A stretch of DNA of 64,000 bases, from positions 310,001 through 374,000 of the forward strand of contig MU058221.1 in the NCBI GenBank assembly GCA_013265495.1, given 5' to 3'. How positions within the stretch are numbered: position 1 is the first letter of the stretch; each line of letters starts with the position of its first letter. The position numbers and the translations under genes are program-made. Below, piece by piece: positions 1 to 64,000 of the stretch. The notes beneath the pieces were generated by a model, which ran no database searches, was not told the origin of the DNA, and saw only the letters and a list, made by a program, of their open reading frames with translations. The DNA is from Vicugna vicugna. Lineage: Eukaryota.

Positions 1-847
1 GAAAGGCTTGGGGAGGTGAGTGGGTGAGCCACGCCTGTGTCTGGAGGAAGAACACGCGAAGTAGCCAAAGCAGGCCTTGAGGAAGCAGGCGCAGCGCCCA
101 GGCTGGCAAAGTCAGTTCTGATTCGAAGTTCCATCACTGTCTCTACTGTGCTCCGCTGAGACTTCCTGTCTGAGAGTCCCGCCGTTTCCCACACTGACAC
201 GAGTTGTGTGAGCAGAAACAAACGTTTCCTTTCAGAAGTGTCCATTAGTTTGCAATGTAATGTTTTATATAAATTGCGTATGTTCCTAAAATGGGCATGA
301 ATTGGGATTGCACTGTGGGTTCAACTCAGAAATATCATGAAAGACTGCAACAAGGATGTTGCGCAGAGTCTTAAAGTCTTACCCATCTTTTCTCTCATGG
401 GGCACATGGAAAACACACTTGTTTCCCCAAAATGAATGCATTAAATCCAGAATAAAGGAAGCAGAAAAAGCAATATTGCCTAGGCCTCGATCATTTTTTC
501 CCTAGCCTATTTTAAAATCTAGGGTGGGAAGCTTTTTCTATAACCCTGTCTTTGCAAGGAGATTTTCTCAAAATGAAACACGTTTTCTGGTTTAAAAAAA
601 ATATATGCATCAGCATATAAAGAAGAAATAAAGCAGTCAATACTAGGAACATGACATGCTGCTAAAAGAAAGGAAAAACCATCTCAGTGTACCTGGGGGA
701 TCCGTGGAGGAAAAGGGAAAAACAAAGACTGCAAATTCTATCCTCACAAAATACGCTGCTGGAAAGACTTAAGTTGTTTTAACCTTCTCTCTCCAAACCA
801 CTGGTTTCCTTGACCTTGCAAAACTCAGTCGGTATCTGTTCACATAC

Positions 848-1250
848 CTGTGGAAACAAGAGCAGTGCTGCCTTCTCTCTGCGGATCCTCTGGGATAATT
901 TAGTGACTTTAATATCTAATACCAGCTACTGTTATGCCGACTGCCTTTGTGCTCAGAACTCGTACCGCCGACCTAATGACGGACAAGATGACGGTCATGC
1001 CCGTAGCCACTTGCGGCAAAGGCCTCCGCGTGGCCTCACACTGCAGTGGAACGAAGAGAAGCTGCACACGGTGGCGGGGGGGGGGCAGCGGATGCCCGGA
1101 GCGGAGCCGGGGCTGCGTGGAAGGAGCGGCCTGACGGCGGCCTCACGAGCGCGCACCGCCGGGGAGGGGGGAGGGAGGGAAGCGCGCCCCCGGCCGGGTC
1201 CCCGCCCCAGCGACCGGAAGAGCAGCGGCCAGGCCGCCCGCGGGCTCGCC
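848..1250 (-). other. Candidate non-coding first exon of a minus-strand gene continuing left of the window; contains a short uORF (MTVILSVIRSAVRVLSTKAVGITVAGIRY*)
   Basis: It leaves the CpG island and ends at CAG|GTATGT. All three frames contain stops before the donor. The 5' boundary is a guess. Confidence 0.45.
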
Positions 1251-1560
1251 TGGGCAGACGCGGCGCAGCTGCCGCCGAAAGGGCTCGAGGTGGACGAGAC
1301 ACACGTAAGTCCCAGCTGTCCCTCTGGGCCTTACTCAGTGACAACACAGGGCCGCGGTGGTCGCGGCTGGGGACGACACCAGCCGTCCACGGCTCGCGCC
1401 TCCTGCGAGATTCTGCCTTTGGCAGAGTACCCCGTTTTCGTAAGCTGCTGGCGGGGTCCCAGCCAGAGCAGCAGGGCCGGCCTCGCGCGTCCCCCTCGTG
1501 CGACCCGCTCCGGGCCGTCAAATAAATGCCCGTCTTCGTAGGAGCTCATCCTGCCGTTTC
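960..1560. promoter_or_regulatory. CpG island 1, probable (bidirectional) promoter
   Basis: Dense CpG and high GC in an AT-rich background, with GC boxes and G-tracts near 1161-1180. Splice donors point outward on both strands: minus CAG|GTATGT at 848/847, plus CAC|GTAAGT at about 1303 and AAT|GTGAGT at about 1571. Confidence 0.85.
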
Positions 1561-2654
1561 CAGAATACAATGTGAGTATTCATTATCCAGACCGCGGAGC
1601 AAGTATTCAACCCAAAGACCGACTTCTTTCAGAGCCACGACAATGGCTAGCGGGCTTGGTGGAAGGAAGGAAGAGAACATTCGGAGTAAAGCCAGGCTCT
1701 GCCGTTAGCACAGCAATTCCAGCAACAAACTTCACCCCCTTTTACGCATCTGAAAGATAAAAGATTTTTAACAACTGATTTCTAAGGTCCCTTCTGGCAT
1801 TAAAAGCCAGTAATTTTATATCCTTCATGTTCATGTAATGGCAAATTCAGTAACTACATCCTTTTTTCCTGATTATCTTCTGGAAAAATATCTGAGGATG
1901 CCTAACACTTAAGCCAATATTTCTGTGACTGCCTTTTTGGGAAATGATTATGTGTGTGCTGGCAAAGTCCCTGGTGTTAACTGGTGCTGGGTTAACGTCA
2001 CAAATCCGTATCAATGGGAGAGAATGAGATGGAGATACAGGTGGACGACAGGGAACTGTGAGTAAAAGAATGACATAGTGTGCATGTTAGTAAAACCTAT
2101 CAGATTTCTCTTGAGTGGAAGATAACTGAAGAAATACTCCTTCACAAATTACATTTTAAAATCATATGTAAATAGCCCAAAATTGTTATCCACTCACTTT
2201 ATTTAGCATAAACAATCAGCATGTGTTCATGCTTAAACATCATATTTCCTCAAATGTCCAATGACACCAAAATAATTCACACTGAATTTGCTGCTGTGGA
2301 ATGTTGCTAAGCTTTCAAGCTAAGGAGGGTAAAATGCCAAAATTTTTGAACAAGGTATTAGAAGTTTTCATTGGTCATTAACACTTGAGTGAGAATTAAT
2401 CTTTATTGGTTACTAATCAGACTGTAAAGGAATAGGACATAAGGTAACAATACAGTACTGTGTTTACAACTAGAGTCTCATTTAGGGAGAGATGGGTAAC
2501 AAACAAGAATGAGTGTTGCTGTTGAGGAAGTGATTCCAGAATCCTCAGACTGATGCCAAAAGAAGAAAGGAGCATAGAAAGACGGAGTAACTTTCAGTAT
2601 CCTTGTGTACTTTTCATTATTGCCTCTGGTGGATCTTGACTTCGCAAAACCTCA

Positions 2655-3115
2655 TGTAGAAAATTAAATTACTGGCACCAATTCTTCACTCTCTTGTTTG
2701 GAAGTGGGCATCCACATTCTTGTCATGTTATTATGGTGAAATTCCACGTACTTTCACTTGGGGCTTGGCTGTGTAACTTGCATTGGTCAATGGGACGCTA
2801 GTGGATGTGATGCTAACTGAGGCTTGAACTACGATTTCTCATTTTGACCTTTTATACTCAATAATTTGTCATGAGAAAAATATACACTGGACAGCAACTG
2901 ACCAAAGGAGAATGAGAGGCATATCGGTACAAGCTTCAGATTTCAGCCAAGCCCATCCATCCCGTAGCCTGAAGCAGTGTGATAAAACTGCACAACTGAA
3001 CCCAGACTATGCTATTAGCAGGTCTACAGTTGCCTACAAACTGAGGGTAGGAAAATGCTTACTGTTAGAAAACACTGAGTTTTGGGGTCTTTTGTTACAC
3101 AGCATTATTATATTG
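2655..3115 (+). mobile_element. Old MaLR LTR (MLT1H/I/J-like)
   Basis: Motifs gggcttggctgtgtaacttgcattggtcaatggga and the terminal cactgagttttggggtcttttgttacacagcattatt. Confidence 0.65.
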
Positions 3116-3724
3116 AACAACAACAGTAACCCCTGCTTTAGTAGTGCCTTCTCACTACTAAAGGGAGTTTCATCTTGCTTACTTCTTGTATATCAAAGCA
3201 ATATATATTCATTGCAAAAAAATTTAGAAACGAATTTTGTGTATTCTATTTTACCAAATATATGGACATAGTCAAGCTTATAGCTACTCTGACTTGAATA
3301 TACATGAAAAGCAAATAAAATGAATGTTATGTCTGCAAAAATAAATGATTCTGCTTTCATGAATCTGCATTTGTATTGCAGATCTACAGAGAGATATTGG
3401 GATTGAAGTCAGGATTGAACATGAAGAAAAATTCCTTGAATGTGGACTAATTTCAAACAAGTTTTTTTGAAACCTTTGCACACCTCAGGTGTGCAAGGAC
3501 ATTTTATTTTAAATTTATACACTTAATCTGAGCTATTATTTGTAATATATTTGCACCAAGATTTTTCCTCCTCTGTTTGCCAGACCGTATAAAATCAAAT
3601 CATCTTGCATCAGCTGGTCAGTGAATAAAGTATGAAGAGCATCCCATACTATAGCTAGAAACAAAATTACGTATTTCAAAACCTTCAAACTATACACTGA
3701 TGGAAATAATATTAATGGTAAAAA

Positions 3725-3860
3725 AGCATCATTTTGAAGTGCTACTATATGCCAAGTGCTGTGAGGAGCATTCTGCGTGTATTATTTCATTTAATTATTA
3801 CAATACTTTAAGTCGGCTCTATCAGCTGTCTCATTTTGTTAGCTGAGGAAATTGAGGCAA
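3725..3860 (-). mobile_element. MIR SINE fragment
   Basis: Core-like sequence gtgctactatatgccaagtgctgtg...ttatttcatttaat...cattttgttagctgaggaaattgaggca. Confidence 0.7.
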
Positions 3861-6800
3861 CTCTCCATTTTTCTTGTAAGTCCATACTGAAGCAAAAATG
3901 TCCTAGTGTCTGTTACCAACATAAGGAAAATGTGATCTATTGAAAACAACCAGTTTATGTACCTAACTGCTGCTCCGTGTTAGATCATCATGGGACAGGG
4001 CAAGGACTGGTTTGGGCCCCATCTCCCACCTCTGCTATCATTGATATTATGTCAAAGATTTTCCAAATATCTGCCAACCCTCCTAATATGTAGAGACTTG
4101 GACACATTTTTTCCTTGTTTGTTAATGATTGATGGTGTTAAATGGAACAGCATTGAAAATCTTGTTAACATCAAAATATATTTAATCTATTGCTTCTCCT
4201 TGATCTCCTAAGTCACTCTGACATACAAGGAAATTAGAGTAATCTGACATGATTCATTCTTTATATGGCCTTATTTATTACTCCCCCGTACAAGGTAGCT
4301 GCTTGTGTTCATCTAGCTGTTGCCAATTGATTTTTGATGATAAATTCTATCTTCTTATTTTTTCTGCATTGGAATTTAAAATGTATCATTACTTTGTGAT
4401 CCCTTCTGTGAGTTGGGAAAATGATATAAATATATTTAATTGTGTTCATCTGTTCTATTAACAATTCTTAAAATTGAATTTCTTGATTCTCTAAGTTTAA
4501 AAATTTAAAAATAATACATATTTTGAATCAATTGACATTTTTGTTATCAGAGGCTGTTAGTCACTGAGAACAAGAGATTTGAATACATACAATTCAGTCC
4601 TAATTTTAATTTTTTTAAAATTTACTTCTTTCTACCCTAGCTCAAGTGTAGCATTGCTTTCCTTTTTTCTTTTCTTTTTTTCTTTTTTCATATTACTATA
4701 GTGGGACTGTTAAAACAAAACTGAAGACAACAGTAGCATTAAAGGTTTTGCTTTTTGAGTGTTCTTTCTATGCGTGGATTATTCAGTTTTGATAATTTAG
4801 CCAAAGAACCATGTTAGAGTGACTTTTAGGACCCACCACACTGCTCTTCATCCTGTAAGCATTATGAGGGAAGCAAGGAGTATAATGCATTCTATTTGTC
4901 TTCAAGGAGCTTACAGGGTTAGCCAGGATAAATCAAGAAATTAAAGGCTAGATTAATTACATAATGAGACACATCAGGTCACTGATGTACTTAGGTATGA
5001 AAACGCTGATGGAAAATGTTGTCCCTGTGATACCCTGCACTTACTTTACAGACAGAGAAAAGAGCTCACATATTCTAGGGAGCGGCAGAACAGGTGTTGA
5101 ATTCTTGCGATCACTTAAAATCTTGCTGATTCAAAAACAGAACAAAAAATGTTGCTGCTTAGGGCAGGGCCCAGATATTTATGGCCCTCCTAGTCATTTC
5201 CTGGCCTGTTGTCCATTAACTGACTACATCTTTGGCCACTTGCCCAGCAGGATACACTGCCCTTTCCACGCACCCACGTTCTGGATATCACTTACATTTC
5301 ATGGACGTCTCCTAACCAGTCCTTCTGGAAACCAAGAGTTTAAAAGTGAAACACTATTGAGAAGAAGAAAAGTTGTCTGAGAATATAGTAAACAGCACTT
5401 ACACATTCAACATATAAGAAAGCAGAGCGGAAGAGAACAACCGTGTCCCAGAAAGAGCAGCGAGGAGGGTTCGGGGACGGCGCCACGAGGGTGTGCAGAC
5501 AGGCGCCTCCGCGTTCCGCCAGGCCTTCTCCTCCCCTCCAGAAACTCACGCACAGAAGCCTGTTTCCAAGTTGCTTCTGGATAACCCCTCGTTAATCTGC
5601 TCCGGAGGCTTCATCTTTGCAGTCAGTACTTCCAGTTAAACTTCCCCCAATTTCGCAACATAAAAAAAGCATTAGATTAAATGAAGTAATGTAACTTGAA
5701 AGTGTCTGGCACACTTGTTGAATATAAATACAATATTCTTCACTATATTTCTAAAACTTCTCATTCCTTGTTAATCTTTTCTGAAGGCACCCTAAAGTAG
5801 TGATTTTTTTTTCATTCTGTCATCTTCTTAGGAGAAAGATGAGTGTTTAGTTTTATAGTTCTTCCTACCCTTCCTTCCCAGCTTGGTGTAAGGGTTGGGA
5901 ACGTTTTCTTGTCTAGCTTTCAGCAGTTTTTAACGGTTTTCCTAGAATCTTTTGATGTTTAGACTACATTTCCATGGATCGTCTCCTGTGATCTCCATTA
6001 AGGCCTCTGAAATTCACTTTCTACCTCACTGTATTGAAAATTTCTAATGGTCTGAAAAGTGCACAGAATGACATCAAGTCGAAGCAACAGAGAGGAGCTC
6101 AAACACAAAGAACTTGCTCCAAAAGTTCAAAGCCCTTTTATGCATTCAGCTGACTATTCATAGATACCCTTTCTTCTGCCAGAGTGTTGGAAGCAGTTTC
6201 TGAAGAATGTGTGGAGGTTGTCTCATTATCGCCAGCAAAAGGAGCTAAGCACATTGAAAACACATACCAAAAAAAGTGGTTCTATTATTATATGTTACAT
6301 TTTGTCCCCAATATTATTAATAACCATGGAAGAAAACATGTATCAAACTCTGAGGTCAGTGAAATCCTGGTGGTTAAAAAGGTAAGATTAAAAAAAAAAC
6401 CTGCATGTTTCCTGAACATGCTCTTTTCACTATAACTGTGAAAGCAGCTTAGAAACACTAGATTTTATTTTTCTTATGCCAAAAAAAAAAAGGAAACTTC
6501 AAAAAATGCCAATGTATGCACACTTTTTGAGAAAGGAGAGAAATGGTAATTTTTATCTTACTAATTTTTCTAGATCTGACAACTATAACATTTGTTATTT
6601 AAACTTGTTTTCTGTACCCTTAGTAATTTTCATCAGTTCATTAATTCATATTTTATCTTTATTGGAATGATTACAATTTTAGACAATTTTGTTTTATTTT
6701 CCTGTATTCCTTCATGATAAACGAGGAATTGAATTTGCTTGAAATGTTAGGAGCTTGAGCCCAGTGAGATCTAACTAACCTAATGTTAAATGTAATCACA

Positions 6801-7625
6801 TCTTATTCTGACCATTCACTGCTTTTTAGTATGGTATTTGATAAAATTTAACTGTGGCAAATAATAATATAAATAAATCAGACAATGGTTTTTTACAATT
6901 GATAGGTACAAGAATAGTCAAAAATGGGAAGAGGAGAAATATGGATCATAAATAGAAACTATTAACATTTGTTCAACATTGTTTCAGATTTTCTGGACAG
7001 ATAGTAAGATAGGAGACATACAGGCATACAGACATACAGATAAAACATGTTAATTAGTATTTTATGACATTTTTAGTTACATGTATTAGTTTTTGCATGA
7101 TTGTAAGAGGGGCTAATACTGAAATAAAAAGGAAAATATTGCAGAGCTTAAGGTCAAAAGTTTTTCACAAGGTAATAGTTTATTAAAAATGATCCCTCTG
7201 AAGCTAATGGGGCAGAGGAGGCTTGAAACATATCCAAGATTGGAGTGACTGTAGTTTGTTTTTAATTAAACATTCCCAAAATATCCAACATTTCCGACAC
7301 GTTTTAGTATTTCCAGCACTAACTTTCTGCCATGAAAGAACAGAAAACAGGTGCTCTGATAGCTTTAGTTCCCTCTCTCCAACCCCGTGATCTTACGTGT
7401 TTATTATTTTTATACTTTCAAGTATAACTTCCGCAGTTATAGGACTTCTGTCATGTAAGTGATTCATTTTCATTCCTTCTTTCCTCCACTGCATCCTTCA
7501 TTATTTTGATATTTGTGAATCTGTCACACAAGTGAGTAACGATTTCCCCTTTTCCTTCCCACCGGCAGTACCAGGCGATTTGCTCCGTTGCAGACCAGCT
7601 TCCCCTGCTTGTTTTTTAAGCTGAC

Positions 7626-7707
7626 CTTTACTCTTCCAGTGAGCCATGGTCGTGGACATTTGTGTCTCTTTGAGTATATCGTGAGAACTCTTTTTGATCT
7701 GTGTCAC
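7626..7707 (-). other. Candidate exon
   Basis: Acceptor gcttttgttttgcatgcaaatcttacag| at 7708/7707 and a possible donor AAG|GTCAGC at 7626/7625. Confidence 0.3.
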
Positions 7708-10700
7708 CTGTAAGATTTGCATGCAAAACAAAAGCACAAATCATTACTACTTATTTGTTACTGATGTAAAATGCATTCCAAAGGGAGGAGGGGGAAAATC
7801 TAAATTACAACGGTTTAAAAGAGAGTTCACTTCCCAGGAAACATACCAGGAAGATTATTTCACTGTAGCATAAAAAGGACTGATGGCCTTACAGAAATAC
7901 GTGATCTAAAATATTTTTGTCTTTGCAAAGTCCATATGAATATGATTAGTAAATATTTGGAATTTATGTGATGCTTAATAAACTAAAGCATCATAAAAAT
8001 AAAACACATAGCCAATCTGCATTTTAGGAATGAATAAACAAAATAAAATAATGAAATATAAGGAGATATTGTATAGGACATATTTTTGCATAGTTTAGAA
8101 TACTTTTATTTTAGTGCAGCGGTCTTTTGCAGGAAGAGTTTCACCCACAGAGAAGTGGCACATATTTTGATAATTATTGCTCCCCTCAGTTTCAGCTTCA
8201 GTAGCATCAATAATAAGAAAGACTAGTGGCATGTATTTCTATTGCTTTTATCTCCTAGGAACACGCAGACTTTTAGTAATTGTGATTTTAGCAAGTGTGA
8301 TGTTGTCTGTCTTTGCAATAGCCACGCAAAAGAAGCGGCAGAAGTCAGAATCATAGTGATCACAGTTTTAAAGTGACTTTTAAAGCCAAAGAAGAAGTCC
8401 TGGATCCTGATGTCATGGAAGATTTTTATTTCCAGTTACAGATGTAAAAGCCTAGAGAGGAGGCAAAGTAGAAACAAAAATCCACAGAAAGGGGGAAGAT
8501 AAAACACGTACACATGCACGCACTGGTGCACACACCCAAGAACCGCTTTAGGTTTTCAAATAAAACTAAGAAAAATCACATACCTTTTTATAACATTTCT
8601 AAATTAAACATGACAAACAGAATAATATCAGTAACAAGGCAAGTAAATTACAATGTATTTCACGTGTTTGAACTGCCAAAGAATCTTAGACATACAAAGG
8701 CACCGACAATAACTGTATGACTCTGTCATGCATTTTCTTAACTGCTCGTTATTGGAAAATTTTAGTATTTTTGTTGTCTTCAAAATGTTTGGAGTTCTGC
8801 ATTTTTGCTACTAGTTCTATGAATGCCCTTTTCTGAAATTTCCCTATGGGAAAAATCATGCTATTCTAGCTTGCCATACAATGATAGGCACCATTTGTTT
8901 TACTAAATGCTTAACATTTATGAGCATTCATGAAATAAAAAAAATCATAAACATTATGGAAATAATTCGTAATTAAATATTAATCAACATCAGAAAAGTC
9001 TGTGAAAACTATTTTTGCAGTTCTGATTTTTATTATCTAGCCTTGTTTGTGCTGAAAACCTAATTTTCTAACTCTTAAAATAGAATAAAATAATATGATG
9101 ACTAATATAAAATATACTCTTGTCTAAGATAATTTTGTGCTAGTTAGCTTAATTTTAACGTTAAAATCTTTGAATTTCTTGTATGGACAAAACTTGCCTC
9201 CCTTAATTTAGGTCATTGAGCCAAGCCCCTCATGCTTCAACTGGTTGTTAGGAAAAAATAAGTTATTAAAAAAAGAACTTCACTTTTAATGTCATGGCCC
9301 TGAGTCAAAGCCACATGGAGACAGGACAATAGCTCTGAAGGACAGAGCGTTGGGGCTACTGAGAGTGGCGACCATCAGTCAAGCGCTGGTGATGCCGTGG
9401 AGAGCATCTGCTGTCAAGGACGGCTCAGTAACCACCAGGAATTCCTGGCATTTTCCCTGTAAAAATATGCCAAGTAACAAGAGATGGAAGCCCAACATAG
9501 CTCAGGTCCATAGCAGTGTCACCACTATTTCTGACTGAAATAAAACATTCAGTTTATGAGACTCTTTTACTTTGGGATTTTGTGTGGGCATTAAGGAAGA
9601 AGTAATTACAGCCATTCTATCATTATATTTTTCCCTTATACTTCCTTAAAATGCTTGTTATTAAAAAAATAGCTAGGTTTAACTATGGGGTGAGTGTTTG
9701 TAAATTAAGCTCACTTAGAAACTGTCCTGTAACTAAGATCAGTTTCAGTATTTACCACTGATAAGTATCAACGTATATAACCTTGTCTGAGCATCAGACG
9801 TGTTGTGAAATACTAAAACGTGTGAGCACAAATGCACTCAGTGTTCAGACGCACTGTTACCGACTAACGTATTTGTAAGTGACAACACAACACAACACAA
9901 CTGGCTTTGATATTACAATCACAAGCCATTTGATATTACTTGCTGCAAATATAAAACAATATTTTATCTTTGTCCATCAAATATAGGCTTATGATGAACA
10001 CCGCGTAAGTTTTTACATGTTGAGAAAATATATTGAAGACAGTTTATTTTTTATTTCACACAATTTTGCTTTACTTACTCAAACACTCCTTGAATTTCGC
10101 CACATTTTGACCCACAGCAGGCTACTCTGAAAGGTGCAAAGGCTTAGTTTGGTTCGTGGGGCCTCAGTGTCTTTACCCTGTGTTTCCAGCTCTTTGTAAA
10201 ACACTTTGGCTTCCATTTCTTATATTCTAGATATTTGCTCTAATGCCTGATTTTACATCACTGCCAAGTTCCACAAGGACTGGATGTTTGTTTTTTTTTT
10301 TTTTTCGTTGTCAGATGAATCCTAGAAGTTGACTTAATAGATGGTTAATATGGCTCTGAAACATAACTGAGAATAAATTAATTAGTCTAACAAGATCCTG
10401 AAATGTCTAACATAAGCTTAAATAAGGCCTATTCAAGCCACCACCGATAAGCAAAGAAACTTACTTAATTAGTTACTGAGATGTGGGGCATAAGCTTCAT
10501 TTGTTTATCTCCAGTGATTTCTCCTTGGCAATAGTTGTGAAAATCATTTTCTGTGTCACTTTTCTATGATTCCATCAACTATAAATCTCCAAAATAGAAG
10601 AACTGGCATAAAGATGCAGCGCGCATCTGAGCGTTTGTTAGAGTTGCAGAGCAATAAACATGCCTGCTCATAATTAATGCATCCATTTTATATTTTATCT

Positions 10701-11028
10701 CACTGGCTTCTGCCAAACCCATGCCTTATTTTTTTTGTTTTGCCTCTTATGAGTATCTTCTGAATATCTTTTTCTCTTGAATAATAAAAATACATCTTAT
10801 TCCTGGCACTTTATTTTCCCCAGGGTGAATAATTTAAAATAGTGAAAGCATGTGAGACCAAGAAGCAGGTATATTTCTTACAGTGTGTTCTTCCCATCGG
10901 TCCAAGTGTTTGAGTTCAGCTTGACAAGAATTAAATAGGCTTAATTCTGGTGAGGGATAAAATTCTCCTGACAATCACCTCCAACCAGAGGATGGAACAC
11001 ACTGTAAGAATGAAAGTCAGGATCTTAC

Positions 11029-11075
11029 TTTTGCTCATCCTGGAAATCTTGTCTCCCCAAAGGCAAAACAAACTT
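11029..11075 (-). other. Candidate 47-nt exon ending in ATG AGC AAA A
   Basis: Acceptor cattctccctcatgtttcctcag|, donor AAA|GTAAGA, and an ATG at 11038 with A at -3. Confidence 0.35.
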
Positions 11076-11327
11076 CTGAGGAAACATGAGGGAGAATGAT
11101 GTTTCACTTGGTGCCATGAACTCAAAGTAGACATATGCTGACCTTCAGTATTTGTTTATACATCCTATCTTTAAATATATGAGAAACATGGACTCTCTCC
11201 ATTCTAATATACTTCACTGCCTGTCAGGAGGAAATTTACTTCAGATTTATTGCCTCAGAGAGAAAGTTGAATATTTTCAAAAGGTTGTCATTTTGATTTG
11301 GCATCTGACTGTTTCTATTTGTGAAGT

Positions 11328-11640
11328 TGTTACCAAGTCCAAACTCATTCTGCTCGACGCACAACAGGCCAATAACCTGGGAGACGAGGTGTTGGGGCAA
11401 GGAACAGTGACTTTATTCAGAAAGCCAGCAGACAAAGAGGATGGCAGACTGCTCTCTTGGAGAACCATCCTGTTCCAGTCAGAGTATGGGCTCCTTTTAT
11501 ACAAAACAAAACCAAAACCAAAAAAACAAAACAAAAACAGGGGAGGGGGTGTGGTTGGTTGTTGCAAACTTCTTGGTGTAGGAATTCTTGGTTCCTGCAA
11601 CTGCTCACGTGGGCCAGGTCATGGTGCCCCTGCAAAACCT
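11328..11640 (-). mobile_element. ERV1-type LTR, interrupted (same family as 39292 and 51401)
   Basis: Aligns by eye with the other two copies (tgttaccaagtccaaactc...gaggtgttggggcaaggaa...actttatt). AATAAA is on the minus strand. Confidence 0.85.
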
Positions 11641-12029
11641 TGTTGATGTCCTTGAATGAGTAAGGCCTTGGGGCCCAAGGCCAAGGTCACAACAACATGC
11701 TTGTAGTATGAGGTAAATAATGATTGTGCACATGTGCCAGTTATATAAGTTTTAGAGCAAATAAAGCAGAAGTACGCATGCCCCTGTGGTGGTGGGTAAG
11801 CCTCATGGACAAAGAAAATGACACTGCGCATGTGCAGGCAGAAGACAGATAAAAGCTGGACAAGTGCGCGTGGAGCGCGCGCACCACCTTGTGGCAAGAG
11901 AATGAAGTGCTGCTTCCCGCTGTGTCGGCTCCTGGTGCCATCTGCTTCGCGGTGTGGCAGCTCCTTGTGCATTTTTCCGGTCGGGCCGCTCACCTCCTCG
12001 AATTCCACTTCAGCCCCCCTCAGCTGACA
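11641..12029 (+). mobile_element. CpG-rich solo LTR of a different family, nested in the 11328 LTR
   Basis: Starts TGTTGA exactly where homology to the sister LTRs stops and ends GCTGACA. Has a TATA-like gataaaa followed by a degenerate polyA signal (aatgaa). Confidence 0.6.
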
Positions 12030-12549
12030 CCAATGATCTGGGTCTTTTTTTTTTAAGTTTGACTTAATTTCTCTAATATGTCATCATTAAACTATGTGTA
12101 ATTACAGTTTTCTTACAGAACTGCTGGACAATGAGGAACAAATGTGACGTTGCATCAGGTGATGAGGGTGTCCTCACGCCGTGAAGGCTACACCAACATT
12201 ACTCCAGAGACTCAACAGCTCATTCCAGGGAGACACATGACAAGACTGAAGTGTAAAGCTCGTCACTTGCATTAGGATTTGATAACATGCCTCCTGCACC
12301 GTGAAACCTGTAGGAAGTCAGAAATTGGCAGGACTTTTGGCTCAACGTGTAGGAATTTTCCGAGGAGAGGCCTAGGGCTAAGATCCAATTAGGGCAGAGA
12401 ACACCCCACAAACAGCAGGCAAGGGTAAGGCTAGAAACAGCTTGTGGAGTCTCACCACACTTGGCTGCAGTGTGTCCGTGATCATTCACCACAGGGATCC
12501 TATGCACCATGCCTCATTCTTGGTGCATTCCCTTGGTTTCTCTATATTT

Positions 12550-12760
12550 GTCTATTATTCACTACGAGGTACTGCACTGAGTGATGTACCTGCAATAGCG
12601 TATTTAATCTTTACAGCACCAATACGAAAGACGCACTAAACTGGCCCCATTTTCATTTATGAAAAACAGTGAACTCCAGTAGCAAGAGGCAGCTTTTCCA
12701 CAGTTACACAGAAAGAAAAGGACAAAACCTGAATTTAAAACAAAACCATCTTTACTCCAG
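12550..12760 (-). mobile_element. MIR fragment
   Basis: Motifs tatttaatctttacagca...ccccattttcatttatgaaaaacagtg...cacagttacacag...cctgaatttaaa. Confidence 0.55.
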
Positions 12761-12967
12761 AAAGCACACTATGAAATACCTCATTGTGATCCCTCTTAGG
12801 GTTCTTAGTTACTCTGAGTGACATATTAAGAGGTGTGTTAATTATGGTTTTTGTTAACATTTCCATAACCTTCATGCACTTCACCTTTTCTTCTACTGAA
12901 ATATTTTTAACAATTGAAATTTGATTCCTTACATGCTGGATTCTAAACTCTAAAACTGGTTCTCAGT

Positions 12968-13080
12968 GGGGAGGGTACAGCTCAGCAGTAGAGTGTGTGC
13001 TTAGCATGCACAAGGTCCTGGGTTTGAGCCCCAGGACCGCCATTTAAATAAATAAATAAACCTGCCTTCCCCAAAAAACA
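12968..13080 (+). mobile_element. tRNA-derived SINE of camelid type (Vic-1-like)
   Basis: The head GGGGAGGGTACAGCTCAGCAGTAGAG...GGTCCTGGGTTTGAGCCCC carries Pol III A/B boxes, followed by an (AAAT)n tail. The TSD is aactggttctcag / aactggttcccag. Confidence 0.9.
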
Positions 13081-13579
13081 TGCAACTGGTTCCCAGAAAT
13101 AATTCATTCTGCCTTTAAGAATAAATAAATGGGTGAAACACCTTAAATTTTATAACATTTATATTTTTAACATTAAAATGTTTCTCAATAATATGTCTAC
13201 ATCCACTTCTAGGATTAAAGACACCAGAGGGCAGTTTTCCCCTCTGAGCCTCATTCCTGTCCCCAGAATAACCACATAGAAAAGACAAAGCTGCGAGGAG
13301 TTTACTCATCTGGCAAGACAAAAGGAGCTCACAACCCAAGATGAGGAAAGGACCAGAGAGAGAGAAATGAGGGAATAACGGGTCAGATCTGCCTGTCACA
13401 ACGGGGCAGACTCGAGAACTGCTAAGCCAGAGGGCGCCCTGTCCTCTTAGAGTTAAAGCTGCCGACTCCTAGCCGTTCCCTCACTGCCGGTGGGCAGGGT
13501 GGCTAAATGTGGTCCAGTGCGCTGGGAAAGAAATGATGTGATCATCTAAATAAATCTCAGGCTATGTTCTAAATATGGC

Positions 13580-13790
13580 TGTTGACTTGAGTCCTGGTTC
13601 TGTCATTACTTACTGAATGATCTTAAGAAAGATATTTAAATAACCCCTACTTCCGTTTTCTCATGAGCAAAACGGGCTCATAATAATGCCTGCTTCATGA
13701 AGTTATTGCGAAGAGTAAATGAGTTAATACACACACAGCAGGTAAATAAACAGAGAGATGTCTGCTCCTTAGCAAGTGCTCAGGAATGAC
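13580..13790 (+). mobile_element. MIR fragment
   Basis: Motifs gacttgagtcctggttctgtcattacttact...cttccgttttctcatgagcaaaacggg...gttattgcgaagagtaaatgagttaatac. Confidence 0.7.
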
Positions 13791-14539
13791 CAGCTGTTGG
13801 TTTTGTTACCTGCTTTTGTCTACTCTAGTCCAGAACACACTGCTTGGAAAGGTGAAGCCAGCACAAAGCTTGGCACGGAGATGGTGCTGAGAAGTGCCAT
13901 GGCAGTAAATGGTACATTTAACTTCCCCCTGTGATTTATTTAACTGTTCATAAACTACTAAGTGGTCTATATTATAAGAAATTCATTAGGTTAGATAGAA
14001 TTCATCTATAATCCTATCCTTACTGGATACTGCTAGCAATGTTTCTCTTGCTAAAGTCAAAGCTAAAACTGACTACTACATATTTTCAGGAAAACACCAC
14101 AGCTCCTGGCCTCTAAGACACATGAGTCTTTAGCTTTTCAACAAAAGAGCTCTGCTGAGAAGGAGAGACTTGGCCCGGGCTGTCCTCATCTGAAAGAATT
14201 TTGGGTTACTTGCCTGACAAGTCACTAGAAACAGAAATGCCTGGCTGAGACGTGATCTGTCGTCAGTAACAGGACTGTCTTTCAGAGCAGATCTTGTAGA
14301 TTTTAAGCCACCAAGTTTAAGCTCAAGAAAAAGCCACGTTTAATTGTATTCATTCTCTCTCTTTCCCCGTCATAAATTGTGTCTTCCTGTGTTACCATAT
14401 TAGCGGGATACAAAATAAAACCTGGAAGTAATCATGCAAGCGAGCTTGGTCTCACGGTACCCACTCCAGTATTCCCGAAGTTTAGCCAAAAGGGGCGCAG
14501 CTGGAGTGGTCCCTCCCTGTCTCCCACTCCAAACCCTGA

Positions 14540-14990
14540 GAAGTGCACCCGGCGCTGCTCTTTGTATGTGAGTGTCCCCCCCTGCCACCTGGGAGAGGCG
14601 GCCTGAGTCTGCTTGAGTCCGCCAGCTCTTCTCTTAGGCAGAGGGACAGCAGTGGCTGGCACACGCTGGGCACCTCTCCCAGAGCCGGGACGCTGAGCTG
14701 CTCCCCAGGCGCCTCCCGCTCGGCTGCCGGCAGAGCTGCCGCCGCCCGCGCGGCTGTTTCACAGGCCTTCCTTCCCCACACTCACTCTCCTTCCAGGAAG
14801 ACGTTACGTTTCATGAAAGGAGCCTGACCTGGCACCGGGGGCAAGGAGGTAGGAGAACATATCACTGCCCCAGCTCCATCAGAAGTAAACCAGTAGGAGC
14901 AGAGGTGCGGCCCTGCGGCGGGGCGCGTTCCGGGCAGCCTCCTGTGCCGTTGGATTTACGTCCCTGGGCCAAGGAGCGACATCGTCTGTG
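14540..14990. promoter_or_regulatory. Small CpG island 2 (promoter or enhancer)
   Basis: Local CpG/GC enrichment, not repeat-like, with a GC box (ggcggggcg) near 14917. Confidence 0.6.
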
Positions 14991-16149
14991 AAGTTAGCGT
15001 GTTAAGCCAGGTGACCCCCTTCAGTATTTTCTCATTTAAAAACTACACTAATTTAGAAATGCAGCCAAATCTTGGGGTTTTCAGTGAGGAATGGAGTTCA
15101 AGGTACCCAGAGTCCAATATTGGATTTGCTATGGAGACCAGCATAAAAAATAATTTTTAGTCGAATAACTTCATTCTACAAAGACTAAAACTAGAATCCA
15201 AAAAGGGTAAGTGGGATAGACTTGGGGTTATAACTTAGATTACCTGATTTTCGATGCAGGGTTCTCTCCATAAAAACTTCATCAACATTTCTAAAGGGCT
15301 ATTTCAAGGCATTAGCTGGTAATGTGTGGAAGGGGTAATTTAAGGGTAAAAACAAAAGGCCTTTTAGACGGCATTGAATTCATTTTGTGGAACTCATCCT
15401 GCATTCAGCTCTTACAACGCTCGTGCCAGCTGGCGCATTTCCCTTTGCACAGGAGTGTCCACAGCACAAGTGACCGAGCAGAGATGTCCAGTCCCATAGG
15501 TCACATGTCTCCTATGCCAAGTCTGTGTAATTTTACCCTTAGATAGTATTTTAAATAAAGGTAAGCAGCTGAGGGCTCTATTTTAAAACAGATTTCCTGT
15601 CCTTTTGCCTCCAAATTTCAAGAACATATTCAAGGTAATTTCTTATATTCTGCATATTCTGTGTGTTTTTATCTCACAATAGATTCACTTTTGCAATTTC
15701 AACTCTGAGAAATTTTTTTCTGCCGTACCTCAAACTTAGACAATCTATAATGAAAATTTCCTTCTAAATGCCCACCCTGGGCGTCTGGGCTGAGCCGAAC
15801 TCCCTGGAATGAATGAGATCACTGGAGGTGATCTTGTGGTCTCCAAGGAAAGTCAGGACGTCCTTGTCCAAGTTTTCTCCTGCAGAACATGAAATCCAGA
15901 CAGGAAGACAGTCTCTATGAATTGTTGCCAGTTCAGAGCTGTATACCTTTAATAGGCAGGGCATTTCATCCGTAACTGTGCATGTATGAAGGACGAAATA
16001 AAATACATAATTGAAATAGATCTGGTCAGGAGTAATGGGCATTAGGTGAGAAGGATACAAGTCTGAGTGAATAAACTGCCAAATAAAGGCCAATTTCCAG
16101 ACTTTATTCTCCTCACCTAGGATAACTCATTTCCTCAGGAGATTCACTC

Positions 16150-16520
16150 TATTAGTTTAGGCTGAATTATGATGCTGTAACAAACAACCCAGAAATCTCA
16201 GTGACTCCCAGCAAAGGTATTTCTCTCTGAAATTGTGTGTCTGTCATGAGCTGGATCTGACTCTGTTTCATGTTTTTTTTTTTTATTCCAGTTTCCAGAC
16301 TTACAGAAGAACCTTATGTAAGACACGGTCAGTCTCATGTAGAAAATGTAAGTGGGATCTAATGCAGGGATAATTTGTGGGAGACGAGTGTTGGCATTTT
16401 CCCTTAGATCTCACCGGCAATCGATTGGCCAAAGTAAGTTATGTGTTTGCGTTTGAGGCCAAGAAATTCAGAAAAGGGGTGGCTACCATAAAAAGGAATG
16501 GCCAAGAAGGGGTTGTGAGT
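16150..16520 (-). mobile_element. Old MaLR LTR (MLT1J/K-like)
   Basis: Terminus ttatgatgctgtaacaaacaacccagaaatctcagtgact. Confidence 0.55.
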
Positions 16521-17749
16521 ATGCTGAGACATAAGGCAACTGACTGCATTGACCCGTATGTCAGGAGAGGGGTGACTTTCAGTGGAAAATGTCATGCAGC
16601 CTCACATCACATCCCAACAAAAATGACTATGGAATTGCACATCCCTCCCTCCCCCCAAAAAAGACTTACTGCCAACCGAGTGCCAGGCTCTTGACTGATG
16701 GCGCCAGACCAAGTGAACAGATAACCAATTAACAGTTCGCGTGCAGCGTGGCCATGTGGCCCAGTTTGCTAGGAATAATCTCCTTTCACTTTCAAAAGTG
16801 TCTTGGAATTGGATGTTTAAAATTTTATAGTGAAATATCAGAGAAAGAAATGTCTCAGACTGATTGTCAACTATATGGTCACCCACAGGGATATCTAATG
16901 ACTGTCTCAACATGTTTGCGTTTCAGAAATACAGGCCCTAAACTCACGGAGCTGGAGAGTGGTCAGCTCACGCTGGGGTGGTGTCTGTGAGGGTCCTGGA
17001 AGGGCTCTTCCCCACATATCCACGTGCTTGTGGATTTCTGCAGTTTGGTGGAGATAGCTAAACAAAACTGAACTGTCACTATTAAGCCAAGCAACAGTAG
17101 GGGAGAAGCAGTTCAAAATGACCCTGTAAGTCCTAATGAATACAGGAAGAGTGGGAATGGTTACCTCTGTTTCCTTCTTCAAGTGTGGGTACAATAAACA
17201 GAGGCAATTTAAAGGCAGAAGATGAGACCTTTTCATAAAAGATGAGTAAAGTGCACAACACTTTTCCAAGGGCAGTTCATTAATACTAATTCAAATTCTA
17301 AACAATGAACATGCCACTTATTTCAGCAATTTTTCTTCTAGAAATTCATGCTAAGGAAACAGTCAGAGCTACAAGAGAAGTGCTGAGGTAATTACTTTCT
17401 GTACCATTTTTAAAACAAAATGAGCTAAGCCAGTACTGAACACTTTGCACACATCTTTTTAAATCTAATATTGATAACAATGTTAAGAGATCCAAATGGT
17501 CGTTCCCTTTTTCCAGGACAGAAGACTGTGCTCTAGAGGTTTTTAATGTAACTTATCCCATGAACACGAGTGGGAGAGTAAACATTTCGTTGCAGATATG
17601 TCAACCCAGGTATATCTGAACAGCTTCCGCACGCTCTTCTCAGCAAATTAGATACGAACTAAAGGAGAAAAATAACCATATGTTACCTACATTGTATTGC
17701 AAATATTCTACGAATAGATAATTACATTTGTTTAAAAAATGTTTTAGAA

Positions 17750-18228
17750 TAGGCCACCAGTCATGTGGCAAAGTAGGTAGCTCCAAGAATCCATCTGCAG
17801 AAACACTGAAAACTTAAGCAGAAACTGTTAGAATCAATTGTGTCAGAATGCTGGCAAACAGTTAAAGGATTTCAGCAAGCAAGTCAACACTGAATAAAGA
17901 AAATGGCAATTTTAAAAAGTAGAAAAGCTTTGTGGTGCTTTTGTTGCTCTTGTCCCACCCATTCCTGGGTTTAAGGACAATCTTGAAGATGGCAGCTTAC
18001 TTCACAGCATGGAGCCCTGGTCCCCAGTTTCATAGGGAGCAGAATAGACCTTGTTCTCAAATAATTGTTTCTCTGTTCTGACCTGCCTGGGGCTGCCTGG
18101 AGACTGACTTGATTTGGTTTTGCTTAATGTAAAACTCACACAGTGTAGAAAGTGGTAAGCATTTCAAGAAAACATTGTAAGGCAGGTGGACAACTTGCTG
18201 TGGCCTGTGGCTAAAGATTACAACTATT
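17750..18228 (+). mobile_element. Old L1M 5' region
   Basis: Motif gcagaaactgttagaatcaattgtgtcagaatgctggcaaacagttaaagg; colinear with old ORF1 pieces downstream. Confidence 0.5.
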
Positions 18229-19677
18229 CAGGACCTCAAATAGCCAAAACAGCTTTGAAGAGGACTCATACTTCCAGATTTCAAAGCTTATTACAGTGCT
18301 AAAGTAATCAAAACAGTATGGAATAAATAGAGGCATACAGAGCATATATAGTCAAATGACATTATTGACAAAATGACAAGGGCATCAGGACCACTCATTG
18401 GGGGAAGATAGTCTTTTCAACAAATGGTACGAGGAAAACTGGACACTCACATGCAAAAAAAAAAAATGAAGTTGGACCATTACCTAGCACCATATACAAA
18501 AATTAATTTTTAATGTAGCAAGGCCTAAATGTAAGAACAAAAACTATAAAACTCTTAGAAGAAAACAGGGTGAAATCTTCATGACTTCAAAGTTGGCAAT
18601 GATTTTTTTGGATATGACACCAAAGGAGGAGGCAAAAAAAGACAAAACAGACAAATTGGATATTATGAAAATTTAAAAATTTTGTGCATCAAAATACAAT
18701 ATCAACAGAGTAAAATGGAGACCCACATAATGGGGAAATATTTGAAAATCGTATATCTGAAAAAGCATTAATATTCAGAATATATAGAGAACACCTGAAA
18801 CTCAACAACAGTGAAATGAGCCACTCAATTAAAAAATGAGCAAAGTATTGAATAGACATTTCTCTAAAGAACTTGTAGAAATGGCCAATAAGCACATAAA
18901 ATGATCCTCACTATCATTAATCATTAAAGAAATGCAAATCAAAGTATGCCGAGATGCTACTTTATACTCATTGGCATGACTATTACCAAACCAACCAACC
19001 AACCAACAAACAAAATAACAAGTGCTGGAGAGGATATGGAGAAATCTGAACCTTTGGCACTGTTGGCTGGAATGTAAAATGGTACACCCACTGCAGCAAA
19101 CAGTATGGCAGCTTCCCCAAAAATGAAAAATAGGACTACTATATGATTTAGCAATTCCACTTTTGGGCTTACACTCAAAAGAATGAAAATCAGGGTCTTG
19201 AAAATATTTTTGTATCTACATGTTTATAGTAGCATTATTCACAGTAGCTAAAATGTGGAAGCAGCCCAAAGTTCACTGGTACGTATAGTAGAATATTATT
19301 CAGCCTTGAAAAGGAAGGAAATTCTGACGCTTGCTGCAATGTGAATGAATTTTGATGGCATAATGTTAAGTGAAATAAACCAGTTACAAAAAGACAAACT
19401 TTGATTCCACTTACATGATGTACATAGAGTAATCAAAAGCACAGAGACAAAGTAAAAGGATGGTTTCTGGGGACTGGAGGAATGAGGTCATAGGAAATTA
19501 TTTTTAAATGGGTGTAGAAGGTCAGTTTTATAAGATAAAATAGAGATGGATGGTGCTGATCAATGTATAGCATTATAAGTGAGCTTAATACCACTGAACT
19601 GTACACTTGAAAATGGTTAAGATGGCAAATTTTATATCATGTATTATTACCATAATCAAAATTTTCAAAAAAAAAAG
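18229..19677 (+). mobile_element. Old L1 (L1MA/L1MB-like) ORF2 3' part, 3'UTR and poly-A
   Basis: Motifs gtcttttcaacaaatggt...aactgga, aaatgcaaatcaaa and cactgaactgtacacttgaaaatggttaagatggcaaatttta, then an A tail. Confidence 0.9.
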
Positions 19678-20046
19678 GCAAACAGAAATTCTGGAACTGA
19701 AAACTACAATAACTGAAGTGAAAAACTCAGCAGATGATATTAATAGCAGATTTGAGCAGGGAGAAAATGAATCAGCAAGCTTGAAGACAGGTCAGTTGAA
19801 TTTATGCAGTCTAGGAGACCTGTGGGATACAACCAATCACATTGACACGTACATGGTGGGAGTCTCAGAAAGACAATGGAGAGAGTGAAAAGGGCAGAAA
19901 GAACACTCAAAGAAATAATGGCTGGAAACTCCCCATATTTGATAAAAGACATGAATCTACATATCAAAGAAGCTCAACAACTTTCAGCAAGGATAAACTA
20001 AAGACGATTCACATGGCCACATTAAAATCAGATTGTCAAAAGTCAA
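19678..20046 (+). mobile_element. Old L1M ORF1 fragment (resumes at 22795)
   Basis: Translates to QTEILELKTTITEVKNSADDINSRFEQGE, an L1 ORF1 coiled-coil-like sequence. Confidence 0.85.
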
Positions 20047-22065
20047 GGAAAAGATTTCTGGTCAAGATGGCAGAGTGGTAGGACCACGAGCTTGCCTCTA
20101 CTCAAGACCACAGTGAAACCACAACTGACTGCTAGACAACCATCGAAAAAAAGAATGGAACCTCGCAAAGAAGATCATCTTCAAGTGGAAATGTAAAGAG
20201 GGAACCACAGCAGGATGGGAGCAGGGGCGTGCTCATGGTATAACTGGGCCCCGTACCTCCTGGGTGGGCGACCCACAGGCTGAAGAATAATTAAGTCGCA
20301 GAGGCCCTCCCACAGGAGTGAGCGCTCTGAGCCCCACGTCAGGCTCCCCAGCCCGGGGTTCTGTCAGTGGGAGGAGGAGTCCCCAGGACATCTGGTTTTG
20401 AAGGCCAGGGGGCTTAACTCCAGGAGCCCCATGGGAGTGGGGGAAAAAGACTTCACTCTCTTGGGAGGCATACATAGAGTCTTGCGTGTGAGAGGCCCAA
20501 GGGCAGAGGCAGTGACTTCACAGGAACCTGAGGCAGGTCTGCCTGCTGGTTTTGGAAGGTCTCCTGGGGATGTGGGGGATGGCTGCGGCTCACCCAGGGG
20601 ACATAAAAGCTGGTGGCGGACATTCCGGGAGTGTTAATCTACATGAGCTTTCCTGGAGGCTGACATCTTGATTGGATCATCAGCACCAAGACCCAGCCCC
20701 ACCCAACAGCCTGTAGGGAAGCCTCAGGCCAAACACCACACAGGGTGGGAGCACAGCCCCACCCAGCAGCAGACCTCCTGAGCCACAAAGGCCTCTAGAC
20801 ACAGCCCTGCCCACCAGAGGTCCAGGGCCAAGCTTCACCCAGCAGTGGGTAGGCACCAGCTCCTCCTGCCAGGAAACTTGCATAAGCTTCTAGTCCAGCC
20901 TCACCCACCAGGGGCAGGTACCAGAAATAAGAAAATGACAATCCCAAGCCTCTGGAAGGAGCCCACAAACACAGGCCAGACTCTGCATTAGGACCCGCTG
21001 GACACCCGGCCTTGGGGGACAAGAGAGGAGTGCACTGCTGGGATGCACAGGACGTCCCCCACAGAGGCCACCTCTTCAAGGGAGAGAAACATAACCAACC
21101 TGCCTAAAAATACAAATAGAGAGATAAACAATTTGAGGTGACAGAGGAACATCTCCCAGGCCAGGGCACAAGATAAAATCCCAGAAGAAATGTGATGAGG
21201 AGATGGGCAATGTATCTGAGAAATAATTTAAAGTAATGATGGTGAAGTTCAGAGAACTCACGAGGAGTACAGATGCACAGAGTGAAGTTGTTAGCAAAGA
21301 GCTGGAAAATACAAAGAACACCCAGACAGATTTGAAGAATAAAATCACTGAAATGAGTAACACACTAGAAAGAACCAAGAATAGACTAAATGAGGCAGAA
21401 GAAGGGCTCAGTGAGCTAGAAGACAGATGAGTGGAAATCACTTCTGCAGAACAGAAGAAAGAATGCAAAGAGATGAGGATAGTTTAAGAGAACTCGGGGA
21501 CAACATGAAGGGCCCTAACAGTCACATTATAGGGGTCCCAGAGAGAGAAGAGAGAGAACCTGAGCAAATTTTTGAAGAAATAATCACTGAAAACGTCCCC
21601 GGCGTGGGGAACAAAGCAGTCACCCGGGTCCTGAAAGCAACAGGGAGTCCCACACGGGATCAGCCCAAAGAGGAGCACACCGAGGCTCGCAGCCATCAAA
21701 CTGACAGGAACCTAGGATGGGGAGAAAGTATCAAAAGTAGCAAGAAAAAAGCAACAAATAACAAGGGAGCTCCCGTAAGGCCATCAGCCGATTTTTCAGC
21801 AGGAGCTCCACAGGCCAGACGGGAGCGGCTCGAGATGTTCAAAGTTATTAAAGGAAAAAACCTACAACCAAGAACACACTACCCAGCACGGCTCTCCTTC
21901 AGACTTGATGGAGAGATCAGAAGCGTCACCAAGATCCAAGAGCTACGAGAACCCAGCACCGCCAGCCAGCTTTACAACAGACGTTAAAGGAACTTCTCCA
22001 GTCATCAAACCATGAGAGAAGAGAACAGAAAGAAGAAAGAGAAGGAGAAAGAGGCTCATAAAAGA
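20047..22065 (+). mobile_element. Younger L1 5'UTR plus disrupted ORF1
   Basis: YY1 motif CAAGATGGC at the 5' end and a GC-rich UTR. ORF1 peptides KNKITEMSNTLE...RLNEAEEGLSELEDR, IIGVPE, SADFS and KNLQPRTHYPARLSF occur with frameshifts. Confidence 0.92.
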
Positions 22066-22590
22066 GTGCTTTGGCACTTCAGGGTCTGTTATGGTTCCGT
22101 ACGCGTTTTGGAATCGTCTGCTCTAGTTCTGTGAGGAATGTCGGGAGTGTTTTGACAGGGGTTGCACTGGATCTACAGGTTGATTTGGGTGGTGCAGCTC
22201 TTTGGATGATGTTGATTGTCCCAATCCAAGAGCACAAGATGTCTTTCCATTTCTTTGTATCATCTTTAATTCCCTTAATCAATGTTTTACAGTTTTCAGA
22301 GCATAGGTAACCTCCTTGGTGAAGTTTATTTCTACATTTTTTTTTCTTTTTGATGCAGTGGGAATATTTATGCCAGTTATAAAATTCTGGTTTCTGAAGT
22401 GGAAAAAAAAAGTGAATGAAGGGCTGCAAATGGCAGAATATCCTTCTTTCTTACAGGTGAGTTATACTCCATTACGTATGTGTGCCGCATCTTCCTTATC
22501 CATTCAGCTACTGATGTGCACTCATGATGCTCCCATGTCTTGGCAATTGTGAATCATAGCAGGGTGTATGTATCTTTTTCAATTAATGCT
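22066..22590 (-). mobile_element. Inverted L1 ORF2 fragments (two pieces)
   Basis: The minus ORF contains KWKDILCSWIGTINII...FLTELEQTI. A second piece at about 22420-22590 matches the ORF2 end or 3'UTR. Confidence 0.85.
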
Positions 22591-22794
22591 TACTTTGTGG
22601 TTGGCTTTATTCCTTTGATAACTATGTAAGTTTAAAAAGCTAAAGCTCTAAATGTTCTTAGAAACAATGAACAGTACATATATGTAAATTTTAAAAATAT
22701 GTGCAGTATGTTGTGTATATGTATTTACATGCGATACATTATACATGTGCTGTCAGATTATAATAATTCTACCTAATAAAACTGAGAAATGAAA

Positions 22795-24305
22795 AAAAGT
22801 CAAAGACAAAAAGAGAATCTTGAAACAAAGGAGAAATGAGTGTCACATACAAGAGTTTCTCAGTAAGACTGACAGTCAACTTCTCATCGTAAACCAAGAA
22901 GGCCAGAAGCAAACGGGACAGGAGCTTTAAATTTCTGAAAGAATAATCTGTCAACCAAGATTTCTATATCCAGGAAAATCTCCTCCAAAAATGAAGGGGA
23001 TAGTAAGACTTTTCAAGACAAGTAAGAATGAAGTTGCATTCCTACCTTAAATGATATAAAGCTTAAAATTCTTAGAGCAGAACGTAGCAGTAAATTTTAT
23101 GTCCTCGGATTTGGCAATTGCTTCTTTTATAACATCAAAATCATGAGCAACAAGAGAAAAAAATAGGTTAATTGGACTTCATCAAAATTAAAAACTTTTA
23201 TGTATCAAAGGACATTATCAAGAAAGTGAAAAAAAAAACAGCCTGCTACTTGCAAAATCGGATATCAGATGAGGCTCTAGCATCTGGAATAACTAAAGAA
23301 AGCTTGACTCAGAAAGAAAAGAGACAAAACACAACTGAAAAGTGGGCACGGTGGAAAAGAGTGTGACAATGAGTATGTGTATGTTCACGTGTGACTGAAG
23401 CATGTGCCGAGCACTGGAAATGGACACAGCACTGTAAACTGACCATAACTCAGTAGAAAAAATGCGGGCAAAGGGCTTAAATAGATATTTCTCCAAAGAA
23501 GGTACACACGTAGACAATAGACAAGAAAAAAGTTCACTATATGCAGATCTAAGCCATAATTAGATACCACTTCACACCCACTAGAATGACTATAATTTTT
23601 ACAAATTGAAGACAACAAGTGCTCACAAGGTCACGGAGAGACTGAACATTTTGTGCATCGCTGATGGGCATGTAAAACGCTACAGCCACTAGCACAGCAG
23701 TCTTGTAGTTTCTCAAAAAGTTAAATACTGGCTTATTTAATGATCCAATAATTCTCTTCCTAGATGTGAACCCCTAAAAATTTAAAATAGGGACTCAAAC
23801 AATTACTTGTACATGAATCTTCACAGCAGATTGTTAGCAATAGCTGAAAGGTGGAAACAGCCCAAATGTCCAAATGCCCATCACCTGCTGAACAGGTAAA
23901 ATGTTATGTGTATGTGTATATATATATGAATGTTCTCAGTCCAAAAAGTGAAGTAATGATATGTGCTAAGACATGATGTGCATCAAAAGCATTACGCCCC
24001 GTGAAAGAATAAAACGTCAGACACAAAATATCACAATTTCATAATTCCATTTATATGAAATATTAAGGATATATTCTGAAATATTCAGGGACAAAAACCA
24101 GATTGGAGTTTTCCAGAAACAAAGGGGTGGGGGCATAAGATGTGGCTGCTTGATAGAGTATGAGGTTTCTCTTCTGAGGCCATGAAATGTTGTGGAAACT
24201 GGATAGAAGTGGTGGTTGCAATGTGAACGTATCAAGTGCCACTGAATTGTATACTTTTAAGTTGTTGATTTTAAATTACTCCATTTCATTTTAATTTTAA
24301 AAAAC
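22795..24305 (+). mobile_element. Old L1MB-like: ORF1 end, internally deleted ORF2 and 3' end
   Basis: Motifs ttggacttcatcaaaattaaaaacttt, gataccacttcacacccactagaatg and gccactgaattgtatactttt. Confidence 0.85.
23349..23460 (+). mobile_element. Short camelid-type L1 3' tail inserted in the old L1
   Basis: Matches the tails at 38.5, 48.4 and 61.8 kb (tgtaaactgac.ataactca). Approximate TSD aaaagtgggca / aatgcgggca. Confidence 0.8.
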
Positions 24306-25669
24306 ACTGATTTAAATATTTTATGACACAAAAAATTCTGACCATGCATGTTATTACCAGAATATGGATTAAGACGCTGTGCATGTGTGTGTGTGTATTT
24401 GTGTCTCAGTTAGATTGTATATCCTATCAGGACAGAATTTTTTTAACCTGTTTTTTTTGCTGCTGTATTGCCAGCAACTGAATCTCTTGCTGTTTCTCAC
24501 AAAACTGTGGATGATCTTTATTTTCTTCTAATTACTTGCTTGCATTTTTCTAAGATTTAGCTCTTTTAAATAAATGTGTAATTTTGTAAGGAAGACTGCT
24601 TAACTATAGAAGCTTCCAGAAGGAATCGAATGGTTTTTAAATTAGGAGTCCACAGAATTGAGCACCTTCCTATTTCACTTCTAAAAAAATAGAGATTCCA
24701 GATATATATTTTATCAGAGCATGGCACAAACCAACCAATTAATCCTTCCCTAAAGACATTTTCTTGAGACGCTACTAATAATATTTTAGTTCTCCAAATA
24801 CCAAGCAGGTGTTTCTTTTTAGAAGAATGAGGGGAAAAAAATCTAGTGATGATATAAAAACAATAACAGAATGTGATGACTGTGTCATCACTGTGCACAC
24901 AAATTGCTGAAAATATAAAACAGGAAAAGCAAGGTCAGTAGAAATTAACTTAAAGTTATTCAGACCACAAGTGGGCAGATTAATGGGTGACTTAATAAAG
25001 CACAAGTCTGTCAGAGGTGGCTGCTTAATGAACAGTTACAGCACCCTAGATACTAGAGAAAGCGTTGAAGACGGCGTCATATTTGGGAGCTCATAATGAG
25101 TCTGGACGTGATGAAACCCACCTCAGTAATGAGACGCCAGCAGACCTGAAACACGGATCCCTGAAGCAGTGGTGAGTTAGCCCTTCAGAATCATCGGTGA
25201 GCTCTGGTTAAAAGGAAGAGGTGAAAACACAGATTCTTTCATCTTATTAATTGGAAATTCTGCTGCACACGTTGAAAATCAGGTTCATTATAATGGGAGG
25301 CCTCAACTGTGCAGGGATAAAAATTGTTTTCACCAGGATGTTATTTGAAATCAAACTCAGGGATTTAAATTAAGGAGGAAAGAACCTTAAACATTTATGG
25401 TCACTGGGAACAGACAGAAAACAAAAACAAAGTAAAGCACTAGTCTGGACTAATTTCATTTTATCAGAATTTATTTTTCAACTTTAGCTGAATGTTGTCA
25501 TATTTCTCTGGAGAATTCATTAATAATGTACTCAGAGTTCTAGTAAAAATTCAAAGTGAGAAGGTAGCAGGAGGTCCCACCTGTGATGCAAATTAAAGTC
25601 AGCGTGTTTAATGTGACGTTATCTTTCCACATCTGTACTGCAGTGGCCAAATATAACAGGAAAATCCAA

Positions 25670-27210
25670 CATGCCATCTAGAGTTTGTGTTGCAAGCAAC
25701 AGAAAAGCCTGGAGTTTACTGAAAGGATGTTAAGTTGCACACGGAATCACCAGGTATCCTCAAGATCTTACTTGGGGAACACTCGTAGTTAAGAGCAGCT
25801 GTGCGCTAGGAGATCCATCCACTGCCACTCTTGTCAGACGCTGGACTGCCCAGCTTGCTCCACTGATGCTGACCTACAAGATGCAGGCTGTCACCTTCCT
25901 CACTGTTGCATCTGGAAAGGTAATGCAGCTACCACCACCGCCGCCACCAAAGCCGAGTCTACGGCGTTTCCCACAGCTCAACTGACATCCCACCTCACGA
26001 ACTCCCATTTCACGGTCAGAGTGTGTCTCTAAACATTAGGGCTTAAGTCCTTTCAGGCCCTTTTGCTGCAAGAAAGGCTGGCTTCTCAGTTTCTCTGGGG
26101 GAGAAGGGGAGTCTGGCTCACGTGAAGACTTAAACACAGCTGCCGAACGAGAAGGGGCATGCCAATTATGGACTGGTAAAAGTGGTTATCACCTACAATC
26201 TAGCCCTTCGTTCAACAGCAGTGTGTGCTCCTTGCACTTCAAAGCAGTGCTCTTGCCTGTCATAGTGTGACTGCCTCTTATTTCAAGCAAAATATCTCAC
26301 CTCATCTCCAAAAGGAGACATCGAAATCATGTTACGTTTTGTGTCACCGTGATCTCTGGCTGTTCTGGCTCCCTTACTTCTGCCTGAATGCCATCCATGT
26401 TTAGGCAAGCTGCTGCCTAAGCCACAAAGGTAGCTGAACCCATTGTATCAACAGTGGGTAAGGTGAGAGAGGATAGAAATAGTCACACACGTATGGGAAG
26501 GAGGACAACGTGTGTAGTGTAGAGTCCTTAACTCTGGCACTAGTCACAAGATGGATTTATTATTTCTCTTATCTAGTAACAACGAAAGATGACTCCTGTC
26601 TTCACCCAGCACCTGAACTGATCAGCCGTCTGTCCACAGCGGGACAGCTCAGGCCTTCCGTCCTGACAGAGCCGACCCTCCGTGGTTCTCGCTGGGCAGG
26701 CTTGCAGTGGCCTTGAATTGCTTGTTACTTGAACCTAGCAGTAAAAAAGTGCAACCTAGGGAACCCCAGGGATGCCATCTGTGCTCCTCCTCGACCCCAC
26801 AGCTTGACAGCAAACCAGCTGCCCCGTGGCATCTAAAATCTGTTACCTGGACAACATCATAACCCTTTTTTGGCTTATTTATAGACTGACATCAGAGCAA
26901 CAGAATGGCCTGGTAACAGAATTCCAACTCAGGGGAAATACTGCTGCGTCCTTAGTGGAAACATTCTTCCATGAAGCATCAAAATCTCTAAACCGAGTTC
27001 AACGTGGAAGCAAGACTTGTGCCGACAAACCTTGAGGGCTGATCATGAAATGTTCTACCCTTTGGCTACCAGCCTTCCCCAGGAAGTCCCTCCCAAATGC
27101 AGCGGGCTCCAGACTGGTGAAAACACTTTGCCTTTTGTTTTATCTCAAGTGGAAGAGCATATATATTTGCACCGAAAGTGCCCACAACACGTCTACCGCC
27201 ACAAACGCAG
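25670..27210 (-). mobile_element. Old MaLR/ERVL LTR plus internal fragment
   Basis: MLT1-like terminus gttgcaagcaacagaaa. The internal motif actgctgcgtccttagtggaaacattcttcc...aaaatctctaaacc resembles MLT-int/ERVL. Confidence 0.5.
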
Positions 27211-27229
27211 GGCCCACCCTGGTTGATGG

Positions 27230-27430
27230 TGCAGGCGTTTGAATCAGACAACCCCGTGTTACTTTTAGCCAAGCCGGTTACTGGCAACGTGATCGTGGGC
27301 AAGTCACTTAGCAGCTTTGAGTTCTCGTTTTCCTGCCTGTAAAATGGAGCTAATACCAATATACACAGATTTTTTTTTTTTGTAATAAAGTAATATAGTT
27401 AAAGTGCGAAGCATATTGCCTGCTACTGTT
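27230..27430 (+). mobile_element. MIR fragment
   Basis: Core gtgatcgtgggcaagtcactta...ctcgttttcctgcctgtaaaatggagctaata. Confidence 0.75.
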
Positions 27431-28379
27431 GAGTCCCTGATTCACAGAAGCAGAGGTAATATTTAAAATGTGCTGCAACCAGCACGTCACAGTCACCGAG
27501 CAGTCAAAGCAGATTCAGGTTTTGACGCCTGAGCAAGGTCTTGGGGGCCTGACGTTGCATTTCAGTGGCAGAAGCCCTGGGGCAGCGAGGCTGTGATGAC
27601 TGCTCACCAGGCTGTCCAGAGACTCGTAGTAATGGGGATGGCGGGGGGTGGGGGTCGTGGCTGTGATAAGACATTCTCTTAGTGAGGGAAGCATAGAGAG
27701 AGAAATCGTCTCACATGGAAAGACTCACACTATGAGAAGTTAAGGAAAAATGTAATGGGCGGTAGAGTGAAAAAGAGGGAAGTCGTAAACTGAATGCAAA
27801 TTGTGTTCCCCAAATTTCAAAGCAGTATGGCTGGTTGTTCAGTAGCTTTTAACGGAGTAAAAATGTGACTTACTATTCTTGGCAATAGGAGCACTCCATA
27901 ATGCTTGGGTTTCCTTTACGAAACAACTAATTTTTAAGCGAAGTTTAGTTTTGTTTGTCAGTGTTTTCTTCCAGCCAAATAGAAACCCCTACCCGAGTTA
28001 ATTACATTTCGTTTTCTAAAATTTGTGAGAAAAGAAGTGAGCCTTTGGGCCACGCGTTCTGCTACACAGAACATAACACTCAGAATCAACTTTCAACTTT
28101 AGCTTTCGTATGTTTCTATTTTAAAACAACAGCTGTAACTAAAGATGTGTCCTCCTTTTGGGAGACTGCGTTTCAAGTGTCTTTTCCTGGGCGTCTACCA
28201 CCGTTAGGCAGATAGTGGGGTGCTCTGATTGACGGGTCTCGGTGTTCGTGAGGGAAGCAAGCATTCAAGCTGCGAAGGCCCTGGCTAACTCTCTGAGCTC
28301 CTGTCAGTCTCTCCTTGTTCACCATGCTCCAGAGAGACCGTTTTCCTGGTGGGGCCAAGCTTAGAGGTTTAGGTAATTC

Positions 28380-28695
28380 GCATTTACTCTGTCCTCCCTC
28401 TGGAAGGCTCTTGGCGTGACTGTCCCCTTCTCAGTATTTGCCTTAAAACCCACCTTCTTGGGAAGGCCTCGTGTGACAGTCTTAGCTGAAGTAGCAACAC
28501 CCGCCTGGCTCACTGCCTGGCTTTGTAGGTTTCTTTTAGAGATCTTTACCACCATCCAAAGTATTCATTTGTTTTTCTACTTATGATATGCCCTCCAGAT
28601 AAAAACTTCACCAGGCCAAGATTTTGGTATGATAGCCTTAGAAATGTGAACAGATCTTGGCACAAAGAGAGGACCCATAAATACTTCTTCAATAA
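28380..28695 (+). mobile_element. L2 3' fragment
   Basis: Motifs caccttcttgggaaggcct...cttggcacaaagagaggacccataaata. Confidence 0.55.
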
Positions 28696-29715
28696 AAGTA
28701 ATGACACAAAGCAAAACTAAATCACTTGGTTTTCAGTTCTTTAGGTTTTGAAAGCGACAGAACTTTACATCACTTTAGAAAAATGTCAACTGCCATGATG
28801 TGCGTCATGTACTTGAAAAAATAAACGTGAAGGCATCCTTGGGAACGGCAGGATGTGAGTTCAAGCTTACTCCATGTGAGTTCTTTGGCTATAAAACTTC
28901 ATCTCAGTAGCAGAAGGTGCTTGTATTAAAACAATTAAATTTAAGTCTCAATTATATTTCTTAAAAGTTCCAGCATTCTGGAGACCTGTTCCTGAGACCT
29001 TGAACTAATTTGCACTCATCTATTAAATATGTGCCCCTCTATACAGTCCTGTGCTGGGAGGTTGTGTTAATAATGGTTTATCTAATTTTTAAATCCCATG
29101 TTCAAAGGGGAAGCACGCATTTTCCCCCCTCTGGCTCCTTGTGGGGAGATAAGATGACTCAAGGGGTGAGAGAACAATAGATCAAACGTGAAACCACACA
29201 TCTGAAGCTGGAGGAAAACGTCAAAAAGAGAAAGCCAGATGCCAACTTTTGCAAAAGGAGACGTTCATGTTGAAGAAAGATAAAAGGAGGGGAAAGGGTT
29301 CTGTTATATAAAAGTTTCCAGAGCTTATACAAAAACAAAAAATTCACCCATTTTAATATCAGCTAGCGTATCATTGCCATCTAAGTGCTAACATCATTTT
29401 AGAAGAGTGTGCATACAGTGACGATATTCACACAATAGGTGACTGACGGAAGATAAGTATCTGAAGTACAATGGCAAGAAATGTGAAATACATAGAAATA
29501 TCATAACAATAAACGTAAGACACAAAAGAATAGCAATTCCCTATTGATTTCAAAATTAGAAGATTTTGATATTACTATTGAATAGTACAAAATATGCAAA
29601 TCATACGAAAATGATTCCCCAAATAATTGGGTTAATTCAAGTTAAAATCTTAATTCTGCATTTCTTATAAAGTTTTACGTAAGTATTCTAAAATTCCTCT
29701 AAATTCAATACTCAC

Positions 29716-30035
29716 GTTGTCCCAGAGGTCTCTTAAACTCTCGTTTCTTTTCCTCTGTTCTGTGGTGGTGATTCCCACTACTCTGTCTTCTAGCTCCCTG
29801 ATTGGTTCTTCTGCCTTATTTAGTTTATTCTTGGGTCCTTCTCAGGTACAGTTCATTTCAGGGACTGTATTCTTCAACTCTGTTTGGGCGTTACTTACAT
29901 TTCCTAGCTCTTTCTTGAAAACTTCTCTCTGTGCCTACACGCCTCCTGAGTTCTCTGAACATCTTTGCCATCATCACTATGAACTTTTTCTTGGATAGGT
30001 TGCCTATCTCCTCATCACTCATATCTTCTGGGGTT
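29716..30035 (-). mobile_element. L1 ORF1 fragment (same family as 21170-21500)
   Basis: The reverse complement aligns by eye with 21170-21500 (cccagaaga.at....gatgaggagat.ggcaa ... tttaagaga.ct..ggacaac). Confidence 0.85.
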
Positions 30036-30212
30036 TTACACATTGTACTAGGTGTTGTAAGTAATCTAGAGATGATTTAAAGTACACGGGAGGGTGTGTG
30101 AAGGTTAAATGCAAATATTGTGCCACTTTATGTAGGGGACTTGAGCATTCCCAGATTGCGGTGTCTGCGAGGAGCCTGGAACCACCCCCCACGGATACTG
30201 CGGGACGGCTGC
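30036..30212 (+). mobile_element. MER2-like Tigger MITE, right half only
   Basis: Sequence gtaagtaatctagagatgatttaaagta...gggacttgagcat...cctggaacca.ccccccacggatac.gcgggacg.ctg. Confidence 0.85.
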
Positions 30213-31051
30213 ATGTGTTACTGCGTCGCGCGACTTGGACCGACGTTCGGTGGGTTAGTCCCTTTGCCTCTGTTAGCATTTGCGTCGTCATGTGAATAAT
30301 CACGTTGACATTTTCCTCCCTTGCTATATGGAGAGCACCTGACAGCAGAGATGGTCTCTGCCACTGTTCCCTGTTGTAATCCCAGCACGCGGTTTGGAGC
30401 CCAGCTGTCACCGAATTCTCTTAAAGTAGTTACTGGATAAAAAGAGGTGGATTAGATAGACAAGGCTACCTAATTTTGAAAACAAAATGGAGACTGTGTA
30501 TCACCTGTGGGGGCTGGTAGCAGCACGTGAAACCCAGATCTGTTAAGAATCTAAGTGGTGAAAATAACAGGTGACAGAAATTATGGGAAGTCATGGGAAT
30601 CAAACCATGTGACCACGAACCCAATTTCATTACACTCTTGATGAAAGTAAGGGCCAAAGTAAGCTTGCGAATTAATTTATGTCTGTTACTAATAAGAGAA
30701 GTTACATGTGGTTCTTCAACTGGGGTCAACCATGTGGGTGAAGGAATTGATACGCAAGAACTCCGCACTTGGCAAAATAATCTCCTTCTGAGTCCTCGGG
30801 ATGGGGCTGGCTAAGGAGAAGGGGGTCACGCTGGCGTCACCAGCTGACCCATCACCGTTTCACTACAGAAATTTCAAGACGCCCAAACATTAGTGTATGA
30901 AGATTGTAGAACTGAGTTACTAATAACAGAAGAAAAATGGTGGACAAAGCCTAAACGAACAGTGATAGACGAATGGCCGAATCAGTCTGTAATTGACTAG
31001 CAATGCGTACTCATAAGGCGAGGAAGTGGGAACTAATCTGCCGTCTCTAGA

Positions 31052-31273
31052 GCATGTACTCCTCAAACTATCTGTGATGCAGAGATTTTTTTCAATTTCT
31101 AATTTATTTCAGACTGGCATTTTATGAAACACAATAATAATTTTCAGCAACATTAAATTGCCGTAAATTTTCTAAGCACTTTCCCTGATAGCCTGTACTT
31201 ACCTGTTTGTGGACCAATTACAAACAGTTCAGAAACAGTCCTAAGTCTGTGGACCACACTTTGTGCAACACAG
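31052..31273 (+). mobile_element. hAT-Charlie MITE (MER119-like)
   Basis: Ends ctcctcaaactatctgtg and gtggaccacactttgtgcaacac. Confidence 0.55.
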
Positions 31274-34200
31274 CTTTACAAAACTTTGTAAACATGCTCA
31301 TTGATTCAAAACAGAAATATCTTTAAAACAATTGCATCTCAACTATGCCACATAAATGCATGGACTTCTGTGGCGTGTTTCCCACTAAGATATATTCACC
31401 CTGAAGTGTCTGTGTGTAATACTGACTACACTGGGGACTATGCGAGTTACTTGTCATCAACTGGTTTTACGCCACAAATATCGACACTGGGAACTTTGCT
31501 GTTAGAACATTCTAGGTTTTGTGCAGCAACCATGAGCTGCTATTTAGGATGCTTTATAATATACTAAATTTTTCTCTTGCAAACAAAGTATCTTGGTTTT
31601 AATGTGTCCATTTTCCTCTGTAAATAAAACTATCACTCAAGTGCATTCTCGAGAAAATGTTAGCTAGAGTTCACGCACGTCAGGAAACAAATAACTGCTC
31701 TAATCCGAGCCAGAAATCCTTTCCAAAGAGCTAATTAACTCTGAGGACCTGAAGCCAACAGGACTGCCCACCTTCACCCTGGAGAGGGCAGACAGGCCTT
31801 ACTTCCCTGTAAAACACTCACAGACTCTGTTAATAGTTAAGGTCTGGCAGTGGAAATCCAGAGGTTGAGTTTTTAGTGTTGTTAGATTATCCCAGGGCAG
31901 CGTCAGTTTCTGGCATTGATAACGCACGCAATGGCTTTCCGGCAGGACACAGCCACAGGGTTCCTGGCAGAGCCACTGAGCAAGGTTTTTGTAAGCAGAT
32001 CCATATCATTTTTGACAGGGCTAACATATGGCTCTAAATTTTTGGCCAAAGCCTGCTTTGCGGTTTCTATCAGAAGAGACCCTACACGCTCTTTGGCAAC
32101 ACTGCCATGCGATGTAAAGGATTTAATTCCTGGAAGTATATTGCCACAATGATTTGCTACAGAACAAATTTCAAAGTTGGTTTCCTGCCAACGTAAAATT
32201 CTATAGGTCATGTCAAGGCCGATGCCGCAGTGAGCTTCCAGCGACAAGACACTGAGCTGAGCTTTCAGTGCCTTCATGCTCACACTCTGCCATACTCCTG
32301 AGCGTTTCCATGAGTGAAAAGGGAATGTTTTCTACACGAGAGAACATGCAGCCACTATGTGTTCTGTGCGTGCGCTTATGAGGATTTTCCAGCACCTGTC
32401 ACATGTCTAACACAGTGAACTGCAGTTGTTTAAAAATTTCTCTTTAAATTGTAAATGAGCCAGTGTGTGTTCACAGTAACACTAAGGTTGGAAAGAACAA
32501 CAATGTGCCATGGCTCAGAATGCAATGTAATTCTTTCATCTTTCTGTTCTGACCACAGGCTAATTCAGCAGCTTCACTGACTGCAAATATCTGAAGGGCA
32601 GAAACTCTGGCCTTCAAAGGTGATTAAAGTTCAAGGTACAGGACAGGAGCAGCAACAGATCCTTCAGTGAGGGTGATACATCGTTGTTTTTTCCTTAAAA
32701 CAGCGCTGTCCCGGTGTGTGCATTTACAACACTGTTCTAATGCTGCTCCTGATACTGAAATTGACACTGTCACCTGACATCTTCTGTTTCCATCTTAACT
32801 GGGATAAGCTGGCTTAGGGCTAACTTAATAAATGTGGATTCAGATGAGAGAGTTCTCAAATTAAAGATCACAGAATCATTGTATTTTATTTGATTTATAT
32901 AAAATATTAAACAAACTAACAAGAAAAGCAAGCGTTCTTCAGCTCAGAATAAAAGTACTTTTCAGAAATGATTATTATTCAACTAAAGCAAACAAAAAAT
33001 TACTCTAGTTTGCTTCTCATCTGTTTTATGGTGCCTCTGGGGTCTTATTATAATAATTACTTCAATGTAGCTTTTAAATGTGTTTATTATCATTCTTTAA
33101 AAAAAGAAGAAAACACTGTCCCTAAACCAAAGGCTAGTCACATGTGAGTGACCCTTAAGATACATGTGGATGAACTTCAATGAGCAAAATAACTTGAGGA
33201 AAAATGTCTAGGTGAAATGAAAGGTATAAAACTTGCAGGCAAATGAAGATTAATTGTGTGATGTTTGTTTCTTTGTGATTCATTCTGGTTTTCCTAAAAA
33301 ACACAAAGTAAAGGAAAAGTTAGGAACACCCTGTAAGAACATTTTCTGGGTGACCTTTGGGGCTAGAGTGGTGAATTGATGGAAGAATTGTAGTGGTAAT
33401 TCCAGACTGGCTCGTCCCTCACTAGGGTTCCTTCTCCAAAGTCTGAAAAAGAGCTTCAAAGCTAATTTCTCTACTTTTTTTTTTCATCAACAGCTTGCAA
33501 AAGTAGCCTGTACTAGGTCAAACTCTGGTTGTTCTCCCATAATTATTCTAATAATTTTAGAATCGTCTTCCTATATCTGATGCAAACTTAAGACAGGAAT
33601 GTCACAGACCCTCAACATTTCATTCATTTATTGGTTCAATCAATAAGTAGTACTTGGAGTAACAATTATGTGCCAGGTATTTAAGATGTAGTGATTGGGT
33701 GTGGAGTGTCCTTACAGAGTTCAAAACCCTGAACCTCATAAGGGAAACCTTGGCAGTTATAATTAATTTTTGTCTTCCCAAAAAAGAAGAATGATAAGAT
33801 AAGACTTACAGCCCAATCAAATCGAAAGATCTCAAAATTTCCCAGTGAATCATGGTTTAATTTGAAACACTTGTCATGTATGACTCTACTAAATATATGT
33901 ACAATGTAATTTACTGCAAATAAGATATAAGAATGTGACACCAGGAAAAAGCAGTAACACAATGATGACTCACCACCACTTTGTTTTACAGTTTTGTGTT
34001 AATGCAGGACCGTCTCACACAACTAAATGCTCATGTTTCAAGCCAAAGAGTTTGAGAGTCACTGATCTGGCCGGTCCAGTCAACCACTGGTTCAAACCCA
34101 AAAGACGGCCAAACACAGGGGAGCAATAAGTCTGACCTGGCAGATTACTGAAAACGACAGTAGGTCCCGCATGATAGGAAAAGACTCCTGGTCTGTGGCC

Positions 34201-35324
34201 TTCCTTTGCCTTTGTATGTTATAACTTAGGATGCTTGAGATTCTTGGTAGGTAATTATAGAGAAGTAGGTCGAGGAGGTGAAAATTTATCCTGAAGACTG
34301 AGACATCAAAAGAGAGTCAGACTCTCCCACCTCTGACCAGGGAAAAGGAAGGGACTCCAGGTAACTGAGCCGAGTCAAGTGAACTACGTCAAGAGTGATG
34401 ATTATGTTTCTAAAGCAGAACAGTTAAAGAGCCTTTGGGGTATCGAACAGAAATAGGGGCCCGCTTCCCCTGAGAAAAGACAATCATTGATTTTCAAAGC
34501 ACTTATTAGGCACTAAAGAAAAACTGTAGATGTTACTGCGCTAACTTAAGAGTGAGGAAAGCACCCTCACGAGTTAAATGAGTAACTCAAGGAAGCAGAC
34601 GCAGGGCTGGCGTGCAGTGGGCTGGTGCCACCTGCCGTCAGCTGCGTCGCCCCACCAGACTCTCCCTGAGCCTGTGGTTCCGTTTGCTGCTGGGAGCGAG
34701 TGACTGAGGAATCTCCTGTCCAGCCGTGTCAGAGCACAGACCCGCTAACTACATTTCTCGTTTCCATCCTCACAGAGCAGCCCAGGTGCCTCTGTACGGG
34801 GTCAGGAATATCAGATTTCAACATGAAACCTTGAATTCTTAAACACGTGATTTTTTTTTTTTTACTTTCTCCATAATTAAAAAATGATGGCCACAGGAGA
34901 AATAATATTAGTAAATTCATTAATTAGAGGTTTCCCCCCCTCTATGAACATAACTTTAGCTCACCTGTTCGGCCGTCGCTAAAGCCGTTCTACTCCATAG
35001 AGCAGAGCCGTGTCTGAGCTTCCCGCTGCTGTGCCTCCGGCTGCGTTGCCTCCTACTCCACATCTTGTCAAGTTACAGTATCATCAAGGCGCAGGCTAAG
35101 GTAACACAGTATTAGGTTTCCCAACAGAAGTATAAATGAACTCTGACTTATAAATCGGCTAATTATTTTTTGTGCCACATCATTAGCTGTGGAAAGTCTT
35201 TAGCCTTAAATGCATTATTGACAGAAGATTCAAGCTTATCATTTATAAAAGCAGCAATAGCCTCATCCAAGGACGTGTTGCAGCTGAGCCGTGAGAAAGA
35301 ATTTCTTTGATTTTTCTCATCTTA

Positions 35325-36050
35325 TAACTATTTTTTTCACTCTAAATGTAATAATTGTTCATTGTAGAAAATAAAGGCAGATACACAAAACCACAGAGAA
35401 AGAAAGAAAAATTGCTGGCACCCCACAACTCAGAGGTAACTATTATTAACCTAACCAGGCTTTAGACTATATCTGTTATATGCAAAACGTATAAACATGT
35501 ATACGCAAATGTATTTAGATGCTCACAAGTTGGTACAGTAATATATTCCTTTTTATAGCCCAATATCTTTCTCACTTAACAATAAAGTGGAAGCAGATCT
35601 CTATGTCATTAAAATATTTTATATAAAGTTATATTTATGTATATGAAATTCATAATGGACCAGCATCTATTTAGTCAACATTATGATTTACTTTATTTCA
35701 GGGTTTTAAACTATTATAAACAGCATGGAAGGAACTCCAGGAGGAATACAGTTACAGAAAACAAAATGACGTTAACCACTATGATGGCTTCCTAAGAATA
35801 AATTAACTGAAAGAGTCAAAGAATATGTATTATTAAATTCTTTTTCCTAAAATGTTATGCCATTTTAATATCTGCCAGCAGAGAGGTAAGAGCTCTTGCA
35901 TCTTTATCACTGCTGAAAGGGACTATTATCAGAGCTTTTAAACACCAATTTAACAGATTAAAGGTTTTATCTCATTCTTATTTAACCGAAGGTCTTTGAC
36001 TATTAAGTGGAAATTATTTCAGTATAGACACTGGTTATTTGTCATGAATC
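35325..36050 (-). mobile_element. Very old L1ME-like 3' fragment
   Basis: Motifs gttcattgtagaaaat, cccacaactcagaggtaactatt and tttctcacttaacaata. Confidence 0.55.
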
Positions 36051-36253
36051 ATAATTGACTTTTTTGTTGTATTCATCTCATCATTCATTTGTTCATTCAT
36101 TCATTCGGTAAGTACTCACGGTGCTGCAGTCAGCATCATTTCAGTTTCTGGTGAAGAAGATAACCTTCTGCTCTCATTCTGTGCATGTGCTCCTGAGGGG
36201 AGACAAATAATAAACAAAGCACCAAAAATAAATAAGTTAACTTTTGGACCGTT

Positions 36254-36712
36254 TGTATTTATTTCTTCGGGCTGCTGTAGCAAATCACCACAAACTGGGT
36301 GGCTCAACCAACAGAAATTCATTCCGTCACAGCTCAGAAGCTGGAAGTTTGAAATCTAGGTGTCGGCAGGACCGTGTTCTCTCTGTCTTTAGGAGGAGAA
36401 CCTTCCTTGCCTCTTCCAGCCTTTCATGGCTCCAGGCATTTCTTTGCCTTGTGGCTTCAGCAGTCCAGTCTTTGCCGCCATCTTCTTCTCTCTCTGTGTA
36501 TCCCCTGTGCACCTGTGTCCAAATGCACCTCTCCTGTTTCTCATAAAGATATCGCCATTGGATTTAGAGACCACCCAAATCCAGCGTGACCTCATTTTAG
36601 CTCTATCACATCTGCAAAGGTTTATTTCCAAATAAGGCTGTATTTACAGGTATCAGGGCTTAGGACCTGAACCTATCTTTTGGGGGAAGGGTGCAAAATT
36701 CGACTCACCACA
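36254..36712 (-). mobile_element. MLT1C-like LTR inserted in an L2 fragment (L2 at about 36080-36250 and 36713-36900)
   Basis: TG...CA ends and motifs gggctgctgtagcaaatcaccacaaactgggtggct and cacatctgcaaag...tttccaaataagg. A (TTCA)n L2 tail lies upstream. Confidence 0.85.
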
Positions 36713-37737
36713 CTGGGACAAACACTAGGAAGGAAACAAAGGTTTGAATTAAACTTCTGTGATGGAGTGTGATCAGGGATGGGTCGGGGACCTATTTAGA
36801 TGCAGCGTCCAGGGGAGTCCTCTCTGGGAGGATTGCCACTGAAGTTAGACCTGAAGGGTGAGCAGGAAGCCAGTCACACAGAGAGCTCCAAGCAGAAAAA
36901 AAAGAAGAAACACAGCTAGTTCAGGGTCCCCAAGAGCTGGAGTTTTACAGGATAGGTAGGGGTTGGTCACACAGGACTTTACAGACCGCACTCAAGAGAT
37001 TTTAATCAATCAGGGTATAAAATAATCTTAAAATAACTACAAATAGGGTGGCTACTATATGTCAGGGAATAAGGAAACAGGTTTTATACGCCTTATTTCA
37101 TACATACAGAGAAATATCTTTATTACCCTCTTCTAATAATAATAAAGGCTCAGAAATTCTAAGCAACTTTTTCTAAGGTTAAAAGATAACTAGGAACATT
37201 TCTAATTGTTTTGTGACTGCTTTTTCTGTGTTTAGTATGTTAATATATATTTCTTTTGATTTGTAATTTCCTTTTTAATTAGTCTTTGGGCTTTTTAACC
37301 AACAGGTACTGATACACTTCTCTCTATCGATGTACTTAGCTATCTATTTATCTATGTACCTACTTATCTATTATCTTGTTTTATGAACTTTGCCTTTCTT
37401 TGTGTGATTAGGGGGAAAAAACCTGCACCATCAGGGACTATAATAAATGATGGTCCTCATTTTATTCTAATAGTCTTATGCATTCCTTTCTGTTTTGTTT
37501 TCTGTTTGTTTTTCATTTATTTTAAATGCACTTCTTTCATTCATCTGCAGAATACTTTTGAACTAGCATTCATTTTGATTCTTCTGACCAGTACATCAGA
37601 GAAAAAAAAAAAAAGTGGTGTCATAACAAAGACTTTTTCCTGGTACAAGATTTGCCCAAAGCCCATGTGCACAATTACCCCACACCTAAATCCACATTGG
37701 CAAAAATCATTCTCTAATTCAGGTCATGGTATAACCC

Positions 37738-38713
37738 TGTCTTGATCCGTTCAGATTTCTACAATGAAAATACCATAGGCAGGGTAAGTTTAACAAGAAA
37801 CAGTCCTTTCTCACAGTTCTGGAAGCTGGGGACTCGCAGATCAAGGTGCCCGCAGAACCCATGTCTGTTGAAAGTCCTTTTCCTGGTTTGAAGATGGCAA
37901 TTTTCTTTTAGTTTCCTCATAGGGTGGAAAGTACAGAGAGGAAGTTCTGTTGTTTCTTCCTATTCGCCACCCTCATGACCTCATCTAAAACAAATTACTT
38001 TCCAAAGTTCCCATCATTAAAAGCCTTTGGGTTTCATGTACACCTGTCAGTATCTGCAAATCTTGAACTCCCAGTTTATCCCTTCCCACCCTCCTCCCCA
38101 CTGGCAGCCACAAGTCTGCATTCTGTGCCTGTGAGTCTGTTTCTGTTTTATATATAAGATCATTTGTCATTGTCTTTTTTTTTTTGATTCTACATATGAG
38201 TGATACCATATGGCATTTTTCTTTCTCTTTCTTTTTCTGGTTTACTTCACTTAGAATGACATTCTCCAGGGACATCTGTGTTGCTGCAAATTGCATTTTG
38301 TTGTCATTTTTTATAGCTCAGTAGTATTCTATTGTATAAATATACTACAACTTCTTTATCCAGTCATCTATCGATGGACATTTAAGTTGTTTCCATGCCT
38401 TGGCTATATAGAAAATGGATAAACAAGTTTATACTGTATAGCACAGGGAAATATATTCAATATTTGTAGTAGCTTATGGTGAAAAAGAATATGAAAATGA
38501 ATGTATGTATATTCATGTATGACTGAAGAATTGTGTTGTACACCAGAAATTGACTCAACATTGTAAACTGACAACAATTCAATAAAAAAATAAATAAATA
38601 AAATTTCAAGGCAAAAAACCGAAAGACAAACAAACAAAAAAGCCTTTATGTTGGGGGTTAGTGTTTCAACATAGGAATTTGGGGCAGGGGACATGAATAT
38701 TCAGTGTACCACA
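37738..38713 (-). mobile_element. MLT1A-like LTR split by an L1 insertion
   Basis: Left part ctcacagttctggaagctggg...gatcaaggtgcc...ctcatgacctcatctaa; right part ttgggggttag...tttcaacataggaatttgggg. Confidence 0.85.
38029..38637 (+). mobile_element. Camelid-type L1, 5'-truncated with 5' inversion
   Basis: A minus segment at about 38038-38406 (FAATQMSLENVILSEVNQK) is followed by a plus 3'UTR and A-rich tail. The TSD AAAAGCCTTT is at 38019-38028 and 38638-38647. Confidence 0.92.
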
Positions 38714-39291
38714 AATCTCTAGTTCTTGAATTTTCAAATCACAGCTTTGCAATAATCTTCTCTACTGGTTTCCTGCAATGCCGCATTTCTTAAACAAAGA
38801 GGAAGTTGCTGTGAGTCAGCTTTTGGCATATCCTTTCCTTTGTTTACATTTTGTTCCAGGGATATCTGATGTATCAAATTTACTCTAATGCAATGACTCC
38901 ATATCTAGACTCCAAAAATGACTCAGGCTTTCCCTGTTTCCTTTCATCATATCAATAAAGTTTGAGAAAAAAGATTAGGGAAGTTGTGTTCTTGGGGTAA
39001 TTTTATTAGATATTTAGCATTAAACGTATTTCAATCTTCCAATATATAGAAAAACATAGCTTCTAATGAACTTCCAGATTCTCATCAAAATGACAATTTC
39101 ATGTAATTTTCACATTTTTCAGAGTTAAATTTTTACCATCCATGCCACTGGCTTTAATACAATGTCTTGTTTGTTTTCTGTATCAGTCATTCACCACCTT
39201 TCCCAGTGCACCAGATCTCGTAGTTGTTAGTTCTTGGTCACATTGTGAGGCTTTCTAACAGAATCAAATATCAAATAGTATCAGGAAGAAG

Positions 39292-39731
39292 TGTTACTGA
39301 GTCCCAGCTTGCTCTGCTCGTGCACGACAGGCCAATACATTGGGAGATGAGGTGCTGGGGCAAGGAATAGTGACTTTATTTGGAAAGTCAGCAGACCGAG
39401 AGGATGGCAGACAATGTCTTGGAGAACCATCCTACTCCAGTCAGAATACAGGCTCCTTTCATGCACACAAAAAAAGGGGTGTGTGTGGAAGGGGTGTGGT
39501 TAGTTGTTGCAAACTTCTGGCTGCAGGAATTCTTTGTTCCTGAAGCTGTCCACGTGGGCCAGCTCATGGTGCTCCTGCAAAACCTCCAACAAAACAAATG
39601 TCATTCTCTATTCTGCAATTTTGTTATCTTCACGTGAGGGCAGAGCTAGCAAGACAGCCTAGGAAACCGCCCAGTCCTTAAAACTAAAGGAACAGAGCTA
39701 ATAATAGTCAGATTTGTTCTTTTCTATTACA
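39292..39731 (-). mobile_element. ERV1-type solo LTR (440 bp)
   Basis: TGTTA...TTACA ends, 4-bp TSD GAAG on both sides, AATAAA on the minus strand. Confidence 0.9.
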
Positions 39732-41026
39732 GAAGGACCAGCAAAATTGTTGGCTTGGTAACTGATTTGGCAGAAGATTATTATTAAAAATCTGGGTGCT
39801 ATAAATTATTTCAAAATATCTGACAGTATCTAAACTGTTCACACTGGATAGTGAAACACATGATACTGGGTTGATAAAAACATCAAGAAGACAGACCTTT
39901 ACACAGAAAATGGCATGTTCTCTTCAGATAGCTGGCTCCTAGTTATTACATATGAAAAAATAGTGATAGTTTAGTAGATTTCAAGCAATATCAACTCCAG
40001 ACCTAAAAGAAAAAAGGAAGATATTTATATGATTATTGGTATAAAACTGTGTGGAAATCATACAGAGCAACAAGAAAATTCTACCAATTTTCTCACATCA
40101 AAGAAACTGTTTAAACAGTTAACATCAGCTCCATTTGCATTATTGTAAAATATGGATGGTTCACTCTAAGTTAGAGATTTTGAAAAATGTGCTCATAATC
40201 TTATAGGAGTTCAATTATTTATTTTATTCTATTGTGATTATATATTTCCCTAAGTAGTAACTGTACACGCAGATTCCTCAAAATACGATATATAAAATTT
40301 GAACTACGCTCATATTCATCAAACAAGGAGGTTGAACGATTCAGTTTTATATGGGTTATTCCCATTCTTTTTCTTGATTAGAACAGTTTGGAAGCTGGAA
40401 CTATTTATTTATTTCATTTCCTTCTTCTATGCCATCTGGGCAGGAAAACCCAATTAGCACCTGTTGAAAGTTAGCAACACCTCTTCCAACATTTCAAAGT
40501 TCTGGCAAGCTCTGAAAGTTACTGTGTCACAGAAAAGCTCATCTGGCACATTCCAAGGGCTTGCAGGATGAATTTATCATATGGAATGATCATTTTTTAA
40601 GTGGTCTGAGAACATACAGGACAATTGGATTTGGAAAGATCACTTGAAATAAGCTTCATTATTGTGGTCCTGGGATCAATCCTCTCAATCTCTTTAATGG
40701 AGTTCTTCACCTTCTCTAATTATACAATAGAGAAAAAAAATCCAGAAAAAAAAAAAACCCTGGCCTTGGCCTGAGACAGTCTTATTTCTGGCACAACGTC
40801 AACTCCCTGAGGGAATGTTTGAAAGGGTGGAAACGGAGGCTCCAAGTTTACACTACACGTTTTATAAAAATCCCCAATTCCTATGTCTTTGCCATTGTGC
40901 TGATGGTTTCCAAGTTTACTCAGAGATCAGCAATCATCACCTTCCTCAGTAATTACACACCTGAACCTGGCTGCCAGTTGGCCACCAGCTCTTCCCTTCT
41001 ACTGCAGTAACACGCCTTAGAGGAAC

Positions 41027-41597
41027 CCTCTGGTGTATTATTCTGGCCGTTGCCGTGTATATGCTATACTGCCTTGCTGGCCATCTGTTCCAAACTCTTT
41101 TAAGGGTGCCTTTCTTTATTAAAGAGGTCAGACAGCAGAGTATTACATTTCCCAGTCTCCGTTGCACCTGGAGTTCCAGATGTAATTTAGGACCCTCCCT
41201 TTAGATGCACTTGCCTGAGCATTGAATCTGTAATTAAGTTAAGCAGGGAGACAGGCAATAGCCTTGAAACGTCCATTTCACTGCTGCATACCAAGCAGCC
41301 ATAACAGGGCTCAGGGGCTGATAGCTTAGATGCCAGCTCCCTCTCCCAGATCAGGACTTGAGCAACTGAATCAGCAGCCGCTCCATCTTCAAGATTCTGG
41401 ACTGTGGCAGAATCGGCACGTCTTTTGGCATACCAGTTCTGTGGTGTCCACGCTGCAGGGTCTTTCTGTGTATGAATCTCAGCCCACTGCCTGCTCTGCC
41501 AGCCCTTCCAGAGATCTGTATGAGCCCCTACTTCCCAGAATTAAGTGCCTTCATGTTTGAAGAAGTTTTTATCTCTATTGAATTCTGACTCATACAG
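41027..41597 (+). mobile_element. LTR33-like ERVL LTR
   Basis: Motif ttacatttcccagtctccgttgcacctggagttccagatgtaatttagg...agatgcact; ends ctgactcataca. Confidence 0.65.
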
Positions 41598-43427
41598 CCA
41601 CACAGAACCACAATGAGATTGCTACATCCTTAATATCAAGTTACATTCATGAGGCAAGTTGAAGCTACATCACATGGTCCACTGTCTCTTTTATCCCCTT
41701 CTTGTGCACACAGAACTGAAAACATGAGGAATTATTTTGGAATTAAAGATATCACAGTAATCCTAAATGATGTATTATTCTAAAACTCTTGGCATCAGGG
41801 AAGGTTAACCTATTTTTTAGATTCCTATCAGCACAAGGGGCCGCACTAAGGCTCGGGACACTTGCCTCCACACACACGTGCCCACGTTTTAACCGCACAA
41901 CCCACAGGTCCATTCGAATGCTCCGTTGTAAACCAGCCCCCTCCCCCTAGTCAAAATCCAAAAGTTCGCTAAAACCCAAAGCAAAACTGACACTGAAGCC
42001 AATGTCGCCATTTCTCTTTGTATGGTCATATGTTAAATTCACTTTTAAGTCATCTCTAAAGTCTAAGCAGACTCTGTGCCGCATTCGTTCTTCTGTCAGA
42101 GCCGTCATTCTTCACGGGAAGCACGGCATAGCTTGGCCAGACAGGTCCCGCTCTGCCACGGGCGGGCTTCCTGCGAGCGGCACCCTCTCGCTGTGCTGAG
42201 TCCCCCCGTCTGAAGAATGGCGGCAGCATCTGCAACACTGGGAGGCAATGAAATGAGGACGTTATACGTCGGTGCTGCCTGGCAGGGCAGGTGCTCAATA
42301 AGGTGGTGCTGCCTGTCTGTTGTTACCAGTCTCGTTCAAACGACTGCCGTTTTAATACCCACGCGTCGTAACGCCCTCTGGATGCTTCTGGCTGGGGCAG
42401 AAGGTATGTGGATGGACCATCATACCAGAGGCATTGAGGTGGGACGTGCAAGGTGCTTGTAGGAGCACATGTGAGCTTGGGTTTTCTCCATAAACTCTTT
42501 CTTGATGTCATCAAAGCAGTTGTAAGTTTTTACTGATAAGACTAACTACTGGCAACCTCTTCCTCTTTCAAACAATTATAATCTAACTGTTATGTAGTTC
42601 CTACATTTTCATATATTTTTGTTTTTCTAATCATATTATAAGCTGGGCCCCAGGGTTTATTCTTCATTCCTTGTTGCATATCACACTGTAGGCACCTGAA
42701 AAAGGTTCCGTTTGATCTAACCTGACATCTAGAATTTTAGAATAAGCCACATTCTTGAATCACTATAATCTTTTTAAATTCCAAAATAATTCTCATGCTC
42801 ATCTGTCTCTTTTATTTTATCAACTTTTTGGGTGTACCCTTAAATTTTTATTTTTTCGCAAGTAGGTAACCTGTTACTCAGACATTTTGCTACCAAAATT
42901 GAAATCTGTCCAGTCTTATAAAAATAGCTGTTTCTGAAATTATACTCGGTCTCAAAAATTAGGATTTGCTAGTGTTAAAAAGCCATTTTTAGAACTGTCA
43001 TCTTGTCAGAGGTGACCAAAGCCATGCTGAATGAAATCAGCTCATCATGGGCACACACCAGACTGTTTCAAAATAATCTTTTAAATGACAGACCATCTCA
43101 AGCGTATTAATACATTAAAAACAAAACAAACAAACAAACAAAACATGAAGTCATGAAGATCCTTAAAACTACAGTGCTGGCAATACAGAAAATTTTTCAT
43201 TAAAAAACAGGTTAGAACCAATGATGGCTCAATAATTTTAAGCAAATATCATTTCTCATAATGTTTAGCATATGGTTCTATAAGGTTATTAATAATCATT
43301 ATTTACTATTAGAGCTTAATAAAATATTACAGTGTCATGTATTGTCTACACTGCTTTGAAGAGGCACAAAGGTAGGCAACTCTGATGTGTAAAAGTTGCC
43401 TAAATATCCAGCTGGAATTAGGCAGGT

Positions 43428-43442
43428 GTTGCCTGGGGTAAC
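43428..43442. promoter_or_regulatory. RFX X-box motif with neighbouring half-sites
   Basis: GTTGCC-TGG-GGTAAC, plus GGCAAC (43375-43380) and GTTGCC (43395-43400). Confidence 0.45.
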
Positions 43443-43524
43443 AGCTTCCCAGTTCCACCAATGGCGTAAGTAGCTGAGCGTGTCAATGGGGCTATGTCTT
43501 TAAAGGGGTCCTTGCTTTTCTTAC

Positions 43525-43574
43525 ACATCTTGCAGATACTGATGCAGTGTGGACCCTGTTCAGAAGGCTCATTC
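43525..43574 (-). other. Candidate 50-nt exon
   Basis: Strong acceptor ggctttcttcttttccctgcag| and donor TGT|GTAAGA. Confidence 0.3.
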
Positions 43575-44344
43575 CTGCAGGGAAAAGAAGAAAGCCAAAA
43601 TTTGAGTTCCCAAACTGAATGAAAATGTGCTCATTCCTCCCACTTCAGGGAGGTGTCGAAAAAGACTGTCAGTTTCATAATTATGCCTCTAGAGCAGATG
43701 GGCGGCAAGACATTCTGTGACATTTGAGAAGAAAGTAATTTTAAAGCCCTAAAAATAATAATAAAGGGACTTCTAAATAAAGTGAATGCTCCAACAACAC
43801 ACAAGTAAAATACCTTAAAGTGGGAATGGAATTTTTAAAACAACTAGAGGTCCACTTGTGAGCTAGCCCTTTCCATGTTTGTAGCACACACACTGTCAGG
43901 TTCTACAGCAGGTCACAACAAAGACAGTCCTGCAGAATGTTCCAGAATTGCTATGTAAGCTTGGAGCCGATGAATTTATGTAGTATGAATCCACAGTTTG
44001 CTCCCAATTTGAATCAACCACAAGAAATAGCTGATACAGTAAACAAGCTTAAAACTACAACATAAAGCAGGGGTTGGGGAAGGGTTGGTGACTTCTCAGC
44101 TTTTGCCCCATTTATTCAAAAAGAGTGACTAAAACATAACCCGGGGAGGAAGCTCACAGCTCACACTTCCATCACACCCTCAAGACCGCCTGGCTCTCTG
44201 GACGGCCAGCCTATTAGCGATAAAGGCGTCCAACCCCTAAATCACTGCACCCTTTTAGAACAGCATCTTCTCTACAGTGTTTTCTGGGTCCACTGGGTAG
44301 ATGAACATTGTAGCTTTGGGTGTGAACAGTCTATCTGAGGAAAA

Positions 44345-44763
44345 AAATTACACAAGCAATGTATGTTTATTGCAGAACAGATATAAAATAAAGATTAGCA
44401 AAAAGAATAAAATAAAAGAATGCTCATTAGCCTATAAAGGGAAAGACTGACAAGTCATTTGTTGCTTCTGTCTTTTGTGTCAGATTCAGGAAGCCAAGAA
44501 GGAGCAAAAAATAAAACAAAAAACAAAACAAAACAAAACCCAAAAGATTCAAAACCCAAACCAAATTTTGGTTGATTTAACAACCTAGCTATCTCAGTTC
44601 TGCAACTACCAGGATTGTTCTAACAACAGATGGCCCTCAATTTTTTAATATAATACATTTTAAATTACACAAGCAATGTATGTTTATCACAGAACAGATA
44701 TAAAATAAAGATTAGCAAAAAGAATAAAATAAAAAGATGTTCATTAGCCTATAATGGGAAAGA
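44345..44763 (+). repeat. Spaced direct duplication of about 102 bp (44345-44446 and 44662-44763)
   Basis: Two near-identical copies of aaattacacaagcaatgtatgttta...cattagcctataa.gggaaaga with few mismatches. Confidence 0.95.
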
Positions 44764-44821
44764 TTCTGAAGCTGTACACCTGAAAATACACGATATTGTA
44801 AATCAGCTACAGGTAAATTAA
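44743..44821 (+). mobile_element. Very short artiodactyl-type L1 3' tail
   Basis: Sequence cctataatgggaaaga.tctgaa/gctgtacacctgaaa...attgtaaatca.cta plus an A tail. TSD aaaaagatgttc / aaaaaaatgttc. Confidence 0.7.
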
Positions 44822-44925
44822 AAAAAAATGTTCCTAATTCTGCTACTTAGTGGTCAGGACTATAAACACTTGGTGCTCGTTCTTCCTGGTACTTTTCTAT
44901 ATACACATAACTACATTTTGTGGGC

Positions 44926-45360
44926 TGTGTGAAAATCAAGAAAGGAAGAATCTCAGGAAAAGGGTCAGGAGGCCGGGAGGGAGAGGTCTCACACACTTGC
45001 CACTCGGAGTCAGTACAGAGGCTCTTGGGAGGAAGAGAGGCACCTTGCGTTTCTGGCAGGAAGTGACCCTGCTTCACAACTGCCAGAGGGAAGGAAGACG
45101 TCCCCTGTCCCCCGGCAAGAGCCCAGCCACTGGAAAGCCGCTGTACTCTGACCTCCCACTTTCCTCCAATGGCATTTTTTGTCTATAATGGACAGTCTCA
45201 GCTTTCCTTTCTCCCCCATAAAAGTTTCCTCTCCCTTATTTTAATGGACTTGCACGCGGTTCTCCGTAGTTGCATGTCCTGAGTTCTGACTCTTAGTGCT
45301 CCTGGAAAAACACATTTTGCTGGTAAAATAACTGGCTGTTTTCTCTGTTTCAGGTTAACA
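44926..45360 (+). mobile_element. ERV1-like solo LTR inside an old L1ME
   Basis: TG start, CCAAT, TATA-like cataaaa, ends caggttaaca; a GC-richer block interrupting AT-rich L1ME-like sequence. Confidence 0.55.
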
Positions 45361-46101
45361 GCAGCTTTTTCCACGTACAGTTCTTGACGATTTTCAGTGT
45401 CACTCGACTTCTGTAATTTTAATGGCTGTATGTTGCTTATGTGCATATGTAACATGGTAACATAACACATACAAATGCAGATTTAGGCAGTTCCTGTTCC
45501 ATCGCACACACGTTTAACGTGTGTTCCCACTGTGTTCCAGACAGCGCTGGGTGCTTCACTTGGGTTATTTGCAATGTTTTGATATAAATACTGTTGAAGT
45601 GAATTTTCAGGTAAATACAGCTTTTAAAGTACATTTTCTGAATAGTTGAAATTGTTTCCTTGGAATTCTTAGGAGATTGCTTGGTCAAGGAGGAGGTATA
45701 TGTGCATTTACAAAGGTCCTGATATATATTACCAAATTCTCTTCCGGAAAAGCTGCACCGATTTAAGCCATCGCTAGAAATTGTTAGAATGCTCAATTCT
45801 GTGCACCCTGTCAAACCTGAACTTTATCTTTTCTAACACTTTCCTATATGGAGAGTGTCATTCATCAGTGTTCCTCTGTTGGTTACTAGTGAGGCCCAAC
45901 GATTATTAGCAGGGTTTTTTTTTGGCAGTTTCTATTTCTTGTTTAATGAATTCTCGCTCATGACTTTCTTACTCAGGATTTATTCACATGTAACAGGAAT
46001 CACTATGGCTCTTTCAAGCTATGGGCATATAATCAGGGCATTACATGCTTATAAAGTCACTGGAAGACCTGGGAACACAGACTGGAGGCTGAACATACAC
46101 A

Positions 46102-46521
46102 CTGGAGTGGATGCTGCTGGTGCCTCACCTGGTCCCCCTTACCAGTTAAGACACGGTGTCGTGGCTCTGATGAGAGTCAGCTCACAGCTGTGCAATTAAG
46201 AATTTTCTTTAGCTGAACGGGAACCACCTCACTTGGAGGCTAGGTCACCCTCCTCCCCGGAAGAAGCTAGCAGCCAGGAACCGACTAACACGAGGCATAT
46301 AAGTCTAGATCACTTGGGTCAAGGTGGCGCAGTTGATGACCCAGAGTTTCCTGCAAAGCTCAAGTTACCCTTAGGCACAGGCTAAGTGCTCAGTGCATCC
46401 TTAGTCCCTCCCCACCTCATCCTGCTTCCCTCGCTCCCCTCTCCTAAGAGCATCCTGCCAATAAATCACTCACACAAAAGTCCCCGTCTTGGCTCTACTC
46501 CCAGGGATCCCGCCGGAACAC
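46102..46521 (+). mobile_element. LTR16-like ERVL LTR
   Basis: Starts tggagtggatgctgctggtgcc and ends catcctgcttccctc...gagcatcctgccaataaatcactcacacaaaagtccccgtct. Confidence 0.7.
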
Positions 46522-47453
46522 AATGACCATGAGAGCAATACGGCAAAACTGGCCCACCGTGGAGGCTGCTGGGCCAATTCAGAACCTTAGGATTCAGGAA
46601 AGCTGCTGTTCCAGTGCTGCTCAAGTCCCAACGCATATGAGTGTAACAGACACCTGGACCCTGTGTCTTAATGTCTACAAGCCCACGGTGTGTCCACTGG
46701 GGTCATGACTGCTGTTGCTGCCATTAAAATCAATTACCTCCACAAACAAACATGACTGCAGAAGCAGCAAGAACAGAAAAAGCATGGTTTCCACCTCGCT
46801 GGTCTCGGTCACATTTTTATACTGTTCCGTCTTCCTTGCCTGAACTTGGCCCTCAAGCACTAAGAGAGTCTGGTGAACACAGTCTCTGATTTTCCAGCCC
46901 CTGTAGAGCGTGAAGGCTGGCTGCCGGAGCTTGGAGGGGGTTCCTGCGTTTCTCAGCTTGCCATTTGTGTCCCATTATTGCTTATGCTGATTTTTGACAT
47001 TCAAACTTTTTTTTTTCAAGTTTGCCTCTTCCTTATAGTTTCTCTTTGATATTACTCTTAGAACATCTTTCTCCGGAAGGTTACAGACAAAATATGTCCT
47101 ATATTCTATGATAGTCCTTTCATGACTTTATCTCTCATACTTAACTATTTGAAATTAGATTCCCATTTACAGTAAGATAAAGATTCTATTTAGTATTTTT
47201 TCCAATGTAGACAGCTAAACATATGAGTCCAGCTTACTGACTAGTTAATTTTTTAAAGCCTAAATGAATGTAATCCTTTTTGATATTTTAAAGTTTGCCC
47301 TCAGCTTCGTTGCTCACCTGTTCACCTGGACTAGTGGGGCTCAATTTCAGTTGCTATTGCTATAGAATGCACTGGAATAGCTGCCAATATGAAGCAACCG
47401 TAGCCCCTCTCGTTCAAAGTGAACTCGAGAATGAACTCAAGAATCTCTTTGTC

Positions 47454-48469
47454 TTTTGAGGAATCTCCACACTGTTTTCCACAGTGGCTGCACCAAACTG
47501 CATTCCCACCAGCAGTGTAGGAGGGTTCCCTTCTCTCCACAGCCTCTCCAGCATTTGTCATTTGTGGACTTTTAAGTGATGGCCATTCTGACTGGTGTGA
47601 GGTGAGACCTCACTGTAGTCTGATTTGTGTTTCTCTGATATTGAGCATTTTTTCATGTGCCTATTGACCATTTGTATGTCTTCATTGGAGAACTGTTTGC
47701 TTAGGTCTTCTGCCCATTTTTGGATTGCATTGTTTGTTTTTTTCCTATGAAGTCATTCAAGCTGTTTATATATTCTGAAAATTAAGCCTTTCTCAGTCTC
47801 ATCTTTTGCAAATATTCTTTCCCATTGCTATATGACCCATCAGTCCCACTCCTGGGCATATATCCAGACGGAACCTTAATTCAAAAAGATACATGCACCT
47901 CAGTGTTAATAGCAGCACTATTTACAACAGCCAAGACATGGAAACAACCTAAATGTCCATCAACATATGACTGGATAAAAAAGGTGTGGTATATTTATAC
48001 AATGGAATACTACTCTGCCATAAAAAATGATAAAATAATGCCATTTGCAGCAACATGGATGGACCTGGAGAATGTCATTCTAAGTGAAGTAAACCAGAAA
48101 GAGAAAGAAAAACACTATATGATATCACTTATATGTGGAATCAAAAAAAAAAGACAAACTAATTTACAAAACAGAAACAGACTCATAGACATAGAAGACA
48201 AACTTATGGTTACCAGTGGGGGAAGGGGGTGGGAAGGGATAAATTAGGAGTTTGAAATTTGCAGATACTAATATATATAAAATAGATAAACAGTAAGTTT
48301 ATACTGTATAGCACAGGGAACTATATTCAGTATCTCGTGGTAACGTATAGTTAAAAATTATGTGAAAACAAATACATGTTCCTATATGACTGAAGTATTG
48401 TGCTGTACACCAGAAATTGACACAACATTGTAAACTCACTAAACTTTAATAAAAAATATATTTAAAAAA
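47454..48469 (+). mobile_element. Camelid-type L1, 5'-truncated with 5' inversion
   Basis: A minus segment (47454-47826) is followed by the plus ORF2 C-terminus (PLLGIYP...WKQPKCPS...WYIYTMEYYSAIK), 3'UTR and poly-A. TSD aagaatctctttgtc (47439-47453) / aagaatcattttgtc (48470-48484). Confidence 0.93.
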
Positions 48470-49512
48470 AAGAATCATTTTGTCAAGTCCTAGAACAAGT
48501 CATTTGGGCATTCAATGTACAATTGCATTAAATTAATAAATTGAATAGAAATTAAACACTTAATGATATTGGATCTTGTTATTAGGGATGATTGGATTTT
48601 TTTTAGCTTTTCTTCCTTTTGCTACAGTGGTTAACTTTTAAGGTTTTCTTTAGCTACATGACAAAAATTTCGTTGTGTTGTAAATTTTATCCAAACAAAT
48701 TACGCTTTTTATAATTTGTCTTTAGTGTGAAATAATTATTTTCCCACTTATTTTAGTAAATAGATATTTTGGGAGTAACGTAGAGATTTCAATTCTTAAA
48801 TATTTATGTCTCTATCATTTTTTTTCATCCATCGAGGATCTATAGAACTAAATTAAGCCTTGTTCTTTCTATCCAGTGGGGAAATGTCCTTTATATGGAA
48901 TGCTGACAGTGGGTCTCCCTTACCGTGGGTCACCATTCTTGCCTCTAGTCTTTGATTCTCTAAGCAAGGACCTTAGGAATAGAAATATCCACCCCATATA
49001 GTTTCTACTGAAGTCTGCTGTGTCATGATGCATTTGGGGAGTGGTGAGTTTCATGTTCACTCTGAGTTCTCTTCATATCCTGTACCATCTACATGACATT
49101 GGCAGACATTTTTAGTGTTTGGCATACACATTAAAACTAATTCAAACACCAATGTAGGGTTTTCATCCGCTTTTTTTTTTAAGTTTTATGTTAGAAGTAA
49201 CATAATCAAATCTTTCCAGAAATCCCCCTCAAGTGTTTAAGAGCTACATTTATATCATTTGTAGGAAATTTCTTCTGCAACCTCAGAAGTTAGATGAAAA
49301 TGTATTACATTTCCCTAATTAGTGAGGTAAGCAACCTTTTTCATTTATTAGCTTTCAGATTAGTTTATCACTCTGTGGAAGCTTTACTTAATATAAGATA
49401 AACACGTCCATGTAGGAAGTATAAATGAGTTTCTAAGGTGGTTGAAAAAGTACTCTTAAGTGATCTAATTGCACACCTGAAGACATTTCACGTAAATAAA
49501 TGACCAGAACAT

Positions 49513-49975
49513 TGTATTGGTTTTCTATTGCTGCTCTAGCAAGTTACCATGGACACAACTTAAACAACACAAATTTATTATCTTATGACTCTCCAATGAT
49601 TCTGCAGGCCAGAGGTTCAGCTTGAGTCTTGCTGGGTTAAAATCGAGGTGTTGTCAAGGTTAGGTTCCTCTGTGAAGACTGCAGGCAAGGATCTGATGTT
49701 CTGCCTTGGACACCAGAGTCTAGAGGTCGCCTATGCTCCCTGGCTCACGGCCCCCCTGCCAGCTTTGAAGCCGGCAGAATAGCACCTCTCTGGTCCCACT
49801 TCCATCACCGCATCTCTTTCTCTGAGCGTAGTTAGGAAGCATTCCTCCGTTTTGAGGACTTGTACTGATTGGTCCCACCTGGCTGATCCAGGATACTCTC
49901 CCGATCCAATATCCTTAAATTAATCACTTCCGCAAAGTCCCTTTTGCCATTTACAGCTTCTAGGCACTAGGATAT
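49513..49975 (-). mobile_element. MLT1D-like LTR
   Basis: Motifs tgtattggttttctattgctgct...cttaaacaacacaaatttattatctta...taatcac...gcaaagtcccttttgccat. Confidence 0.85.
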
Positions 49976-51400
49976 TCACAAGCATGAAATTCTACAAGGA
50001 AAAACTCACATATCTCCTGATCAAACTGTCTTTTAGATCTTAGTTTGAACAGATTGCAGATCATTTTCTGAAGCAAAGTTTTAACGGACTTTATGGGATG
50101 TTACAGTCTCGCCAGCAGGAGATGGTGGAGACTTTGGACACAGATAACATGCTGCTCTGGAAATCCATTGTAATACTCCAGAATCATTTTACAGGTAACC
50201 CTGTTCCTCTGCAGGACCTCGAAGACTTGCTGATGTTTTAAACGGTGCATTGCCAAGTATGAGAAACATTGGCATTTGGAATTGATATAAATGTTTGTTC
50301 TACCGTGCAATATACCACCTCAGCCACACTGAGTGGACTCTGATGGGGTTAAACACTTCATGGTTCTGCAGACAGACTTACTCCCTAGGCAAAAACGAAG
50401 TCCTGGGGGCTTCGCCAGCTCCCCTTCGGGCTGCAGTGGTTTTCGCACATGATACTCACCTGACTCCGTGGTCTGCTCTTACATTTCAGCTGATGCGATT
50501 CGATTTCCTGCGCAGGCACCCTTCCAGTCAGCAGGCAGGTTGAGAGGAGTGTCTCCCCGTTTTAAAGCCCCCCCTGGATGACTAACCCTTCTCCAATCCC
50601 TGCCTCCAAAGCTCTGGGGGGGTCTGAAGGGCGCACATGCCCTTCCTTATCATGCCATGTCTCTGCGGCTCTCTTCCCACAACCTCACCGCACGTGCCAA
50701 ACAACGGACAGATGTGCTGGCTCTGCTGCCTGTTTATTTTTCTTGAAGTGGTTTGCACAGCAGATGCTCCGGTAAGCATTTTCTCCTCCATCTCTTTACA
50801 AATCTGCTACAAAGCAGAAACTGTACACACGCTATTGCCCTTCATGTTTTCAAAGGGAAAACTCTCCGCAGCCCCTTCCTGCCTGCGCAGAAGCTGCCCT
50901 TTCTTCCTGGGCACGGATGTAACTTACGGGGAGAGTGTGTCCCATCATCAGCATCTTATTTCATGAGCCTCTTTCTCCTCGTCCAGGCGCCCTTCTCTAC
51001 AGCCTGCTTACCGCACGGTTCTTCAATGTCAGGTTTCTCTGCTTTGTTCTAACCCAGCAGCCTGGTTAACAGAACGACTTTGTCCATACCTGTCCTTTCC
51101 CTCCCAGCACTACTCTTAGTCCTGGGAGCTTGTCACCCAGCTTTTGAAAATGGTATTACAAGGTCAGATATCATCAAAAAGAAAAGCTCATTACGTTAAG
51201 TGAACATCTTTGTTCATTTTATTATAGGAATATCGGCAATGGTGGCGGTTGAAATGATCATGCGCGTGCATTTTATAAACTGTTTTGATCATATCAGATC
51301 CATTTAAGTTTAGTTAAGTTATTGAAACACGTTTACTCATTCATTCTATCAATATTTCATGAGTGGGTCAAGTTCTCAAACTGAAGAGTTGAAGAAAGCT

Positions 51401-51904
51401 TGTACAGGAAAGAACAAATCTGGCTCCATGTTAGATCCGCTTCTTTGGTTTTAATCCTGTGCTCGGTTTTCTAAGCTTAGTCTTGCTGGTTCTGCACCTT
51501 CTGTAAAAGAATGTTGCCTTTAGCCTGAAACACCCAGGCTCTGACCTTTAAGGGTATTAACACTTTTGCACTTACATAAAGATGACAAGTTGCAGAATTA
51601 AAAAATAGCATTTGTTCTGTTGGAGGTTTTACAGGCTCACCATGACCTGCCCATGTGGACGGCTGTGAGAACAAAAGATTCCTGCACTAAGAAGTTTGCA
51701 ACAGCCAACCACACCCCCTCCCCTTTTTAGCATAAAAGGACCCTGAATTCTGACTTGAGCAAGATGGTTCCCCAGGACCTTAGTCGGCCATCCTCTCGGT
51801 CTGCTGGCTTTCCAAATAAAGTCGCTATTCCTTGCCCCAACACCTCGTCTCCCAATTTCTTGGCCTGTCGTGAGGCGAGCAGAACGAGTTTGGACTCAGT
51901 AACA
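51401..51904 (+). mobile_element. ERV1-type solo LTR (504 bp)
   Basis: TGTA...AACA ends, 4-bp TSD AGCT on both sides, cataaaa TATA-like box and AATAAA near 51814. Confidence 0.92.
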
Positions 51905-54410
51905 AGCTGAGGACACAACGTTCATGCCAGCACGGCTCTTGTTAGGTTAGGCGGAGATCTGAGCAATAAACAATGCTTTACTAGTCCCCAGTTCACCTCA
52001 AGCGTTGCACAGAACATACTTACTTCTTGCTCACGTGAAATCCAAACTTACCTGACAGTCTTGCATTTTATCGGCAACCCCCCTCAGTGTGTGAAAAGGG
52101 AAGAGAAACGGAAGGCCTGATGCGCTCAGCTAAGTCAGTGGGCTGCCATCAGCCTTAGAGTAAGAATAGCTGTTGATCTGAAGCTCTCAGTTTGTTGGTT
52201 TTGTTTTGCTTCTTGCTGAATCTGGCCACCCTGGGCGAGGGGGCTTTTCCTCATGCCGTTGCTTCTTACCAGTGTTAAGGGCATTAATGAAATCCCTTCT
52301 GAAACCTTGCTCACTAGCAGAAAGCAAGGAATCAGTGTGGTCTTACAAACACCTCATGAAAAACACTTGGTTCATCTGCAAGTTTTAAAAAGAAAGTCCC
52401 TGAAGTGAGTCCTGTGCAAACACACTTTGGGAAACTATTTAGCTTCTGAATAAACGGGTTGATATTTTCAAGTATCTCCATTAACCTTCACGGGAACCGC
52501 ATGTGATAAATACAACTGATATTACCACTTTACAGAAAAGAAAACTAAGGCAGAGTTATTCTAAGTCACTTGATTTCCCTACAGCTGGGAATCCAAGTCC
52601 AGGTTTCATGCTGGAATATGTACTCACAGATGTTATGCTATTCTGTCTCCAATTAATGTTACTTAAGGTATAATATTCAATATTTTATACAGAGACAAGA
52701 AATCATATCTCTTTATCCTATCTAAAAAATTGAGTAATTTGTCCAAGCTCATCCAGCCACATGAGCTAAATGACATTATGTCCCAAATATTACAATAAAT
52801 ACACTAGGAATGATTCAAATTGGTCTTTGTTGAACAAATCTTTTGTTTCTATAGGTAAATTAAATTGCATTATAAATCCAGATTAACTCCCTACCCTCAT
52901 TTCTTCTTATATCTCCAGGTCCCATGCAGAGTTTGGGCCTGTTTGGGCTGCATCCAATGGAAGGATTGTTGCTTTTTCAGTAGTAAGTGGTCACTCTGTT
53001 GCCAAATCACTTCTGTCTCCCACGTGTCTGAAGTTCCAGTGAGTCAACAAGACACACATTACGTGCAAGTATCAGAGCATCGGCCCTGTGCTCGCAGGGC
53101 CCCTAAAATGGGTCAAACCTCAGACTAGCCTCCTGTCAGACCTCGTGAGCATGTGTCATTCTTTATTCTTTTCATCTTTCACGTTTAAAGCTTTTATTTT
53201 CCCTTTGGCTTCTGTCTTTCCGGCATTCCTGTGCTGGGTCGGTGTGGGCTCTGTGTAGGAGAGACAGTCAATTCTTTTATTGAAAGAGATCTCCGTAATT
53301 TGAATAAGAAACCTCCCTCCCCAGTATTCTTGCCTAGAAAATCCCCCCCGACTTCCGTATCCCGGGCTGTTTCTGAGGGCTGTTACCCAAGCTGCGACCG
53401 CTAGTCAAGTGCTTTCTAAACACCAGGCCCAGCCTTGGCTTTGGAGGCCTGCTGCTCCAAAGACAGCGCGAGTGCATGGCTCCCGGCTCGTTTCTCTGCT
53501 GCAGCGTACCTCTCTGTTTTTCCCTGGGTTAGCATGTTAGCCATTCGTCCCAAGAGGAAAGGAGAACTTTGAACTCTGTACACAATGTCACCACTGGTGC
53601 CCGGCTCGTCGAAGCCAGATTCCTCCGCTCAAGTTCTGCAGACGGCGTTTCTCTGTTTCGGGAAATAAATCCCCGGCTCCACCAAGGCTTTCTCTCCATG
53701 CAGGACTCTGGCTGCACATCAGCTGCTCAGCAGTCTGAGACCCTGCTTAAGTCTGCCTCACATCCTAAAGTTAGATCTTCCTCCTGCCCAGATCAGATTC
53801 CATCTTCTAGCTTTTCAACTCCACCTAAGATGGTGTCTGCAAGAAATTCAGTTAGTTGCAATAGCGGCTTGAATTCCAGGAGAAACTTCCCAGCTTCAAA
53901 GCAAGTATCTGCATCAAGGCATGATCCTTGTAGGGGCACGCAGGATGTTTCTCAGGGACGCTTCCGTGTCAGCAAATTGAGAAGCTATTATCGGTTGGCT
54001 TCGGCGCCCTGTCCCCAGTCCACGGCAGATGCTCTTAATCCGGTGAGTCTTGCAAGACCGCATTTGCCTGATGAGGTCATTGCATTACAACTGAGTCAGA
54101 GACACAAGTGGTTAAAATAACGTGGCCTGTTGTATTTAACACTATTACTATTTCATCACGAAATTCGAGCTTTATGAAAACTATTGCACAATTACAAGTA
54201 ATTTCTTATACTTGTTGGTAAAACGATAAATGAAACATCATATTAACTTTGAGTCCCTCCTGAATTCCCCTGTAATATCAGTAAAGGAATTTTTAAACGT
54301 GTCATCTCACAAAAGAAAGGGATTAGCAGCATTTTAGAAGCGGAAAGCAGAAGGGCGAAAGACACCTGACTTGGTGTGTAGAGCCAAAGCGGAAAAAGCT
54401 CAGAACTCAC

Positions 54411-54479
54411 CAAAAGCCGCAAAGTTTCCAGCAACAGGTCCTCTGGAAGTCAGAGAGAAGATCCAAATGTGGAACAAAA
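54411..54479 (-). other. Candidate internal exon just downstream (minus sense) of CpG island 3
   Basis: Long pyrimidine tract with CTAAT branch-like motifs ending ttttttcctccag|, an alternative acceptor at 54442, and donor TTG|GTGAGT. Confidence 0.45.
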
Positions 54480-54529
54480 CTGGAGGAAAAAACATTAGGA
54501 AAAGAAGTTTTTAGGCGCATTAGGAAGAG

Positions 54530-55720
54530 AAAAATCAAGACATTACGGCAAGTAGCGATGTTGGCCTTGAGCGTAAACACCGAGGACGCGTAACAGTGAA
54601 GGATCCCCCCATCCAGGCCGGGGAGGGAAAGCGAGAGCGCGGCTGCGCGGCGCGGACGGGCCGCGGGGGGCGCGCCGCAGGGGACAGCCAGCCCTCCGCC
54701 CGCCGCGCCCGCAGTGTCGGGGTCAGCAGCTTCCGCGGGACGTCAGGGAGGTCGCCGCCGAGGGGCCCCACCAGCTCGGGAGAGGGGCCGGGGAGCTGAC
54801 GATCGGGAGGCCGCAACCAAGCAGCCCGGAGAGCGGACCTGTCAGAGGAACCCGGGTCCCGACCCAGCCTGGAGGCTGCGACGGGCTTTCTGGGCAGAAA
54901 CAAGCAGCCGAGGAGCGACAGGCACGCACGGAGAGCCTCTGGCGGGAAGTGCAGAGGCCAGAACAGCCCAGCAGGAAACTGGAAACAGGAGACAGCTGCA
55001 AAGGGAGAAAACGTTTCAGAATTCATTGTAGTAGAAACATACGATACTTCATATAAATGCGTAAAACTAAATGTATGAAGTGTTTTTATAAAAGAAAGTG
55101 AGGCTGACAAGTGGAAAGGAAGTCGGACCAGTCACGAAGGGGGTGGGCCTCCGCCTTGGAGCCGGAGCGCGTCGGGGCCTCGAATAAGCCTGCGGGTCAG
55201 CTGCCTCCTCCCTGACCCCCGAGGCCGGGGCCGTCCAGGCCTCCTCCGGGCGCCTCACGGGACCACAGGGCTGAGGGCACGCGCTTCTTGTCACTGTCCT
55301 GTGCGCAAAGCGGGAAATAGAGGCAGGGCTTGTCCTCCCGGAGCCCGCTTGCTGCTTTCACCCTCCGCCCCTCGCAGAGCGCGGTGCGCGCTCGGGGCGC
55401 CGAGCCCTCCCTGGAGCCCCCCCCACCCCCGTGGCTTTGCGGCTCAGCCGCGGGTGCAAGCTGAGCGAGAGGATGCGGCTGAAGGGCAACAGGCCTGCTC
55501 AGTACTGAGGATAAGAACCGAACATGCAAACAGAAGTACGACTCGAAGGAAATGTCCTAATGCGGCAGAACCAGGAATTACTACCCGCGGCGCAGCCGGG
55601 CGCCTTCTCCCCGGGGTGCGGGACGGTTGCCTGCTGGCACGGAGGGCAGGTCTGGCCGACCCGCCGTTAGGCCGGGCTTGTTCGCTGCACTGGCGTCCTG
55701 CTGCTGTCTCGCCCACCCCA
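54530..55720. promoter_or_regulatory. CpG island 3, bipartite, probable promoter
   Basis: Two CpG-dense blocks separated by an AT-rich core of about 100 bp. Motifs include CRE-like GACGTCA, ETS-like GGAAGT and E2F-like GCGGGAAA. Confidence 0.85.
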
Positions 55721-56487
55721 GAGGCAGCAGCCTTGGAGAAGCAAAACTACTGGCACAAGTTTGATGGAACGAAGCAAACTGCCCCCTTTCTCAGCGTTTC
55801 AGGGTGCCAAACCAGGCAGGTTTCGAACAGGCCGGCCTGCTGCATCATTCGTTATCTTTCCTCCTCTTGTTGTCCACACGGTAGACAAATAGATAATATG
55901 TCTGTATATTTCTGTGAAGACGTATCTGTGTATCTCCAGCTCACAAACATGCACATAATTATACTCATATCAATGCAAACATTAGCTTATAGTCAGTCGG
56001 ACACAGGAGAGCACTCCTATTGCAGAACACAGTCCAAACAGGTGAGGGTTCTCCTGTGAAGAAAGAAAGAGAAGTTGGTGGGTGTCTAACATTCCAAACA
56101 TAAGCAAAAGGGGTTTTTTCCCCTCCAAATAGATGTGACCACACTGAGATCTGCTCTTTTGTTAAATGATACACTTTTCACCACTGCAGACAGAGCCGAG
56201 GTATCACGGAGGAAAATGGTGCATTGGAAGAGAGTTTAGACGCTATATTCTCTTTAAATTTTAAGAGCTCTTTGTTGTGTAAATAAATACCAATTTGAGA
56301 AATAAACGACATGTTGTAATTTCAGACATGACTGATGCTCACATTAAGGACACCGTTCTCAATAGTTTTATAATTGCTTTTCAAGTTAAATTGCATTTTA
56401 AGCTTACATAGCTCCATCTTCCGCTGCCCTGGGTGGCAAGTGTAATGCTACATTCCTGAATCCCAAAGAAGAAAACACTGTGGGCCT

Positions 56488-56727
56488 TATTTGACCTTTG
56501 AACAACCGGAGTTTGAACTACGAGAGGCCACTTACACTGGAATGTTTTCAGTAGTAAATACCACAGCTTTCACGATCTGCCCTTGGTGGAACCTTGAATT
56601 GGCAGCCGTGGAACTGTGCAGACAGAGGATCTGCGGACACAGGGGACCAACTCTAAGTCAGAGGCAACATCTGGACCCCTCAGAGGGTCAGCACCCATAA
56701 ATCCCCATGTTGTTCAAGAGTCAACTC
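56488..56727. mobile_element. Tigger2-family MITE (MER8-like)
   Basis: Terminal inverted repeats ttgacctttgaacaac ... gttgttcaagagtcaa, about 240 bp apart. Confidence 0.85.
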
Positions 56728-58866
56728 TTAATTCCAAACTTCTCAGCCACAAGGACCTTCCACCCACTGACCACGTCTTCTCATCCAGCCACGCGTCCCG
56801 TCTGCTCTGCGTCTGCTCTCTTTACCTCGTCTTGCCCTCCTATGTTTTCACCAATGAGCTAGGTACACTACAAGATTCTCATGATACAAAACCTTACAAA
56901 GTACACATTTTCATCTTCAGTTTCAGCTCAGATTTGTCCAAATGTTTCAATGTACTGAAGTGTATCTTTCTTGTAGTTCACGGTTTGTAAGAAATTTTGG
57001 CAATTTTAGATTTTTCCACTTTTATGTGGTCAGCACATGGCGGGGGGATATTAAAAGTAAAAGAAAAATTGTTCTAGAAAATCACAGTTGTTGCAGTTTT
57101 TGGCAAACATAGAATATAGCAGGTGTTCTAAATAAAGAAGAAAAGCCGAAGTGTAATTTACAAGCTAGCAGTGATCTGATTCCACATGACATCAGCCACA
57201 GTCACATGGCAGCCCCGAGTGACAAAGACATTGAAAAGCTTCCTGCTAGGCACTTACACGTCACACAACATCCCAGAACCACGGCAGTCAAGGTTTGATA
57301 CTGAAGGATGCGTGTAACTCAGTGTTAAGAAGGAGTGCAATCTGTTCAGGCTAATGGAGTATTTTCAGGTATAAATCCTGCAAAATCCACGGTCATACAT
57401 CTGTGCATCGCTGCAGGGTCTGCAGACAGAGAGAGAAAAACAACCAGGCTGCAGGCACAGACGTGTTCTACAGTTGTGCCCATTAACTCTCGGAGAGAAT
57501 ACAGACACACACCTAATGGTAGCGCTTTCCAGTCAATCTAGCGAAAGGCATGACCTGCTCTGGGTTTCCTGGAGGTTATAGGAACACTGACTAATTTACT
57601 GAGCCACTGTAATAAGATAACCAGATGGAGAAGCTAATGGGCTGAGGAAGCGACAGTTAACGCTATTTGCTAACATTAGTGTAGTGGAAAGTAGAGTGTA
57701 TTATAGGCCAGCACTTACCTTGTAATTAAAATAATACTGTTTTGAGCATTATTTTAATACAGCAGTTAGGCAGCATGGATTCAGCCTACCAATCTTATTT
57801 TTCTGTTTTGGTTTTAGACTGTTTTGACATGACTGTTTGAGCAAAGTCAGACAAACTGCATGTCACAGCTTTTTGATCTAGCTGTTTAAAATCTATTTAA
57901 TTCCTTGTTTGACCTTCCCAAACTAATATTTTAAAGGATAAGAAGCAGCAGAGCAGTAGTCAAAAGCAAACAAAAACCTTTAAAATTGAAAATAGAATCT
58001 TTAAGGGTCATTCAGCGCAAGCTCTACATCCTACTATTGAATACCCTCTGACAGTTCTCCAACAGATCGCTGCAATTTAAAATAGCCCCTTCAAGTTTCT
58101 GTTTTTAAGCATGTCTCCATTTTTTTTCTATAGCAAGACACAAAGACGTTGCCTTAAGCCAACTCATTTCAGTGGCCAGCACTCTTCTACAAACAATTCT
58201 GTGATGAATATTACAAGCAATCTTGAGAAAACATCCTCATCATCTTGCACCCAGAGTTTGATCAGCTCATAGTGACCGTACGTGTCTTGGGTACACTCCT
58301 GTCCCACGGAGCCTGGAGGGGAGCTTTCTGTCGCCTTCCCTTTATGTAGCTTTTCTTTACTCTTTACCTGTGATCTTGGTTCAGATTTCAGCTTCAGCAA
58401 ATGAAACACATGTCATCCCAGTTTCCCCTTTGCAGATATCTTCTATCCTCCGTGATTTTTCCCTGTGTGCTTCCTACACACACTTAGTTTTGACTCATTC
58501 TGTCTCCCTGTCCCTACTTTTACTACGTTATCTCTTTCTCTGCTCCTCAACTGTACCTTCATTTCTACCTTGTCCCACTTTCTCTCTTCTTCTAACAATT
58601 TTTTCCCCCTTTCAGTCTTTTGAATTTACTGTTTGTTCTCCTTTATTTCAGTACTTCCACGTGTTTTGAGCCATAGGATTGGTTTTCATTTTGTTTTTCT
58701 GGCTTTAAACTTTCTAAAACTTAAACGCTAGCAAATCAGTGATAATACGTGCACAGACACACGCACAGATACACACGCAGACACACACACACCGATGGAA
58801 AATCTTTATTTCTCCTTCCTTTCCTCATTCTTCCAAGAGGTAGGTAGGAAGTGGTACTAACCTGTC

Positions 58867-59595
58867 CGTTGGCCCATAGGTCTGTCTTTGCACCAGTGCC
58901 ATGTTATTTGATTTCTGTAGCTCCATAGTATTGTCTGAAGCCCAGGAGGGTTATTTCTCCAGCTTCATTCTTCTTCTTCAGTATTGTTTTGGCAATTCTG
59001 GGTCTTCTGTGATTCCGTATAAATTTTAGCATTATTTGTTCTAGTTCTGTAAAAAATGTCCTGGGTGATTTGATAGGGATCACATTACATCTGTAGATTG
59101 CTTTGGGTAGTATGACCGTTTTAACAATATTAATTTTTCCAATCCAAGAACATGGGGTATCTTTCCATTTCTTTAAGTCCTCTTTACTTTCCTTAGTCAA
59201 TGTTTTGTAGTTTTGCACATATAAGTCTTTCATTTCCTTGTTAAGATTTATTCCTAAGTATTTTATTTTTTTGGCTGCAATTTTAAAAGGGATTGTTTCT
59301 TTCCTTTTCTGATATTTCATTGTTAGTGTAAAGAAATGTAACTGATTTCTGTATGTGAATCTTGTATCCTGCTACCTTGCCGAATTCTTTTATCAGCTCT
59401 AGCAGTTTTTGTGTGGAGCCTTTAGGGTTTTCTATACATAGTATCATGTCATCTGCATACAATGACAGTTTTACCTGTTCGCTTCCAGTTTGGATCCCTT
59501 TTATTTCTTTTTCTTGTCTAATTGCTATGGCAAGGACCTCCAATACTATTTTGAATAGAAGTGGTGAGAGTGGGCATCCTCGTCTTGTTCCAGAT
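58867..59595 (-). mobile_element. L1 ORF2 reverse-transcriptase fragment, frameshifted
   Basis: Peptides [17 protein letters not shown]...[15 protein letters not shown] and IKYLGINL...[17 protein letters not shown]. Confidence 0.95.
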
Positions 59596-60849
59596 ACCGC
59601 TGAGATATACCCTCCCCGCCACAGTAAATTTTAGACATGTTAAACAGTGAAAGGTTAAAAAAAAAAAAGTGAAACTATGAAGATGTTAATGGAAAAGTTT
59701 AGGAATATTTGTTTAAGCTTTGAGTGAGGTAGGTCATTAAAAATCACAACAGAAGAAACTACAAAGGAAAAAACAAGTATGTCTGAGTGGACAAATAACA
59801 TATAAAAAACTCAGAAAAGAGAAGTGCCTCCCAGGGGAGGGCTGGCAGCTCAGTGTGGACTCTCCTCCCAGGCGCCAGGTACTGGCCGTTGATTCTCCTA
59901 AAGGATCAGAATCTCAGTTTCATGGAATACTTTCTCTAATCTTCTAGAATCGGATTCTTTTAACGTTCTATTTTTTTTTTTTGTTCCTCCAGCCCTATGG
60001 GTAGAAGGTATTTCCTGCAGTTATTAGCTCTGCGAAATCACTATCCCCTTTTCCTTTTTTAAAAAATTTCTTCAAAGTCTGCTTTTATAATTTATCATCT
60101 GTTAAGATATCAAAATTTTGTTTTCCTCATGGACACATATTTTAAATACTTTTTACATCTATAAACCACTTAATAATTTTATATTATAAATTAAATAGGA
60201 TTATGTTGATTAACTCTCAAAACTATACAAAGGGAAGAGAGAAAGATACGTAAGAAAAATCCCTTTGTGGTTGCCCTCCCTCACAACCTATGGCTTGGAA
60301 CAAAGTCTGCAAACCATATTAACATGAGTTAAGAAGTTAACTTTGTTCAGAAATCTTACAAGCCCAGATTCAACAAGAAAAGAAGGCAATCATCCCACGA
60401 CACCTTCGTTTCCCACAAATAAAAGCGTGCCAGGCCCAGGGCACTCTGTGGGCGGTGGGGTCTGAGTCTGTAATCCAGGGCAGAGACCCACAGGCTTGCT
60501 TCTCTCCTCTTTTAGGACAAGTATGAAAACAGCTTGAGTCAGCGGAGGGACATGTAGCTCGCTGGGATGTCAAGCAGGCACGCCTAGAACGCAGCTCTGC
60601 AGGTGCTGCCTGAGAAGCCAGCTTCACACGGAGCGCTGCAGGACTTTGGAGAATTACAGACGCCCTAGCAGGGGAGGAAAGTTCTGAGGACAAGGCGGAT
60701 TCAGACATAGTCCTTCAACAGGGAGAGAAGGAATTGCCTAGTCCCAGCTTCCCTGTCGTGCAGGAAGCGCAGAATGAGTATCCTTGTTGCTCTGCTTGCC
60801 TGCTTCGCCTGCATTTCTTTGATGTAGATTGCCTCTTCATTGCTGCATA

Positions 60850-61003
60850 ATTTGCGTATTTATTATGTCTATTGTCTTTTGTCTGTCTCTTTGCACTGGA
60901 ATGTAAAGTAGATGAGGGCATAGCTTTTGGCTTGTTTCCTGATATTTCCAAGTAACTAGATCCAGTCTGAATCCTATTAGTTACTCAACAGACACTTAAG
61001 TTT
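60850..61003 (+). mobile_element. L2 3' end
   Basis: Motif gtctgtctctttgcactggaatgtaaag...atgagggca...ttgtttcctgatatttcc. Confidence 0.6.
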
Positions 61004-61021
61004 AATAAATACACAAAGGCT

Positions 61022-61857
61022 ATACACGACCATACTTATATTCATTGTCACATTCTTTTTCGCCGTGAGCTACTGCAAGATCTTGTATATATTTCCCTGT
61101 GCTATACGGTATAATCTTGTTTATCTGTGGGTTCTGGCCAGCAGAAGTCCCACCGAGATGGAATGAATTACTCAGGACTCTGTGGGAAAAGTCAAGAGGG
61201 CGAGAGGGACTCAGGGACCAACTCCCCGAGCCTCTCAAATGCTCCCACATTTATTGTGTACAATCAAAGGAAAAATCGCTAACAGTTATGTGATGGATGC
61301 AGGAATTTAGGGAAAGACAGGGTGGGATTGAGACTGTAGAAGCCACGTGAGTACCAAGGCTCTGTTTATCTTTAGGGAAGTCATGGGGAGAGGGGAGCAA
61401 GGTGCATCCTTACAGATGTGTTAGAGCAGACCGCTAGCCCAGCCAGTCCCTTGTCTGGGGGATAACAGACTATCTAACAGCAGGCATGCCCAGCGTTTAC
61501 AGCCGAGGGCCTGGGTCATTGCTTTGCAATGAGCAGAGTGCTATCTAAAACCTCAACTATGCGAGCAAGGCATTGTCTCTGCTTTTCACGGCAAGGAGAC
61601 AGGAGTGCGGACGCACAGGCGCCTGCTTGCAAAGCAGTTACTAAGCACATTTGTTCTTTAAGGAGACAAGCGGCTGGGGTCTGTTGCAATTTGTTAACCC
61701 AATCATGGGCTCCCACTTTTATCTATTCTACATATGCCTGTCAGTATCTACAAATTTTGAACGTATGTTCATGTATAACTAAAAATTGTGCTCTACACTG
61801 CAAATTGACACAGCATTGTAAACTGACTATAACTCAATAAAAAAAGAAGAAGAAAGA
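61022..61857 (+). mobile_element. Camelid-type L1 3'UTR with 5' inversion, interrupted by a solo LTR
   Basis: Minus pieces at 61022-61125 and 61718-61761, then a plus tail at 61762-61857 with AATAAA and an A-rich tract. Confidence 0.88.
61126..61717 (-). mobile_element. Solo LTR (592 bp), class II/ERV-K-like by TSD length
   Basis: TGTGGG...CCCAC(T) inverted ends, 6-bp TSD TTTATC at 61120-61125 and 61718-61723, AATAAA on the minus strand near 61250. Confidence 0.85.
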
Positions 61858-62330
61858 CATATTACTAAATGAAAGAAGACAGTCTTAAAAGGCTACAAAC
61901 TGTACGCTTCCAACCAAATGACATTCTGGAAAAGGCACAGTTACAGAAATAATAAAAAAGATCGTGGTTTCCAGGCATTTGGGGAGAGGGAGGGAGGGAG
62001 GGATGAACAGATGGAGCACAGGGATTTTTAAGGCAATGGAATTATTCTGTATGATCCTATAGTGGTGGCTACGTCATTATGCATTTGTCAAATCCCATAG
62101 AACGTACAACATCAAGAGCGAAACTTAATGTAAACTACGGACTTTGGTTGATAATAATGTGCCCGTGTTGGTTCATCGATGGTACCAAATAGGCCACACC
62201 GATGAGGGATGCTGGGGGGAGGGTAGGGGAGTATGTATGTGTGGGTGGGGAGGGCTATGTGTGAACTCTGCATTTTCTGCTCAATTCGGTTGTGAACCTG
62301 AAACTGCTCTAAAAGAATAAAGTCTACTAA
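61858..62330 (+). mobile_element. L1MC1-like 3' end
   Basis: Motifs catattactaa.tgaaagaag...gacattctggaaaaggca...taatgtaaacta.ggactttg...tgtgaacctgaaactgctctaaaa.aataaagtcta. Confidence 0.85.
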
Positions 62331-63096
62331 AATAAATAATACATAATAAACAAATAAATAAATACACAAAGGCTGGCGTTTCTTTCTTCCAAGTCTAGCC
62401 ACCCATGTTTTCCCTTTCAGCCTTCTTATCCAGATCACCAGCCCCAATCCTTAGTTCAATGAAGCACTGCCATGTTCTTCTCTCTAAATCAGGGTTTAGC
62501 TTTTTTTTAAAATCATATACCATTTTCATTTCCATACTTATGTGTGCATTTACCCTCAAGTTTCACTACTTTCCTCTCAAATTTCTTTAAGGACAAAGAG
62601 AGAGTCAATTTAGAGAAAAGTAAAATGGCAAGTAGTAGTAGGAAGAAAAGGGAAATGTTTGAATGTCTAATTAGAAGTTTATAAAGCCAATAAAATGAAA
62701 GAAAAACAAAGGGACCAAAAAAACCTGGATGTTTAAGTCACAGATAGGGTCTCAAAGAGGATCTCACATGTCGAATTTTGCAGGTAACAGCTGCCAGGAT
62801 CATAACTGAGTGGTATCAAAAGGAGAGAAGTTATTTTCTCTTCTTCTTTTTTTTAAAAAAAAAGATCATGAAACAACAGTAGAGAAGCTTCAGGCAGAGG
62901 CCCAGAGTGTGCTTTCTCCTTTCTTGTGTCCCTGAGCTGGAGGGCAAAGGAAGTGTCGGCTGGAGGAGTTAGTGCGGCCACACCAGCCACATTCACCCGG
63001 TAGAGATGCCAAGGAAAATCCGAGGTGAAGAAAACGCCTACAGACCTGCCCCTTATGGCCGAATCTTGGTCAGTTTTATCTTTTTTGCATACATGT

Positions 63097-63338
63097 ATAT
63101 ATTTATTTATTGAAGTATAGTCAGTTTACAATGTTGTGTCAGTTTCCGGTGTACAGCACAAGGCTTCAGTCATCCATGAACATACATGTATTCATTTTCA
63201 TATTCTTTTCACCATAAGTTACCACAAGATACTGAATAGAGTTCCCTGTGCTGTACAGCATGGACTTATCTATTTTATATGTAGTAGTTACTATCTGCGA
63301 ATCTTGAACTCCCAATTTATCCCCCCCCGCCCGCTTCC
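63097..63338 (-). mobile_element. Camelid-type L1 3' tail
   Basis: Sequence ttattgaagtatagtcagtttacaatgttgtgtca...ttccctgtgctgtacag...cttgaactcccaatttatcc. Confidence 0.9.
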
Positions 63339-63579
63339 ACAGTTAATTTTAAAGTGCAGTAACTGCCACATGTGAATCAGTCTGTTTTCTCTAGTCCAGG
63401 ATCTGGCCAAAGCCAGATTTCAATAAATGCTTTTTGAATATGGTGTTGATTTATAGATATTTCATTTGCGTGATAAGAAACACCTCACACTAAAGAGAGG
63501 ACCTGTAAGTGGTCACCACAGTGCGCGGAATCCTTACGACGGCTTCGTCACGTCAGGCAAAACTTGGAAGTTGGATGTC

Positions 63580-63973
63580 ACGATGCTTCCCATTTTGATT
63601 TTTATTGAATCTTGATACACTTGTTTTCAAAATTCAAAATCAAACTAAATTTATTAATTATTTGATTACCTACTTTGTCATAGTCATAGTCATCATAGCA
63701 TAGTTTATATGCAACTTATTATAATATTTTCTACATTTGTCTTGTCTTTTAATTGGCCATAATATTTGAACTTAAGGAATGTCAAGGTTGAGTCCCTTAC
63801 CTAGATACAGAAACAGAACGACAAAGACAGCAGGAATCGTACACGATATGCCCTTCCATTCAGTCACGCGCAGTGTGTCACTTTTTGTCCAACTTACCAT
63901 GAGAGCCGTTGAGTGTATATGACAGGACATATATCTGACTGCTGAAATGATGGACGTCTTTGAATGTGTGGAC
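63580..63973 (-). other. Candidate last two exons of an unidentified minus-strand gene (63973-63898 and 63800 to about 63580)
   Basis: Acceptor at 63974/63973, donor ATG|GTAAGT, a 97-nt intron with a pyrimidine tract ending TCTAG|, and AATAAA near 63655 and 63605. Confidence 0.4.
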
Positions 63974-64000
63974 CTGGCTTAATGAGAGAATATTATGAAT

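Follow-up and report, generated by a model that had tools for sequence, protein, structure and literature searches.

The original reports of L1 3' transduction are said to be those of Moran 1999, Goodier 2000, Pickeral 2000 and Szak 2003, and L1 5' inversion by twin priming was reportedly described by Ostertag and Kazazian 2001. The weak poly(A) signal of L1 can be bypassed for a downstream one (PMC5668948), and cleavage usually takes place 10-30 nt after an AATAAA (PMC13009371). In practice, a partnered 3' transduction is recognized by a second A-tail, with the cargo between two tails and one target-site duplication (TSD) around the whole; 466 of 5,311 human polymorphic L1 insertions carry a 3' transduction (PMC12350158), and among partnered transductions the inverted share is 30% (PMC13009371). 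In twin priming, the 5' part of the element ends up inverted, with small duplications at the junction (PMC5668948). The same transduction tags are known from dogs (PMC13756887). In human, an association of used poly(A) sites with old L1 3' ends, such as that of L1ME4a, has been described (PMC2553571). Among retroviral elements, the class groups of ERVs have been laid out (PMC5753468) and ERV2 is present in camelids (PMC8605555). For camelid L1 transductions, a literature search over titles and abstract openings returned no report, and in the accessible part of a paper on camelid transposable elements transduction figures only in one general remark (PMC8605555).

The window analyzed here is a stretch of 64,000 nucleotides from Vicugna vicugna, in which a 1.35-kb block is enclosed by identical 18-bp repeats with 1,335 bp between the two copies. 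This block is probably (we put the probability at roughly 0.7) the product of a single twin-primed L1 3' transduction whose source L1 would lie in sense orientation within an old L1M copy. An initial annotation had arrived at this mechanism from the letters of the window, describing an inverted young L1 3' UTR, a sense L1 tail, a diverged L1MC1-like segment and an A-rich tail within one TSD; a retroviral LTR that interrupts the inverted L1 arm is absent from it. The feature is real and the interpretation given to it is probably right, while the first description was incomplete. The block and its edges are made up of the following parts, in window positions:

61001..61007, plus strand: L1-endonuclease-like site TTT/AATA at the left edge, read from the sequence
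61004..61021, plus strand: left TSD, 18 bp, from an exact-repeat search of the window
61022..61119, minus strand: inverted L1 3'-UTR arm, downstream part, 85% identical to the L1 copy at 38418-38520
61120..61125, no strand: left 6-bp duplication of the LTR element
61126..61717, minus strand: retroviral solo LTR, 592 bp, GC 51%
61718..61723, no strand: right copy of the 6-bp LTR duplication, with the same sequence as the left copy
61724..61762, minus strand: upstream part of the inverted L1 arm, continuing 61022-61119 collinearly beyond the LTR
61763..61845, plus strand: sense L1 3' tail with AATAAA at 61836-61841, 80-83% identical to four other copies in the window
61838..61857, plus strand: inner A-rich tract, 75% A, probably the old poly(A) of the source L1
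61858..62328, plus strand: cargo, the 5'-cut 3' end of an ancient L1 family, with AATAAA at 61951 and 62316
62329..62356, plus strand: outer A-rich tail, 28 nt, 71% A
62357..62374, plus strand: right TSD, 18 bp

The identity of the 18-mer at 61004-61021 and 62357-62374 had been noted at the outset, and it withstands closer inspection: the window holds no third copy with up to two mismatches allowed, 0.02 matches are expected by chance and none of 100 shuffles yielded two. The 18-mer is the longest of 12 exact direct repeats (at least 14 nt, at most 7 kb apart, whole window) outside one local 102-bp duplication (44345-44446 and 44662-44763, 94% identical and 317 bp apart, A-rich repeats lying between them). 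Its first 7 nt resemble an (AAAT)n repeat and, in the right copy, grade into the outer tail; for the remaining 11 nt, recurrence within 40 positions has a p of ~1e-5. TTT stands directly 5' of the left copy, as the earlier description had it, and the resulting TTT/AATA shows one mismatch to the L1 endonuclease consensus TT/AAAA. The left flank (~60790-61010) resembles what we take to be an old L2 3' end, whose tail presumably supplies the TTT/AATA target. Microhomology at the left junction, between the end of the TSD and the internal priming site, amounts to at most 1 nt as judged by eye, and the resemblance of the left TSD end to cargo positions 61889-61896 over 8 nt was taken as chance. No copy of the 18-mer follows the inner A-tract, so that the L1 pieces are without a duplication of their own.

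The arms were resolved by comparison with the window's four further L1 3' tails (23347-23461, 38418-38593, 48284-48456 and 63102-63256), to which the L1 pieces of the block are 71-85% identical. The inverted pieces 61022-61119 and 61724-61762 are collinear in the L1 sense, the strand flips at 61762/61763, and the sense arm opens with 14 nt that the inverted arm shares at its end, in the first 14 nt of 61022-61119, with identity at 12 of the 14. With its 5' part inverted and continuous with the 3' part, a small junction duplication of 14 nt and a normal TSD and tail, the locus is like a twin-primed L1 5' inversion; it is unlike the typical case in that only ~80 nt separate the inversion point from the poly(A) signal of the source L1 itself, and in a junction microhomology that looks minimal by eye. 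The inverted young L1 3' UTR of the initial annotation is present, but it comprises just 143 bp of L1 split by the LTR, and "young" applies in a relative sense (71-85% identity). The sense L1 tail (61763-61845) was found as described, with its AATAAA at 61836 and an A-tract at 61838-61857. Four CpGs fall in the 104 bp of 61022-61125 (observed/expected 1.29), against ratios of 0.06 at 38030-38600 and 0.16 at 47930-48470 in two other copies, a contrast compatible with the inverted arm being younger or with GC-biased change. A supposed rule that inversions need an un-inverted 3' arm of ~590 nt (594 nt here with the cargo) was dropped, as the arm of the neighboring twin-primed L1 measures ~235 nt; the 590-bp figure refers to the L1 5' end (PMC5668948).

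The LTR accounts for 44% of the insert, which measures 737 bp without it. Its ends are of the TG...CA type, with a terminal 6-nt inverted repeat intact at five of six positions; a 9-mer at the LTR start recurs right after the LTR AATAAA with T as first base, which suggests that the terminal TG has been altered by one base. The AATAAA is located on the minus strand at 61250-61255, 124 nt from the LTR end. These ends, the poly(A) signal near the 3' end, the short exact duplication and the length of ~600 bp make the element like a solo LTR of the ERV2/betaretrovirus-like kind. From the 6-bp duplication we take it to be ERV2-like, by a class rule for which a literature search returned nothing citable. 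No other copy of this LTR occurs within the 64-kb window. With a terminal base changed and a CpG observed/expected ratio of 0.37, it is not obviously younger than the perfect 18-bp TSD.

The cargo of ~470 bp, which we take to be L1MC-like (L1MC1), is ~20% diverged from the majority of its family, as represented by 106 translated relatives. They come from a search of 1.84 billion predicted proteins with the translation of a non-coding frame (62450-62115), which gave 106 matches at E<=0.001 and no match at 1e-10. All but one of these (105 of 106) could be aligned in a stack on the query, and the ten whose records were consulted are unnamed products derived from ENA and Logan contigs. Over residues 42-111, the cargo agrees with the family majority at 42 of 70 positions (60%). 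The relatives show 58 +/- 7% identity to a leave-one-out majority (n=104), and none of the 104 reaches 65% identity to the window cargo. A simulated base change of 20% left 62% amino-acid identity, and one of 22.5% left 58% (95% band ~10 points either way); 60% corresponds to ~20-22% base change, an estimate that derives from translated frames of records selected for likeness to the query and for which an ancient copy and a younger family founded on an ancient copy look alike. Judged by this frame, the cargo is an ordinary member of a large, deeply diverged old family, at ~15-25% divergence. Both the diverged ancient repeat of ~470 bp ending in an AATAAA (62316) and the A-rich tail after it (28 nt, 71% A) had been correctly recognized at first sight.

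Homology to the family spans ~61856-62335 and is zero at 61850 and below; eight of the 106 alignments extend to 62390, into the tail and the right flank, a spill that we read as AT-rich run-on. Six of the 104 records have the length to reach beyond the cargo break, and five of these depart from the family before it. P0029 (one of the 106) tracks the window to the break and then continues for ~19 residues that have no window counterpart. Comparison of the 106 relatives with 59000-61860 gave nothing credible (three weak matches, E 0.010-0.034). Because P0029 continues beyond the break and nothing credible was found in that interval, the upstream part of the old element would not lie left of the insertion, and this one record suggests that the old element was cut at the inner A-tract.

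The 64-kb window contains no second copy of the cargo. The junction between L1 and cargo was found at 0 loci in metagenome contigs, and the motif of the cargo 3' end at 0 loci in metagenome contigs and 0 in viral contigs. A word-indexed protein search with a frame over the cargo, TSD and right flank came back empty, and so did a control frame over the LTR and the L1 arms, so that this negative says nothing on close relatives of the cargo; camelid DNA may simply be missing from the collections searched. The CpG content of the cargo (observed/expected 0.50) was rejected as a mark of foreign origin, with 9 of 83 comparable tiles having a ratio as high. As a separate observation, the antisense frame of the old L1 3' end is often called as a spurious protein (P0001-P0106, 106 clusters in the 50% library), and such spurious antisense-L1 proteins are a contamination class for protein collections.

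Taken together, the sites duplicated at insertion, TSD (0 of 18) and overlap (2 of 14), differ at 2 of 32 positions, or 6% pairwise, with a 95% range of 0.8-21%. If each copy had diverged by 15-22%, the probability of 18 identical sites out of 18 would be 0.0003-0.004, and that of at most 2 differences among the 32 duplicated sites 0.004-0.00008. The argument from age is weaker for the 11 non-microsatellite bases of the TSD alone (11/11, p 0.007-0.03). The insertion is much younger than the cargo, because a TSD of the cargo's age would rarely stay identical at all 18 positions. The suspicion that the perfect TSD is too clean for the age of the L1MC segment can in this way be put in numbers (P(18/18) of 0.0003-0.004), and "recent" is to be understood only in relation to the cargo.

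The locus fits every transduction feature that is testable from the window: one TSD surrounds L1 plus extra DNA, the site is endonuclease-like, and two A-tails (75% and 71% A) bracket the cargo. With an L1 tail, poly(A) signal, A-tract, extra DNA and second A-tail inside one TSD, it is like the partnered L1 3' transductions of human and dog, and the 470-bp cargo falls within the modal lengths of 37-818 bp tabulated for transductions (PMC13009371). Unlike known partnered transductions, the cargo is wholly old repeat and not unique DNA, the insertion is camelid and fixed-looking instead of polymorphic or somatic, it is interrupted by an LTR, and its source L1 is a predicted one. Of the earlier proposal of a 3' transduction with twin priming, the anatomy that matches the partnered definition, the inversion and the age gap all stand; the LTR had been overlooked, and the word "recently" goes further than 2 differences in 32 sites (0.8-21%) allow.

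In the transduction reading, the source L1 would reside elsewhere, predicted inside an old L1 fragment, and transcription would have run past its own poly(A) signal to the A-rich end of the old element. The resulting single read-through RNA would have been reverse-transcribed with twin priming at the present site, which would have been empty in the ancestor, and a retroviral LTR would then have landed in the flipped arm. As for the end of this RNA, cleavage after the fossil AATAAA at 62316 is slightly favored over priming on the old genomic A-rich tail. Further AATAAA hexamers occur in the block, four of them at 62331-62357 (including those at 62331, 62345 and 62353) and one within the cargo at 61951, which the RNA would have passed unless this hexamer arose later. 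Old and new tail look the same, because the interval 10-30 nt past the AATAAA at 62316 lies within the outer tail. The role of terminator that had been proposed for the fossil AATAAA is compatible with the data, as is priming on the old genomic tail, which would leave the same picture. The old L1 3' end, with its candidate hexamer, is reminiscent of poly(A) sites supplied by transposable elements, which were described for the 3' ends of genes and not for transductions (PMC2553571).

The cargo could instead be the 3' end of a younger camelid non-autonomous half-L1 family with an adopted L1MC tail, the L1 tail having been joined by a template switch or being contained in the family's 3' UTR. HAL1 families arose several times in mammals (PMC5753468). 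Such a family could supply a younger L1MC-like 3' end, and the divergence from the ancient family majority would be compatible with it; we nevertheless consider this origin improbable, given that 64 kb hold no second cargo copy and that an inner poly(A) signal followed by an A-tract is the trace expected of a transduction. Unlike half-L1 families, the present block shows neither an ORF1 nor an L1 head. An identical layout, likewise ending at an A-rich tract, is also predicted if a plain twin-primed L1 came first and a later break in its tail was repaired from another L1 tail with a downstream old element and rejoined at A-rich sequence. The 2 of 14 overlap positions that differ would then reflect two templates, and the contrast with the TSD (0 of 18) is the pattern expected of two different templates, though not significant (Fisher p=0.18). 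Such a repair requires two events at one spot, and the cargo ends just past a poly(A) signal, at the natural end of the old element, which leaves this scenario decidedly improbable. Scarcely credible is an old element that was always in place with its own TSD and at whose 5' edge a younger L1 landed: no source locus would be needed, but a perfect 18-bp TSD at that age has a p of 0.0003-0.004, the L1 must have hit the junction exactly without leaving a duplication of its own, and no upstream part of the old element is found to the left.

An unlikely sub-case, contained in the probability given above for the transduction reading, is that the LTR already lay in the 3' UTR of the source L1 and was carried along within the inverted arm. 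The LTR lies in L1 sense and, with one terminal base changed and its CpG ratio of 0.37, is not obviously younger than the perfect TSD, both of which speak for this order. The RNA would, however, have had to pass the AATAAA of the LTR and then that of the L1, and the 39 nt of L1 found upstream of the LTR rule it out as the promoter that gave rise to the copied RNA. Since the RNA would otherwise have to pass the LTR's own sense AATAAA, the LTR likely inserted after the L1 event and not before it. Carried one step further, and to our minds very improbable, a source L1 with the LTR, inside an old L1M copy, founded a multi-copy composite, so that a solo LTR, intact and still framed by its first 6-bp duplication, was dispersed by the L1 machinery along with a fossil L1 terminator. 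Were this the case, LTR and fossil L1 end would pass at many camelid sites for a viral and an ancient insertion of separate origin.

A single L1 3' transduction with twin priming is a known, textbook mechanism, of which the block is a new instance with a nested LTR; the want of camelid reports points to incomplete coverage, and no new principle is involved. If this reading is correct, an "ancient" repeat annotation does not necessarily give the age of the site that carries it: a RepeatMasker-style label would denote a eutherian-age L1M copy, yet the insertion would be camelid-specific. The cargo would furthermore tag a once-active camelid source L1. The nested LTR would serve as a second presence/absence marker for camelid phylogeny.

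As to the surroundings of the block, the window contains no tRNA genes, and no host gene was evident by eye among its 47 ORFs of at least 110 aa. CpG-island-like GC-rich stretches are located at ~54560-55720 and 1000-1550, with no obvious host gene in the window. Another LTR-like repeat is present in three copies (11323-11640, 39288-39642 and 51567-51905) with 74-80% identity. A second twin-primed L1 at 38019-38647 lies within what we take to be an LTR-like old repeat; it consists of an inverted arm (~38030-38405), a sense arm (~38403-38595) and a mixed A-rich tail, and is flanked by a 10-bp duplication at 38019-38028 and 38638-38647.
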